DNA from: an uncultured Holophagales bacterium
GTDB lineage: Bacteria > Acidobacteriota > Thermoanaerobaculia > Multivoradales > UBA5704
Assembly (NCBI GenBank): GCA_963842525.1
Contig: CAWJGT010000004.1
Span: forward strand, 32,001 to 96,000
Reading direction: 5' to 3'
Length of the DNA stretch: 64,000 bases
Shown here: positions 1-64,000 of the stretch, piece by piece
Position numbering within the stretch: the first letter of the stretch is position 1
Layout: every line of letters starts with the position of its first letter
Program-made: the position numbers and the translations under genes
Notes under the pieces: generated by a model
What the model saw: the letters and a program-made list of their open reading frames with translations, nothing else
Databases searched by the model: none
Told to the model about the DNA's origin: nothing

Positions 1-122
1 GTCTGCCGGAAGGCCGCCAGGGGCGCGGCCGGCTCACTGAACTCAGGGTGGTGCGGAGAACCCGAGGCGAGTAGAATACAACGGAGCCGCGAGCCTGCGG
101 ACGTCTGGAAGCGAGGCGAATC

Positions 123-389
123 ATGGCAGAGAACCATCCGGAGTCAACAGGTGGCGCACCTTCGGTCTCCGCAGCCCATCGCTATTTGTTCTTCGCCGAC
201 CCCAGGCAACTCACCACGGAACGCCTTGAGATGTGGCTCTGCCGCAATGGTGGGCGCGTCGTACGTCGCCTCCGCGGGGGCGAGGTCCTAGCTGTGGTTG
301 ACGAGGATCTCCTGGCCACGCTTCGCCGTGAGCACCCCGAGGTAACCGCCGAGCCCGACGTTCTCCTTACCGGCTCGGCGGTCGGCTGA
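123..389 (+). CDS. small hypothetical protein (88 aa)
   Basis: ATG preceded by GAGG, protein-like composition; no family recognised. Confidence 0.5.
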   Translation: MAENHPESTGGAPSVSAAHRYLFFADPRQLTTERLEMWLCRNGGRVVRRLRGGEVLAVVDEDLLATLRREHPEVTAEPDVLLTGSAVG

Positions 390-597
390 GCCAAGACGGA
401 CAGCTCCCCCTCCCCCCAGAAGCTCCAGAGCGACAGCCCCCGGGGCCCCCCTCCGGCCAAGCCAGCAGCACCGCCCGCGTTGGCGGCGATGATCATGTCG
501 GCAGAGGACCGCATCTGGGCCGCCTTCCTGGAGCTGTCCTCTGATCTCGCCAGATCGCCTCGCTGTGTTCTGCTTGCGGTATCATTTGCCTTGCGGC

Positions 598-3141
598 ATG
601 TCGTACGCGCAACAGAAGATAACCTCATCCGATATGGTCTCGCCGAGGGACGAGCTTCTTGGGGAGTTGGCCCGTGAAGAGGCCCATCTGGCTGAGATCG
701 AGCGGCAGCGGGAGGCGGTGTGCTCGCGGATGGAGATCCTGCGCGAAAAGCTCGCGGTCCTCTCTGCGGAGGAGCCGGCCCAGTCTGCCCTTCCCGCCGC
801 CAGCGAGATTCTTGCGCCGACGACACCGGCAGACAAGGTCCGGCTCTTTCGGGGTCTGTTCAGGGGTCGCGAAGACATCCTCCCGACGAGGTTTGTGAGC
901 AAGAGGACCGGGAAGGCCGGCTATGCACCTACCTGCGCGAACAAGTTCGTGCGCGGGGTCTGCGACCTTCCGAAGGTCAAGTGCAGTGAATGCCCGAACC
1001 AGGCCTTCACACCGGTGGACGACCGGATGGTCCTTGACCACCTGAAGGGCCATCACGTCATGGGCGTCTATCCTCTGCTCCCGGATGAGACGTGCTGGTT
1101 CCTCGCCATCGACTTCGACAAGGCTTCCTGGCAGGACGATGTCGGGGCGTTTGTCGAGACCTGCCGGGCCGTGGACGTTTCGGTGGCTGTCGAACGTTCC
1201 CGGTCCGGAAACGGCGCTCACGCCTGGTTCTTCTTCGAGGCTCCAGTGGCGGCGCGCCTCGCCCGGAAGATGGGATGCTATCTCCTCACGGAGACCATGT
1301 CCCGGCGACATCAGCTCAGCATGGGGTCGTATGACCGGCTCTTCCCCAACCAGGACACCATGCCACGCGGCGGTTTCGGGAATCTCATTGCGCTGCCGCT
1401 CCAGCGCGAGCCGCGGCAACAGGGGAACACCGTGTTCGTGGACGCATCGTTCCAGGCCTACGACGACCAGTGGAGCTACCTCGCCTCTCTGCCGCGGATC
1501 GCTTCTTCGTTCGCGGAGAGCCTTGCGACGGAGGCGACGCGGCGAGGGCTCGTAATCGGCGTTCGCCTCGCCGAGCCGGCTGACGGCGAGGAGTCGACTC
1601 CGTGGAGGCGCAGACCTTCGGGCCGTCCTCGGCAGGTGCCCCTCTCGGGTCCGCTGCCGCACGAGGTGTGTGCGGTGCTCGCACAGCGCCTCTTCGTCGA
1701 GAAGGCGAGCCTCCCTTCTCCACTTCTGAATGAGATCAAGCGCCTCGCCGCTTTTCAGAACCCGGAGTTCTACAAGAAGCAGAGCCTGCGGCTCTCGACG
1801 GCGATGACGCCGCGGGTGATCGCCTGTGCGGAGGAACTTGCACAACATGTTGCGCTGCCGAGGGGGTGCCTCGGTGATCTGGAAGAGCTTTTCCAGGCGC
1901 ATGGGATGAAGCTCCAGGTGGAGGATCAGCGTCAGGAGGGTGAGGCTCTCGATGTCGAGCTCAAGGGCGAACTCACGGCGGTCCAGCAGGAGGCCGCGGA
2001 GGCTCTCCTCCGGCACGACATCGGTGTGTTTGTCGCGCCTCCCGGGGTTGGCAAGACGGTTCTGGGTACGTACCTGGTGGCGAAGCGCGCACGGAGCACG
2101 CTGGTGCTGGTCCACCGTCAACCTCTGCTGGATCAGTGGGTGGCTCAGCTCTCGATGTTTCTTGGTCTCGAGGAGAAGGAGATCGGCCAGATCGGCGGGG
2201 GGAAGCGCAGGCCGAACGGGCGGCTGGATGTGGCCATGATCCAGAGCCTGGTCCGGCAGGGCCGGGTCGAGGACCTGGTGGAGACGTATGGCCATGTGAT
2301 CGTGGACGAGTGCCACCATGTCCCGGCGGTTTCGTTCGAGCGTGTGCTCTCAGAAGTCAAGGCCCGGTATGTCCTGGGATTGACCGCCACGCCGTACCGC
2401 CGGGATGGGCATCATCCGATTCTGGAGATGCAGTTGGGGCCTGTTCGCTTCGCCGTAGATCCCAGAAGTCAGGCGGCACGGCGGCCGTTCGAGCACCGGT
2501 TGGTCGTCCGTGAGACGGCTTTCCGGCTGGAGGGTAGCGGCGCGGAGGCTGGAATCCAGGGGATCTATGCGGCTCTCGCCGGGGACGAGGCGCGGAACCG
2601 CCTGATTCTGGACGATGTTCTCCATGCGTTGGAGGAGGGGCGCTCGCCGGTCCTCCTCACAGAGCGAAGGGATCACCTCGAATACTTTGCGGAGCAGTTG
2701 CGCGGGTTCGTCCGCCATCTGGTGGTCCTGCAGGGCGGTATGACGGCCAAGGAGCGTCGAAAGCTTGGGGCGCGGCTTGCGGCTGTCCCCGACGGAGAGG
2801 AGCGGCTTGTGCTGGCTACGGGCCGCTATATCGGCGAGGGGTTCGATGATCGGCGGCTGGATACGCTGGTGCTGGCGATGCCGGTGTCCTGGAAAGGAAC
2901 GCTGGTCCAATACACGGGGCGGCTGCACCGGCTTCACCCGCGGAAGTCGGAGGTGCGAATCTTCGATTAGGTGGACCGGGAGGTGCCTGTGCTGGCGCGG
3001 ATGTTCGAGAGGCGGCTGCGGACGTATCGGGCGATCGGGTATGTGCGGGGGGAGGGAGCGCCCAGGCCAGAAGAGGCGATCCGGGAGCGGACGGTGGAGT
3101 ATGACGAGGAGGCTCTTCGGTATTTCGAGGAGGGGGGATGA
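598..3141 (+). CDS. AEP-like primase domain (TOTE-type) fused to DEAD/DEAH SF2 helicase; internal TAG at 2968-2970
   Basis: N-terminal FLAIDFD and ERSRSGNGAHAW primase-like motifs; Walker A APPGVGKT, DECHH, LTAT, QYTGRLHR. Frame continues past TAG as VDREVPVLARMFERRLRTYRAIGY to TGA at 3139-3141. Start could be 598 or 634. Confidence 0.85.
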
Positions 3142-3199
3142 GGGGGAGCACGGACTGGCACGGACCGACACGGAGGAGGCACGGACGGCCAGGTGATGG

Positions 3200-3850
3200 C
3201 GAGTGACCAAAAACGTGATTCTGAGCACCAAGTTTCCCGGTCGTGCGGCGTCGCGGAAGTGCTTGTCTGGTAAGGACTTGGTCATGATGAACCGTCGTAC
3301 AGACCCCCTCTCGGCCGCCTCCACCACGGAAAACGGAACTAGTTTCGTTTTTTCCACAGGGGAAAAGGCCCGCCGAGATTGAGTTTGCCGCGATTTCGGG
3401 AGGTCGAAAAGCCGGTTCTAACCGGCGCAGAAGGGCAACCGCAGGAAGGTAGTTAAAACCAGCGGTGTGGAGGGGGTCGGAGGGGGCGCCGCGGCTGGCG
3501 CGGACCGGTCCCAGGTGCACATGCGGCGTGCGTCGATCAAGGCGACGGAGGTGCACCTGCCTGGGGACTAGGGGAGGGTGCAACGGATGATGCTGCGGTC
3601 GCGCGCTCGGGCCGCAAAGGGGCGGCGGGTGGAGTCAACAAAAGTCCTCTTCTGTTGCATGCTTTTTCCGGCCGGGCGGCAGCGCGGAAAGGCCCGTCCG
3701 GCTTGGGTTTGGCCGCGCTCATCCGTCGTCCAGCCCCCCTCTCCTCCCACCGCAGCTCCGAAAACGAAACCAGTTCCGTTTTTTCCACAGGGAAAAGGCC
3801 CGCCGGGATTGGGTTTTCCTCGATCTTGAGGAGGCGAAAGCGTCTTATTT
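3200..3850. repeat. degenerate direct duplication (~220 bp, ~430 bp apart) with palindromes and TTTTCCACA boxes
   Basis: 3200-3420 aligns with 3630-3850; shared AAAACGRAACYAGTTYCGTTTTTTCCACAGGG(G)AAAAGGCCCGCCG. Confidence 0.8.
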
Positions 3851-5000
3851 AAGCCCTTGGAACTGAGCCCTCGCAGGAAGGTGGTTGGGATGGACCCGCC
3901 GGGCGGCGGTTGGGGGTGGCGGGCGGGGATGAGATCGGGTCGGGATTGGGTGGGCGCGCTGGAGGACCGGAGGCCGGCTTCTCACGGGCGCAGGCTCCAG
4001 CGGGGCCACCCGGCCTGGGCCGAGGCCCCTTGCAGGGGCCGGAGGGGGATGGGGCGGGGCGGGGTGGTCAAGATAAACCCGGCAGGTTGGCGGAGCGCTT
4101 CGAAGGCATGGCTCCATCCGGCCTGCGGAGCCAAGCTGTCCGGACCTTGCTGCGGGGGGAGGCCCGGGTAGGTGCCCGCCCCTGGTTAACATAGTGCAGT
4201 TCATTATGTTAAGGCGAAGCCCGTAGGCGGGGAGTGGCGCAGGGCGAGGGTCGGATAAAGTCGTTCATTTATCGGACCCCTCGCCCGGAGGGAGGGGGAG
4301 CCGCCCCCGCCGGAGCCAGGGGTGGGCAGCTCCCGGGCCGGAGGGTGGGGGAAATCAAATGGGGTGGGCGGCCGGGGATTGGGTGGGCGCACCGGCGGAT
4401 CGACGGCTGGCTTTCCACGACCACAGTTTCCGGGGCGGCCACCCGGCCTTATTCGAACACGGCCGCCATCACCACGAAAAACACGCCGGAGAGAGGGTGG
4501 CGGGACGCTGCCGTCGCCGCGGCGGTGCCCGGCGCGCGGGGCGGCGGGCTTTGCGCCAGCGTCTTGTGGGGGCGCGCCTTCGCGGCAACCCCGGGGACGC
4601 GGGTGGGTGGTGGGACGTTGCCATCCTCACGGCTGGTTGGACCTCGCGCGGGTGGCGGGACGCTGCCATCGCCGCGGCGGCTGCCCGGCGCGCGGGGTGG
4701 TGGGTTTTGCGCCAGCGCCTTTGTGGGGGCGCGCCTTCGCGGGAAGCTCCGCATGGTGACGTTTGCCCTTCCCCACCTTCGGATGGAACTCGAGCGGGTG
4801 GGAGCAGGTTGCGGAGCTCCGCGGAGTCAAGCTGCGTCGGTGGGAGATCGAAATGAATTCGGCAGGTTGGCGGAGCTTGCGGAGCCAATCTGCCGGACCT
4901 TGCCTGGTGGGTGGAGCGGGTCGCGCACTGTGCACGTGAGTGGTCGGCCTGGGTGGTGGTCACGTGCACTGTGCCGATCCCGCGAGTGGGGGAAATCAAG

Positions 5001-6025
5001 ATGGGTGGGCGGCCGGGGATTGGGTGGGCGCGCCGGAGGACCGGAGGACGGCTTTTCACGGCCGCAGGCTTCTGGGGCGGCCACCCGGCCTTGCAGGATG
5101 GAGGCTCCGACTGCGAAGAGGCTGAGCGCAGAGAGGGTGGGAGCAGTTCGAACGGAGCGCCCTGCGCGGAGTCGATCTGCGGGGCGGAAAGCTGCCGGGA
5201 CCACGATGGCTCTACCGCCAGAGTAGCTCCGGTCGGCGGAGCGGATGGGTGGGCCGAGCCGGAGCTTCTCTGGCGGGGCACGACGGCTCGCAGGCCCTCC
5301 CCATCAAATGGGTGGGCGGCCGGGAATTGGGTGGGCGCGCCGGAGGACCGGAGAACGGCTTTTCACGGCCGCAGGCTCTGGGGCGGCCACCCGGCCTTGC
5401 AGGATGGAGGCTCCGACTGCGCAGAGGCTGAGCACAGAGAGGGTGGGAGCCGTTCGGCGGAGCGCCCTGCGCGGAGCCGATCTGCGGGGCGGAAAGCTGC
5501 GGGGACCATGATGGCTCTACCGCCAGAGTAGCTCCGGTCGGCGGAGCGGGTGGGCGGATGGGTGGGCCGAGCCGGAGCTTCTCTGGCGGGGCACGACGGC
5601 TCGCAGACCTTCCCCATCAAATGGGTGGGCGGCCGGGGATTGGGTGGGCGCGCCGGAGGACCGGAGGACGGCTTTTCACGGCCGCAGGATCCGGGGCGGC
5701 CACCCGGCCTTGCAGGATGGAGGCTCCGACTGCGCAGAGGCTGAGCACAGAGAGGGTGGGAGCAGTTCGGCGGAGCGCCCTGCGCGGAGCCGATCTGCGG
5801 GGCGGAAAGCTGCGGGGACCACGATGGCTCTACCGCCAGAGTAGCTCCGGTCGGCGGAGCGGGTGGGCGGATGGGTGAGCCGAGCCGGAGCTTCTCTGGC
5901 GGGGCACGACGGCTCGCAGGCCCTCCTCATCAAATGGGTGGGCGGGTGTGGAATTGGGTGGGCGCGCCGGAGGACTGGAGGCCGGCTTTTCACGGCCGCA
6001 GGCTTCGGCGCGGCCACCCGGCCTT
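5001..6025. repeat. tandem array of ~307-313 bp units (3 full + 1 partial)
   Basis: ATGGGTGGGCGG unit starts at ~5001, ~5308, 5621, ~5934; near-identical units; partial copies near 3945-4015 and 4359-4450. Confidence 0.92.
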
Positions 6026-6750
6026 TTCAAAAGACGGCCGCCGTCCCCGCCCGCGGGTGGAGCTCGCGCGGGTGGTTGGGCGCTGCCGTCCCCGCCCGGC
6101 TGCTGGCGCGCGGGGTGGTGGGGTGTGCGTCAGCGAGCTGGTGGGGGCGCGCCTTTCACGGGAAGCTCCGAGGACGCGGGTGGGTGGCGGGGGCGTTGCC
6201 CTCGCCGCGGCGGGATCGACCTCGCGCGGGTGGTCGGTTGGCGCCGCCGTCCCCAGCCGGGCTGCGGGAGCCGGAGACGTTTCCGGAAACGAAACCGGGC
6301 GGCCGTCACTGGCTCGAGAACTCAGCCGCGAGAGGCGGGAGGGTGGCGTTGCCGTCGCCGTGGCGTTGCCTGGAGCGCGGGGTGAGGGGGTGTGCGTCAG
6401 CGCTCTGGAGGGGCGCACGCCTTCTCGACGGGACTCCGGGGACGCGGGGTGGGTGGCGGGGACGTTGCCGACGCCGCGGCGGGATCGACCTGGCGCGGGT
6501 GGTGGGGTGGCGCCGCCGTCCCCTGCCCCAGGCTGCACGGCGCGCGGGGTGGCCTTGATTGTGTCAACGCCCAGGTGCGAGCGCGTTTGCGCGTCGGCCC
6601 CCGGTGCGGCCACCCGGCCCTTCAGAACGACGGCCGCCATCCCCCTCGCCCGTCCCAGCCCAGAGAGGGAGGGCGATTTCTCGGGTTACTTTTTCGTGCA
6701 AAGTGCTTTATCATAGTTCGGATGTCACCCCGACTCGAAAGGAGTCAGCC

Positions 6751-7029
6751 TTGCTGAAACACCCGAGCGCTTTCCTTCCCGTGACCATGTCCCTCGGTGC
6801 CCTCGCCACCGTGTTGGTGTTCGTCGCCTTGCACGGAACCGCCCCCCAGGCAGATGAGGGTGCAGCCGCCCACATTTGGCAGCTCCTTATGGCTGCCCAG
6901 GTACCTATCGTGCTGTTCTTCGCGATGAAGTGGCTGCCGCGGTCACCAAGACAGGCTGTGCCCGTCCTAGCGCTGCAAGTCGGCGCTGCAGTAGCAGCGA
7001 TGGCGCCCGTGTTCTTGCTCCACTGGTAG
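6751..7029 (+). CDS. small membrane protein (92 aa, ~3 TM; ADEGAAAHIWQLLM motif)
   Basis: GAAAGGAG RBS at 6737-6744, TTG start, hydrophobic helices; resembles a recurring hypothetical family. Confidence 0.75.
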   Translation: MLKHPSAFLPVTMSLGALATVLVFVALHGTAPQADEGAAAHIWQLLMAAQVPIVLFFAMKWLPRSPRQAVPVLALQVGAAVAAMAPVFLLHW

Positions 7030-7613
7030 GGGTATAGGCCGCGGGCCGCCTTCCCCGCCCAGGCTGCCTGGCGCGCGGGGTGGTGGCGTGTGCGTCAGCG
7101 GGCTGGTGGGGGCGCGCCTTCGGTTGTCCAGCTGTAGGCGATCACCAGAAGCCGTAGAAATATGGGCCATCAGGTCGAGCAGCCGTCCGGTATCGTCCTC
7201 GGAAACGTTATCCGACTCCGCAGCGTGGGGACGTCGGGTGCCACCCGACCACTCGTGAGAGGTCGATACCGCCGCGGCGACATCACTGTGGGAGTTCGTC
7301 GGCGAGGGGTGGGCGAATGGCGCTCTCATCGCTGCGGCGGCTGCCTGGCGCGCCGGGTGATGGCGTATGCGTCAGCGAGCTGGCGGTGGCGTGCGTTCGC
7401 GGACGCTCCGGAGACGCGTGTGGGTGGAGGGGCTTGCCGTCGCCGCGGAAGCTGGCCGGAGAGTGGGTGGGCGGGAGGGCGCCCCCACGGTGGCCGGAGC
7501 GAGCAGGGGGGATGATTGCGTCCAGCGCAGGCGGGGCGATGTAGGCTTCGGGGGATGTACATAGAAATTTTGCTATGTTAAAGAACTTGCAGGCCACCCA
7601 GGCCGTGCCTGGT

Positions 7614-7711
7614 CTTGCGTGCAGGCCTGCGTAGCCGCGTGCGGACTTGCGTGCAGACCTGCGTGCGGCTCCCCAGAGCCGCGTGCGGACTTGCGTGCGG
7701 CTTTGCGCGGC
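7614..7711. repeat. short ~12-bp degenerate tandem repeat (CYTGCGTGCRGM)
   Basis: 6-7 copies of the GCGTGC core in ~100 bp. Confidence 0.65.
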
Positions 7712-8520
7712 AAATCCTGCGGCCCCCACCCCCCTCCGCCCCCTTCGGTTGAGTTCTCTCGCGGATGGAAATTTCAGAGGAACGGAACGAAACCTCAGGG
7801 AATCCCGGAATAACGATCTAAAATTTTCTCACTAGATCTCAAGCGGGGCTTGTCTGAGCCTGCCTTCGGCGATCCAGGGATGAAACAGCGCGCCGCCGCC
7901 AGCCACCCCGCCGCCCACTTCACCTAGAACCGGAGCCCAAGGTACCGCGGCGAGCCGGACCCTAGATGGTAGGCTGCTGGCGGCCAGGCGCGCGGACCGA
8001 CTGGCGAGCCAAGCGGCTGGGCCACTCGCTGGCCACGGATGGGCTGGCCTCTGCAAGGCCCTCTACGGCGTTTTCCCGGCCGGCGGCAGGAACGGGGACA
8101 GCCCAAGCAGCCCCAGGCTCAGAGGAGCCGCCAGACAGCTTGGCGTTGATCTGGCTGCTGGAGCAGGTGAGAGGTGGGGAACCGTGCCCTCCGGGCCGGC
8201 GATGGCGCAGACGCCTTGCTCACGGGAGTGCAGGGCCGAGGCGAGCCGACCCAAGCCAGCAATAGGCATGCTCGGGATGGCCTCGGGTTCGGGCTCAACG
8301 GCCGGCGCGGTGCTCCCGGCCAGCCGTCTTGTTGACACTTTGGTACCCCCAAGTGACCCGGGAGCGCCAGTGAAAAGTGAAGCTACTGAAAACAAAAAAC
8401 TTACACACAGTGACCGGGTCTGGGGGGACGTAGCTGGGCCTTCAAGCGAGATCGAGGCTTCTTACGAGGGAGTCTCTGAAGAGGTCCGGCAAGCTACCTC
8501 CTCAGAGCACCAACCACGTT

Positions 8521-8574
8521 CCCCCTCTCCCGGTGGAAGGGGGGGCGATGGGAGAGGGGGACAGGGGGTGAGGT
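8521..8574. repeat. REP-like palindrome, CCCCTCTCCC/GGGAGAGGGG family
   Basis: same element recurs at 27645, 35015, 54484, 58974; abuts a stop codon. Confidence 0.85.
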
Positions 8575-9802
8575 CTACCGCTTCGCCACCCGCACCTGCT
8601 CGCCGCGGAACGGCTTCTTGAGGTAGGCCTTGGCGCTCTGGCGCGCGTAGTCGTGGGACTCCCCCTTCCACTTCATGTCCAGCACCGCGCGGTAACAGCG
8701 GAGCGCCTCCTCGCGCCGGCCGAGGGCGTCGAGGGCCATGCCGTGGCGTAGACGGCCCAGTACCCGGTATTCGGTGTTGAGAGGACGCCGGGTCATGAGC
8801 TGCTCGAGCTGCTCGAGATGGACGAGCGCCGGGGCGTACTGCCGGTGGTGCATCTCGGCGCGCGAGAGGATGTAGAGCGCCTGCTCGGCGATCGCGTCGG
8901 TATAGCCGCTCTGCCCCTTGTCATGGCGGTCGACGATGTCCTGGAAGACCAGCCGCGCCTGCCCCAGGCGCCCGAGCCGCTCCAGGTTGCGCCCCTCGTA
9001 GAGGTGGAAGAGCGAGTTGCCCGGATACCGCTGGCGGAGCCAGAGCGTGTGGCGCAGGCTCTGGAGGTAGTCCTTCTCGAACATGTACTGGACCTGGAGC
9101 AGAGTGTAGGCCGCCTCGGCCTGGACGAACCGCCCCTGGGCCATGGCCCGCTCGAGCTCCTGGATGCCTTTCTGCCGGTCGCCGCGCGGGAAGAGCCGCG
9201 CGAACGGGCGCAGGATGCGGTATTGCTTCGGCACGACGGCCGCCAGATAGTCGAAGGCGCCCACGCCGAAGTCCAGGTCCCGGTTGGCCGGATCGCGCTT
9301 CGTCACCTCGCGCAGCCACCTGAGGGCCTGCTGTCCGTCCCGAGCCGCCTTGAGCCAGTTGCGGCGGTCGGAGTGGAGCCGTCCGCGGAAGGCGTGGGCG
9401 GCAGTCTGGAAGAACATGGCGTCGACGTCCTCGCGATCGGCCGCGAGGCGCGCGTCACAGCGGCTCGAGGACCTCGTCCATGGCCGCGAAGAAGGCGGCG
9501 TCCTGCGACGTGTCGTCCGGCTCGAGCTGGATGGTCCACCACGGCACCAGCGCCTTGAGGAATGGGCTTACCGGATGGCCGGGATAGCGGGCGGCGATCC
9601 CGGCGAAGACCTCGTCGGCCCCCGCGAAATCCATGTCGTAGAGATAGCCGAGCCCCTTCTTCATCTGCTCCTGGAACTGGTAGTCGTCCAGGATCGAAGG
9701 GGGGCGCGGCGTGGCCTCGGCGGCGAGAGGCGAAAGAAAGGCGAACGCGGCCAGGGCGTAGGCGAGCGATCTCCGGGGAGTCCGGGCTGCGGAGCGTTCC
9801 AT
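8575..9802 (-). CDS. secreted tetratricopeptide-repeat protein (frameshift near 9463)
   Basis: signal peptide MERSAARTPRRSLAYALAAFAFL; removing one C joins DEVLE to RCDARLAADREDVDAMFF; TPR-like helices at the C-terminus. Confidence 0.8.
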
Positions 9803-9831
9803 GTCCCAGAAAAACGGCTGGAGCGGAGGCG

Positions 9832-10923
9832 CTATTCCGCGGTGAGCGCTCCGGGGATCAGGCGGTCGCGGACGGGGTCCCAGCGCCATTGCGCCTCCCG
9901 GCCCTGAAGGTGGACGCCGCCGAGCCAGCGGTCGATGCCGTGGATGCGCACCCAGTCGTCCCGCCCCTCCAGCACCTCGGCACCGGTGGCGGTGAGATGC
10001 ACCCGCCAGGACCGCACGTGCGAGCCCTCGCGCTCCAGGCGGATCAGCCGCCGCGGATCGGTCGAGAGCTCCTGGAGGCGATGGAGGAAGGTGCTGTCGC
10101 CCATGTAGCGCCGCGCCTCCTTCTCGGAGGCGGCCCAGAAGACCGCCTCGAAGGAGGCGCTGCCCCCCAGCGCCGCCAGCCCCTCGAGAGCCTGTTGCTC
10201 GGTCCGGGAGAGCCCGTTGCCGACCGACGGGAACTCCTCCAGGTGGCGGTGGAGCGCGCCGGCCAGGAACGGCAGGGCCGAGGTGTCGCGCCGGATGGCC
10301 ACCTCGATGCCGATCGGCTCCAGGGCGCAGAAGGCGCGCCAGGCGTGGCGGGCGAGGACGAGCTGCTCCTTGGTGACCCGCTGCCGTTGCGGCAGCAGGG
10401 AGGCCATCTGCTCGGGATCGAGCTGCCCCAGGCCGTGGAACGGCTCGACGCCGGGGAATTCGCCGATGCAGATCAGGCTGAGGCGTGTGAACCCGACCTC
10501 GCGGGCGGCAAACCCGTCCAGGATGCGGATGAGCAGGAGCTGGTCGAACAGGTCGTGCTCGAACCAGAGGACCACCTCTTCGTAGGACCGGTGATCCTCC
10601 AGGAGGCGATCCCAATCCGTCAGGTCGGCGAGGCACTCGTCGTATCCGCCGTGGCCCGCCTGGGCGAGGTAGCGGGCGCGCACCTTGCGCCACCGCTCGG
10701 GCGGCAGCCCCGCCGGAGTGGGGCCCTCGTGCAGCACGTCGGCCGAGAGCGTGACCCGGCCGGGCACGCCGGCCTCGCGGAGGATCTCGGCAGCGATGCT
10801 CCCGTTGGTGACATGGAGCATGCGGGCCGGCTCCCGGGCCTGGCGGATGAACCGCTCCGGGGAGAGGCCCACGAAGGGCTCCGGCACGGAGGCCTGCGGG
10901 CTGCGGATCTTGAATTCGGCCAT
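9832..10923 (-). CDS. DUF1835 domain protein
   Basis: LHVTNG, DVLHEGP, LWFEHDLFDQL, IDRWLGGVHL motifs. Confidence 0.85.
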   Translation of the reverse strand: MAEFKIRSPQASVPEPFVGLSPERFIRQAREPARMLHVTNGSIAAEILREAGVPGRVTLSADVLHEGPTPAGLPPERWRKVRARYLAQAGHGGYDECLADLTDWDRLLEDHRSYEEVVLWFEHDLFDQLLLIRILDGFAAREVGFTRLSLICIGEFPGVEPFHGLGQLDPEQMASLLPQRQRVTKEQLVLARHAWRAFCALEPIGIEVAIRRDTSALPFLAGALHRHLEEFPSVGNGLSRTEQQALEGLAALGGSASFEAVFWAASEKEARRYMGDSTFLHRLQELSTDPRRLIRLEREGSHVRSWRVHLTATGAEVLEGRDDWVRIHGIDRWLGGVHLQGREAQWRWDPVRDRLIPGALTAE

Positions 10924-11033
10924 GGAAAACTGCCCGCGACGGAGAGGCCTCGGGGGCTGGCGACGATTCTACGGCAGAAGGCGGTCCTTCGCCCCGGTCC
11001 CTCTCCCGGAGGCCACAAGAAGAGGCCGGGTGG

Positions 11034-11483
11034 TCAGCCTGGCGGGCTTGAAGGGAGGTCTCTCAGAGAGAGCACCGGGCCGCGGTATCCCCGTTCGGAA
11101 TGCTTCTCGAGAGCAACGATCTCGCGGAGAGCTTCCTCCATCGAGGATGGTCCGATGCGCAGAGGAACTCCCAATCGGAGGAAACGGTCCTGCAGCTCAA
11201 GGCGAGAGAGACCCAGCTCGTCGGCTGTCTTGCCAAGATTGATCTCGGTATTCAGATATCTCCGAAGCACCCAGGCGTCGCGGGAGATTTCCTCGTTGGG
11301 CTCAGACGCCCCGGTCGCGCAAGCAGCGAGAGCCTGAAGCAGCCGGAAGTCTGCAGCGTCCAGCAGCACGACCTGTTCCTCTCCCGAGCTTTCGACCACG
11401 GCCATTTCCCCATGGCGTATACGCTCCACGATCTCGCGAGCCCTGCCCTCGAGGTCCGTCTGGGAGATGACTGTTTTGATCAT
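11034..11483 (-). CDS. Phd/YefM-like N-terminus + UPF0175-like HTH (putative antitoxin)
   Basis: ISQTDL..RAREIV..MAVVES.G Phd-like start; INLGKTADELGLSRLEL..LGVP UPF0175-like. Confidence 0.65.
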   Translation of the reverse strand: MIKTVISQTDLEGRAREIVERIRHGEMAVVESSGEEQVVLLDAADFRLLQALAACATGASEPNEEISRDAWVLRRYLNTEINLGKTADELGLSRLELQDRFLRLGVPLRIGPSSMEEALREIVALEKHSERGYRGPVLSLRDLPSSPPG

Positions 11484-11603
11484 GAGTGCCGTCCGTATCC
11501 GGGATGGAATCTTACTTCCTCTCGGCCGTGCGCACAAGCCGCGCACGGACTGACGTGTCACCGGGCCCGGCGGGTCTGACCGCCGGGCTCTGCTCCGCCG
11601 GCC

Positions 11604-13373
11604 CTATGCCGCGTAGAACCCTTCGATGACGTTCGAATACTTCTCGTTGATGATCCGTCGCTTCAGCTTCATGGTCGGGGTCAGCTCGCCGCCTTCGATC
11701 GACAGCTCCTCGGGGAGGATGGCGAATTTCTTGATCGTCTCGTAGCGGGCGAGCGACTTGTTGACCTCTTCCACCTGCCGCTCGAGGTGCATGTTGAAGA
11801 TCGGACAGGCGGCGAGGTCCTTTGCGCCGCGCGCCGGGCTGCCGGCGGCCTGGGCCTCGGCCTCGATGCGCAGCGGATCGAGGGTCAGCAGCGCGGTCAG
11901 GTAGTTGCGGCGGTCGCCGATCACCACCGCCTGCGAGACCACCGGGATCTGCTTGAGCTTGGACTCCAGGATCTGCGGGCCGATGTTCTTGCCGCCGGAG
12001 GTAATGATCAGCTCCTTCTTGCGGTCGGTGATCTTGAGGAACCCATCCGCATCGATCTCGCCGACGTCGCCGGAGTGGAGCCAGCCGTCCTCGTCGATCA
12101 TCTCGCGGCTGGCCGCCTCGTTCTTGTAATAGCCGGGGAAGACGTGCGGGCCGCGCATCAGGACCTCTCCGTCCCCGGCGGTCTTGACCTCGGTGCCGCG
12201 GATCGGCGTGCCGACCTTGCCGAAACGGTACTTGTCCGGCGTGGAGAAGGTGGCCGGGCCGGTGCACTCGCTCATCCCGTACACCTCCATGATCGGGACG
12301 CCCAGGCTGGCGAAGAAGTCGAGGGTCTCGACCGAGATGGGCGCCGTCGAGGTGGAGCAGGTACCCGCCCGGTCGAGGCCCAGGCGGTCGCGCACCTTGG
12401 AGAAGACGAGCTGTTTGGCGAGCGGATAGAAGAGCGGCTTGGGACGCCCCGCCTGGTCGGCGGTGCTGGCTTCCCGGCCGACCCCCCGCGCCCAGGCGGA
12501 GATCTTCTTCTTGAGCCCGGTGTTCTGGGCCCCGGCCGCCTGGATGGCTGCCTGCATCTTTTCCCAGACCCGCGGCACGGCGAAGAAGAAGTGCGGGCGC
12601 ACCTCCCGCAGGTTCTCCCCCAGCTTCTCCAGGCTCTCGGCGAACCAACTGCAGCCGCCTACCGACATGGGGCAGTGCAGCGAGACCACCTGCTCGGCGA
12701 TGTGGGAAAGCGGCAGGTAGCTGATCAGGTCGCTCGTGGGCGTGACCGCGTACGCCTCGACCACCCGCAGAGCCGTCCAGGTGACGTTGTGATGGGTGAG
12801 CATGACGGCCTTCGGCGGCCCGGTGGTGCCCGAGGTGTAGATCAGCGTACAAAGATCTTCCGGCTTCTGGGCGTCGATCCGCTTGCGGAGCTCCTCCTCG
12901 GGGACTCGCGTGCCCATCTCGAGGAGCTGCGGCCACGAGTAGACCCCCTCGTCGCGGGATTCGCCGGTCATCAGGACGATGGCCTTGAGCTTCGGGAGCT
13001 GGCCGCGGATCTGGCGGAAGACGTCCAGGTACTTCTCGTTCTCCAGCACGGCCACCGCCGCCTCCGCGTGGCCGGCGATGTACTGGCACTGGTCGGGCGC
13101 GAGAGTGGTGTAGATGCCGGCCGGGAAGCCGCCCGCCGCGATGGCGCCGATGTCGGCCAGGAACCACTCGGGCCGGTTGAAGCCCATGATGGCCACCCCC
13201 TGCCCGGGCTCCAGGCCCAGGTGCAGGAATCCCCGGGCCACCAGATACGCCTGGTCCCGGTACTCCTTCCAGGTTGTGGTCATCCACTGGCCGTCCCGCT
13301 TCGCGCGCATTGCCGGCCGCTCGCCGTTCTCGCGGGCCGTCCTCTCCAGAACCTGCATGATCGTTTCGGGCAT
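11604..13373 (-). CDS. fadD: long-chain fatty acid-CoA ligase
   Basis: YTSGTTGPPK, YGMSE, SGDVG, DRKKELIITSGGKNI, PTMKLKR. Confidence 0.92.
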   Translation of the reverse strand: MPETIMQVLERTARENGERPAMRAKRDGQWMTTTWKEYRDQAYLVARGFLHLGLEPGQGVAIMGFNRPEWFLADIGAIAAGGFPAGIYTTLAPDQCQYIAGHAEAAVAVLENEKYLDVFRQIRGQLPKLKAIVLMTGESRDEGVYSWPQLLEMGTRVPEEELRKRIDAQKPEDLCTLIYTSGTTGPPKAVMLTHHNVTWTALRVVEAYAVTPTSDLISYLPLSHIAEQVVSLHCPMSVGGCSWFAESLEKLGENLREVRPHFFFAVPRVWEKMQAAIQAAGAQNTGLKKKISAWARGVGREASTADQAGRPKPLFYPLAKQLVFSKVRDRLGLDRAGTCSTSTAPISVETLDFFASLGVPIMEVYGMSECTGPATFSTPDKYRFGKVGTPIRGTEVKTAGDGEVLMRGPHVFPGYYKNEAASREMIDEDGWLHSGDVGEIDADGFLKITDRKKELIITSGGKNIGPQILESKLKQIPVVSQAVVIGDRRNYLTALLTLDPLRIEAEAQAAGSPARGAKDLAACPIFNMHLERQVEEVNKSLARYETIKKFAILPEELSIEGGELTPTMKLKRRIINEKYSNVIEGFYAA

Positions 13374-13462
13374 GGGGCGTCTCCTCGCCAAAAGGATGGG
13401 ATCGAGACATACCCGTAACACCGGAACGGGCCGGGTGTCAACGGGCGGACACCCGGTGAGGG

Positions 13463-14212
13463 TCAGCGGATCGTGATTTCGACCCGGCAGCGCTGGACGC
13501 CGCCGGCACCGTATTCGACCGGCACGACGTAGAACCCGCTCTGCTCGGTCCGGCGGCGTACGGACGGCGTCATGCGGGGGTCGTCCTCGAACGTGATCTC
13601 GCTGACCAGCCTGGACTGGCCGTCCACGAAGACCTGGATGTGGATGTGCTCCGGCAGCGAGCTGCGCGGATAGCCTTCCGGCCGGATGGTGTCGACCTCG
13701 AACTTCCCATCGGCGCCGGTCCTCAGGTAGCCGAACAGCCGGGCGTGCCCGTGGTCGCCATTCCCGCCCGAGAAGTGCGGAGCCTTGTCGGAATACCAGC
13801 CCCTGGCGTCGGTCTGGTAGACATAGACCAGGGCGCCGGCGAGCGGCTTGCCGCCGGCCTGCCGGAGCGTACCGGTGGCCACCATGCGATCGCCGGGCTC
13901 CTTGGAGGTGACGAGCCGCACCCGGGGGCTTTTGGCGTGGCGGGCGATGAGCTCGCGGAAGGACGTGCGCTCGTGGAGCGGCAGCCAGGCGGGATCGGTC
14001 AGCACGGCCGAGACGTCGGCGGCCCCGGACCCGAGGGCCTTGTCCGCTCGTTCGAGAAGGGCCTGAACCTCCGGCGTGTCCGGCCCCGGCGGCGAGACCG
14101 AGCGCGGCTCGTCCTGCGGCTGGGCTGCGGCCATGGAGGGGACCTCGGGCCGGTCGCATCCCCAGGGGAGCGTCAGCAGGGCGAGAAGGGCGAAGAGCAC
14201 GGGTCGGCGCAT
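13463..14212 (-). CDS. intradiol ring-cleavage dioxygenase-like lipoprotein
   Basis: lipobox-like LPWGC; YQTDARGWY, TIRPEGYP, PEHIH (Tyr/Tyr/His/His iron ligands). Confidence 0.8.
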   Translation of the reverse strand: MRRPVLFALLALLTLPWGCDRPEVPSMAAAQPQDEPRSVSPPGPDTPEVQALLERADKALGSGAADVSAVLTDPAWLPLHERTSFRELIARHAKSPRVRLVTSKEPGDRMVATGTLRQAGGKPLAGALVYVYQTDARGWYSDKAPHFSGGNGDHGHARLFGYLRTGADGKFEVDTIRPEGYPRSSLPEHIHIQVFVDGQSRLVSEITFEDDPRMTPSVRRRTEQSGFYVVPVEYGAGGVQRCRVEITIR

Positions 14213-14433
14213 GGGCGGTTCCTCCGGAAAAATCCACACAGAGCTTACCGGCCCTGAGCTGCCTTTGTGCTGCCGGGACGCTTCGTTTTACATCGTTTTA
14301 CGCGGGGTAGAAGAAAACCCGGCGACGAATCGCCGGGTCGATGAGTTGCATCACATGGGACCGCCGGGCCCGGCCCCCCTCCCCCCGGGGAGCGGAGTTG
14401 GGTGGGGAGAGGGGACCGGGTTCCGGAGGTTTC

Positions 14434-17400
14434 TCATTCCTTGGACCAGACAGGCACCCGGCCGGGCGTCCACGGGGAGCCGGCCGACTCCATGCGCTGC
14501 TCGAGGCTCCGCAGGTCGACTTCGACGATCCGCCGCAGGTCCTCGAGGAGGGGCTCGAACTCGCCGGCGGCGATCTCGTAGGCGTCCAGGCTGGTGCGGG
14601 TGGGCGCCGCGGTTGCAGACCAGTGGCTGCCCACGATGAAGCCGATGCGGTCGAGGATCGCGGGCGGCGTCGGCTCGTTGCGGGCGCTCAGCACGCCGTC
14701 TCCCGCGAGGACGAGGCCCACGTCCCGCAGCCGGGCTTCGAGCGACCTCGCCTCGTCGCCCAGTCGGGGATCGGCCCCCGGGGTGTCGAGGAGCGCCTGC
14801 TTCAGGTGCGCGATCCGGCCCTGCGCCTCGCCCAGGGTCGCCATGGCTCCGTAGACGGCGCGCTGCAGGCGGGCGCTCTTGCGTACGAAGTCCTGGAGCG
14901 CCGCGCGGTCGGAGGCCGCCAGGGCCGTCTCGCCGAGCGGTGTCACCTCGAAGGCCTGGGGCTCACCGAGCGGCGTCTCCTTGCCATCCACCCGCAGCGC
15001 CAGGGAGACGCGATAGGTGCCGGGCGCGGCCAGCGGGCCCTGCGGGATGTAGACGTAGGGATTGTCAGGCGTCGGCGGCGTCAGGTCGGTCGGGTCCGCG
15101 GGCGGCCAGCGCAAGTCCCAGGCGATCCGGTGGAGGCCGGCCGTGGCCGGCGCGGTCAGCCGCCGGAGGACGCTGCCCCCGTCGTCCGCGATGGTGAAGA
15201 GCAGGACCGGCTCCTCCTCCGCGGCCTCGGCCCGCAGGTCGGCCGGGATGGGATAGGACAGAGTCCCGCCGGCCTTCTCGACCTCTTTCTCGCGCTCCTG
15301 CCGCGCCTTGCGCCGGGTCTTGACCCCGTCCTTCAGATACCCGGTGAAGACGGCGCCGAAGGGCGGGTTGGGTGCGGCGAAGAACGAATCCCCCTGGAAC
15401 GACTTGTCGCGGTAGCCGAGCGGCGACGCGGGGCTATACGCCTTGGCCGGCTCGACCGGGAAGAGGAAGCCGTCGCTCGCCAGCCGTTCGGCAGCGCCGT
15501 GCCGCAGCGGCGTGTAGTCGTCCAGGATCCAGATCCCGCGGCCGAAGGTGCCCACCACCAAGTCGTTCTCGCGCTTCTGGATGGCGAGGTCGCGCACCTG
15601 GATCGTGGGCAGGCCTCCTTGGAGCCGCACCCATCGACGGCCGTTGTCGCGGGTGAAGAACAGCCCGAATTCCGTGCCCGCGAAGAGCAGGCCGGGGTCG
15701 ACGTGATCCTCTGCCACGGCGTACACGGTGCCGCGCTCGGGCAGGTCGCCGGCGATTGACACCCAGGTCCGGCCGCGGTCGCTGCTCTTGAGCAGATAGG
15801 GCCGGAAGTCCCCCATCTTGTGGTTGTCGAAGGCGGCATAGACCGTCGCGGCGTCGTGCTGCGAGGCGAGGAGCCGACTGACGTAGGTCTGCTCGGGCAC
15901 GCCGGGGATGCGCTCGATGCGGCGCCAGCTTGTGCCGCCGTCCTCGCTCACCTGGACCAGGCCGTCATCGGTGCCGGCATAGAGGAGCCCCGCGGCCCGC
16001 GGCGACTCGTCCAGGGCGACGATGTTGCCGTAGAAGGAGGTCCCGGTGTGCTTGGCCACTGCGTCGACGGACCAGATCTTTCCCATGACCGGCAGCCGGT
16101 TGCGGTCGAGCAGCCGGGTCAGGTCGCCGCTCACCGCCTGCCAGCCCTGGCCGCGGTCGTCGCTGCGGAAGACCCGGTTGGAAGCGAACCAGAGGCGCGC
16201 CGGATCGTGCGGGCTGACGATCAGCGGCGAGTCCCAGTTCCAACGCAGCGGCGGCTCGCCCCGGCCCTCCTGCGGCTGGATGAACACCACCTCGCCGCTC
16301 TTGCGGTCGAAGCGTCGAAGGGAGCCGTACTGGGCCTGCGAGTAGACAATGTCCGGGTTCTCGGGATCGACCCGCGGCTGGAAGCCGTCGCCGGTGCCGA
16401 GCACCTCCCAATCGCGGTTCGTGACGCCATGGATGCTCGCCGTCTGCGAGGGGCCGCCGATCGTGAAGTTGTCCTGGGTGCCGCCGTAGATCCGATAGAA
16501 AGGGAGCGAGTCGTCCAGGGCGATTTTGTAATACTGGACCGTGGGCATATTGGGCTTGAAGTCCCAGGTCGCGCCGCGGTCGAAGCTCTCGTACAGGCCG
16601 CCGTCGCAGCCCACCAGGTAGTGCCGGGTGTCCTGCGGATCGACCCAGATCGCGTGGTTGTCCACGTGCTTGGAGCTCTCGCCGAGATCGTGGAAGCTCC
16701 GGCCGCCGTCTTCGCTGACCTGGAGGAAGACGTCCATGGAGTAGATCCGGTCGGCGTCCTTGGGATCGACCGAGATCTCGCCGTAGTACTGCGAGCCATC
16801 GGGGACGTACGAGCTGCGCTTCTCCCAGGTGGCACCGCGATTGGTGGAGCGGAAGAAGCCGCCGGCTCCGCGCGCCGCCTCGATCACGGCATAGACCGTG
16901 TCCGGCGCCGAGGGAGCCACGGCAAGGCCGATCCGGCCGATCTCCTCGGACGGGAGGCCGGAAGTGAGCTTCTTCCAGGTCGCCCCGCCGTCGGTCGACT
17001 TGTAGAGCGCCGACTCCGGCCCGCCGTCGATCAGGGTCCAGACATGCCGCCGGCGCTGCCAGGCCGCGGCATAGAGGACGTCGGGATCGCGCGGGTCGAA
17101 GGCGACGTCGGTGACGCCGGTGTTCTCGCTGATCGCGAGCGCCTGCTTCCACGTCTTGCCGCCGTCCGTGCTCTTGTAGAGCCCGCGGTCGCCGCCGGCG
17201 CTCCAGAGCGGTCCCTGGGCAGCTACCCAGACGACGCGCGAGTCGCGCGGATCGATGAGGATCCTGCCGATGTGCTCGGACTTTTCGAGCCCCATGCGGG
17301 TCCACGACCTGCCGCCGTCCTCGGACCGGTAGACGCCGTCCCCGTACGAGACGCTCCGCTGGGCATTGTTCTCGCCGGTGCCGGCCCAGACCACCGCGGG

Positions 17401-17751
17401 GTTGTGAGGATCGATCGCAAGGCACCCGATCGAATAGGACCCCTCGCCGTCGAACACCGGCGTCCAGGTGGTCCCCGCATTGGTCGTCTTCCAGATGCCG
17501 CCCGAGGCGACGGCGGCATACCAGACAGAGCGGTCGGTCGGGTCGACCGCGATGTCGGAGATCCGGCCGCCTGTGAAGGCCGGCCCGATCGAGCGCAACG
17601 ACAACCCGGCCCAGACGGCGGCCGGGTCTTTTTCCTTGTCCTTGACGGAGTCTTCTTTCTTTGCAGGCGCACCCACCGCCGGCCCGGCAAGAGCCGCCAG
17701 GATCAGCAGGGCCGGAAGGATGGGGCGCCGTCGTGAGGCCGTCTCTCGCAT
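14434..17751 (-). CDS. secreted VPS10/sortilin-like BNR (Asp-box) repeat glycosyl hydrolase
   Basis: signal peptide; many SxDGGxTW Asp boxes; GGTQDN, RWNWDSP. Confidence 0.9.
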   Translation of the reverse strand: MRETASRRRPILPALLILAALAGPAVGAPAKKEDSVKDKEKDPAAVWAGLSLRSIGPAFTGGRISDIAVDPTDRSVWYAAVASGGIWKTTNAGTTWTPVFDGEGSYSIGCLAIDPHNPAVVWAGTGENNAQRSVSYGDGVYRSEDGGRSWTRMGLEKSEHIGRILIDPRDSRVVWVAAQGPLWSAGGDRGLYKSTDGGKTWKQALAISENTGVTDVAFDPRDPDVLYAAAWQRRRHVWTLIDGGPESALYKSTDGGATWKKLTSGLPSEEIGRIGLAVAPSAPDTVYAVIEAARGAGGFFRSTNRGATWEKRSSYVPDGSQYYGEISVDPKDADRIYSMDVFLQVSEDGGRSFHDLGESSKHVDNHAIWVDPQDTRHYLVGCDGGLYESFDRGATWDFKPNMPTVQYYKIALDDSLPFYRIYGGTQDNFTIGGPSQTASIHGVTNRDWEVLGTGDGFQPRVDPENPDIVYSQAQYGSLRRFDRKSGEVVFIQPQEGRGEPPLRWNWDSPLIVSPHDPARLWFASNRVFRSDDRGQGWQAVSGDLTRLLDRNRLPVMGKIWSVDAVAKHTGTSFYGNIVALDESPRAAGLLYAGTDDGLVQVSEDGGTSWRRIERIPGVPEQTYVSRLLASQHDAATVYAAFDNHKMGDFRPYLLKSSDRGRTWVSIAGDLPERGTVYAVAEDHVDPGLLFAGTEFGLFFTRDNGRRWVRLQGGLPTIQVRDLAIQKRENDLVVGTFGRGIWILDDYTPLRHGAAERLASDGFLFPVEPAKAYSPASPLGYRDKSFQGDSFFAAPNPPFGAVFTGYLKDGVKTRRKARQEREKEVEKAGGTLSYPIPADLRAEAAEEEPVLLFTIADDGGSVLRRLTAPATAGLHRIAWDLRWPPADPTDLTPPTPDNPYVYIPQGPLAAPGTYRVSLALRVDGKETPLGEPQAFEVTPLGETALAASDRAALQDFVRKSARLQRAVYGAMATLGEAQGRIAHLKQALLDTPGADPRLGDEARSLEARLRDVGLVLAGDGVLSARNEPTPPAILDRIGFIVGSHWSATAAPTRTSLDAYEIAAGEFEPLLEDLRRIVEVDLRSLEQRMESAGSPWTPGRVPVWSKE

Positions 17752-17925
17752 GACCCCGTTATAGCCGGGGCGGGGCGGGGGGCGCTTCCAGGATCTTGCT
17801 CGTTTGACGGGAAACCGGGTGACCCTCCCTGGAAACCCGTAGGAGAGCCTGAAGAAAGGCGACGGTGCTCGGCTCGAAGCTTGCAAGGGCGGCGCTCGAC
17901 GGTTTGAGGTGTCTCACCGTGCCGC

Positions 17926-19120
17926 TTGAGAAGATCACCAACTCCATGCGTCTCGTGCCGGTCGACGGGGGGAGAGGCGTGTGGTCGCCCGCCGCGCCCT
18001 CCTCTGGCTCATTGCGGTAGCCTCGCGGTCATCGCGATCGCCAGCGCGGCGCTGCTCTGGCTGCGCATCGCGGGGCCGCGCCCAGTGGACGAGGCAGACG
18101 AGGAGATGGCCGAGACCAGCCCCGAGTCACCGCTCACCGAGCTGGCCACCGCCGTCGGCTTCGACGAGGACGACTGCGGACTGGACATCCTCTACGCCGT
18201 CACCGGCGGCATCACCGGCAACGCCGAGGGTAAGAGCCCCGTCGAGAGCCCGCGCGCGCCGTTCTCGCTCAAGTTCAAAGACGAGGTGAGCCCCTACAGT
18301 CTGATGTCGAGTTTCGTGCCTGCCAGGCGAGCAGGTCGAGGTCGAGGCCGTCTTCACGGATCAGCCGACCCAGCTCGAAGCCTCGGTCGAGGAGGGTGAG
18401 CTGGTGACCCTGGGACCGGACCGATGGCGCTGGACGGCGCCACAGGAGCCCGGCGTGCACTGTCTGGCCGTGCGCGAGGTGGCCTCGCGGCACAGCACCT
18501 GCCTCAACATGTTCGTGATGGTGCCTTACCAGGGAGAAGAGGAGATCAATGGCTACCGCATCGGCCACTACCAACGCACGCCGCTCAGGGGGCAGCCGGC
18601 GTACGCGATGCCCCGCGGGCTGATCGAGGTGACGAGGACGAATCTCGGTACCTGGGTCTCGCCCCACTTCCGGCTGGCGCAATTCATCGGCAAGCAGGAA
18701 AGCGGCTACCCCAAGTATCTCGTCCTGCGCACACGGCTGCTCCTCAAGCTGGAGGCGGCCCTCGAGGAGCTGCGCGAGCGCGGCGTCGCGTCCGACACCC
18801 TCTTCGTGATGAGCGGCTACCGCACGCCCTTCTACAACGCCTCCATCGGCAACCGCACCAAGTACAGCCGCCACTCCTATGGCGACGCCGCCGACGTTTT
18901 CGTCGACCGCGACAACGACGGACGCATGGACGACATCACCGGCGACGGCAAGTCCAACCTCAGCGACGCCCTGCTCATCTACGGCATGGTCGACGAGCTG
19001 TCGAAGGACACCTGGTTTCAGCCGTTCGAGGGCGGCCTCGGTATCTACCCCCCGAATCCGCGCTTCGGACCCATGGTGCACATGGATACGCGGGGGGAGA
19101 AGACGAGATGGAAGGGGTAG
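17926..19120 (+). CDS. membrane-anchored peptidase M15A / D-Ala-D-Ala carboxypeptidase-like (frameshift near 18319; start uncertain)
   Basis: SGYRTPFYN, SRHSYGDAAD, VHMDTRG Zn motifs; N-terminal TM in another frame joins by a 1-nt deletion (FVLPGEQVEVEAVF). Confidence 0.8.
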
Positions 19121-19244
19121 GAAGGTTCAAGCCCACTGATAGAGGTGCCAGCCGAACAGCTTTGGATCGTGGCCTGCGGGCCGCAGGTGGACAGGTCGCG
19201 GCCGACGCGGCGCGCTAGGCCGCGGGCGTGTGGGGCCCCTTGCC

Positions 19245-20294
19245 CTATGGGAGCGCCGGCATACCTTGCCAAGGCTGGGAGATCGGAGAAAGCGCGTTGA
19301 CCTCACGCACCCGCTCCTCCCAGGAGTCTTTCACCTTGTGGGTGCCGTTGCCTCCTCCGTATTTTCCGATGATCCAAACCGCTTCGGGCGGCAGGCCCGC
19401 TCCGAGGTACGCCCAGATGTCTGTCCTCGCATTGCCATACGCGACATCCAGGAGGAAGCCGTCATCGACCAGCTTCTTGAGAAATTTGAGCTTGAAAGCG
19501 CCCACTCCCTTCTGCTTGGGGACCGCTTCCTCGTTGGAGTCCGTCACGTGGAGAACCCCTGGAGCGAAGCCCAGGGGCCCCTCCAGCCAACTGCGCGTCG
19601 TGTTCGCGAGCCAGTAGGGCCGGCCCGTCAAATACACGTTCACATATCCGCGGGCCGCCTGTGCCATGGTCAACCGAGCGGCGCCAGGGTACGCCTTGGG
19701 GACATACTCCCTGTGGAGGAGCGGGGAAAAAAGATCGGCCTTGACATTCTTGATGATTTCTTCGTCGCTCGTCGTCAACGTGCCATCGATATCAAATATG
19801 GTAAGGCGCGTCGCTCGTGGCAGGACCCACAGCCTGGCCTCCGCGGCACTTGCATCTCCTCCAACAACCAACCGTACGTCATACACGCCGATGCTCAGCG
19901 GTGACGCGATGGTGAACCGGACGCGTCCATCATCGTTGGTTCGCTCCTCCCCCAGCGAAATCCAGCCCCCGGCAGTGTCCAGGAAACCGAGGACCGGCTC
20001 GTCTTCGAGATCTTTGGAGGAACCGCCGTAAGTGAATTTCCCTTCGATGGTGATCGGTCTCCCATCATCAGGCACCAGGAGGTCCTGGGCCGAGTGGCTA
20101 GGAGCTCCCGACCGCGCGACCACGCGATTGTGATGGTGCCTCCATGGCCGGACTGTCTGCGGGACAGGCTCGTGAAATGTGCACGACTGGAGCGCCTCAA
20201 CTGTACACGGAGGTAAGAGAGGGGAAACCGCATCTGCTGCGGCACTACAACAGGCTACAAGAAGAACAAACAGCCCAGGCACAGTACGACGCAT
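19245..20294 (-). CDS. secreted LNS2/lipin-like HAD protein (PITP RdgB C-terminal-like)
   Basis: AAGGGAGG RBS, signal peptide, FDIDGTLT, YLTGRP, AYGN..TDI.AY. Confidence 0.8.
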   Translation of the reverse strand: MRRTVPGLFVLLVACCSAAADAVSPLLPPCTVEALQSCTFHEPVPQTVRPWRHHHNRVVARSGAPSHSAQDLLVPDDGRPITIEGKFTYGGSSKDLEDEPVLGFLDTAGGWISLGEERTNDDGRVRFTIASPLSIGVYDVRLVVGGDASAAEARLWVLPRATRLTIFDIDGTLTTSDEEIIKNVKADLFSPLLHREYVPKAYPGAARLTMAQAARGYVNVYLTGRPYWLANTTRSWLEGPLGFAPGVLHVTDSNEEAVPKQKGVGAFKLKFLKKLVDDGFLLDVAYGNARTDIWAYLGAGLPPEAVWIIGKYGGGNGTHKVKDSWEERVREVNALSPISQPWQGMPALP

Positions 20295-20657
20295 GTTTCC
20301 TCCCTTCGCCGCGCTCGTCAGCCTCCCGGCAACAGGGAACGCACGATCCCCGAGCCCTGCCCAGGGGCCTCTGCTTCGGCCGTATGATACGTTGTGGTCA
20401 CAGGGAGAACCAGGTCCTCCTTTCAGCGACTGGGCTGGGCTGAACGACGGCCGGCGCTGCCGAGGCCGTGCGCCACACGCCGGTGGAGAGCGATGTTTCG
20501 ATCTCGGTCCAAATGCGGCCGCAACAGCTTCTGATCCGCGCACGCGACAGCGGCTCCCGGAAGCCTGACCCCGGCGACCGTGGCTCCGCCGGGGCGCTGT
20601 CATGGCCCCGCGGGGCGCCTCGGTGGACCCGCGGGGCCACAGTATGGCGGGCACCGG

Positions 20658-20863
20658 ACCCGATTTACGGTGAAACGGCCCTCATCGCGGCGATCCGCCG
20701 CGGTTCGTCATGATCTCGGCCCGATTCGCCGTGACGCGAAGCCGTTTCCCGCGAATCGGCCCTCGTTCGTCATGAATCGGCCGCGTTAGCGGCGATCTCG
20801 TCTCGTTCACGGCGAACTCGATCCCGTTCACGGCGAATCACGACCTGTTCACCACGATCCGCC
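20658..20863. repeat. degenerate ~20-21-bp tandem repeat (~10 units, core CGTTCRYSGCGAAT)
   Basis: periodic GTTC...GCGA motifs. Confidence 0.6.
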
Positions 20864-21256
20864 CTGGTCGCGCCGGCGCCAGCGAGTCCGCCAGCCGCTG
20901 CTCCATCGACAGGACGTCGTAGAGCGGCACGTCGGGATCGAAGCCGGCGATGACCCGCCGCAGCGGTGGGAGAAGGGGATTCTCTGCTGCCAGTCCACGC
21001 GGATCAGCGGGAGAGAGGGTCTAGGGCCTGGCGGAGCGTCCCGCGAGCCCTGGCGCGGAAGGGGACCGCGATCGAGGAGGGAACGAGAACCCGACTCAAG
21101 ACAGGGGCCCTCCCTTTGCCATAACCCCAAGCTATGGGCAGTGGGTCAATCCAGAACGCTAGATCTGGTATACTTGGTTCAGTTATACGGGGCCGGTTTT
21201 GCGCGATGGGCACCCTTTTAGTTGGCTCTACTCTAGTGCGGGAAGGAGGTGAGATC

Positions 21257-21382
21257 ATGGGGACCAAGAAGATCACTCGGAGCGCAGTCAGCGGAAAGTT
21301 TGTCAAGCCGTCAGCCGCGAAAAGCCATCCGAAGACGACTGTGACTGAGACGGTCAAGACGCCGCCTAAGAAGAAGAAGTAA
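21257..21382 (+). CDS. small basic protein (41 aa; RSAVSGKFV...PKTTVTETV)
   Basis: perfect AAGGAGGTGA RBS; resembles a recurrent tiny-protein family of unknown function. Confidence 0.85.
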   Translation: MGTKKITRSAVSGKFVKPSAAKSHPKTTVTETVKTPPKKKK

Positions 21383-21552
21383 CCAGGGCGCCTACCGAAG
21401 CCGCGCCCCCGGCTCTAACCGCGACTCCGAGCACGCAGTCGCTGCATCACTCACCCGCGCTGTTCCTAGCCCGGGCATTCATGCCCGGGCTTCGAGTCAT
21501 CGCGGGGAAAGGCGGTGCAACTCCCTGCCGAATTTGCCGTAGTTCTTCAGAG

Positions 21553-22494
21553 ATGACCACTTCCGCCATACCCGCGCCGCCGTGGGGAACCCCGCTTGGG
21601 GTCCGGGAGGGCTTCGCCGACTGCGTGGCCATCGAGGCGGTCTGCGCGAGCCCCCTCCTACGGATTAGCCACTGGCAGTGCCGCTTCGACAGCCAGCCGC
21701 TCCGCCAGGAGCGCTATTACCCCTGGTATGTGCTGGTCGTCCCACGCTCCGGCGCTTCGGTGCTCCACTCCAGAGGCCGCGCCAAGCTGCTCGACCCCGG
21801 GTGCGCGGTGCTGCACGAGCCCTTCTCGGTCTATGCGAGCAGCCACCCCTTCGGCTGCGGCGACCGCGGCTGGAACGTTGCCATCCGGCAGGATGCTCTC
21901 TTTCGAACGGACCTCGCCGATCCCCCGTCGTGCCGGGTCGAGACGATCCCGGTGCGGGCGTATCTCCGATGGCGGCTGGCTCTGGAACGGCAGGCGCGCG
22001 AGCCGGGGAGCGGGCCGCTGGAGCTGGAGGAAGCGACGATGCGGCTGGTGGCGGGCCTGCACGAGCCTTTGGCTCCCGGCGGGAGTGAAGGGCGCCCGCG
22101 GTCCGGCACGGCGGAGGCGCACGAGACCTGCTTCGAGCGCGCGCGGGCCGAGCTCTTCCAGCGCTTCCGCGAGCCGCTCCAACTGGCCGACCTCGCTCGC
22201 ACGGCCCATGCCTCGCCCTTCCATCTCTGCCGGATCTTCAAGCGGGCCAGCGGCCTGTCGGTCCACCGCTATCAAACGCGGCTGCGGCTGCTGGAGGGGC
22301 TGGACGCTCTCGTCGAGCGGGACGTCCCTCTCGCCGAGCTGGCGCTCGACCTGGGATTTTCGAGCCACAGCCACTTCACGGACGCCTTCCGCCGCGAGCT
22401 CGGAATGGCACCCTCCGCGTTCCGCCATCTGGCCACCGCCGAGCGAGCGGTCCGCGCCCGGCAAGCTCATCGGGTCCTCCACGCCTCGCTGTGA
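21553..22494 (+). CDS. AraC family transcriptional regulator
   Basis: LADLARTAHASPFHLCRIFK and LAELALDLGFSSHSHFTDAFRR double HTH; start could be 21481. Confidence 0.92.
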   Translation: MTTSAIPAPPWGTPLGVREGFADCVAIEAVCASPLLRISHWQCRFDSQPLRQERYYPWYVLVVPRSGASVLHSRGRAKLLDPGCAVLHEPFSVYASSHPFGCGDRGWNVAIRQDALFRTDLADPPSCRVETIPVRAYLRWRLALERQAREPGSGPLELEEATMRLVAGLHEPLAPGGSEGRPRSGTAEAHETCFERARAELFQRFREPLQLADLARTAHASPFHLCRIFKRASGLSVHRYQTRLRLLEGLDALVERDVPLAELALDLGFSSHSHFTDAFRRELGMAPSAFRHLATAERAVRARQAHRVLHASL

Positions 22495-22563
22495 CCCGTC
22501 TCCCCGTCCTGTGGTAGTTTCGCGCCTACATCAGGCTCGAGCTATTTCGAAAGGAGGCGGTCT

Positions 22564-25207
22564 ATGCAACGTTCCACCGCAGCCCTGATCCTGGCGGTCG
22601 TTCTGGCTTTTCCACTGGCGTCCCGGCTCGCGGCCCAGGAGCCCGCGGCCGAGCCGACCGTGGTGAGCGGGCAGGTCACCAGCCGCGACGACGGCCGGCC
22701 GCTGCCGGGAGCGACCGTGAGCATTCCGGCCCTCAACCTGAGCGTCGTCACCGGCGTGGACGGCAGCTACAGCCTGACGATCCCGGCCGGAGCCGCCCGC
22801 GGGCAGACGGTCGAGCTGACCGTGACGTTCCCGGACCTCGATACGAGCGCGGTCGAGATCGCCCTCACGCCCGGGACGGTGAGCCAGGATGTCGTCCTGG
22901 GCATCTCCTTCTACGAGTCGATCACCGTGGGATCGCGCGCCAGCGGCTCGGCGGCCGAGAAGTCGGTGCCCGTGGACGTCTTCACGGTCGAGCAGATCCA
23001 GACCACCGGCGCCAGCGAGACCAACCAGATCCTCGAGATGCTCACCCCCTCGTTCAACTTCCCGCGGCCGACGGTCACCGACGGCACCGACACCGTCCGG
23101 CCGGCGACGCTGCGCGGCCTCGGCTCCGACCAGGTGCTCGTCCTGGTCAACGGCAAGCGCCGCCATACGAGCGCCCTGGTGCACGTCAACGGCAGCATCG
23201 GCCGCGGCTCGACCGGCGTCGACCTGAACGCGATCCCGGCCTCGGCCATCGAGAGGATCGAGATCCTGCGCGACGGCGCCGCCGCCCAGTATGGCTCCGA
23301 CGCCATCGCCGGGGTCATCAACCTGGTGCTCAAGTCCGGCTCCTCGCCGCTCACCCTGGGCCTGAAGACGGGTGCCACCACGCACGGCGACGGCGAGCTG
23401 GTCGACGCCGGCGTCAGCGATGGCTGGTCGTTCGGCCGCGGCGAGCTGTTCGCCACCGTCGAGTACCGCGACCGCGGCGACACCAATCGCGCCGGCCCGG
23501 ACCCCCGCCCGCAGGGCTCGGTCAATCAGGTCGCGCAGCCCAACCACCACTGGGGGGACGCCGAGACCCAGGACATCATGGGCTTCTTCAACGGCTCGGC
23601 GCCGATCGGCGGCGGTGGCACCTCGCTCTACACCTTCGGCGGCGTCAGCCGGCGCGAGGGCTCGCACGGCGGCTTCTTCCGGCGCGCGCTCGAAAACCGC
23701 AACCTGCCGGCGATCTACCCCGACGGGTTCCTGCCGCTCATCGAGCCCGAGGTCACCGATCTCTCGCTGACGACCGGGGTGCGCGGCGCGGCCGGGGAGT
23801 GGTTCTGGGACGCGAGCGCTCAGTATGGGGACAACGAGTTCCAGTTCAACGTCAGCAACAGCCTGAACGTCTCGCTCGGCCCCACCAGCCCGCCCAACCA
23901 GACGAGCTTCGACGCCGGCTCCCTCGGCTTCGACCAGTGGGTGGCCAACCTGGACCTGAGCCGCGGCTTCGAGGTCGGGCTCGCCGGTCCGCTCAACGTC
24001 GCCTTCGGCGCCGAATTCCGGCGCGAGGGCTACCAGATCACCGCCGGCGAGCCCGCCTCCTACATCGACGGCGGCTTCCCGGACCAGTTCGGCGCCAAGG
24101 CGCCGGCCGGAGCACAGGTCTTCCCCGGCTTCCGGCCGTCCAACGAGGTCGACGTCAACCGCGACAGCTACGCGCTCTACGTCGACGTCGAAGGGGACGT
24201 CTTCGAGAAGCTGCGCCTGGGGCTCGCCGGCCGCTTCGAGGACTACGAGGACTTCGGCAATACCAGCGACTACAAGCTGACCGCCCGCTTCCAGCCCGTG
24301 CAGTCCCTGGTGCTGCGCGGCGCGGTGAGCACCGGCTTCCGCGCCCCGTCGCTGGGCCAGGCCTTCTTCTCGACGGTGAGCACCAACTTCCTGGCCGTGG
24401 GCGGCGTGCTCGTGCCGTTCGAGGTCGGCACCTTCCCGGTGGGAAGCCCGGTGGCGCGAGCGCTCGGGGCCCGGGACCTGCAGCCCGAGGAGTCGGACCA
24501 CCTGAGCTTCGGCGTCGCCTGGACGCCGATCAGCGCGCTCGAAGCTCGGGGCCGACTTCTACCGCATCGACATCCGGGACCGGATCGTGCTCTCGGGCAA
24601 CTTCACCGGACCCCAGGTGGCGGCCCTGCTCGCCCCCTTCAACGTCAACGGCGCCCGCTTCTTCACCAACGCCATCGACACCCGGACCGAGGGCTATGAC
24701 CTGACGGCGAGCTACGGCCGGAAGCTCGGCGCTGCCGGCAATGCGGGGACCCTGCGGCTGTCGGCCGGCTACAACAAAACCGAAAACGAGGTCGTCCGCG
24801 TGGCCCCGACGCCGCCGCAGCTCTCCGGTCTGCAGGAGGTCCTGTTCGACCGCACCGAGCGCCTGCGGGTCGAGTGCGGCCAGCCCAAGGACAGCCTCCG
24901 CCTGGCCGCCGACTGGGAGCGCGACCGGCTCTTCGTCGCGACGCGCGGAAGCCGCTTCGGCGAGTATTGCCTGGTCGACCGCCGGGTCGTGGACCAGACC
25001 TTCGAAGCCGAATGGCTGGCCGACCTCGAGGTCGGGTACAAGTTCCCGCGCTTCACCCTGGCGGTCGGGGCCCAGAACCTCTTCGACGCGTTCCCCGACC
25101 GCAACCTGCCGGACAACGCCAACCTCGGTATTTTCACCTACCCGAGCCACTCCCCGTTCGGGATGAACGGGAGGTTCGTCTACTCGCGGATCGAGGTCAG
25201 GTTCTGA
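22564..25207 (+). CDS. TonB-dependent receptor with N-terminal carboxypeptidase-regulatory-like domain (frameshift near 24542)
   Basis: signal peptide; plug LRGLGSDQVLVLVNGKR and IERIEILRDGAAAQYGSDAIAGVIN; barrel continues in the 24587-25207 frame ending in C-terminal Phe. Confidence 0.92.
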
Positions 25208-25208
25208 A

Positions 25209-27642
25209 TTGAGCCGCCTGTCCCGAACCGGCGTGCTGCGCCGCGACCCCGCGGCGCAGGCCGTCTTTCTGCCCGACGGCCGCGTCCTCGTCCGGCACGC
25301 GGCCGGGGTGAGCCTGCTGGGTGGACTGGCCCGCGAGGATCTCGAGCGGGTGCTCTCCGCAGTGGATGGGGAGCGCACCGTCGAGGAGGTGTGCCGGGCG
25401 CTCGCGGAGGAGTACGACCCCGAGGCGGTCCTCCGGCTCCTGGGGAACGTGGCCGGCGAGCTGGTCCACGTTGTTCCGCCCCCACGGCTGGCAGGCCCGT
25501 TCATCGTGCTCCTTGCCGAGGGTGCAGCGAGGCAGCGGCTCGCTGCGGAGCTGGAAGGAGCCGGCTTCACCGTCGGGTCCGGAGAGGTCCAGCGTGCGGC
25601 CTTCGCGGTCTGCGCCCTGGAGGGAGCTTCCTATCAGAGGCTGTTCGAGCTTCCAAAGGGTTTGGATCGAGGCGAGTGTTCCGAGCCTCTTCCTGACCGC
25701 GGACCCCGACGGGCTCCGCCTGGGCCCGGTCGCCGTGCCGGGCGCGAGCCCCTGTTTCGCCTGCGCGCAGCTCGCCGCCCTGGGGTTCCTGCGGCTCGAG
25801 CCCGCTGCGCTGCTCGCCGTCGCCGGAGGTCTGCGGTCGGGCTCTCTGGAGGGCTCCGCCGGGCTCGACCGGGCCGTTGCGGCGCTGGTCCGGGAGGTCC
25901 GGCAGGCCATGGACCCGCGGGGTGAGCCTGCGCTGCTGCAGCGGATCCTCCAGGTCACTCCCTCTGGAGAGACCCGCCACCTGCCGGTCGAGCGGATCGC
26001 CGGCTGCCCGGTCTGCGGCGGTGCGGCCCCGGGGAACGACCCGGCAGGGCTCGCCGGACGGGCCGAGCGAATGCGGGTCGAGTCGGTGGAGCGGCGTCCT
26101 CCGCGGACGGTCCCCTCCGATCCCGAGGGGCTCGTCACCTCGATCGGCATCCTGGGCGGCGGCACGGCCGGATACCTGGCGGCGCTCGCCCTGCGCCGCA
26201 AGGTCCCGGGCCTGGCGGTCACCCTGATCGAATCGAGCGGCTTGCCGATCATCGGCGTGGGCGAGGCGACGACGCCGCTCATGCCCCAGTTCCTCCACGT
26301 CGACCTGGGGCTCGACATCCACGAGCTGTTCCGCGAGGTCCGGCCGACCCTGAAGCTCGGCATCCGCTTCCTGTGGGGGAGGCCCGGCGACGGCGACTTC
26401 AATTATCCCTTCGGTCCCGTCCACGCCCTGGAGCCGTTCGTCTACGAGGGGGACATCCGGAGCTGCTCGCTCCAGTCCATGCTGATGACGGCAGGCGCCG
26501 TGCCGCTCTATGAGGCCGATGGGGCGGGATGGATCAACCGGCTGGGGACCGAGGCCGCCTATCATCTGGACAACGAGCGGTTCGTGGCCTGGCTGCAGCG
26601 CCGGGCCGCCGCGGCGGGCATCGAGCGGATCGACGCCGCCATTGCCTCCGTCGAGCGGTCGGAGGACGGGACCGAGGTCCGCGCCCTGGTGACGGACGAT
26701 GGCCGGCGGCTTTCGTACGACCTCTATATTGATGCCTCGGGGTTCCGTTCCCTCCTGCTGGAGCAGGCCCTGGGCTCACCCTGGGTCAGCTTCGAGGAAA
26801 GCCTGTGGACCGACCGCGCCGTGGTCGGTCCGGTGCCGCACGGCGGGAAGCTCCGCCCCTACACCACGGCCGAGACGATGAGCTGCGGCTGGTGCTGGAG
26901 CACGCCGCAGGCCGACGCCGACCACCGGGGCTACGTCTTCGCCTCGGCCTTCCAGACGCCGGAAGAGGCCGAGGCCGAGATGCGCCGGGCCAACCCCGGG
27001 ATGGGGCCGGCGCGGCTCGTCCGCTTCCGGGCCGGCCGCCACGAGCATTTCTGGAAGGGCAACGTGGTGGCCCTCGGCAATGCGTACGGCTTCGTCGAGC
27101 CGCTGGAGTCCACGGCCCTTCACATGCTGATCCGCAAGATCGGGCTCCTGGTGCGGGTCTTCCCGCTGCGCCGGGGTGAACGAGGCCTGCCGGAGCAGCT
27201 CAGCCGCAAGGTGGCCGCCTGGTGGGACTACCTGCGCTGGTTCCTGGCCATCCACTACCGCTTCAACCGCCGGCTGGACACTCCGTTCTGGCGGGCCTGC
27301 GGCGAGAAGGTGGATGTCTCACGGCACGAGGAGCTGCTCGCGGCGTTCCGGGAGCGGGGGCCGCTGTCCTACGATCCGGCGGCCCGTGCCGCCTTCGATT
27401 ACCCCGATCCGCTGTGGGGTCCGGAAGGGATCGACGCCCTCCTTCTGGGGCAGCACGTGCCGGCCCGGCTCCCCCGGCCGGAGCTCGGCCGGGAGGCCTG
27501 GTGCGAGCGGGTGCGCCGGGCTCGGGAGGTGGTCGCAAGGGCCACACCGCACGAGCGCGCTCTGCAGGTGATGGCAGAGAGGCCGGAGCTGTTGGAGGAG
27601 ATGGTGAAGGCGTTCCGGGCGGCCGGGCCGGCGTTCGGTTGA
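25209..27642 (+). CDS. RRE + ThiF/E1-like (TOMM leader-binding) + flavin-dependent tryptophan-halogenase fusion (frameshift near 25653)
   Basis: VDGERTVEEV winged-helix RRE; LGPVAVPGASPCFAC...CPVC; GGGTAG, IGVGEAT, TLKLGIRF, WCWSTP, FVEPLEST. Confidence 0.85.
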
Positions 27643-27644
27643 AG

Positions 27645-27710
27645 CCTCACCCCCTGTCCCCCTCTCCCGGTCGGTGGGAGTGCGATGGGAGAGGGGGACA
27701 GGGGGTGAGG
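27645..27710. repeat. REP-like inverted repeat between convergent genes (likely also terminator)
   Basis: arms CCTCACCCCCTGTCCCCCTCTCCC / GGGAGAGGGGGACAGGGGGTGAGG. Confidence 0.9.
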
Positions 27711-27711
27711 T

Positions 27712-30700
27712 CTACGCCGCCGGGATGGCGCCCGGACCGACGAGCTGCTCCAGCTCGACGGACCGGCGGCCGTCCAGCATTTCCAGGAAGTCGACGTCGA
27801 TGACCATCGTGGTCTCCCCCAGGCACTCTCCCTCGGGGAGCACGCCCACGGAGCGGTTCCGGCCTCCACCCTTCGCGAGGTAGAGGCCGCGGTCGGCCAG
27901 CGCCATGACCTGGTCGAACGAGAGCGCATCGGGCGATTCGGGGTGCCAGGGGAACGGCGCCCAGCCGATCGAGCAGGTGACGCCGAGCAGCATGTCGGGG
28001 CCTGCCACGAACGGCTTGCCCGCGACGGCCTCCAGGATGCGCGACGCCAGCAGGCCGCCGGCCTTGCGGTCCGCCCAGCGGCTGATGATCAGGAACTCCT
28101 CGCCGCCCCAGCGGACCACGACATCGGAGGAGCGCACCACCTCGCGCAGGCGCCGCGCCATCTCGACCAGCACGGCGTCGCCCGCGATATGGCCGGCGCG
28201 GTCGTTGACCTTCTTGAAGTGATCGAGGTCGATCAGATAGAGGAGCAGGTCGCGGTTGCGGTCCACCGGCTCCGCGGTCCCCCGGTAGTTGCGAATGGCG
28301 CGCTGGATGTCGGCCTCCAGGTTGAGCGCCACGAACCGGCGGTTGTGCAGGGCGGTGAGCGGGTCGGTGACCGACATCATCTCCAGCTTGCGGTTGGCCT
28401 CGGCGAGCTCGCGGGTGCGCTCGCCCACCACCCCTTCGAGGAGCTCGGCGCGCCGGGCCAGGTTGCGGGTCCGCAGGCGGTTCACGCCGTAGCCCAGGCC
28501 GGTGAGCGCGAGAGCATAGAGCAGCATCGCCCCCACGGTCTTCCAAGGGGCGGGGAGGACTCGGAATTTCACCTCGATGGGACCTGTCTCGACTTGGTCG
28601 GCGTCCTTGGCCCAGACCTGGAAGATATAGCTCCCCTGGGGAAGCTTGTTGAAGACGGTCCGGGCCTCGGGGGTCCAATCCGTGGGCTCGTGCTCCAGGT
28701 CTTTGAGCTGAGTGCGGAAGCGGATGCCGTTTTCGCGGCGGTAGCTCAGCAGGGCGTACTGGATCTCCAGGCTGTTCTCGTCGTGGCGCAGGTCGGCACC
28801 GGACAGGGCATGCTCCTTGCCGCCGACCCGGATCTCCTCGAACAGGAGAGGAGCCGGCTCCGACTGGGCGCTCCCGGACAGAGGAGGCTGCGGAGCCACG
28901 ACGGCCGCGCCGGCGCTCGATGCTCCCCAGATGCGGCCGAGGCGGTCCTTGAAGGAAGCGCGGTTGAACCGCACGTCCGGCAGCACGTTCACGATCTGGG
29001 CGCGCCTCAGCTCCTGGCCCACGATGAGACGGAACACACCCTGCTCGGTGAAGAGGTAGACCCGGCGGTACTCATCCGTCTGGATCTGCAGGATCCAGGG
29101 ATCTTCGAGGCTGTTTGGTTGTGTCGTGTCGGTCAGTGCCTGGCAGGTCGACGGCTGGATGCCCTGCGGGTCGATGCGGACGCGCGCCAGGCCGCCGCGG
29201 GTGCCCATCCACAGCCAGCCGGTGCCGTCCGGCCCCGTGGTGGCCTGGAGCGAGTAGACCCCCGGATGGGGCAGGCAGGGGAGATTGACCGTGGCCCAGC
29301 GCCCGGCGGAGTAGCGTGCGATGCCGTTGTGCGTGCCCACCCAGATGGCGGCCTCGCCGCCGGGAGCCTGTGTCCGGAGCAGGGTCCGGATCTTCTCTCC
29401 GGGGAGGCCGGAGCCGGCGCGGAACACCGTCCAGCGTCCCCTTTCGAACAGTGCAAGCCCATTGGCCGTTCCCACCCAAAGTGCGTCGCCCCGCTTGCCG
29501 GGGGCGGCGAGCAGACAGGTCGTCCAGTCGAACGGCAGGGGGGAATTGCTGGAGTCCAGGAGCGTCCAGCGGCCGCGGGCGTGGCGGTAGAGCCCCTCGA
29601 AGGAAGCCATCCAGAAGACGTGCGTGCCGTCTTCCTCGGTGGTGTTGGTCGCATCGAGGACGACCGGGGAATCGGCGCCCGGGCGGGGCGTGAACCGCTG
29701 CCAACCGTCTTTGGTCAGCCGGGCGATGCCGCTGAACGTGCCCACCCAGAAGCTGCGGGCTCCGTCGGGGAAGACCGCCTCTCCCACGCCGATCGCGAAG
29801 CTGCTCGGCAAACCGTACCGCGAGTTGATCAGCACCCAGTGCTCGCGCTCCAGCCGGGAGACACCGGCCGCGGTGGCCACCCAGAGAGTGCCCTGCGGCG
29901 GTGTCACGGCCAGGCTGTAGACGTGGTTCGCCAGCAGGCCCGACCGCATGTCGAAGACCTGCCAGGAGCCGTCCTCCGCGAAGCGGACCAGACCCGATCC
30001 CAGGATCCCGGCCCACAGGATCGGCTTCCCCTTGTCGGACAGCGCGGGCTGCAGCGAACGGACCGCCCCCTTCGGGAAACCGCTGGCCTTGTCATACCGG
30101 GTCCAGATCCCCTCGCGCAGCGAGGAGAGGCCTTTCTCGGTCCCCACCCAGAGCGTGCGCGGGCCCCCGGGGGCGCCCGTCTCCGCGAGGCTGCGCACCG
30201 CGCCGTCGGCCAGCGCGTTGCGCCGGTCGAAGACGTCCGGCGCCAGAACGGGGCTCGGTCCATCGATCTGCTCGAGGCGCAGCAACCCACTGGTCGTGCC
30301 GACCCAGAGGACAAGCCGGCCCTCGTCGGTCTGCATGGGGAGCAGGGCCTGGATCAAGTAGCCCTGGATCGCCGGCACCGGCTGACACCGATCCCCCATG
30401 CAGCGGGAGAGGCCGGACTGGGTGCCGACCCAGACCACGCTCCGGCCGCCGTGGATGGTTTCCGCGAGCGCCTGCACGGAATCGGCTGGCAGACCGGAGC
30501 CTTTGCGGAACTGTTTCCAAGATTCGTCGTCGCGATATCGAAAAAGGCCGCGGTCTTCCGTGCCAAACCACAGGGAGCCGTCGCGGGTTCCGCGGGTCCC
30601 AAGGATGGCATTGACCGCCATCGGGGCTCCCGAGTGCGGGATGTCGAACTTTTGCCAGAGCCGGCCGTTGTACCGGCTTACCCCCTCCGGAGTGCCGGCC

Positions 30701-30927
30701 CAGACGTATCCGCGCGGATCGACGGCCAGGTTGAGCACGCTCGACCGGAGCCCGTCCTTCCAGTCGAAGTCGCGGAATGAGAGCCACTTGTCCTGCTCGG
30801 CCGGAGAGCCTGCCGGTCCGGGGCGCACGGCGACAGCCGGCTCGGCGGGGGCGGATTGGCAGAAAACCACCTCCGAAGCCAGGAAGACCGCCGCGAGCAG
30901 CGGGACGAGCGAGCGCCGAATCGCCAT
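27712..30927 (-). CDS. diguanylate cyclase with periplasmic beta-propeller (Reg_prop) and Y_Y_Y sensor domains
   Basis: signal peptide, repeated LWVGT..GL, TM helix, DLDHFKKVND and RWGGEEF. Confidence 0.92.
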   Translation of the reverse strand: MAIRRSLVPLLAAVFLASEVVFCQSAPAEPAVAVRPGPAGSPAEQDKWLSFRDFDWKDGLRSSVLNLAVDPRGYVWAGTPEGVSRYNGRLWQKFDIPHSGAPMAVNAILGTRGTRDGSLWFGTEDRGLFRYRDDESWKQFRKGSGLPADSVQALAETIHGGRSVVWVGTQSGLSRCMGDRCQPVPAIQGYLIQALLPMQTDEGRLVLWVGTTSGLLRLEQIDGPSPVLAPDVFDRRNALADGAVRSLAETGAPGGPRTLWVGTEKGLSSLREGIWTRYDKASGFPKGAVRSLQPALSDKGKPILWAGILGSGLVRFAEDGSWQVFDMRSGLLANHVYSLAVTPPQGTLWVATAAGVSRLEREHWVLINSRYGLPSSFAIGVGEAVFPDGARSFWVGTFSGIARLTKDGWQRFTPRPGADSPVVLDATNTTEEDGTHVFWMASFEGLYRHARGRWTLLDSSNSPLPFDWTTCLLAAPGKRGDALWVGTANGLALFERGRWTVFRAGSGLPGEKIRTLLRTQAPGGEAAIWVGTHNGIARYSAGRWATVNLPCLPHPGVYSLQATTGPDGTGWLWMGTRGGLARVRIDPQGIQPSTCQALTDTTQPNSLEDPWILQIQTDEYRRVYLFTEQGVFRLIVGQELRRAQIVNVLPDVRFNRASFKDRLGRIWGASSAGAAVVAPQPPLSGSAQSEPAPLLFEEIRVGGKEHALSGADLRHDENSLEIQYALLSYRRENGIRFRTQLKDLEHEPTDWTPEARTVFNKLPQGSYIFQVWAKDADQVETGPIEVKFRVLPAPWKTVGAMLLYALALTGLGYGVNRLRTRNLARRAELLEGVVGERTRELAEANRKLEMMSVTDPLTALHNRRFVALNLEADIQRAIRNYRGTAEPVDRNRDLLLYLIDLDHFKKVNDRAGHIAGDAVLVEMARRLREVVRSSDVVVRWGGEEFLIISRWADRKAGGLLASRILEAVAGKPFVAGPDMLLGVTCSIGWAPFPWHPESPDALSFDQVMALADRGLYLAKGGGRNRSVGVLPEGECLGETTMVIDVDFLEMLDGRRSVELEQLVGPGAIPAA

Positions 30928-31032
30928 GATCTGCGTGAGCCTAATGCTTCAATATATCGCAATTGCCCACATCAAGCCCCCTCCGGATCAGATTTTTTGG
31001 TGGATTGCCCCTTGTCAGCGGGCCGGCGTGAG

Positions 31033-32724
31033 CTACATGGAGGGAGTGTGCCGTTCGAGGATGGCGGCGAAGTCGGTCTCCGGGGGAAGCGTCCCGAAGG
31101 CGCGTCCACCCTCTCCGGCCAGGCGGGTCGCACAGAAGGCGTCCGCCACCGCGGCCGGGGCGTGGCGCACGAGGAGGGATGCCTGGAGAGCGAGGGCCAG
31201 CCGCTCGACCAGGCGCCGCGCCTGGGTTTCGAGCCCGGCCGGGTCCATCCGCCGGCCGAGGTCGTCCCGCAGCCGGTCCGCGAAGGCGTCCAGCCGGGCG
31301 TCGCCGCCCAGGGCCCGCTGGACCTCCGCGAGCAGGGCGGCAAGCGATTCGGGCGTCTTCTGGAGCGCGCGCAGCACATCCAGACACTGTACGTTGCCGG
31401 AGCCCTCCCAGATGGAGTTCAGCGGGGCCTCGCGGTAGAGGCGGGCCAGCGGCCACTCCTCGACGTAGCCGTTGCCGCCCAGGCACTCCAGGGCTTCCGC
31501 GGCATGGACCGGCGCCCGCTTGCAGATCCAGTACTTGAGGACCGCGGTCGCCAGCCGCTTGAACGTGGCGGCCTCCTCGTCGCCGGTCTGCGCATCGTCG
31601 AAGGCACGGGCGAGGCGCAGGGCGGAGACCGTCGCGGCTTCGGACTCCAGGGCCAGATCCGCCAGCACATTGCGCATCAGCGGCTGGTCGATCAGGAGCC
31701 GGCCGAAGGCCCGGCGGTGGCGGGCGTGGTGGAGCGCCTGGAGCGTCCCTTGTCGATGCGAGGCCGCCGATCCGAGGACGCAGTCGAGCCGCGTATGGAC
31801 GACCATCTCGAGGATTGTTGGCACGCCGCGTCCCTCCGCGCCGACCAGGCGCGCCCAGGCGGCGTGGAATTCGACCTCGCTGGAGGCGTTCGACCGGTTG
31901 CCGAGCTTGTCCTTGAGGCGCTGCAGATGGAAACGGTTGCGCGCGCCGTCCGGAGTGATCCGCGGCACCAGGAAGCAGGAGAGGCCGCCGGGAGCCTGAG
32001 CCAGGACCAGGAAGGCGTCGCACATGGGAGCCGAGCAGAACCACTTGTGGCCGGTCAGCTCGTACTCGGCCCCGGGACCACCTTCGAATCGATCCCCAAG
32101 GGGGACCGCCCGGGTCGTATTGGCCCGCACATCCGATCCCCCCTGCTTCTCGGTCATGGCCATGCCGAAGAGCGCGCCGGCCTTCTCGCCGGGCGGCACC
32201 AGCCGCGGGTCATAGGCATACGAGCAGATCCGGGGCTCCCACTCCGCGGCCAGCTCCGGCTGCATCCGCAAGGCCGGTATGGCCGAGTAGGTCATGGACA
32301 GGGGGCAGCCCACACCGGCCTCGACCTGGGCGAGCGTCATGAACAGGGCCGCCCGAGCCACATGAGCACCAGCCTGCGGCTCGCACCAGGGCAAAGCATG
32401 CAGCCCATGCTCGACCCCCAGGCCCAGGAGGGCATGCCAGGAGGGATGGAATTCGACGTCGTCGATCTGCCGTCCCGTCCGGTCGTGCGTCCGCAGCAAC
32501 GGCCGGTTCTCGTTCGCCTGGAACCCCCAGGAGATCGTCTCCCGCCGCCCCACAATCGCGCCGAAAGCCCGAGCCCGCTCCTCCGCCCACCCCGCCCCCT
32601 CCCGCCGGAGCGCCTCGACGAGCACCCGGTCGCAGGCGAAGACGTTGTAGTCCTCCAGCGGCGGAGGCTGGTTGAAGACCTCGTGGGTCGTGAAGGGCTC
32701 CGTGGCCGGGATCGGACGGGCCAT
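31033..32724 (-). CDS. aidB: acyl-CoA dehydrogenase, AidB-type
   Basis: THEVFNQPPPL, MAMTEKQGGSDV, RLKDKLGNRSNASSEVE, IWEGSGNV. Confidence 0.9.
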   Translation of the reverse strand: MARPIPATEPFTTHEVFNQPPPLEDYNVFACDRVLVEALRREGAGWAEERARAFGAIVGRRETISWGFQANENRPLLRTHDRTGRQIDDVEFHPSWHALLGLGVEHGLHALPWCEPQAGAHVARAALFMTLAQVEAGVGCPLSMTYSAIPALRMQPELAAEWEPRICSYAYDPRLVPPGEKAGALFGMAMTEKQGGSDVRANTTRAVPLGDRFEGGPGAEYELTGHKWFCSAPMCDAFLVLAQAPGGLSCFLVPRITPDGARNRFHLQRLKDKLGNRSNASSEVEFHAAWARLVGAEGRGVPTILEMVVHTRLDCVLGSAASHRQGTLQALHHARHRRAFGRLLIDQPLMRNVLADLALESEAATVSALRLARAFDDAQTGDEEAATFKRLATAVLKYWICKRAPVHAAEALECLGGNGYVEEWPLARLYREAPLNSIWEGSGNVQCLDVLRALQKTPESLAALLAEVQRALGGDARLDAFADRLRDDLGRRMDPAGLETQARRLVERLALALQASLLVRHAPAAVADAFCATRLAGEGGRAFGTLPPETDFAAILERHTPSM

Positions 32725-32810
32725 GAATAGAGGATAACCTGGGAGCCGGCTCCAGGCGCAGTTTCTCCCTGGGACCGCGGGCGTCCCGCCCGCCGGGATC
32801 CTCGCCCGCT

Positions 32811-33363
32811 CAGCGGAGCTTGCCTCGTCTCTGGGCAGGCTTATGGCGGTTTGGCGGAGCTTGCACCGCCTCAGCGGAGCTTGCCTCGCTTCAAGGTAAG
32901 CGAGTGGCGTCCTGGCGGAGCTTGGGTCGTCGTGGAGGAGCTTACCGCGGCTCAGGGCAAGCTTGCGTCAGCCTGGCGGAGCTTGCGTTGCTTCAGCGGA
33001 GCTTACGTCGGCTCAGCGTAAGCTCCGCTGGCACGATGTAAGCTCCGCCACGCCGATGCAAGCTTACATCGGCTCGCCGTAAGCTCCGCCAAGCTGGTGC
33101 AAGCTCCGCTGGCCCAATGCAAGCTTACATTGGCCCAACGTAAGCTCCGCTGGCGCGATGTAAGCTCCGCCACGGCGGTGTAAGCTTACATCGGCTCGCC
33201 GTAAGCTCCGCCAGGCTGATGCAAGCTCCGCTGGTCCAATGCAAGCTTACATTGGCTCAACGTAAGCTCCGCTGGCGCGATGTAAGCTCCGCCACGCCGA
33301 TGCAAGCTTACGTCGGCTTGCCGTAAGCTCCTCCAGGCCAACGCAAGCTCCGCTGGCGCGATG
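32811..33363. repeat. phased 20-21-bp repeat array with AGCT core (~26 units), orientation switch near 33012, 122-bp higher-order period
   Basis: GCGGAGCTTRC units followed by GYAAGCTCCGC units; 122-bp blocks start at 33017, 33139, 33261. Confidence 0.9.
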
Positions 33364-33910
33364 TTCATCTGCGGGGCTCCCTCGCCCGGGAAAGTCATCC
33401 GCCCGTTGGGATCTGGTGCCAGGGACTCGAGCAGGGCCGTGCGGCTCTGGGCTCGCGTGACGAAGGCTTGCTCCTGTTGGGCAAGCTAAGTTAGAACGCG
33501 GCAGCGAATGAGTTGCATATCCGTCGTCTATTACCAACGAGCTTCCCGGGTCAGGCCGCAGTCGCAATGCCCGGTTCGGACTCCTTGCGTTTCTTGTCCC
33601 GGAGCATCGCCCGGATCACCGTCACCGCCCTTTCGGCGCCAGATTCAGGAAGTCGTTCGGCGCCTGTGACCTCCCGGATATAGGCATCATCTACGATTAT
33701 CCGGACGGCAGCTCCACTCGCCACAGAGAGGACGAGCTCCTGTTGAACAGTAGCCTTGCGGCCGGTCGGCAGGGATCCGGAAATGCGAGAGCTGGAACTC
33801 GACGTCTCGCGTGTCTCCAGTGAAATGGCGTCACAGTAATGAATCTCGTTAGTCCACTCGTTTACCGCGATGTCGCGAAGGAAGTCGTAAAAGCAGGAGT
33901 ACGAGGCTAA

Positions 33911-34685
33911 GGGCTCGTCACGAAATAAGTGTCTCATCTGCGGGCTCTCTCGCCCCGGGAAGTCAACGCCGTCTGACGACTGCACCAAAGGTACGGCGCG
34001 ACGCTAGGAGCGCCAGCGTCTCGCCGGCATCATCAAGACAGCGGGCCGAAAGCCCGGCCTTCTGGGAAGAACGGCGGGAAGCGAGGTGGGGGTTCGGGCT
34101 GGCTGCGGAGGCCCATCGCCGGTCGCCGTAGCCGCGGGGACTGTGGGCCGGCGGGACGCCGGCGCTCCCAGTGGGCGATGGCTCGGCCCTTGCGCGAGTT
34201 CGAACCGCTGCCGCGGCGGCGACAACGCCCACCGCGGGACCAGCTACAGCCACCGCAGGGAGTTCGAACCGCTGCCGCGGCGGCGACAACGCCCGCCGCG
34301 GGACCAGCTACAGCCACCGCGGGGAGTTCGAACCGCTGCCGCGGCGGCGACAACGCCCACCGCGGGACCAGCTACAGCCACCGCGGGAAGTTCGAACCGC
34401 TGCCGCGGCGGCGACAACGCCCGCCGCGGGACCAGCTACAGCCACCGCGGGAAGTTCGAACCGCTGCCGCGGCGGCGGCAACGCCCACCGCGGCAGCAGC
34501 TCCATCCACCGCGGGGAGTTCGAACCAGTCCGCGGGACCAGCAGGACTGCCGGCTTCCCGCCCTAGATCCTACACTCCCGTTCAGCATGACACGATAGAC
34601 CGGGCTCTGCGGTGAGAACCTTCCTGGATCGCTGGCGAGCTTCTTTGGAAGACCGAAACTGCGACACTTATTTCGTGACGAGCCC
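33911..34685. mobile_element. non-autonomous MITE, 775 bp, 23-bp perfect TIRs, TAA target duplication
   Basis: GGGCTCGTCACGAAATAAGTGTC at 33911-33933, reverse complement at 34663-34685; TAA at 33908-33910 and 34686-34688. Confidence 0.9.
34197..34526. repeat. 64-bp tandem repeat, 5 units + partial
   Basis: AGTTCGAACC at 34197, 34261, 34325, 34389, 34453, 34517. Confidence 0.95.
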
Positions 34686-34937
34686 TAAGTGGCGATCGGT
34701 GAGCCATAAGATGTTAACTCGGTAGACCCCGAAGCGCAGAGCTCCATCATCTCCTATTCTCCGCAATCCTAAATTCCGAGAATCAATATCAACGCCCTCG
34801 ATCCCCGCTCCTGGTTAGATAGACACCAGGGCAATGATGTTTGTTGACCTTCGGTAGTTTGGTTGGGCCGCCCTATCCCTTCACCGCCCCCGCCGTCAGA
34901 CGAGCGGCAGGAGCACCCTGGTAAAGGTCTGCTTGGC

Positions 34938-34961
34938 GGGCGCAGCATGCTGCGCCCCTAC
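34938..34961 (-). repeat. GTAG-family REP
   Basis: perfect palindrome GGGCGCAGCATGCTGCGCCC followed by CTAC. Confidence 0.7.
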
Positions 34962-35014
34962 AGCCTGTTTGAGGAGATATCGGGTCGACCTTGCCCTGAA
35001 AGCTCCGCATGCGT

Positions 35015-35068
35015 CCCCCCTCTCCCGGTTGGGGGGAGGGCGATGGGAGAGGGGGACAGGGGGTGAGG
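35015..35068. repeat. REP-like palindrome, CCCCTCTCCC family
   Basis: matches the 8521 copy; lies after the stop of the oxidoreductase. Confidence 0.85.
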
Positions 35069-35074
35069 AGCCGT

Positions 35075-36591
35075 CTACCCCAGGTCTTTGTTCGTCGGCC
35101 CGTTGAGGGCCCTGCCGTAGGGGTCGAAGCGCGAGCCGTGGCAAGGGCAATCCCAGGTGGATTCGGTCGAATTCCAGTGGACGACGCAGCCCAGGTGGGG
35201 GCACAGGGCGGACCTCTCGTGGAGGACGCCGTTCTCGTCCCGGTAGACGGCGTATTTGGCCAGCCCGCGCCGTACGACGGCCCCTCCTCCCGGCAGGATC
35301 TCGCGCTCGGACTCGACCTCGCCCGGCGTCAGCCAGTCCGCATACTGCGCGAGGATGTTGGCGTTCTCGACGATGAAGTCGCGCTCCGTGGCCCAGCGCG
35401 CGCGGCGGGGGTCGTAGAGGCCCGCCCAGGGATTCTCCCGGCCGAGGAGCAGGTCGGTGAGGAGCATGCCGGCGATGGTGCCGTGCGTCATGCCGTGCCC
35501 CGAATCGCCGGTGGCGATGAGGACGTTGCCGGGGCCGGTCAGCGGGCGTCCGAGGAAGGCGAGGCTGTCCACCGGCTCCAGGACCTGCCCGGACCAGCGA
35601 AATTCGACCTCCCGGATCGGGAACCGCTGCCGGGTCCAGGCCTCAAGCGACAGGAAGCGCTCGTCGCCGTCGTCCCGCTGGCCCGTCCGGTGGTCCTCGC
35701 CGCCCACGATCAGGATGTCCGTATCGCCGTTGTGGGAGCCGCCGCGCAGGCGCACGTAGTGGTAGGAGTCCAGGGTGTCCCAGTAGAGGGCCTTCGGAAT
35801 GGCGCCGTGGTCGATCCGTGCGCCGATCACATAGGTCCGGTAGGCGGCCTGGATCACGTCCTTGAAGAGGTCGTCGACGATCGGTGCGTTGGTCGCGACC
35901 ACGGCGGCGCGGGCCCGCACCACCGGCCCGCCCGCGGTCTGGACCCGGGCGTCGCACCCTCCTTCGACGCGGACGGCGCGCGTCCCGGTGTGGATCCGGC
36001 CGCCCCGGCGCTCGACCGCGCGCGCCAGCCCGGCGAGGTAGCGGACCGCGTCGATCTGGCCCTGGCCGGGGAAGCGCAGGCACGGTCCGGTGTCGAAGTC
36101 GGGCAGTGGGGCCGCGGCACGCGCTCGACGCCGGTCAGGCCCGCACGGCGGGCGGCATCGAGCTCGCGGCTCAGCTCGTCGACCGTCTCGCCCGGCGGCG
36201 CGAAGAGATATCCGTCCAGCCGCTCATAGCCGCAGTCGATCTCCTCGCGGGCGACGATCTCGCCAATGCGCTCGATCGCCGCCGTGTGGCTCTCGGCGGC
36301 GCGCCGCGCCCCGTCCTGCCCGAACAGCCGTTCGAGCTCGTAGTAGCGGTCGTCGAGCGCGTTCGAGAGGTGGGCGGTGGTGCGGCTCGTCTCGCCCCCG
36401 GCGATCGGCCCGTCGTCGAGAACCACGACCGAGACGCCGCTCTGGACGAGGTGCCAGGCGGTCGACAGCCCGGCGATGCCGGCTCCGACGATGCAGATGT
36501 CGGCCCGGGCGTCCGCGGTCAGAGGGCTGCGGACCGGCAGCTCGGTGTCGGCGGTCCAGACCGGAATGCACTGCCCCGCATCGGTCTTCAT
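35075..36591 (-). CDS. FAD-dependent oxidoreductase with C-terminal Rieske [2Fe-2S] domain (YhfW-like; frameshift near 36110)
   Basis: IVGAGIAG, GETSRTTAHL, ATGDSGHGMTHG, CPHLGC...CPCHGS. Confidence 0.88.
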
Positions 36592-36695
36592 ACCACTCCC
36601 CAGCATTGGCGCAAAAAACGCCTTCCGCAAGGGGGGCGGGGAACCAAAAACGGTCCAAGACCGCATAGAATCGGTTGGGGTCAACCGGAGAAGAC

Positions 36696-37057
36696 ATGCA
36701 AGCCACCATGCGTACCCGCTTCTACTCCTCATCCCGCCCGTCGAGGCCGTGATCGGCCGTTTTTCGCCGATGATCGGGTTGCTCGAGAAGATCGGCGGGA
36801 AGGACGCGGCCGAGGTGCTCGGCTTCAGCATGGACGTGGCGCGGCAGGACGCCTGGAACCACGCCGTGATCCTGGCCCATCTGCCCTTGCGCCTCCAGGA
36901 GATCACCATCGACGCTCTCGACGGCAAGGTCTCGTTCCTGGGCAAGATCATCGCCAACCCCGTGGGGGTCGTGGGCAAGGCCGTCGAGCTGATCCGGATG
37001 ACCGAGAGCGACGACGTGCCGGCCATCATCGACGCCCTGAACAGCGTCGTGCAGTGA
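36696..37057 (+). CDS. hypothetical protein (5' end uncertain, possible frameshift near 36718)
   Basis: typical codon usage from ~36720; GGAG upstream of ATG 36696; apparently cotranscribed with the DinB gene. Confidence 0.55.
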
Positions 37058-37066
37058 GGAGCCCCC

Positions 37067-37570
37067 ATGCCCCCAATACCTGGCCCGCGCGTCCAGATGC
37101 TCCTGCGGATCCTCGACCAGGGCTTCGACCGCAAGTCCTGGCACGGCACCAACCTGCGCGGCTCGCTGCGCGGGGTGACGGCCGAGGAGGCAGCCTGGCG
37201 GCCGGCCCCGGACCGGCACAACATCTGGGAGCTGGCGGTCCACGCCGCCTACTGGAAATACTCGGTGGCGCGCCGCCTCCGTGGCGGCGAGCGGGGCTCG
37301 TTCCCCTTGAAAGGGAGCAACTGGTTTCCCCGGCCGCTCGGCCCTACCGATCGCGATCCGGACGAGAAGGCCTGGAAGGAGGATCTCGCGCTCCTCGGCC
37401 GGATGCACCGCGAGCTGCGCGAGGCGGTCGAGGAGCTACCCGACGATGCCCTCGACCAGATTCCTCCGGGCAGCAAGACCCGGCTGGACGACCTCATCTC
37501 CGGCGTGGCGTTTCACGACATCTACCACGCCGGACAGATTCAGATATTGAAGCGGCTGATGCGGAGCTGA
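37067..37570 (+). CDS. DinB family protein
   Basis: SWHG, HNIWELAVH, HDIYHAGQI. Confidence 0.88.
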   Translation: MPPIPGPRVQMLLRILDQGFDRKSWHGTNLRGSLRGVTAEEAAWRPAPDRHNIWELAVHAAYWKYSVARRLRGGERGSFPLKGSNWFPRPLGPTDRDPDEKAWKEDLALLGRMHRELREAVEELPDDALDQIPPGSKTRLDDLISGVAFHDIYHAGQIQILKRLMRS

Positions 37571-37657
37571 CGCTCGATATACTCGGCGGGGCCGGAAACC
37601 GCTTTCCGGCCAGCAGCTCCGGAGCTATCGTGAACCATCCAGCAGATGAGAGGGCCC

Positions 37658-38861
37658 ATGACGGCCTTATAGCGAACAAGACTTGGAGGCCATGCTCTGC
37701 GACCTCGAATCGGATGTGGCCGAGCGGAAAGAATCCTTCAAGGGTGACGCGCCAACCAAGGTACGTGAGGCCGTCTGTGCGTTCGCCAATGACCTGCCCG
37801 ACCACCGGCGGCCGGGCGTGATCTTCATCGGCGCGCGGGACGACGGGAGCCCGGCGGGGCTGGCGGTGACGGACGAGCTCCTCCGCCAGCTCGCAGACAT
37901 GAAGACCGACGGCAACATCGTCCCGCCGCCGACGCTGACCGTTGGGAAGCACCTGCTCCGTGGCTCTGAAATGGCCGTCGTGACCGTCTGGCCTGCGGAT
38001 TCACCTCCTGCTCGTTTCAAGGGACGGATCTGGGTCCGCGTCGGACCGAGAAGGGCCATCGCCCAGGACGAGCGCATCTTGAACGAGAAGAGACGGCACC
38101 GCGATCCCCATTTCGATGCGCAACCCGTTCCCGCGGCCACGCTGGCCGACCTCAGCCGGCGGCGTTTCGAGGAGGACTACCTGCCCTCCGCATTCAGCGC
38201 CGAGGTGCTGGCCGCGAACGACCGCAGCTATGAGCAGCGTCTCGCCTCGACCAAGATGGTCCTCTCGACCGATGTTCCGACGCCGACGGTGGCCGGGATC
38301 CTCGTCCTTGGCACCCGCCCGCGGGATTTCATCCCGAGCGCCTATGTGCAATTCCTTCGCGTGGCCGGCCTGGAATGGGGCGATCCGGTCCGCGACGAGG
38401 CCGTGCTGGAGGGACCGATCGGGGACCTGGTTCGGCGCGTCGACGAAAAGCTCGCCGCGCACAACCGGACGGCGGTCGACTTCACCTCCGGGCCGGTCGA
38501 GACCCGCTCTTCCACCTATCCGATGGCCGCCCTGCAGCAGCTCGTCCGCAATGCTGTCATGCACCGAGCCTATGAGGGGACGAACTCGCCGATCCGCGTT
38601 TACTGGTTCGACGATCGCATCGAGATCATCAGCCCGGGCGGTCCCTACGGCATCGTCACCTCGGAGACGTTCGGGCAACCCGGCGTCGTCGACTACCGCA
38701 ATCCGATCCTTGCCGAGGCGATGCGCGTGCTGGGGCTCGTGCAGCGCTTCGGTTTCGGCATTCCGACGGCACGCCGGGAGCTCCGCGAGAAAAACCACCC
38801 CGATCCCGCATTCCTCGTCGAACCCACCCGCGTCCAATGCACGGTATGGGCTCGTCGATAA
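37658..38861 (+). CDS. AlbA_2 (Schlafen) domain + HATPase_c_4 protein
   Basis: ESDVAERK, AVCAFAND, NAVMHRAY, RIEIISPGG, YRNPILAE; probable 1-nt frameshift near 37668 (MTAYSEQDLEAM). Confidence 0.85.
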
Positions 38862-38890
38862 CTTGACCAGCCGTGTCCTTCCACAGCGTC

Positions 38891-40141
38891 TCACACCCGT
38901 TCGATCACCGCGGCGATCCCCTGGCCGCCGCCGATGCAGAGCGTGATGAGCGCTGTGCCCAGGCCGCGCCGTTCGAGCTCGTCCACGGCCGTGCCCAGGA
39001 GCATGGCTCCCGTGGCTCCGAGAGGATGCCCGAGCGCGATGGCGCCGCCGTTGACGTTGACCTTCTCCGGATCGATCCCCAGATTGCGGATCGTCTGCAG
39101 CGGGACCGTGGCGAAGGCTTCGTTGATCTCCCAGAGGTCGATGTCGCCCGGCTCCATGCCGGCCGCCGCGAGCGCCTTGCGGGAGGCCGGGGTCGGAGCG
39201 GTCAGCATGATCACCGGCTCGGCGCCGGCGGTGGCCATCGCCCGGATGCGCGCCCGGGGTTTCAGGCCGCGCTCCCGAACGTGCTCCTCCGAGGCGAGCA
39301 GGACCGCCGCCGCGCCGTCCACCACGCCGCTCGAGTTGCCGGCGGTGTGCACGTGGCGGATCTCCTGCACCTGGGGGTAGCGCCGCAGGGCGATCTCGTC
39401 CCAGGTCTCCTCGCTGTCCGCGGGCCGGGAGGCGCCGAAGGCCGCGAACGAGGGGGCGAGCTGGGCGAGGCCCTCCAGGGTGGTGTCCGGGCGCAGGTGC
39501 TCGTCCTTCTCCAGGACGATCCGGCCGGTCTCCGGATCGAGCACCGGGAACAGGCTGCGCGAGAAACGGCACTCGGCCTGCGCCCGCGCGGCACGCCGCT
39601 GGGACAACAGGGCGAAGGCATCCACGTCCTCGCGCGAGAAGCCTTCGAGGGTGGCGATCAGGTCGGCGCTGATCCCTTGGGGCACCTGCCAGACCTTCCC
39701 TCGCAGCCGCAGGTTGCCGCCGTCCTGGCCCGCGCCGTCCGAGCCGATGCCGTTGCGCGACATGCTCTCGACGCCTCCGGCCACGACCAGCCGCTGCATC
39801 CCGGACATCACGCCCATGGCGCCGAAATGGACCGCCTGGAGGCCGGAGCCACAGAAGCGGTTCAAGGTGACGCCGGTCACCTCCTCGGGCCAGCCGGCCG
39901 CGAGGACGGCATTGCGGGCGATATTCGCTCCCTGCTCGCCCGCCTGGGAGACGCATCCGACGACCACGTCGTCGACCTCCCGCCGGTCGAGGCCGGTGCG
40001 CCCGGCGAGAGCTTCGAGGGTCTGGGCGAACAGCTCCTGGGGATGAATGTGGGACAGAGCTCCCTTGCCGGCCTTGCCGCGTCCGCGGGGGGTCCGGACG
40101 GCATCGAGGATGTAGGCGTGCGAGGTCTGATTTTGAGGCAT
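38891..40141 (-). CDS. acetyl-CoA C-acyltransferase (thiolase)
   Basis: [26 protein letters not shown]. Confidence 0.95.
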
Positions 40142-40153
40142 GTCTGATCTCCG

Positions 40154-40169
40154 GTACGAACGATCGTAC
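40154..40169. promoter_or_regulatory. putative TetR operator upstream of thiolase
   Basis: palindrome GTACGA-ACGA-TCGTAC; similar site upstream of tetR. Confidence 0.6.
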
Positions 40170-40219
40170 GATTTTGGAAACGGTGTGGAGCGGCGTTCTC
40201 TCTCATTGGGCCGTCCTCC

Positions 40220-40810
40220 TCAGACGCGGCAGTCGGCGAGCAGCCGCTCGAAGGCGTAGCGGGCACGGGCCTCGGCGCGCGGATCGCGCAGCAGCCGCCG
40301 GGAGTCGTGGTAGCCGAGGGTGATCGCGTAGAAATCGAAAGCGAACTGCTCGGGGTCGAGGCCGGTCCGGAAGTGTCCGGCTTCCTGGGCGATGCGGGCC
40401 GCCTTGGCAAGCGCGGCCACGCGGGCGCGATGCGCCTGGACCAGGAAATCGCGGAGCGGCCCCGGCCGGTCGTCCAGCTCCGCCGAGGCGGCGATCAGGG
40501 GACAGCCACCGGGCATGTCCTGGCCGTTGATCCATTCGATCCACCGGTCGAACAGGGCGCGGATGCGCGGCTCGCCCCGCGGCCCGGTGAGAGCCGGGCG
40601 GATGACCTCGTATTCGAAGCGGTGGACCGCGCTCTGGAGGACCTGGAGCTGGAGCTCGTCCTTGGAGCCGAAATGGGCGAAGAGGCCGCTCTTCGACAGC
40701 CCCAGCTCGGCCGACAGCGTGCCGATGGTCAACCCCTCCAGGCCGTCCCGGCTGGCGAGGCGGACGGCCTGGTCGACGATACGGTCGCGGGTCTCGGCTC
40801 CCTTGCCCAT
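40220..40810 (-). CDS. TetR/AcrR family regulator
   Basis: LTIGTLSAELGLSKSGLFAHFGSKDEL HTH. Confidence 0.93.
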   Translation of the reverse strand: MGKGAETRDRIVDQAVRLASRDGLEGLTIGTLSAELGLSKSGLFAHFGSKDELQLQVLQSAVHRFEYEVIRPALTGPRGEPRIRALFDRWIEWINGQDMPGGCPLIAASAELDDRPGPLRDFLVQAHRARVAALAKAARIAQEAGHFRTGLDPEQFAFDFYAITLGYHDSRRLLRDPRAEARARYAFERLLADCRV

Positions 40811-40819
40811 GGCGGTATT

Positions 40820-40836
40820 ATGCGAACGGTCGTTCT
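40820..40836. promoter_or_regulatory. putative TetR autoregulatory operator
   Basis: ATGCGA-ACGG-TCGTTC resembles the 40154 site. Confidence 0.5.
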
Positions 40837-42820
40837 ATTTTGTCAAGGGGGTACGGAGCCGGCGCCACCGGTCGGGGGCGGAGGGCTCGCGGGACCTGGT
40901 GAGGAGCCGCAGGAGACGGCTTGCGGTGTGGCCGATGCGCCAGCTCCGAGACGCGAAGACGGCGGCCAGCAACTGGTCCCGCGCTGCCACCTTCGCCCCG
41001 GTGCGCAGCAGCTCGTCGCCATGGCGGGTCTGCAGCTCGACCGATTCCCGGTCCTGCAGGGTGCTCCGGACCTCCGACTCGGCAATGACACCATCGCGGT
41101 AGTCGATCCCCGCGCGGAGCCTGCGTCTTTCCACGAGGGCGTACCGATGCGCAGCGAGCGCATCACGGGCGCCGGCCGAAAGCGGAGGCACCGGGTCGAG
41201 ATCGAGAGCGGCGCCGCTTTCCAGGGCTTCCAGCAACTCGAGCTGACAGGCATTGAGATAGCTGCGCCGGGCTGTGGGGTCGCAGGGGTGGCGGTCCAGG
41301 GCAGGATCGAGGAAGGATCTGACGTCAGCCTCCTCCAGCTCGCGGAGGCCGGCGCCCCCGAATCGGGCGATCTCCTCGCGCAACCGCCGAAGCGTGGCCA
41401 TGGGGTCGGCGATCAGGTCGTGATACGAGACCAGGACGCGGGGCAGGCCGAGCGAGCCCGCCAGAGCAGCCTGGGTGTGCAGCTCCCAGAGCGCGATCCC
41501 GAACGGGATCGGGAGGCAGTCGTGATCCTGCAGCGAGCGGGCGACCGACAGCGGATCGCGGTGGACCAGCACGCAGAGAGGCTTCTCCAGAAGCTCCTTC
41601 CAGAACGGGAAGAGAAGGCAGAGGCGCGGATCCGTGACGGCCCAGGGGCCCTGGTCGTCAAAGCCCTGGATCAGCTCGCGAGCGCGCGCCTCGAAGGCGG
41701 AGCGTTGGGATGCGGAGAGCCGGCCGAGGTCGAGGTGATCCACCTCGGACCAGCTTGCGTCGAGCATCGCCAGCACGGCATCGTCAAGGATCGCAGCATC
41801 GTCGTGATCGGCCCACAGTCCCATCAGGCTGAGGAGCCGCGTCACGGCGGAGACCCCGGCCCGGTGCATGCCGAGCACGGCGAGCCGCGGTGGCGGGGCG
41901 GACCGCGCCGGCGGGTGCAGGCCCCGGCCTCGATCAGTCCCTCGATCAGTCCCCTGGCGCAGCCGCTGGTTGAACACCTCGCCGCGCATCCGGGCGAGCG
42001 GATAGGGCGTCGGGAGCAGAGCGCCGGCAGGGTCCACGAGGCCGTGGTAGTGGAGGATGGCGGGATCGCGGGCGAGGAAGCCCTCGGGAGGCTCGAGGTG
42101 CGTCGCATTGAGCTGATAGTTCAGCTCGACCGGGGCCTCCTCGAAAGGCACGGGACAGGCCGCCAGGGCCAGGCTGAGGCTTGCCTGGTGAAGGTGCCGC
42201 TCACAGGGGTACACCAGCTCGGGGCGCTCGGCGAGCTCGCGGTTGAAACCGCCCCAGACTGGAACAAGCTGCCGGGCCAGTTTGGATGGGATGAGGATGA
42301 AGCCTGCATTGAAATAGGGGATCGTCGGAGCACGGGTCCATCCGATGACATGACTGCGCAGCGGCAGCGGCAGCTTGAAATGTTCAAAGAGGCGCACGAA
42401 GACGTCGTGCGTCACCGTCGGCAGCGATTCGATCTTCGCCTGCAACCGCCCGTACTGCATCAGGGGGAGCGGGTCGCGCACGACCACCATGTCGCAGTCG
42501 AGGGCGAGGAGCATCTCGCGGCCCTCGTCCCAGGCCTCTTCGAAGAACCGCAACCTGTTCGCGGAGCCATTGTTCGGGTGGAAGCTCCGGACGGTGCGCA
42601 CCTCGCAGCCGTAGCTTTCGAGCTCCTTCCGCGAGGAGCCTGCGATCCCCTCCACGGCGCAGACCAGCAGCCTTGCCTGCGCAAGGCCGCCGCCGAACCA
42701 GCGGATCGACTGGACAAGGCGGAGCGCCTGGCCGAGGTACTTGGGATTGTTCTCCGCGACGCAGCCGACCAGGAGATCGGCAGCGGAGAGGGCTGTCTCC
42801 TGAGGCACGAGGGAGGCCAT
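40835..42820 (-). CDS. GT-A glycosyltransferase (GT8-like) fused to sulfotransferase-like domain
   Basis: ALDCD DxD, YFNAG, ILHYH; VLGMHRAGVS, DPRLC, HRDPLSVARSL. Confidence 0.75.
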   Translation of the reverse strand: MASLVPQETALSAADLLVGCVAENNPKYLGQALRLVQSIRWFGGGLAQARLLVCAVEGIAGSSRKELESYGCEVRTVRSFHPNNGSANRLRFFEEAWDEGREMLLALDCDMVVVRDPLPLMQYGRLQAKIESLPTVTHDVFVRLFEHFKLPLPLRSHVIGWTRAPTIPYFNAGFILIPSKLARQLVPVWGGFNRELAERPELVYPCERHLHQASLSLALAACPVPFEEAPVELNYQLNATHLEPPEGFLARDPAILHYHGLVDPAGALLPTPYPLARMRGEVFNQRLRQGTDRGTDRGRGLHPPARSAPPPRLAVLGMHRAGVSAVTRLLSLMGLWADHDDAAILDDAVLAMLDASWSEVDHLDLGRLSASQRSAFEARARELIQGFDDQGPWAVTDPRLCLLFPFWKELLEKPLCVLVHRDPLSVARSLQDHDCLPIPFGIALWELHTQAALAGSLGLPRVLVSYHDLIADPMATLRRLREEIARFGGAGLRELEEADVRSFLDPALDRHPCDPTARRSYLNACQLELLEALESGAALDLDPVPPLSAGARDALAAHRYALVERRRLRAGIDYRDGVIAESEVRSTLQDRESVELQTRHGDELLRTGAKVAARDQLLAAVFASRSWRIGHTASRLLRLLTRSREPSAPDRWRRLRTPLTK

Positions 42821-42827
42821 GAACCGT

Positions 42828-43298
42828 CTACGGCTGACTGGCGGGCGGCGTGGTCTGCGGGGGCAGTGCCGGGGAGCCCTCCAGGCTGCGGATGTCGGTC
42901 ACGAAATACTGGGTCTCCCCGAAGCAGGAGGTGGGGACCCCCTTGTGCTGCTCGTAGTGCATGGTGACGCGCTGGCCCATGGTCTGGTTGATGCGCTCGG
43001 CCACGGCGTCGTCGCGCACGCTGAAGGTGAAGATCTGGGGCATGGCCCCGGGGAGGTTGACCATGGCCAACTCCCCCTCCCAGGTCTTGCAGATCCAACC
43101 CTTCTTCGAAAACTTCTGGACGTAGCCCGCGCGTTCCCCGTCGGCATAGCTGTAGCTCAGGGCGATCCAGGAGTAGAGAAAAACCCCGCCGACGGCGACG
43201 AGGAGCAGCAGGACGAGAAAGAAGACGGCCTTGCCGCAGCCGCGGCGGCGGGGCCGGGAAGTCTGCGGTGCACCGGGCGCAACGGCCGGGTCGGTCAT
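42828..43298 (-). CDS. conserved single-TM hypothetical protein
   Basis: GERAGYVQKFSKKGWICKTWEGEL...CFGETQYFV. Confidence 0.8.
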   Translation of the reverse strand: MTDPAVAPGAPQTSRPRRRGCGKAVFFLVLLLLVAVGGVFLYSWIALSYSYADGERAGYVQKFSKKGWICKTWEGELAMVNLPGAMPQIFTFSVRDDAVAERINQTMGQRVTMHYEQHKGVPTSCFGETQYFVTDIRSLEGSPALPPQTTPPASQP

Positions 43299-43367
43299 GG
43301 GTAATCCTCCCGGGCCGGTATTTTTTCACAGATCGGGGTATTCTGGTCTGAGCGGAGGGAGAGAGCC

Positions 43368-43946
43368 ATGGCCGTCCAGACCAAGCCCACGCGGACCTAC
43401 CTGACCGCCGACGAGTATTTGGCCCTCGAGCGGAGCTCTGAGGAGAGGCACGAATACCTCGACGGCGAGATGCTGGCCATGACCGGGGGGAGTTGGGAGC
43501 ACAGCCTGATCATCAGCAATCTCGTCGCCGAGCTGAAGCAGCGGCTGCGGGGCGGCCCTTGTAAGGTCCACGCCAGCGAGATGCGGATCCGCGTCCCCTC
43601 CGGAGACTGTAGCTACCCGGACGTCGTGGTCGTCTGCGGACCTCCTCGCTTCGCAGACGAGCGGCGCGACACGGTGCTCAACCCCACGCTCCTCATCGAG
43701 GTGCTCTCTCCCTCCACGGAGTCCTATGACCGGGGACGGAAGTCCGAGGGCTACCGGACCCTGGAGTCCCTGCAGGAATACGTCCTCGCCGCGCAGGACC
43801 GGCCCTCGATCGAGAGGTACCTGCGCCAGGAGAACGGCTTCTGGCTCCTTTCGGATATCGCCGGTCTCGACAGGAGCCTTCCGCTCGCCTCGCTCGGGTG
43901 CGAGCTGCCCCTGACCGTCATCTACGACGGCGTCGAATTCCCCTGA
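43368..43946 (+). CDS. Uma2 family endonuclease
   Basis: RHEYLDGE, YPDVVVVC, IEVLSPSTESYDRG. Confidence 0.92.
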   Translation: MAVQTKPTRTYLTADEYLALERSSEERHEYLDGEMLAMTGGSWEHSLIISNLVAELKQRLRGGPCKVHASEMRIRVPSGDCSYPDVVVVCGPPRFADERRDTVLNPTLLIEVLSPSTESYDRGRKSEGYRTLESLQEYVLAAQDRPSIERYLRQENGFWLLSDIAGLDRSLPLASLGCELPLTVIYDGVEFP

Positions 43947-46469
43947 TCATCCCCTCTTGCGCACCCGGAACGCTGCCACCGCCAGCGGCTTGGGGTCGGG
44001 GAGCGCGGCGGCCATGCGCTGGATGACCTTGTTCCAACTCGCCTGGCCGGTCCACTTCTTGGGATCGATGGGCTCGGTTTCCAGGGATTCCCGGGTCAGC
44101 AGCTTGGCGAGATCCGGACGGAGCCGGCCCTTGCCGTCGACGGCGACCACCTCGAAGTCGGGGCCCCGCCGGTAGAGGGCGAGGAGGCCGAAGACCTCCT
44201 TGTCGCCGGGCACCTGGAGGAGGGCCACCCGGCCGCGCGGGCCCTCTTCGAGCTCGGCGAGGACCCCTTCGATGAGGGGATGGCCGGTGGCGAAGAAATC
44301 CAGCGTCTCCCTGACGACCGCCTCCTCGCGGTCGAAGGTGCCCAGCCAGCGCGAGCCCGGCGGGATGCCGGGGAGGTGGTCCAGCAGCGCCTCGTAGCCG
44401 AACTCGATCAGCCAGGTCCGCCGTCCGCTCTGCTCGTCCGTGTCGAATCCGAAGCGGTGGAGGGCCCGCATCACCACGTCCTCGTTGAGACGGTCGAGGT
44501 CGGGCGGCACGCGGGCCAGGATTTCCGGCACCATCCCGGGGCGGAACGGGTCGCGGTGCAGCTCGTGGAAGGCGGCCTGCCGCACCCGGTCGTGCGCCTC
44601 CTGCGCTTCGCGCAGCACGTCCGCGAAGGCCGCCGGGTCCGGGTCTTCGGACCCGTGCAGGGCTTCCCGCTCGACCGCCCGGGCGACGTGGCGCAGCTCC
44701 CGCTCAAGGCCCCCCAGCGGCTCTTCGAAAAGGCCGATGGCCTCGTGGAGGTTGGCGACGGTCCTTCCGAGGCCCGCCGGCGGGCGGAAGTAGAGGATCT
44801 CGGTCGGGATCGTGCGGCCGATGCGGTCGAGCCGGCCGATCCGCTGCTCGACGACCGCCGGGTTCCATGGCAGGTCGAAGAGGATGAGCCGGCGGCAGAA
44901 CTCGAAGTTGCGTCCTTCGCCGCCCGCTTCTGTTGAAATCAGCAGGCCCGGCCCTTCGGGGAGGCGGAACTGCGCCACCTCGATGTCCCGCCGTTCCGCG
45001 GGGAGCCCCTCGTGGAAGAGGCCGACCCGGGCGCGGCCGGTGCGTTCGATCTCCCCCTTGAGCCGGTCCAGGGTCTCGCGGTGGGCGACGAAGATCAGGG
45101 TCTTCTCGCCGGCCTGCTGCCAGCGCGCCGCCTGTTCCACGAGCCAGCGGACCCGGGGATCGGAACGGTCCGCCTCGGCGGCCAGCTCGGCTGTAGAGGG
45201 GTCGTCCCGGTCGAGGACCGGCAGGAGGGCCGCGGGCGAGGCGAGGGCACGCACGATGCGGTCGGCCTTCCTCTTCTCGGCCACCGGACCTTCGGCCGGC
45301 ATCTCCCGCATCCGCTGTTCGAGACGGCGCAGGGCCTCCCAGCCTGGAGGGTCGTCGATCTCCACCGGGGCCGGCACCCGCGGCGGCAGGCCCCCGATGT
45401 CGGCGCGGCGGGTGGCGCTGGTGCAGGGAGGGAGGGGCTCGCGGCGGGCCAGCCGCTCCTCGAAGGACTCGCGCTCCGGAAACTCCTCGGGGCGGAGGAG
45501 CTGGAGCAGGCGGAAGAAGCCGTGCGCGTCGTCCTCCAGCGGCGTGGCGGTGAGCAGCAGCACGTGCCGGCCGAGGGCCGCGGTCGGCGCCACGGCGCGG
45601 TATTCGGGGCTGCCGGGATGGCCGGGCTGCCGCCGCAGGTGGTGCGCCTCGTCGACGACCAGCAGGTCGATTCCCGCCTCGGCCGCCTGCTCGGCAAGCC
45701 GCCGGCGCGCGGCGAGCAGCTCCAGCGAGACGATGGACCGCCGGTGGACCTCGAACGGGTTCATGTCCGGCCCGTAGTCGCGGGCCACGTCGGCCAGGCG
45801 CTTCTCGTCCATCAGCACGAAAATCTGGTGATATTTGCGCCACAGCTCGCCGAGCCACTGGAGGGTCAGGGTCTCGGGGGCGACGACCAGGGTGCGGTCC
45901 GCCCGGCCGGTGTAGAGGAGCCGGTTCATGATGAGGCAGGCCTCGACCGTCTTGCCGAGGCCGACCTCGTCGGCGAGGAGCCAGCGCACCGGGTCGCTGT
46001 GGCACGCTCGCTCGGCCGCGTAGAGCTGGTGAGGGAAGAGCTGGATGCGCCCGCCGAGGAACGAGCCGAGGCCGTCGGCCTCGCGCAGGCGCAGCAGGCG
46101 AAGCCCGTCGAGCCGGTTTGCGAAGTCCTCGAAGGCGTCGACCTGCCCGCGGCCCAGGCGCTCCAACGGCGACAGCTCGACCGGCAACGGCCAGAGGTCG
46201 TCGATCGAAACGTCCCGCCCATCGGCGAGCCGGCAGATCCCGCGCGCGCAGGCTTCGACGACCACGGTGTCGCCATCCGGAGCGAGTCGGGCGCGGCTTC
46301 CCGGCGCCAGGGTGAAGGGGATGAGCGCGTTGGAGCTGGAGGCCAGGCTCAGGCTCTGGCCGGCCTGCGGGAAGTCCACCACGACCGTCCGGCCGCTGAT
46401 CTCCCGCACCACGCCGGGGCCGAGCTCGGGGTTGAAACGATGGGTGAGGCGGTCGCCAGGGTGCCACAT
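43947..46469 (-). CDS. RapA/HepA-like SNF2 helicase
   Basis: LLADEVGLGKT, DEAHH, LTATP, EGRNF, EQRIGRLDRIG. Confidence 0.88.
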   Translation of the reverse strand: MWHPGDRLTHRFNPELGPGVVREISGRTVVVDFPQAGQSLSLASSSNALIPFTLAPGSRARLAPDGDTVVVEACARGICRLADGRDVSIDDLWPLPVELSPLERLGRGQVDAFEDFANRLDGLRLLRLREADGLGSFLGGRIQLFPHQLYAAERACHSDPVRWLLADEVGLGKTVEACLIMNRLLYTGRADRTLVVAPETLTLQWLGELWRKYHQIFVLMDEKRLADVARDYGPDMNPFEVHRRSIVSLELLAARRRLAEQAAEAGIDLLVVDEAHHLRRQPGHPGSPEYRAVAPTAALGRHVLLLTATPLEDDAHGFFRLLQLLRPEEFPERESFEERLARREPLPPCTSATRRADIGGLPPRVPAPVEIDDPPGWEALRRLEQRMREMPAEGPVAEKRKADRIVRALASPAALLPVLDRDDPSTAELAAEADRSDPRVRWLVEQAARWQQAGEKTLIFVAHRETLDRLKGEIERTGRARVGLFHEGLPAERRDIEVAQFRLPEGPGLLISTEAGGEGRNFEFCRRLILFDLPWNPAVVEQRIGRLDRIGRTIPTEILYFRPPAGLGRTVANLHEAIGLFEEPLGGLERELRHVARAVEREALHGSEDPDPAAFADVLREAQEAHDRVRQAAFHELHRDPFRPGMVPEILARVPPDLDRLNEDVVMRALHRFGFDTDEQSGRRTWLIEFGYEALLDHLPGIPPGSRWLGTFDREEAVVRETLDFFATGHPLIEGVLAELEEGPRGRVALLQVPGDKEVFGLLALYRRGPDFEVVAVDGKGRLRPDLAKLLTRESLETEPIDPKKWTGQASWNKVIQRMAAALPDPKPLAVAAFRVRKRG

Positions 46470-46563
46470 GCGGGGGGCATTGTAGCGGGAGAAGACCCTC
46501 ACCCCTTGTTGTCCCCTCCCTGGTGCGGCCCTACCCAGCCGAGACAGCTCTGGATACAGAGAG

Positions 46564-46592
46564 TTGACTTTGCGATAATGCGCACCTATTCT
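46564..46592 (+). promoter_or_regulatory. sigma70-like promoter
   Basis: TTGACT-17 nt-TATTCT, 24 nt upstream of ATG 46616. Confidence 0.55.
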
Positions 46593-46615
46593 AGGGTCGT
46601 TTTTGTGAATCTTCT

Positions 46616-47278
46616 ATGAGGCCATCTGAACCGATGCGCGAGCCAGGGGAGACCGATGGCGGGCTGGGCCGTCCGGCAGAAGGCTGGCAACTTCGACGCG
46701 GGCCGGCTCTCGTGCTAGCCGGACTGTGCCTGACCTTGGCCGTCGCAAACTTTGCGCTGCTGCTCCAGAATCAAGAGCTCAAGCGTCTGCTGGCCGCTGC
46801 TCGGCTCTCCGCACAGCTCGCGCCGGGTGATCGGCTTCCTGTGCTGCGCGGCCAGAACCTGAAGGGGACCCCCTCGACCGTGGACTTTCACGGGCCGCGG
46901 AAGACCGTTTTACTGCTCCTTTCCCCTCGCTGCGGATGGTGCATCGAGAACATGGACAACTGGCTCGCACTCACCCGGGGGCTCGACCGAAGAAAGTACG
47001 ACTTCCTGGTGTTGTCGCTCCTCGACGAAGGTCTGGACGAGTACGTTGCGCTGCAGAGGCTTACGGACCTTCCGGTTGTCACCCGTGTCGATCTCCAGTC
47101 CGACGTGGCCCTAAAACTGGTCACAACGCCCCAGACCCTGGTTGTCTCTCCCGGAGGGGTTGTGGAGCAGGTCTGGATTGGGGCACTGCATGGTCCCAGC
47201 CTCAGGGCTGCGGAGAGCTATTTCGGTGTTCAACTTCCTGGGATTCGCCATCCCGGGTTGCTGGCTGGCGCGAGCTAG
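46616..47278 (+). CDS. membrane-anchored thioredoxin-fold redoxin (TlpA/ResA-like)
   Basis: N-terminal TM, SPRCGWC active site, TTPQT cis-Pro loop. Confidence 0.8.
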   Translation: MRPSEPMREPGETDGGLGRPAEGWQLRRGPALVLAGLCLTLAVANFALLLQNQELKRLLAAARLSAQLAPGDRLPVLRGQNLKGTPSTVDFHGPRKTVLLLLSPRCGWCIENMDNWLALTRGLDRRKYDFLVLSLLDEGLDEYVALQRLTDLPVVTRVDLQSDVALKLVTTPQTLVVSPGGVVEQVWIGALHGPSLRAAESYFGVQLPGIRHPGLLAGAS

Positions 47279-47398
47279 CGCCAGAGTTAGCTCGTCAGGC
47301 AGCAAAGATATCTCGCTCAGTGGGTGACTTGTGCCGCGACAGAGGTAAACAGCCACACCATGAGCGTCAACGTTAGTCTGTCTCGAAAGGAGAAAAAA

Positions 47399-47659
47399 AT
47401 GCGAACCAGGGTCCACCGCGGTTTCCAGATGCTGGTCCTTCTCCTGGCAACGATGATCGCCCTGACCGGTCTACAGCTCTTCGGAGGGCTTCCGGACGCG
47501 GGAGCCGAAGCTGCAATGGCCTGCCAAGGCCTCAGGTGCACGACAAAGAGCGACTGTGGCAGCTATTGCTTCTGCAACAATCCCGACGGCGGGCAGGGGA
47601 AAGGGACGTGCTTCTGGGACACGCCACCGCCGCATGACGAACTCCCGATTCTTGAGTAG
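47399..47659 (+). CDS. secreted 6-Cys peptide (86 aa precursor)
   Basis: AAGGAG RBS; signal-like N-terminus; CQGLRCTTKSDCGSYCFCNNPDGGQGKGTC. Confidence 0.8.
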   Translation: MRTRVHRGFQMLVLLLATMIALTGLQLFGGLPDAGAEAAMACQGLRCTTKSDCGSYCFCNNPDGGQGKGTCFWDTPPPHDELPILE

Positions 47660-47743
47660 GTAGGCTTCCGTTCCTCTGTCGCGGCCTTTCAACCTCTTGA
47701 AGTTCTTCGGCTCGAACGGGCCGCGATGGCGGTGTCGCGCTCC

Positions 47744-48811
47744 CTAGGCGGTGAGGGCCTCCAGCCTTTCATCGAGCACCGCGTACAGCCGCTCGTTGCC
47801 GTCCTGCTCGTAGGTGGCCAGACGCTCCTTGCAAGCGGGGATGGCATCCAGAAAGCGCCGGACCACTGCGGGATCGTCGAGCGACGCGGCGTACTGGCCG
47901 TAGCCGAGGCGCTCGAGCCAGCGGGCGTTGAGGACCTGTTCTGGCTGCTTGTCGACCGGCGCCGAGAGCAGCGGCTTGCGCAGGTAGACGGCCTCGCCCA
48001 TCACCGTGAAGCTGCCGCCGGCGATCACCGCCCGCGCAGAGGCCAGGTCGGCGATGAAGCCGGCCTCGTCGAACGGGCGATAGCGCAGGCTCCCTTCGAC
48101 CTGTTCCTCCGCGATCCCGCGGCGCATGCCGTAGATCCGGCACTCTAGCCCCGTGGCGGTAAGGGTGCGGGCGAGCCTGGTGTTGCCCTCGGCCGTCTGG
48201 TAGACCAGCAGGTGGTCGCCACGAGAAGGCTGCGCCGCGAGGATCTCCGGCCGCAGGATCGGCTGCACCAGGGTCGTCCGCGGCCTGCGGACCTCGGGGA
48301 AGAAGAAGGTCGTAATGACGTAGTGATGGCAGAAGGGGAGCTTGCTGCGGATGAAGGTGCGGGCGAGCCGGAAGTCCATCTCGTGCCCGGCGAGCACCTC
48401 CGGCGGATGGACGCACCGGTTGACGATCTGCATGTTGTCGATCGACAGGATCGGCAGGCCGTGCGCCTTGCCATAGATATAGGTCCAGGAGTCGAAGTCG
48501 CTGAGCACAGCGTCCGGGGAGAAGCGGCGGATGAGGTCGAAATAGGCCGAGACGTTCTCGGGGATGCCTCCGGCCCCGGCGATCAGGTTCGAGCCGATCG
48601 TGGCCGCGAGCTGCATCCGGTTCTCCTGGTAGACGATATGAAGACCATGGATGCGCCCGGTGCGCCCGAACCGCTTGTCCAGGAAATCCGCGGCCCGGCC
48701 CGAAGCCATGATCTCCACCTCGTGCCCTCGCGCCAGCAGCCGCTCGATCACCACCCGCGACCGCACCGCGTGCCCCATCCCCTCGCCGACCACGCCGTAG
48801 AGGATCTTCAT
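47744..48811 (-). CDS. glycosyltransferase, MJ1255/VC2487 family (GT-B)
   Basis: MKILYGVVGEGMGHAVRS, SIDN, GEAVYLRKP, EQVLNA. Confidence 0.88.
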   Translation of the reverse strand: MKILYGVVGEGMGHAVRSRVVIERLLARGHEVEIMASGRAADFLDKRFGRTGRIHGLHIVYQENRMQLAATIGSNLIAGAGGIPENVSAYFDLIRRFSPDAVLSDFDSWTYIYGKAHGLPILSIDNMQIVNRCVHPPEVLAGHEMDFRLARTFIRSKLPFCHHYVITTFFFPEVRRPRTTLVQPILRPEILAAQPSRGDHLLVYQTAEGNTRLARTLTATGLECRIYGMRRGIAEEQVEGSLRYRPFDEAGFIADLASARAVIAGGSFTVMGEAVYLRKPLLSAPVDKQPEQVLNARWLERLGYGQYAASLDDPAVVRRFLDAIPACKERLATYEQDGNERLYAVLDERLEALTA

Positions 48812-49020
48812 GGCGAGGGAGTGTAGCGGAGGGCTCACGACACCCGCATCGGCCGTTGCGACCGCGACAAGTTCAACGGAGACGAGGCCGGTTTGCGGAG
48901 GCTCTGGGGTCTGGCGGACTGAAAGCGTGTCTGGAAATTCTCGCAGGCGGAGCCAAGCGTCCTCACCCCCGGTCCTCAACGTCTCGGATGTCCAGAAACG
49001 GGAGGGCGGGGGGAAAAGCC

Positions 49021-49207
49021 CCAACGGGGCTTCGGCGTAAAGCCTGGGGTTTCAACCCCAGGACAGCGGCCCGTTTTCACCTCAAGCCCCGAAGGGGCGG
49101 CGGCAGGGTGGTGGAGGTGCCTGCGTCCCTTCGGGACTTGAAAAGTCAAATGGCCCTTCACCTGGGGTTGAAACCCCAGGCTTTATGCCTGCGCCCCCCT
49201 CCGGGGG
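49021..49207. repeat. inverted REP pair (REPIN/BIME-like)
   Basis: AAAGCCTGGGGTTTCAACCCCAGG (49039-49062) and its reverse complement (49161-49184). Confidence 0.8.
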
Positions 49208-49228
49208 CTCTCCATAAGATGTCGCCCC

Positions 49229-49393
49229 TCAGAATTCGGGCCATGCGGCAGAGTCTTCCCGCATCCCTTCTTCGGCCAAGCTCTGCTCGAACCGAGGATC
49301 CAACCTTGCGCACTCCCGAGCGAGCCGGCTCTGCTCCGGCTTCTTCTTCAGGGCCTCTCCTTCGATCGGTTTACCTTTTCTTGGGGAGCTCAT
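49229..49393 (-). CDS. truncated antitoxin-like peptide
   Basis: RLARECARLDPRFEQSLAEEG...WPEF resembles the C-terminus of CopG/RHH antitoxins; no RHH domain present. Confidence 0.55.
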   Translation of the reverse strand: MSSPRKGKPIEGEALKKKPEQSRLARECARLDPRFEQSLAEEGMREDSAAWPEF

Positions 49394-49435
49394 AGGGCGG
49401 CGCCATGCTAGCAGGGCGGCTAGGATATACCTTCC

Positions 49436-50278
49436 ATGCCCACCCTCCTCTGCCCGGTCCGCGATTGCGGCCTTCCCCTGGAACGAACGGAGCGGGCGTG
49501 GCAATGCCCGCAGGGACACTCGTTCGATATCGCCCGCAGCGGCTACACGAACCTGCTTCAGCCGCAGGACCGGCGCTCGAAGCAGCCGGGCGACCCGCCG
49601 GAGGCTGCGTTCGCTCGGCGGCGCCTTCTGGGTGCAGGTTACGGCGACTTCCTTCTGCGCGCCCTTCTGGAGGCATTCGACTCGCTTCCGCTCCCGCCCC
49701 AGCCGGCCGTCCTCGACGTGGGCTGCGGCGAGGGGTACTACCTCGGCTCGCTCGCCCAGGAGCGGGAGGTCGAGGCCTGGGGGATCGATCTGTCCGTGCC
49801 GGCCATCGACCTCGCGGCCCGGCGTTGGCCCGGAGTGGGCTGGCTGGTGGTCAATGCCGATCGCCGGCTGCCCTGGGCCGATAGCTCCTTCGACCTGGTC
49901 CTGTCGCTCACCGCGCGCCGCAACGCTCCGGAATTCCGCCGGGTCCTGACCCCCGAGGGCCGGCTGCTGGTCGCGATCCCCGGGGAGGACGACCTCGTCG
50001 AGCTACGCGCGGCCGTGCAGGGCGAAAAGGTCTTGCGCAGCCGCCTCGAAGGGGCGGTCGCCGCGTTCTCGGAAGACTTCGAGCTGGCGGAGCACCGTCC
50101 ACTGCGACATCAGACGCATTTCGATGCCGCGGCGGTCCGCGACCTCCTGGCCTCGACCTACCGCGGCGCGCGGGAAAGCGAGCGCCGGCGGGCCGAGGGG
50201 CTTGGGGAGATGGAGGTGACACAGAGCCTGGAGCTGCTTCTCTTCCGGCCTGTGCAACACCTCACACCCGGACGGTGA
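49436..50278 (+). CDS. rlmA: RlmA-like SAM-dependent rRNA methyltransferase
   Basis: CPV..C, CPQGHSFDIARSGY zinc finger; LDVGCGEGYY. Confidence 0.8.
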   Translation: MPTLLCPVRDCGLPLERTERAWQCPQGHSFDIARSGYTNLLQPQDRRSKQPGDPPEAAFARRRLLGAGYGDFLLRALLEAFDSLPLPPQPAVLDVGCGEGYYLGSLAQEREVEAWGIDLSVPAIDLAARRWPGVGWLVVNADRRLPWADSSFDLVLSLTARRNAPEFRRVLTPEGRLLVAIPGEDDLVELRAAVQGEKVLRSRLEGAVAAFSEDFELAEHRPLRHQTHFDAAAVRDLLASTYRGARESERRRAEGLGEMEVTQSLELLLFRPVQHLTPGR

Positions 50279-50362
50279 CCCACCTCACAGACAGCCGCAG
50301 CCCCCGTAGTCAAGGATGCTGGAAAGGTTTCGCAGCGTTCATCCGGAGAAAGGGAAAAGGCC

Positions 50363-53041
50363 ATGGAGGAGACCGGCTCTAACGTCCGGCGGTGCACCCT
50401 GCGGTGGCTGCTGCCGGGATTCCTGGCGCTCGTCGGCGCCACGTCCCTCCAGGCCGCGGGCACGGCCTTCTATACGGTGACGCCCTGCCGGATCATCGAC
50501 ACCCGCAACGCCGCCGGGCCGCTCGGCGGACCCGCGCTCGGCCCGAACCAGACCCGGTCTCTCGCCTCGGCCAGCCGGTGCGGTGTGTCGACCTCGGCCA
50601 CGGCGGTGGCCGTCAACGTCACGGTCGTCTCGCCGGCGCAGAGCGGACATCTGACCCTGGCTCCCACCGGCATCCCCAAGCCGAACACAACGACGATCAA
50701 TTTCCGCGCCGGCCAGGTGCGTGCCAACAATGCGATCCTGCCGCTGGGCGCGGCAGGCGGGCTGACCGTCTATTCCAGCTCGCCTGGCGACGTCCATCTG
50801 GTGGTCGACGTCAACGGCTATTTCGCCGACCCGGTCCTCGAAGCGACGACCGTGGCGCGGCCCGCGTTCAACCCGCCGCCCGGAAGCTACACCGGCGAGC
50901 AGGTGGTCGAGGTCGTGACCAGCACGCCCGGCGCGCAGATCCGCTACACCACGGACGGCTCGGCGCCGTCGCGCACGCACGGCACGCTCTACTCCGGGCT
51001 GCTCACGCTCACCGGCAACACGGACCTGCGGGCGATCGCCTGGAAGGACGGGCTGGCCGACAGCGCCGTCACCCAGGGCGCCTACTCCATCACCCGGCAG
51101 GAGACGCTCTTCCTCGCCACCCTGACGCCCCAGAGCGGCGCTCTCAGTCTGGCATCGGGCCAGGCGACGCTCCTGCTGGCCGCCGACGAGCAGACCGCGC
51201 TTCTCCAGGCGACCTGGTCGAACCTGAGCACACCCCTGACCGCAGCCCACATCCATGCGCCGGACGGCCAGATCATCTTCGACCTCGACACCGCGCCGTC
51301 CGGCCCGGACGGCTCCTGGGAGTGGACGATCGTGTCGGTAGGGACCTGGACGCGGGCGCAGATCCTGGCGGCGTTGCGGGCCGGGCAGTGCTACCTCAAT
51401 CTGCACACCGCCAACTATCCGAACGGCGAGATCAAGGGGTTCTTCCGCCTGAGCAGCGGCAGCACGGTCTTCACGCCACCGCCCCCGCCGCCGCCGCTGC
51501 CGTCCGGTCCGCCCAGCGCGGCCGACGCCGCCCGCTTCCTTGTCCAGGCGAGCTTCGGGCCGACGCCGCAGACGATCGCCACCGTGCAGTCCATGGGCTA
51601 TGCGCCGTGGATCGAGGACCAGTTTACGAAGCCCCGCATCGCGCACCTGACGTATGTCGATGCCTTGCCAGGGACCGACCTGCCGAGCGAGAACGCGCGG
51701 GAGTCGATCTGGAAACAGGCGATCCAGGGCAACGACCAGCTCCGCCAGCGGGTCGCCTGGGCGCTCTCCGAGATCTTCGTCATCTCCGATCGGGACGACG
51801 ACCTGACCGGCGTCGAGGCGACCGCGGTCTACATGGACCTGCTCGCTCGCAACTCCTTCGGCAACGTCCGGCAGCTCCTGGAGGACGTGACGCTCTCGCC
51901 GGCCATGGGCGCCTACCTCGACATGCTGGGCAACGACAAGGAGGACCCGGAGACCGGGCGCAAGCCCAATGAGAACTACGCGCGGGAGATCCTCCAGCTC
52001 TTCTCGATCGGGCTCTACAAGCTCCATCCCGACGGCTCCCTGCAGCTCAGCGCCCAGGGCCTGCCGATCCCGACCTACGGCCAGGAGACGGTCGAGGGCT
52101 TCGCCCAGGTCTTCACCGGCTGGACCTTCGCCGGCCAGAACCATGCCGAGGAGTGGCGGTTCTACTGGCCGGAGCGCGAATGGCGGAACCCCATGGAGGT
52201 GTGGCCGGAGCACCATTCGACGGGGACGAAGAGCCTCCTCGACGGTGTCCTCCTGCCGCCCGGGAGCCCGCAGAGCGACCTGGCGGCGGCCCACAACGCG
52301 GTCTTCCAGCACCCGAACATCGGACCGTTCCTCTGCCGCCAGCTCATGCAGCGGCTGGTGACGAGCAACCCGAGCCCGGCCTACATCTATCGCTGCGCCC
52401 AGGCCTTTGCCAACAACGGCCAGGGAATAAGGGGAGACATGAAGGCGGTGGTCCGCGCCATCCTCCTGGACTGGGAGGCGCGGAGCCCGGACGTCCTCTC
52501 GCAGCCGGGTTACGGCAAGGTGCGCGAGCCGATGATCCGGTTCGTGGCCTTGCTGCGCGCGATGAACGCCCAGCCGCCGGCCGACGGCCGCTTCCGCTAC
52601 TACTGGCAGTCGAGCGCCGAATGGGGCTTGAACCAGAGCCCGCTCCAGGCACCGACGGTGTTCAACTTCTTCGAGCCGACCTATGCCCAGCCGGGTCCGA
52701 TCGCGGACGCCGGACTGGTCTCCCCGGAGCTGCACATCATCAACGAGACCTCGGTCTTCGGCACCGCCAACTTCCTGCACGCCGTGCTCTTCGAGGGCTA
52801 TGCCGACGACCAGACCAACATCACCCTCAACTACTCGTACTTCACCAGCGCCGGGACCAACAACGCGGCCCTGCTCGACCGCGTCAACCTCGTCTTCTAT
52901 GCCGGCCGGATGGCGCCGGAGACGCGCACGATCTTCGCCGATGCGCTGGCCGACCCCGACTTCGAGACCAACCCGTTGGAGCGCGTGCAGACCCTGATCT
53001 GGCTGGTCAGCCTGTCGCCCGAATTCGCCGTCCAGAGATGA
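50363..53041 (+). CDS. secreted DUF1800 protein with Fn3-associated and CHRD domains
   Basis: IRYTTDGSAP; AAHIH...YLNLHTANYPNGEIKG; DQLRQRVAWALSEIFV, PNENYAREILQLFSIG. Confidence 0.9.
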   Translation: MEETGSNVRRCTLRWLLPGFLALVGATSLQAAGTAFYTVTPCRIIDTRNAAGPLGGPALGPNQTRSLASASRCGVSTSATAVAVNVTVVSPAQSGHLTLAPTGIPKPNTTTINFRAGQVRANNAILPLGAAGGLTVYSSSPGDVHLVVDVNGYFADPVLEATTVARPAFNPPPGSYTGEQVVEVVTSTPGAQIRYTTDGSAPSRTHGTLYSGLLTLTGNTDLRAIAWKDGLADSAVTQGAYSITRQETLFLATLTPQSGALSLASGQATLLLAADEQTALLQATWSNLSTPLTAAHIHAPDGQIIFDLDTAPSGPDGSWEWTIVSVGTWTRAQILAALRAGQCYLNLHTANYPNGEIKGFFRLSSGSTVFTPPPPPPPLPSGPPSAADAARFLVQASFGPTPQTIATVQSMGYAPWIEDQFTKPRIAHLTYVDALPGTDLPSENARESIWKQAIQGNDQLRQRVAWALSEIFVISDRDDDLTGVEATAVYMDLLARNSFGNVRQLLEDVTLSPAMGAYLDMLGNDKEDPETGRKPNENYAREILQLFSIGLYKLHPDGSLQLSAQGLPIPTYGQETVEGFAQVFTGWTFAGQNHAEEWRFYWPEREWRNPMEVWPEHHSTGTKSLLDGVLLPPGSPQSDLAAAHNAVFQHPNIGPFLCRQLMQRLVTSNPSPAYIYRCAQAFANNGQGIRGDMKAVVRAILLDWEARSPDVLSQPGYGKVREPMIRFVALLRAMNAQPPADGRFRYYWQSSAEWGLNQSPLQAPTVFNFFEPTYAQPGPIADAGLVSPELHIINETSVFGTANFLHAVLFEGYADDQTNITLNYSYFTSAGTNNAALLDRVNLVFYAGRMAPETRTIFADALADPDFETNPLERVQTLIWLVSLSPEFAVQR

Positions 53042-53051
53042 GGAGAGCCCG

Positions 53052-54464
53052 ATGAGCGACCCCCGTACGAACGAGAGCCTGCCGGGCGGCGGCGTCACGC
53101 GGCGCAGGTTCCTGCGCGGCTGCGCGGCCCTGGGCATGACCTCGCTCGCCTCGACCGTCTTCGACCTGCGGCGCATCGCCGCCGCGGCGCCGCTCGCCGG
53201 CGACTACAAGGCGCTGGTCTGCCTCTTCCTCTACGGCGGCAACGACAGCAACAACCTCGTGGTGCCGCGCGGGCCCGAGTACCCCGCCTATGCGGCGGCG
53301 CGCGGCAACCTGGCGCTTCCGCAGGCATTGCTGCGGCCGATCACGCCGCTCGCCGGCGACGGCCGGCAGTGGGGCCTCCACCCGAGCCTGGCCGGTCTCC
53401 AGGGGCTCTTCGCGCAGCGGCGGATGGCCCTGCTCGCCAACGTCGGCCCGCTGGTGGCGCCGGTCACCCGCGGCGAGATCGAGGCCGGCACGGCCGACCT
53501 GCCGCCCCAGCTCTTTTCGCACAGCGACCAGACCGTGCACTGGCAGACGGGCATCCCCGACCAGCCGGCGCGCAGCGGCTGGGGGGGACGGACCGCCGAC
53601 CTCCTGAACGCCCTCAATAGCTCTCAGGGGGGCTCGCAAGTCTCGATGTCCATGTCGCTCGCCGGCAACAACACGTTCCAGATCGGCTCGGCGGTGACGC
53701 AATACCAGGTCTCGCCGGACGGCAGCATCGGCCTGGGCTGGTACTACGACGGCAACGACTGGAACCATCCGCCGTCGATCGCCATCCGGCGCCTGCTGGC
53801 GCGCAGCTATGGAAACCTGTTCGAGAAGGGCTACCGCGACGTCTTCCAGCGCGCCCTGGACCAGGACCGCCTCCTGTCGGGCGCCCTGGACACGGCGCCG
53901 GCTCTCAACACCGCCTTCCCGGATACGCACCTCGGCCGGCAGATGCGGACGATCGCGCGGCTGATCTCGGTCCGGGAGACGCTCGGGCTGCGCCGGCAGG
54001 TCTTCTTCTGCGCCGCCGACGGCTACGACACCCACGGCGGCCAGATCGGCGGCCAGCCCGAGATCGGGGCCCACGCCGACCTCCTGACCGAGCTCGACGG
54101 CGCCCTCACAGCCTTCTACAACGCCACCGTCGAGCTCAGCGTAGCGAGCAGCGTGACCACCTTCACGGCGTCAGATTTCGGCCGTACCTACGTGAGCAAC
54201 GGCGACGGCTCCGACCACGGCTGGGGTGCCAACCACCTGATCGTCGGAGGTGCCGTCGACGGCGGGCGGATCTACGGCGACATGCCGATTCTGACAGTGG
54301 ACGGTCCTGATGACGTGGGGGAGGGCCGCTGGATCCCCACCACCTCGGTCGACGAGTACAGCGCCACCCTCGCCAGTTGGCTCGGAGTGGCCGCGAGCGA
54401 CCTGCCGCTCGTCCTGCCCAACCTGGGCCGGTTTTCCAATCCGGATCTGGGGTTCATGGTCTGA
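53052..54464 (+). CDS. Tat-exported DUF1501 protein
   Basis: TRRRFL; CLFLYGGNDSNN; SDFGRT..NGDGSDHGWG. Confidence 0.92.
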   Translation: MSDPRTNESLPGGGVTRRRFLRGCAALGMTSLASTVFDLRRIAAAAPLAGDYKALVCLFLYGGNDSNNLVVPRGPEYPAYAAARGNLALPQALLRPITPLAGDGRQWGLHPSLAGLQGLFAQRRMALLANVGPLVAPVTRGEIEAGTADLPPQLFSHSDQTVHWQTGIPDQPARSGWGGRTADLLNALNSSQGGSQVSMSMSLAGNNTFQIGSAVTQYQVSPDGSIGLGWYYDGNDWNHPPSIAIRRLLARSYGNLFEKGYRDVFQRALDQDRLLSGALDTAPALNTAFPDTHLGRQMRTIARLISVRETLGLRRQVFFCAADGYDTHGGQIGGQPEIGAHADLLTELDGALTAFYNATVELSVASSVTTFTASDFGRTYVSNGDGSDHGWGANHLIVGGAVDGGRIYGDMPILTVDGPDDVGEGRWIPTTSVDEYSATLASWLGVAASDLPLVLPNLGRFSNPDLGFMV

Positions 54465-54483
54465 GGCCGGCCCGGCCGCGCGG

Positions 54484-54624
54484 CCCCTCACCCCCGACCC
54501 CTCTCCCACCCGCACTCCCTTCCCCCGGGAGAGGGGGGAAATGCACTGTCAGGAAACTCCTGGGTGGGGCTCCCCTCTCCCGGGCGGGTGTGAGTGCGGG
54601 TGGGAGAGGGGCTGGGGGTGAGGG
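54484..54624. repeat. REP cluster, CCCCTCTCCC family
   Basis: CCCTCACCCC...CCCTCTCCCA arms with inverted copy. Confidence 0.8.
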
Positions 54625-54633
54625 ACGACCAAA

Positions 54634-54670
54634 CGAAAAGCCCCGGCCTCTTGCGAGACCGGGGCTTTCG
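54634..54670. terminator. hairpin, putative intrinsic terminator
   Basis: AAAGCCCCGG...CCGGGGCTTT between convergent genes. Confidence 0.6.
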
Positions 54671-54959
54671 GGTCCGTTGTAGGTGGCGTTGGGATGGCCC
54701 CGCGTGTGGGGACGCGCCCTTCGGAAGCGCCTACGACGCTCGGAGGGAATCCCCTTACAGGGACGCCACCTCCATCAAACCGGGTTGGTAACTATCCACC
54801 GGATCACCTCCTTTCCAGGCGTGTCCCTCATCGGCGGGTCCCAACCCGCCCGGCTCCGTGGGCCGCCCGAAGCCTCTTGAGAGCCGCCGCGCAGCTCCCG
54901 ATCTTCGAGAGCCCGCGGACCGCGAGACGGCGTTAGTGTCGGGCATCCGGCGTCCCATG

Positions 54960-55682
54960 TCAACGAGCTTCCGCCGCCGCCTCGTCCCCCCTTTCCTTTT
55001 CCACCTGTCCTCGCCGTTGCAGCCGGATCGCCACGTTCCAGCAGAGCAGGGCCCAGCAGCCGCCCGCGGTCCAGCCGGCCAGCACGTCCGTCGGCCAGTG
55101 GACGCCCAGGTAGACGCGGGTCAGGCCGACCATCAGCGTGAGGAGGATGGCAAAGCCGAGCAGGTAGGCTTTCAGGCGCCGCCGTTTCTGGGCCCGCGCC
55201 AGCAGGGCACCCAGGGTCAGATAGGTGGCCGCCGCCGACGTGGAGTGCGCGCTGGGAAAGCTCGTCGTCACCACGCGGACCGCATGCGGCACCAGCATCG
55301 GCCGGGGGCGCTGGAACGCCTCCTTGAGCAGGAAGCCGGTGCCGATCCCGCCGCCGACGGCCAATAGAAGGAGGAGGGCCAGCCGCGCCTTGTGGTCCAG
55401 CACCAGGAACCCGGCGACCGCCAGGGTCAGGATCGACAAGACCACCGTGCTGCCCAGGGCCGTGATGTCGCGCGCCGCCACCTCCACCCACTGCGGACCG
55501 AGCGGGTCGGCCGGGTTGCCCCGCTCGCGCAGGGCGAGCATCAGGGACCGGTCGAACACGTTCGTCTCCCCCTCCCGCACCTCGCCGGCCAGCGCCAGGA
55601 GGCCCCAGATCCCGCCGGCCAGCAGGATCAGGAGGAGCAGGGGGCCGAGCTCACGGCGGGCGAGAAGGGTCCACGGCTTCAT
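54960..55682 (-). CDS. PAP2 family phosphatase
   Basis: KEAFQRPRP, SFPSAH, TRVYLGVHWPTDV. Confidence 0.92.
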   Translation of the reverse strand: MKPWTLLARRELGPLLLLILLAGGIWGLLALAGEVREGETNVFDRSLMLALRERGNPADPLGPQWVEVAARDITALGSTVVLSILTLAVAGFLVLDHKARLALLLLLAVGGGIGTGFLLKEAFQRPRPMLVPHAVRVVTTSFPSAHSTSAAATYLTLGALLARAQKRRRLKAYLLGFAILLTLMVGLTRVYLGVHWPTDVLAGWTAGGCWALLCWNVAIRLQRRGQVEKERGDEAAAEAR

Positions 55683-55809
55683 GGCGGCAGGTTGTTTGCA
55701 AGCTTCGCACCGGGCAAGCTCCACCGGAGCCATGGAACGGTGGCTGTGGTACCCTTCCGCTGCCTCAAACCGGCCGCAAGCAAAGACATTTTTTCTACCT
55801 GGAGGGTGG

Positions 55810-56760
55810 ATGAAGAAGATCGGAATCCTGTTCGGCCAGGAGGACACGTTCCCCTGGGCCCTCGTCGACCGGATCAACCGCAAGGACGTGGACGGCATCA
55901 CCGCCGAGCCGGTGCGCATCGACAAGGTCGTCCAGGGAGAGCCCACCGACTATGCGGTTGTCTTCGACCGCATCTCCCAGGACGTGCCCTTCTACCGCGC
56001 CTGGCTCAAGAACGCGGCCCTGAACGGCACGGCCGTCGTCAACAACCCCTTCTGGTGGAGCGCCGACGAGAAGTTCTTCAACAACTGTCTGGCGACCAAG
56101 CTCGGCGTGGCCGTGCCCAAGACCGTGCTGCTCCCCTCGTACGAGCGTCCGCCGGACACCGGCGAGAATTCGTTCCGCAACCTGGCCTATCCGCTGGACT
56201 GGGAAGGTATTTTCGACTACATCGGCTGGCCGGCCTTCTTCAAGCCGTTCGCCGGCGGCGGCTGGAAGAACGTCTACAAACTGCACGACCCCGAGGAGTT
56301 CTTCCGCGTCTATAGCGAGACCGGCGAGCTCGTGATGATGCTCCAGGAGGAGATCGACTTCACCGAGTACTTCCGGTGCTATTCCGTCGACTGCCGCGAC
56401 GTGAAGATCATGCAGTACGATCCCCGCGCCTATTTCCACCAGCGGTATGTGCGCGACGGGCCGCCGGTGCGGCAGGAGCTGCTCGACCGCATGCACGAGG
56501 ACGTGCTCAAGCTCAATCGCGGCCTGGGATACGACTTCAACACCGTCGAGCTGGCGGTGCGCGACGGCATACCCTACGCGATCGACTTCTGCAATCCGGC
56601 GCCGGACGCGGACGTCAAGTCGGTGGGCGAGGACAACTTCGAGTGGGTCGTCGAGACGGTGGCCAACATGGCGATCCGCAAGGCGCAGGCCTACGTCGAA
56701 GGGCAGAACAACCTGACCTGGGGCGAGTTCGTGCGCTCCTACGCGGCGGACGTGCGCTAA
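55810..56760 (+). CDS. RimK-like ATP-grasp protein
   Basis: NNPFWWSADEKF, KPFAGGGWKNV, IDFCNPAPD. Confidence 0.85.
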   Translation: MKKIGILFGQEDTFPWALVDRINRKDVDGITAEPVRIDKVVQGEPTDYAVVFDRISQDVPFYRAWLKNAALNGTAVVNNPFWWSADEKFFNNCLATKLGVAVPKTVLLPSYERPPDTGENSFRNLAYPLDWEGIFDYIGWPAFFKPFAGGGWKNVYKLHDPEEFFRVYSETGELVMMLQEEIDFTEYFRCYSVDCRDVKIMQYDPRAYFHQRYVRDGPPVRQELLDRMHEDVLKLNRGLGYDFNTVELAVRDGIPYAIDFCNPAPDADVKSVGEDNFEWVVETVANMAIRKAQAYVEGQNNLTWGEFVRSYAADVR

Positions 56761-56777
56761 ACGCGGGAGGGGAGTCC

Positions 56778-57887
56778 ATGGCGCAGGCGAAGCTGTTCAC
56801 CCTGGGGATCGAGGAAGAGTTTCAGCTCATCGATCCGGAGACCCGCGACCTGCGGTCCCACATCCACCAGCTCCTCGAAGCCGGCCAGATGAAGGACGAG
56901 ATCAAGGCCGAGCTCCACCAGTCGGTCATCGAGGTGGGCACCCCCATCTGCCAGGATATCCACGAGGCCCGCCGCGAGGTGGTGCGCCTGCGCAGCGGCC
57001 TCGCCAACCTGGTGCGGCAGAACGGCCTGACCATCGCCGCCGCCGGCACCCACCCCTTCGCCCGCTGGCAGGACCAGCTCATCACGCCCCACCCGCGCTA
57101 CGCCGAGATCATCGAAGACCTGCAGCAGGTGGCGCGGGCCAACCTCATCTTCGGCCTGCACGTCCACGTCGGCATCGACGATCGCGAGGTGGCGGTCCAC
57201 ATCATGAACGCCGCCCGGTACTTCCTGCCGCACATCTTCGCCCTGTCGACCAACTCCCCCTTCTGGGAAGGCCGCAACACGGGCCTCAAGTCCTATCGCA
57301 GCAAGATCTTCGACCGCTTCCCGCGCACCGGCATCCCCGACCACTTCGTGAGCCTGGCGGAGTACGACAATTACATCAAGTTGTTGATCAAGACCCGGTG
57401 CATCGACAACGCCAAGAAGATCTGGTGGGACATCCGGATGCACCCGTTCTTCGACACCCTCGAGTTCCGCATCTGTGACGTGCCGATGCGGATCGAGGAG
57501 ACCTTGACGCTCGCGGCGCTTTGCCAGGCCGTGACCGCCAAGCTCTACAAGCTGATCAAGAAGAACCTCGGCTTCCGGCTCTACCGCCGGATCCTGATCA
57601 ACGAGAACAAGTGGCGCGCCGCGCGCTACGGCATCTCGGGCAAGCTGATCGACTACGGCAAGCAGGAGGAGGTCGATTGCGTAGCCCTGCTCAACGAGCT
57701 GCTGGAGTTCATCGACGACGTGGTCGACGAGCTGGGGAGCCGCGAGGCGCTCTCCTATGTCCACGAAATCGTCCGTGGCGGCACCGGCGCAGACCGCCAG
57801 ATCGCGGTCTGGAACCAGACGAACGAGATCAAGACCGTGGTCGACTACATCGTGTCCGAGACCCATCGTGGCCTGGAGCTTGCTTAG
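56778..57887 (+). CDS. ybdK: carboxylate-amine ligase (glutamate-cysteine ligase family 2)
   Basis: TLGIEEEFQ, FGLHVHVG, WWDIR, TLEFRICD, ENKWRAARYG. Confidence 0.92.
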   Translation: MAQAKLFTLGIEEEFQLIDPETRDLRSHIHQLLEAGQMKDEIKAELHQSVIEVGTPICQDIHEARREVVRLRSGLANLVRQNGLTIAAAGTHPFARWQDQLITPHPRYAEIIEDLQQVARANLIFGLHVHVGIDDREVAVHIMNAARYFLPHIFALSTNSPFWEGRNTGLKSYRSKIFDRFPRTGIPDHFVSLAEYDNYIKLLIKTRCIDNAKKIWWDIRMHPFFDTLEFRICDVPMRIEETLTLAALCQAVTAKLYKLIKKNLGFRLYRRILINENKWRAARYGISGKLIDYGKQEEVDCVALLNELLEFIDDVVDELGSREALSYVHEIVRGGTGADRQIAVWNQTNEIKTVVDYIVSETHRGLELA

Positions 57888-57950
57888 GAGGTGAGGACCA
57901 GGGTGGGGGAGCGAGGGGACTCGTAGTAGAATGATGACAAGGAGCTCCTG

Positions 57951-58958
57951 ATGACCGAGACGACCTACAGCCCGGAGCTCGCTCCCGGGGCATACAACGC
58001 GATCCATACGTGCCTGCGGCTGCAGCCGGCGGAGAGGATCACCCTCATCACCGACCGCGAGACCCTGGACATCGCCTCCGCCCTGGTACGCGAGGTGGAG
58101 ACGGTGGGCTCCGAGTACAGCCTCTTCGTGATGGAGGACTACGCGCCGCGCCCCCTCGCCGGCATGCCGCGGCCCATCCTGGAAGACCTGGCCCGCTCGC
58201 AGGTGAGCGTCTTTGCCGCCCAGGCGCTGACCGGCGAGCTGCGCTCGCGCATCGACATGTGCGAGGTCGTCAACCGCCACGGCATCCGCCACGGCCACAT
58301 GGTCAACATCAGCCGGCACATCATGATGGAAGGGATGCGGGCCGACTTCGAGGAGGTCGACCGCCTGAGCTCGCGGCTGATCGCCAAGGCGCGGGCGGCC
58401 CGTGAGATCCGGGTGACCTCGCCAGGCGGCACAGACATCGTCGCCACCTTCGAGCCGCACCTCAAGTGGATCAAGACGAGCGGCATCATCACCCCCGACA
58501 AATGGGGCAACCTCCCGGGCGGCGAGATCTTCACCGCTCCCGGCAACGTCGAGGGCCGCTTCGTCGTCGACGGCGTGGTGGGGGACTACCTCTGCCGCAA
58601 GTACGGCGACATCAAGGACACGCCGCTCACCATCGACATCCGGAACAACCGGATTGCCGGCCTCGCCTGCGACGACGAAGAGCTGTTGGAGGAGTTCCGG
58701 CTCTACACCTCGACCGACGAGAACAGCAACCGCGTCGGCGAGTTCGCCATCGGCACCAACATCGCCATCGCCGACGTCTGCGGCAACATCCTGCAGGACG
58801 AGAAGATCCCGGGCATCCACATTGCCTTCGGCCACCCCTACGCCGAGCACACCGGCGCCGACTGGATCTCGACCACGCACATCGACTGCGTCGGCCGCGA
58901 CGCCGACATCTGGATCGACGGCGACCCCGTGATGCGCCAGGGGCGGTTCCTGATCTAG
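57951..58958 (+). CDS. aminopeptidase, M29-like
   Basis: NLPGGEIF, GEFAIGTN, DEK..GIHIAFG, HID. Confidence 0.88.
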   Translation: MTETTYSPELAPGAYNAIHTCLRLQPAERITLITDRETLDIASALVREVETVGSEYSLFVMEDYAPRPLAGMPRPILEDLARSQVSVFAAQALTGELRSRIDMCEVVNRHGIRHGHMVNISRHIMMEGMRADFEEVDRLSSRLIAKARAAREIRVTSPGGTDIVATFEPHLKWIKTSGIITPDKWGNLPGGEIFTAPGNVEGRFVVDGVVGDYLCRKYGDIKDTPLTIDIRNNRIAGLACDDEELLEEFRLYTSTDENSNRVGEFAIGTNIAIADVCGNILQDEKIPGIHIAFGHPYAEHTGADWISTTHIDCVGRDADIWIDGDPVMRQGRFLI

Positions 58959-58973
58959 CCCCCTCCCGAAGAA

Positions 58974-59139
58974 CCTCACCCCCTGTCCCCCTCTCCCATC
59001 GCACTCCCCCCGACCGGGAGAGGGGGGACGTAGATGAGGCTTCAGGGACAAGGTTGCGGGCTCGCGGAAACGGCTCCAACCACGTCCCCCCTCTCCCGGT
59101 GGAAGGGGGGGCGATGGGAGAGGGGGACAGGGGGTGAGG
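58974..59139. repeat. paired REP elements, CCCCTCTCCC family
   Basis: two inverted copies of the 8521-type element. Confidence 0.88.
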
Positions 59140-59173
59140 TTTCCGGGCGGTCGGTGATACGCTTCGCCCGCCC

Positions 59174-60364
59174 ATGAACCCGGACCTTCGACGCGCCTAC
59201 AACGCGAGCTTCACCCCGGAGCGCTACGATCGCCTCCAGAGCTGGCTGGAGGCCCAGGTCGACCACCCGGTCGACTTCCGCATCTCCGAGACGCCGCTGT
59301 TCCTCACCGAGGAGCTGACCCGCGAGCTGGCGCAGGCCGCGCAGGAGATCGCGGAGACGGTGACCTCGCCGTCCTACCTGGCGCAGGCGGACCGGTCGAT
59401 CCCTCCCGGGCTCGCCGTCCCGAACGAGAACGCCCATACCACCTTCCTTCAGGTCGACTTCGCCATCGCCCACGGTGACGACGGCCGGCTCATCCCCCAG
59501 CTCATCGAGCTTCAGGGCTTCCCGTCGCTCTACGGTTTCCAGTGGCTCCTCGACCAGGGCTTCCGCGAGGCTTTCGACATCCCGGCGGGGCTCACCTGCT
59601 ACTTCGACGGCCTGGACGAGCTCTCCTATATCGAGACCTTGCGCGACATCGTCGTGGGGGACGCCGATCCGGAGACCGTGGTCCTGCTGGAGATCGAGCC
59701 CGAGAAGCAGAAGACGCGGGCGGACTTCTGCGTCACCGAAAGCCTCCTCGGCGTGCCGGCCCTGGACCTCTCCGAAGTGGTCGAACGCAACGGCCGCCTG
59801 TTCTACGAGAGGGACGGCCGTGAGGTCCCCATCCGCCGCATCTACAACCGGGTGATCTTCGACGAGCTGGCGCGCAAGGGCCTGCCGGTCGACCTCTTCC
59901 AGCGCGACCTGGACGTCGAATGGGTGGGGCACCCGAACTGGTATTTCAAGATCAGCAAGTTCTCCCTGCCGTTCCTGAAGAGCCGCTACGCTCCACCCGC
60001 CTGGTTTCTGAGCGACCTGAACGAGCTTCCCGCGGACCTGGAGAGCTACGTCCTCAAGCCCCTCTACTCCTTCGCCGGCCTGGGCGTCGAGCTGGGCCCG
60101 AGCGCGGAGCGTCTGCGTGGCATCGCCGACCCCGAGAACTACGTCCTCCAGCGCCGGATCGAATACGCCCCCTGCGTTGAAACGCCCGACGTCCCCGCCA
60201 AGGCCGAGGTCCGGATGATGTTCGTCTGGAAGGACCGCCTGCGGCTGATCAACAACCTCGTCCGCATGAGCAAGGGCAAGATGATGGGCGTCGACTTCAA
60301 CAAGGAACGCACCTGGGTCGGGGCCAGCCTGGCCTACCACCCGGGAGCAGAGGGGCCGGGGTGA
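59174..60364 (+). CDS. circularly permuted ATP-grasp / glutathionylspermidine-synthase-like protein
   Basis: QVDF...LIELQGFPS, RIYNRVIFDE, VLKPLYSFAG, VLQRRIEY. Confidence 0.7.
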   Translation: MNPDLRRAYNASFTPERYDRLQSWLEAQVDHPVDFRISETPLFLTEELTRELAQAAQEIAETVTSPSYLAQADRSIPPGLAVPNENAHTTFLQVDFAIAHGDDGRLIPQLIELQGFPSLYGFQWLLDQGFREAFDIPAGLTCYFDGLDELSYIETLRDIVVGDADPETVVLLEIEPEKQKTRADFCVTESLLGVPALDLSEVVERNGRLFYERDGREVPIRRIYNRVIFDELARKGLPVDLFQRDLDVEWVGHPNWYFKISKFSLPFLKSRYAPPAWFLSDLNELPADLESYVLKPLYSFAGLGVELGPSAERLRGIADPENYVLQRRIEYAPCVETPDVPAKAEVRMMFVWKDRLRLINNLVRMSKGKMMGVDFNKERTWVGASLAYHPGAEGPG

Positions 60365-60549
60365 GGGAGGCTGCTCAACGGCGTGGCCTTGCCGTGACAG
60401 GACTGCTCGGGCTTCTCTCCTATGCCGCAAGCGAGGGCCTACTTGACCTGACGGATGCCGTAGAGAGGCTCCGCAAGACGAATTTCCGCGTCGAGCGGAA
60501 GTTGCTCAAACTTCTTTCGGAAGGGATCAAGGATCCACCCTGGCGTTGA
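60361..60549 (+). pseudogene. C-terminal fragment of DUF3368 PIN-like protein
   Basis: REAAQRRGLAVTGLLGLL..AASEGLLD..RLRKTNFR; N-terminal half absent. Confidence 0.6.
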
Positions 60550-60672
60550 CACCCCGGCTGTAGAAAGAGCGGTGCTGGAACTCGCCTGAATTTCTGCCAC
60601 AGGCTATGGCAGAAACAGACAAGCCGCCCCTGAGCGGTCCATTTCTCGCACGGGCTGTGCGAGAAAATCAGG

Positions 60673-61611
60673 TCACTGGTTCTCCCGCCCCCGCTGCCAC
60701 TCTTCGAACATCTCGTGGGCGTTGCGAATGAAGCCGCGAAAGCGGGGTCTCCAGCCGAGGACTTTCTCGGACCGGGGGGAGAGCACGACCTGGTCCATGA
60801 CGACCGCGTCGGCCACTGGGCCCATCTTTTCCCTGGCCTTCTCGAGCGGCAGGCTGCGGATGGTGCCCTTGGCCCCGGCGGCGAGGCTGACCGCGTGGAC
60901 GATTTCGCCGACCCGCTCGGCGCAGCCGTCGGTGGCGTGGAAGATGCGCTCTTCGGGCGGTGCGCCGGTGAGGACTGGCCGCCCGAGGTCGATGAGGCGG
61001 CGGTAGAGGTCGGCCAGGTCGTCGACGTGGACGCAGGACCAGTGGTTTGCACCGTCTCCCACGAGGGTCGGCGCGCCATGCTCGACCGCCGCGGCGAAGA
61101 AGTCTCCGAAGAAGCTGCCTGCGCCGCCGTAGACCATGCCGGGACGGACCACCGCGGTCCGCAGGTGCTCGTCCTCGGCTTCGAGGGCGATGCGCTCGTG
61201 GCTGGGCCGCCAGGCCACCGCGGCGGGGGCGTTTTCGGTGGAGGCAGTCTCGTCGACGGTGTGGCCGCCGGTGGGGCCGAGGACCCAGAGGCCCGAGGTA
61301 TAGATGAGGACGCGCGGCCCCTGGTCTCGCGCCGCGCCGATCAGGCCGTCCAGTGCTTGCCGGTCACGAGCCTGGTGCTTGGGGCCGTACTCGGCCGCGG
61401 TGTGGATGAGTCCTTCGCAGGAGACCGCCGCCTCGTGATAGCTCTCGGGAGTCTTGAGGTCCCCGATCACCCACTCGGCCCCCTCGATCCGCAGCCGGTC
61501 CGCCTTCTCCTGTGAACGGGCCAGCCCGACCGGATGATGCCCCGCCCGGTGCAGCGCCCGCATCAGGGCCGATCCGATGTATCCCGTGGCTCCGGTGACG
61601 AAGACTCTCAT
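60673..61611 (-). CDS. NAD-dependent epimerase/dehydratase family protein
   Basis: VFVTGATGYIG, RPGMVYG, VHVDDLA. Confidence 0.92.
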   Translation of the reverse strand: MRVFVTGATGYIGSALMRALHRAGHHPVGLARSQEKADRLRIEGAEWVIGDLKTPESYHEAAVSCEGLIHTAAEYGPKHQARDRQALDGLIGAARDQGPRVLIYTSGLWVLGPTGGHTVDETASTENAPAAVAWRPSHERIALEAEDEHLRTAVVRPGMVYGGAGSFFGDFFAAAVEHGAPTLVGDGANHWSCVHVDDLADLYRRLIDLGRPVLTGAPPEERIFHATDGCAERVGEIVHAVSLAAGAKGTIRSLPLEKAREKMGPVADAVVMDQVVLSPRSEKVLGWRPRFRGFIRNAHEMFEEWQRGRENQ

Positions 61612-61648
61612 CGTGTTACCCCCTTGCCCCTTCCTGTCGGGCACCACA

Positions 61649-62413
61649 TTATGGCGAAACACGAGACAGACGCTCGCCGAGCCGGCGGATCTGCTTCTCG
61701 CCGAGCCTCATGCCTGCGAACCAGACCCTGGGATACCCGTCGAGACGTGGTCGAAGAGTCTGAAGCTGTCGCCGCGTCGGCACCGTCGAGCCGTGGAGAT
61801 GGACGCTTTGCGGTGCCTCCACGATCTCGCCCTGGAGCGCGCCTGCGAGCTCACGGAGCCGCTTCTCCTCGATGCCATAGCGCGTGTAGTCCCGAGAGCC
61901 CCAGAAGCTCGCCGGGTCCGCGAAGCGCGAACGCATCGGCTTTGCCCGGATACCGCACAACCCGGCCAGCCACAGCTTCCAGTGCAATCTGGCGCGATAC
62001 AGGTGCAACGCCTTGCCGGATTGGAGGAAGAAACGCATGTTGGCAACCTCGTCGAGGGTCGGTAGAGAGTCAAGATCCCGCGGGAAGACGTAGTCGGTGG
62101 CCCCCGACCAGATCGGCTCGAAACGCCAGAGCACCCCGTTCCGCCCCATGGACGGCGGTCGATCGATGAGACGGAGAGCCTGCAATTCTGCCAGCCGCTC
62201 GATGGGCTTCAGCAGCGGCAGAGGCACGGACTCGCGATGGATATAGACAACGACCTCGGCGTCCGGCATTAGCAATGTCCATGCTTTCGAGACCATCTCG
62301 ACGCCGCGGGCGTAGGCGGCGACGCCGCGATTTCTCCAGTCGGTCGCGCCTCCGAAGAGCGAATAGGAAATCGTGATCCTGCCGGGCCGGCCCTCTGCCT
62401 GTGGCTCGCTCAT
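61649..62413 (-). CDS. hypothetical glycosyltransferase-like protein
   Basis: ISYSLFG start, LWRF, RDLDS DxD-like motif. Confidence 0.6.
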   Translation of the reverse strand: MSEPQAEGRPGRITISYSLFGGATDWRNRGVAAYARGVEMVSKAWTLLMPDAEVVVYIHRESVPLPLLKPIERLAELQALRLIDRPPSMGRNGVLWRFEPIWSGATDYVFPRDLDSLPTLDEVANMRFFLQSGKALHLYRARLHWKLWLAGLCGIRAKPMRSRFADPASFWGSRDYTRYGIEEKRLRELAGALQGEIVEAPQSVHLHGSTVPTRRQLQTLRPRLDGYPRVWFAGMRLGEKQIRRLGERLSRVSP

Positions 62414-62461
62414 GTTCGTGAGGCCTCATCGTATAGGCTGCAAACACGGGAGCCGGGAAGC

Positions 62462-63211
62462 ATGCGGTCCAAAGCATATGACGCCATCTATCTTGCTCCC
62501 CATCTGGATGATGCGGTCCTCTCCTGCGGCGGTCAGATCGTGCGCCGGATCGGTAGTGGGGAGCGCGTCCTCGTGGTCACCTGCTTCGCCGGTCGCGAGC
62601 CTCCAGGGCGCTTGTCACCGTTTGCGCGTCGGCTCCACTGGGTCTGCGGTCTGCACGTCGACGCCATCGCCCGGCGCAGATCGGAAGACTGCCGGGCGTG
62701 TCACAGGCTCGGCGCGGCGGTTCTTCACCTGGAGGAGCTCGAAGCGATCTACCGGCGCGACCCGAGAAGCGGATCGCCGCTCTATGCCAGCCAGCGCGCG
62801 CTTTTCGATGCGTGCCACGCCGCGGATGGAGAGCTTCTGGACCGTCTCGCCGGCCGATTGGCCGAGCTGTCCTCCGGCGAGCAGGTGGTCGTGCCGCTGG
62901 CGGTCGGCGGCCACGTCGACCACCAATTGGTGCGAGCTGCGGCGGAACGCGCGATCGATCGGCTGACGTATTATGAAGACTATCCTTACGTGGAACGAAG
63001 CGGTGCGCTCCACAAGGCGCTCGGGGATCCGGCACGGTGGCGTTCTTGCACCGTGGCTCTGGAGGAGTCGCACATCGAGGAAAAACTGGCCGCGATCGCG
63101 AGCTACCACTCGCAGATACAGCTTCTGTTTCTGACCTCGGGCCGTATGACGAGGCGAGTGCGTCGCTACGTTCGGAGCGTCGGCGGTGAGCGCCTGTGGT
63201 GCAGGGTCTGA
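62462..63211 (+). CDS. PIG-L family deacetylase
   Basis: APHLDDAVLSCGG, RRSED, GHVDH, YEDYPY, YHSQ. Confidence 0.9.
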   Translation: MRSKAYDAIYLAPHLDDAVLSCGGQIVRRIGSGERVLVVTCFAGREPPGRLSPFARRLHWVCGLHVDAIARRRSEDCRACHRLGAAVLHLEELEAIYRRDPRSGSPLYASQRALFDACHAADGELLDRLAGRLAELSSGEQVVVPLAVGGHVDHQLVRAAAERAIDRLTYYEDYPYVERSGALHKALGDPARWRSCTVALEESHIEEKLAAIASYHSQIQLLFLTSGRMTRRVRRYVRSVGGERLWCRV

Positions 63212-63223
63212 TCGTCGCGGCCG

Positions 63224-63970
63224 CTACCGATACAGGAACCGCAGCGCCTTGGGCAGCCTCCGCCGCCAACTCGCCTCGTTGTGGCCGCCCCGGGCGTCGG
63301 GGCGCCACAGGAGGCGGTCGTCGTCCCAGCCGCGGTTGGTGAGGTGGGCGGCCATGGCGGCGACCATGGGGAGGAGCCTCCCCCTGTCCTCGCGGGCGCC
63401 GGCATCCAGGTAGATGCGCGAGACCGGCGGATCGGGCTGCGCCGCAATGTCCTCGAAGATGGCCTGATCCTGGAGCCAGAAGGAGGGGGACATCACGAGG
63501 GCGCCGCCGAAGGCCTGCGGATGGTGGAAATGCGACCAGAGCGCGGCGAGACCCCCCATCGACGAGCCCCCCACCACCGCCCCCAAAGGTGCGGGCTGGA
63601 GGTGGAGCTCCGCGGTGAGGGCCGGCATCAGGGTGCCGGTGACCCAGGCGAGCAAGTCGCCGATCCGGCCGGGCTTGCCGTCGTGCTCGAACGGGTTGAG
63701 CTCGTCGATCCGGCTCTTGCCGCCATGGTCGATGCCAATCACGACGGGGACCGGCCGGCGGACCCGGGCGAGCCCCTCCACCGCCGTATGGAGGTGCCAG
63801 CCGCCTGCGAAGGACTCCTCGTCGCCGAAGACGTTCTGTCCGTTGAACATCCAGAGCCCGAACCAGTGCCGCTCGGGCGTATAGGAGCGCGGCAGGTAGA
63901 CCCGGACGCGATGCGGCTGGAAGCCGGGCACTGTGAAGGGGCCGAGGACGTTCACCTCGCCGGCCCGCAT
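63224..63970 (-). CDS. alpha/beta hydrolase (putative esterase)
   Basis: VYLP, GQNVF, GSSMGG nucleophile elbow, HNEASW. Confidence 0.88.
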   Translation of the reverse strand: MRAGEVNVLGPFTVPGFQPHRVRVYLPRSYTPERHWFGLWMFNGQNVFGDEESFAGGWHLHTAVEGLARVRRPVPVVIGIDHGGKSRIDELNPFEHDGKPGRIGDLLAWVTGTLMPALTAELHLQPAPLGAVVGGSSMGGLAALWSHFHHPQAFGGALVMSPSFWLQDQAIFEDIAAQPDPPVSRIYLDAGAREDRGRLLPMVAAMAAHLTNRGWDDDRLLWRPDARGGHNEASWRRRLPKALRFLYR

Positions 63971-64000
63971 CCGGGCCAGCGATCCGGGGATCCCCTTCTC

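Follow-up and report, generated by a model that had tools for sequence, protein, structure and literature searches.

A MibH-like flavin halogenase behind a putative leader-binding RRE/E1-like module in an uncultured Holophagales bacterium and its widespread relatives

The described systems closest to the locus considered here belong to two groups. The first comprises halogenases of RiPP pathways. The class I lanthipeptide NAI-107 has MibH (5UAO) as its Trp-5 chlorinase, and chlorolassin has the related ChlH; peptides are given as the substrates of both in the excerpted text of 10.1101/2025.01.12.632611. SrpI and MppI are leader-dependent RiPP Trp brominases that bind long, structured NHLP/Nif11 leaders directly. 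According to PMC10858898, MibH requires its peptide to be leaderless and cyclised, and SrpI, which brominates the final Trp of a core that ends in LCCCW, neither contains an RRE nor depends on one in trans. The second group is formed by leader-handling proteins. LynD and TruD (TOMM F-type; 4V1T, 4BS9) and McbB of the microcin B17 synthetase have an RRE and an inactive E1-like/Cys4 fold, while MccB and the ThiF-like RiPP adenylyltransferases combine an RRE ('peptide clamp') with an E1-like Rossmann domain and a Cys4 site. The gene analyzed here encodes a fusion that draws on both groups. Its N-terminus appears to share the fold of LynD, TruD and McbB, and its halogenase has, like MibH, a C-terminal extension, GGGTAG, the Lys, WxWxxP and EPLES. 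It differs from MibH and ChlH, which are stand-alone proteins of ~540 aa, by ~300 additional N-terminal residues with the RRE and E1-like parts, from SrpI and MppI by carrying its own RRE module, and from LynD and TruD by having a halogenase, not a YcaO, behind the module; ATP-dependent cyclodehydration is not expected of it.

The gene lies in the window, the whole 64-kb stretch of DNA that was analyzed, and the coordinates of its features are collected in Table 1. The ORF list divides it between two overlapping plus-strand frames (25209..25925 and 25321..27642), and the frame of plausible protein sequence switches near 25650. As the original prediction had it, dropping one base merges the two into a protein of ~810 aa: when read from a TTG start to the stop codon at 27640-27642, with one four-base step at 25653 (CCAA read as Q), the gene gives 810 residues and zero internal stops. 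The repaired protein aligns over its full length with 14 intact homologues at 48-83% identity, and Q149, which lies at the frame break, is identical in all 15 rows of the alignment. The surplus base had been placed as one C at 25653-25654. One base is indeed surplus, but its site has to be widened: at the break, seven homologous loci read GAG/GAC CTN CAG/CAA where the window reads GAG CTT C CAA, so that the extra base is either a T or a C inside CTTCC. The source annotation calls a 682-aa protein that lacks the N-terminus; the frameshift therefore masks the RRE, as had been said of the ORF track. The motifs quoted in the prediction are all in place in the repaired gene.

Table 1. Positions of the fusion gene, its domains and motifs, and the two upstream genes in the window.
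Feature	Position	Strand	Basis or remark
AraC-family regulator gene	21481..22494	+	HTH_18, HTH_AraC; upstream of receptor
TonB-dependent receptor gene	22564..25207	+	plug and barrel in frame one, barrel end (profile 312-436) in second
Three-domain fusion gene	25209..27642	+	810 aa after frame repair; full-length match to 14 intact homologues
RRE-like (PqqD-like winged helix) region	25236..25480	+	residues ~10-90; PF05402 E 0.001; homologue model, Foldseek
VDGERTVEEV motif	25362-25391	+	inside RRE-like region
E1/ThiF-like scaffold	25490..26080	+	residues ~95-290, spans frameshift; TIGR03882, fold matches
Degenerate G-rich loop position	25497-25544	+	PFIVLLAEGAARQRLA
Frameshift site	25651..25654	+	surplus T or C in CTTCC; frame moved +1
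Cys4 site	CFAC 25753-25764, CPVC 26005-26016	+	four Cys (near-)invariant
MibH-like flavin-dependent tryptophan halogenase domain	26128..27639	+	PF04820; 5uao alignment
GGGTAG	26155-26172	+	flavin-binding GxGxxG motif
TLKLGIRF	26347-26370	+	Lys382 codon 26353-26355
WCWSTP	26890-26907	+	W561, W563, P566
FVEPLEST	27091-27114	+	E630, E633

The assembly contains frame errors even in rpoB, whose coding sequence is divided over two frames with the break near the start. Frame breaks are also present in the upstream receptor gene, where the frame changes at ~24540-24600, and in several LanB/LanC-like genes; in all three breaks inspected (rpoB, receptor and fusion gene) the shift has the same direction. 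In one soil-metagenome run (Logan contigs, share 0.06, likeness 80%), the cover of 25606-25672 was 0.16, and 59 of the 65 records were less than 90% alike. As rpoB is frame-broken too, the frameshift in the fusion gene is probably a sequencing or assembly insertion and not biology, and the organism therefore probably makes the intact protein. One should still consider that the frameshift might be real and that the fusion gene, perhaps together with the receptor gene, is a recently inactivated pseudogene, left behind by a RiPP pathway that was lost or transferred. Both frame-broken genes are neighbors; genes for a precursor, an exporter, a protease or lanthipeptides are all missing near the fusion in the window; and the gene is patchy in the class of the window genome (matches in 5 of 151 genomes sampled), as a dispensable accessory gene would be. 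We nonetheless regard such inactivation as unlikely, since the essential rpoB is changed in the same manner and LanB/LanC-like genes are split, which points to assembly indels, since the inspected breaks agree in direction, and since the fusion gene is otherwise clean, being stop-free and retaining all catalytic and structural residues.

By profile, the C-terminal domain is a flavin-dependent tryptophan halogenase: PF04820 scores 358.2 bits (cut-off 21) over profile positions 2-448 of 458. MibH (5uao) aligns with E 5e-138 and 464.8 bits (query residues 298-799 against 5uao residues 18-523), whereas the 31 other solved halogenases reach at most 205 bits, less than half of the MibH score; by sequence, the domain is closest to this peptide chlorinase and not to the free-Trp enzymes. 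G316-G318, A320 and G321 of GGGTAG, as well as K382, E630 and E633, are identical in 15 of 15 rows. W561, W563 and P566 are invariant in the same alignment, with Thr or Ile at the fifth place of WCWSTP across the family. WCWSTP and FVEPLEST correspond to the WxWxIP and EPLES motifs of halogenases, and K382 would be the equivalent of the catalytic lysine K79 of PrnA. For PrnA, the span of the match (query 4-88, chain 6-92) is compatible with such a pairing, and in sequence alignments K382 pairs with a Lys in 5uao, 6frl, 6qgm, 9luq and 9lmg. Mutation of the equivalent Lys abolishes the activity of MppI, according to the excerpted text of PMC11791876. The enzyme is predicted to act on Trp within ribosomal peptides. 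It should be noted that, as MibH acts only after leader removal, the likeness to MibH argues for a peptide substrate and not for leader guidance.

The window's N-terminal piece matches PqqD PF05402 with 19.8 bits (E 0.001), under the curated cut-off of 23.4; a PF05402 match is precomputed for two close homologues, and TIGR03859 is matched by 5 of 28 relatives at E <= 0.01. The profile check that had been proposed was TIGR03882 together with PF04820, and only the latter exceeds its cut-off: TIGR03882 gives 28.8 bits (E 1.3e-06) against a curated 36.9. Still, 26 of 28 N-terminal sequences match TIGR03882 at E <= 0.01 (best 3.6e-11), sub-cut-off wherever a score is displayed, and one 875-aa homologue is named TOMM precursor leader peptide-binding protein by NCBI. 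The fold itself was examined not on the window protein but on a homologue (L002), ~50% identical to it here, whose N-terminal 310 residues were modelled. This model (mean pLDDT 90.3) has predicted strands in 10-39 (18-39 by a narrower count) and helices in 43-82, in agreement with the three-stranded sheet and three helices of a winged helix. Foldseek matched it to TruD (4bs9, E 7.5e-13) and LynD (4v1t/u/v) over 309-321 columns, which cover both the RRE and the E1-like domains, and then to McbB (6gri, E 4.4e-08), MccB (3h5n, E 4.5e-07) and ThiF (1zud, E 1.3e-04). The predicted identity of the N-terminus, an RRE followed by an E1/ThiF-like fold, is thus supported by the homologue model. On the evidence that sequence can give, none of the three outcomes named beforehand as refuting the prediction was seen.

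The E1/ThiF-like domain is probably catalytically dead, as judged from its sequence, while holding on to what would be a zinc-type Cys4 site. C182, C185, C266 and C269 are invariant in two alignments, one of them that of 15 rows, and nearly invariant in a third. Among 26-28 N-terminal sequences the only conserved columns of the module are G, L, G-P, Y, E and the four Cys; neither a glycine-rich loop nor acidic or basic ATP-site columns are conserved. The window protein reads LLAEGAAR at the ATP-loop position and gives no match to PF00899 (ThiF) at E <= 1 in a profile search. In both respects the fusion differs from MccB.

The fusion is not peculiar to this genome. Among the best 120 database clusters, 114 proteins have at least 736 aa, and intact homologues measure ~790-920 aa. 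The N-terminal part was found in 54 of 80 fetched loci, in 34 of them from the RRE onwards, and together with the 14 full-length alignments this agrees with the expectation that homologues share the RRE/E1-like/halogenase fusion. The RRE part is kept from Acidobacteriota to Nostoc and Polyangiaceae. Automatic annotation calls family members 'TOMM precursor leader peptide-binding protein' or 'tryptophan 7-halogenase'. Of the genomes sampled from the class to which the window genome belongs, only one other (G020) has the N-terminal part, in a 733-aa copy without an RRE. A profile of the N-terminal module found 70 clusters at E <= 1e-30; when 10 of its long hits were sampled, eight were YcaO fusions and two halogenase fusions. 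As the nearest non-halogenase relatives of the module precede YcaO cyclodehydratases, it is the catalytic domain that was swapped, in line with the proposal that a halogenase takes the place of the cyclodehydratase behind a leader-binding module. YcaO is absent from the fusion protein and from the window, and the single YcaO of the genome lies on another contig. The architecture had also been called unusual, which holds in that it is apparently undescribed but not in the sense of rarity, as public data contain it commonly, in a large family with members in several phyla. Searches of open-access full text and bioRxiv brought up no description of an RRE- or E1-like-fused halogenase; supplementary networks and tables could list such proteins.

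The gene neighborhoods of relatives link the fusion with peptides. These maps are crude, being made from the longest ORFs filtered by GC3, so that genes may be missed or mis-started, and small ORFs in the precursor listing beyond those named here are probably noise. In Nostoc, in myxobacteria and in one alphaproteobacterium, the fusion lies in RiPP clusters with precursors ending in Trp. A Nif11-type precursor ending in ...MCCW, resembling the SrpI core LCCCW, is present at 10 of 17 Nostoc loci and at two myxobacterial loci; other Trp-terminated precursors occur at L056, L062, L063 and L009. One Nostoc locus (L028) has YcaO, TfuA, split LanB-like, JmjC/cupin and MBL-fold genes and a second halogenase near the fusion. 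The context of acidobacterial loci is variable, an adjacent precursor being found in only four, all from Thermoanaerobaculia (L009, L010, L011 and L013). In these, a peptide of 72-75 aa is encoded directly 3' of the fusion gene on the same strand; its leader resembles the lanthipeptide L1a type, TDW and PPWC are invariant in it, and an ABC exporter and an S9 peptidase are found on the flanks of the pair. A complex prediction for the N-terminal module of L010 and its adjacent peptide gave a score of 0.00 in both runs, a result that carries no weight on binding either way.

The window copy is an intact-looking orphan concealed by a probable assembly indel. The receptor gene ends with TGA at 25205-25207 and the TTG of the fusion follows one base further on, a spacing that may reflect co-transcription in the window; a GGDEF gene lies on the other side of the fusion gene. 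A functional pairing of receptor and halogenase was set aside as a family trait, since L005 alone, out of 81 other loci, has a similar receptor near the fusion. Near the gene, no Rfam family, tRNA or promoter-like site was found, and there is one weak terminator-like site. The gene is single-copy, with no second fusion in the genome. An orthologue of the L009-L013 precursors is absent from the window, and tblastn of the window genome gives leader-level likeness only (best E 8e-4). The genome nonetheless holds at least 22 dispersed peptides with a lanthipeptide-type leader, of which eight have Trp in the core. Two of four tested peptides pass the NF038153 cut-off, and five peptide sites (six peptides) adjoin LanC-like genes.

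These observations can be read without leader guidance, the N-terminal module being then a scaffold for dimerization or stability, or a binder of something else, and the halogenase acting on free Trp, a small molecule or leaderless peptides. The E1-like domains of LynD and TruD dimerize; the RRE family scores are sub-threshold; the RRE part is dispensed with in the G020 relative; and the window context is not a RiPP cluster. To this may be added the leader independence of MibH (excerpted text of PMC10858898). We consider this reading improbable, however, as the module is most closely related to those with which YcaO cyclodehydratases bind leaders, as the RRE is retained from Acidobacteriota to Nostoc and Polyangiaceae, as precursor genes stand beside the fusion in many relatives and as the scores of free-Trp halogenases stay under half the MibH score. 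Far less probable is an active, MccB-like E1 domain that adenylates the C-terminal carboxylate of Trp-ending precursors while the halogenase modifies the same residue. Many associated precursors do end in Trp, ThiF-like RiPP enzymes modify carboxylates (excerpted text of PMC12596934), and the fold matches include MccB, whose RRE and active E1 work on the C-terminus of a peptide. Yet the inactive TruD and LynD outscore MccB and ThiF in that comparison, and the missing PF00899 match, the unconserved loop and ATP-site columns and the window's own loop residues all speak against adenylation. A programmed +1 ribosomal frameshift at CUU-C, which resembles the CUU and +1 slip of the prfB site, can hardly be entertained, as the 14 homologues and seven codon-compared loci are single open frames with CTN CAG/CAA, as the site has neither an in-frame stop nor a rare codon, and as the other frame breaks of the assembly offer a simpler explanation.

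The reading we prefer, to which we assign a probability of roughly 0.65 taken jointly, is that of an intact, leader-guided enzyme of ~810 aa with an RRE, a dead E1 and a halogenase of the MibH-ChlH clade, whose substrates are dispersed peptides and whose frameshift is an artefact. The RRE and E1/ThiF-like domain would form a leader-docking, dimerizing scaffold as in fused YcaO cyclodehydratases of the LynD/TruD type, the RRE binding an LxxxxL-type stretch in the precursor leader and the docked leader keeping the core beside the halogenase. With FADH2 from a separate reductase, O2 and halide, the halogenase would generate hypohalous acid at the flavin, which would pass via the conserved K382 to the Trp indole of the tethered peptide. 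For the window enzyme, the likely substrates would be among the dispersed peptides that are rich in Cys and have leaders of the class I lanthipeptide type. A more speculative extension, which we put forward only tentatively, is that the fusion acts in trans, reading shared KKLxLx(K/R)ETLxxL leaders and decorating Trp in many peptides, and that the LynD-type module is a portable cassette that moved from YcaO to halogenase. One enzyme serving many precursors has an analogy in ProcM, which serves the prochlorosins.

The known RiPP halogenases, as far as the excerpted sources go, act on a leaderless peptide (MibH), on varied unrelated peptides (ChlH) or through long leaders without an RRE (SrpI and MppI). 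If the proposed reading is true, an RRE/E1-like docking module of the enzyme's own would be a fourth solution, and the family would show clearly how a catalytic domain can be exchanged while the leader-binding cassette before it is conserved. Enzyme-precursor pairs are supplied by the family itself, in L010, L011 and the Nostoc clusters with ...MCCW precursors, and the fusion would then be a ready-made programmable scaffold and a starting point for leader-addressed chlorination or bromination of peptides.

The fusion gene is represented in the assembly by two overlapping ORFs, each of which is protein-like in one part only, with Arg/Pro/Ala-rich out-of-frame text in the remainder and the switch near position 25650. 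As originally predicted, dropping one base joins them: when four bases are read as one codon at 25653, the gene gives P0121, a stop-free protein of 810 residues. Over its entire length, P0121 can be aligned with 14 intact proteins from databases (48-83% identity), and Q149, the residue created at the break, is invariant in this alignment. Seven homologous loci read CTN CAG/CAA at the break, as compared to CTT C CAA in the window, such that one T or C of CTTCC (25651-25654) is surplus. A single extra base was thus correctly proposed, although its assignment to the C at 25653-25654 was too specific, as it can be a T or a C anywhere in this run. The recorded gene call (P0001, 682 aa) does lack the N-terminus, which the ORF track had been suspected of hiding.

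In the sole sequencing run that we found, 6% of the words sampled were present, and its contigs do not cover the frameshift site. Elsewhere in this assembly, the essential gene rpoB has a frame change past residue ~70 and its neighbor rpoC is intact, a pattern suggestive of erroneous insertions of single bases. The adjacent TonB-dependent receptor gene has its plug and first barrel part in one frame and the barrel end (profile 312-436) in the next, and LanB- and LanC-like genes are also split over frames. As these genes are frame-split and the fusion gene carries no other lesion, we consider an assembly error to be the cause, with a probability of roughly 75%. A real frameshift, making the gene a true pseudogene, is unlikely, and programmed frameshifting is barely credible.

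Coordinates of the features considered (window positions unless stated otherwise)
Feature	Location	Strand	Remarks
ORFs at the fusion locus	25209..25925; 25321..27642	+	overlapping; P0121 spans 25209-27642
Flavin-dependent tryptophan halogenase	residues ~305-810 of P0121	+	PF04820, 358 bits
AraC regulator	upstream of receptor gene	same as fusion gene
TonB-dependent receptor gene	22564-25207	+	two frames, break ~24540-24600
Reg_prop/GGDEF protein, AidB-like acyl-CoA dehydrogenase	downstream of fusion gene	opposite
AMP-binding enzyme, BNR/sortilin protein, M15 peptidase	farther from fusion gene
Short, weakly coding ORFs only	19120-21480		~2.3 kb upstream of AraC gene; GC3 0.78; no Rfam match, no tRNA
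rpoB, window's genome (G000)	contig C9 ~670320-674532		outside window; 88-aa frame, then 1375-aa frame
Leader peptides, window's genome	C1, C3, C7, C8, C9, C13, C14, C19, C23, C25, C34		22 sites, 47-78 aa
Example peptide	C9:134212-134403		behind LanC-like gene C9:133018-134145
Two tandem leader peptides, next to LanC-like genes	C23:366368-367043
733-aa form, genome G020	L081 9756-11957 (contig C7)
Tandem fusion copies, two Acidobacteriota MAGs	L023 5531-10658; L024 5375-10718		side by side
Two fusion copies, Polyangiaceae MAG	L055 7929-10487; 11509-14283		convergent
Conserved cross-phylum RiPP cluster	L028 1-17708		also matching Nostoc loci, L076, L077, L056
Zinc-ribbon-like small protein (75-81 aa, two CxxC pairs), conserved	L009 3497-3724; L013 5994-6239		between ABC exporter and fusion gene; Thermoanaerobaculia

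All motifs quoted in the original prediction were located at verified coordinates, both those of the N-terminal part and those of the halogenase (GGGTAG, TLKLGIRF with its lysine, WCWSTP and FVEPLEST). The key residues are invariant in 15/15 sequences, and five solved halogenases have a lysine opposite that of TLKLGIRF. Among solved structures, 5uao scores best (E 5e-138, 464.8 bits, residues 298-799; runner-up, 205 bits), that is MibH, given in 10.1101/2025.01.12.632611 as the Trp-5 chlorinase of the lanthipeptide NAI-107, to which ChlH of chlorolassin is 58% identical (same source). In the publications consulted, MibH, ChlH, SrpI and MppI are described as single-domain enzymes, whereas the fusion protein has an added N-terminal module.

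Residues 1 to ~300 of P0121 yielded weak family matches, both below cut-off: PqqD (E 0.001, 19.8 bits) and TIGR03882 'TOMM precursor leader peptide-binding protein' (28.8 bits; cut-off, 36.9). The latter matches 26 of 28 N-terminal sequences at E <= 0.01. For the homologue at locus L002, rather than for the window protein, the first 310 residues were modelled with AlphaFold2 from a 28-row alignment, with a mean pLDDT of 90.3. With this model, Foldseek retrieved TruD (4bs9, E 7.5e-13), LynD (4v1t/u/v), McbB (6gri, E 4.4e-08), MccB (3h5n, E 4.5e-07), UBA5 (E 7.1e-05) and ThiF (1zud, E 1.3e-04). Four cysteines, in a CxxC and a CPxC pair, show little or no variation. The glycine-rich ATP loop has no conserved column among the aligned N-terminal sequences (LLAEGAAR in the window), and PF00899 has no match in the window protein. 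As the fold matches are to RRE and E1 proteins and these ATP-related features are absent, we read the module as an RRE joined to an E1-like scaffold that is inactive, the arrangement known from fused cyclodehydratases; an active MccB-like adenylase is thus very improbable.

A profile of the module, searched against 1.84 billion representatives, matched 5017 proteins when the limit was E <= 0.001; 1171 of these remained at E <= 1e-10 and 70 at E <= 1e-30. The best 150 include sequences 700-930 aa long, along with many that have 310-390 aa. Ten long matches were sampled outside the already known fusion set: eight are module-YcaO fusions (one at E 1.6e-48) and two are module-halogenase fusions. 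Judged by sequence, the same predicted docking cassette thus precedes either a cyclodehydratase or a halogenase.

The architecture, relatives and contexts of the fusion family were observed directly. With the 662-aa second frame as query, 114 of the 120 best protein clusters have at least 736 aa. Relatives are encoded on 306 stretches of species-representative genomes, from which 80 loci were retained; tblastn with the first 312 residues matched 54 of these, 34 from the RRE onward. Hosts are Thermoanaerobaculia, Holophagales, other Acidobacteriota, Nostoc, Polyangiaceae, Sorangium and single alphaproteobacterial, gammaproteobacterial and Bacteroidia MAGs, while Dehalococcoidia and Tepidiformaceae have the halogenase without the module. 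In the window genome's class, 5 of 151 sampled genomes gave matches, and the only other one with part of the module encodes a 733-aa form from which the RRE is missing, its first residues belonging to the Rossmann part of the E1-like domain. The gene is accessory and patchy.

In Nostoc, a 500-aa stand-alone halogenase precedes the fusion gene, surrounded by YcaO, TfuA, split LanB-like genes and two genes each of the JmjC/cupin and MBL-fold types. Ten of 17 Nostoc loci and two myxobacterial loci encode a Nif11-type precursor of ~120 aa, which has a GG site and a core whose last residues are ...MCCW. These parts make up the cross-phylum cluster, on which we found no paper. Other precursors end in ...VMCCW (alphaproteobacterial locus), ...DTTW (two Polyangiaceae loci) and ...CPDCW (L009). 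According to PMC10858898, SrpI, which has no RRE, acts on a core with the ending LCCCW and brominates its C-terminal Trp; by analogy, these clusters look like its RRE-bearing counterpart.

In four Thermoanaerobaculia loci (L009, L010, L011, L013), the fusion gene is followed in the same orientation by the gene for a 72-75-aa peptide (~170-210 nt downstream in the last three), with an ABC exporter upstream and an S9 peptidase downstream. The peptide's leader, MKKKKLTL(A/S)(K/R)ETLA(H/R)LE, reaches 19.6 of the 22 bits required by NF038153, the family of class I lanthipeptide leaders, and includes an LxxxxL stretch, the motif bound by LynD's RRE in cyanobactin leaders according to PMC10858898; the core is Cys-rich, with TDW and PPWC invariant. 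The remaining acidobacterial loci have varied neighbors and no such peptide in the fetched flanks.

The window itself has no precursor-like ORF, exporter or lanthipeptide gene. The receptor stop lies one base ahead of the fusion gene's TTG start; of 81 other loci, just one shares this adjacency. One copy of the fusion gene is present in the genome (9.95 Mb, 34 contigs), which also encodes no fewer than 22 short, Cys-rich peptides whose leader reads MKK..KKLxLx(K/R)ETLxxL, then GG or AG; eight of 22 have Trp in the core (one ends ...LCW), two of four tested pass the NF038153 cut-off, and five sites (six peptides) adjoin LanC-like genes. LanB-like genes and one YcaO lie on contigs other than the fusion gene's. 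That some of these dispersed lanthipeptide-type precursors serve the orphan copy as substrates in trans is our boldest suggestion, and a rather unlikely one.

We infer that the RRE would bind a precursor leader and tether the core, with the E1-like domain as a structural, probably dimerising, scaffold, and that the halogenase, supplied with FADH2 by a separate reductase, would chlorinate or brominate a Trp in the tethered peptide; leader binding, substrate, halide and regiochemistry are all predicted. An N-terminus acting as scaffold only, beside leader-independent or free-Trp halogenation, is in our view doubtful, more so than a pseudogene.

Fusion proteins are already in public databases under automatic names. 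In open-access full texts and bioRxiv papers on RiPP halogenases, RREs and ThiF-like enzymes, we found no halogenase described in which such an RRE or E1-like module is embedded. A catalytic family and a docking module, each already known, are joined in a combination apparently new to the literature. While the window locus is more modest, being an orphan copy with a probable assembly error, the architecture bears on RiPP enzymology and biocatalysis.
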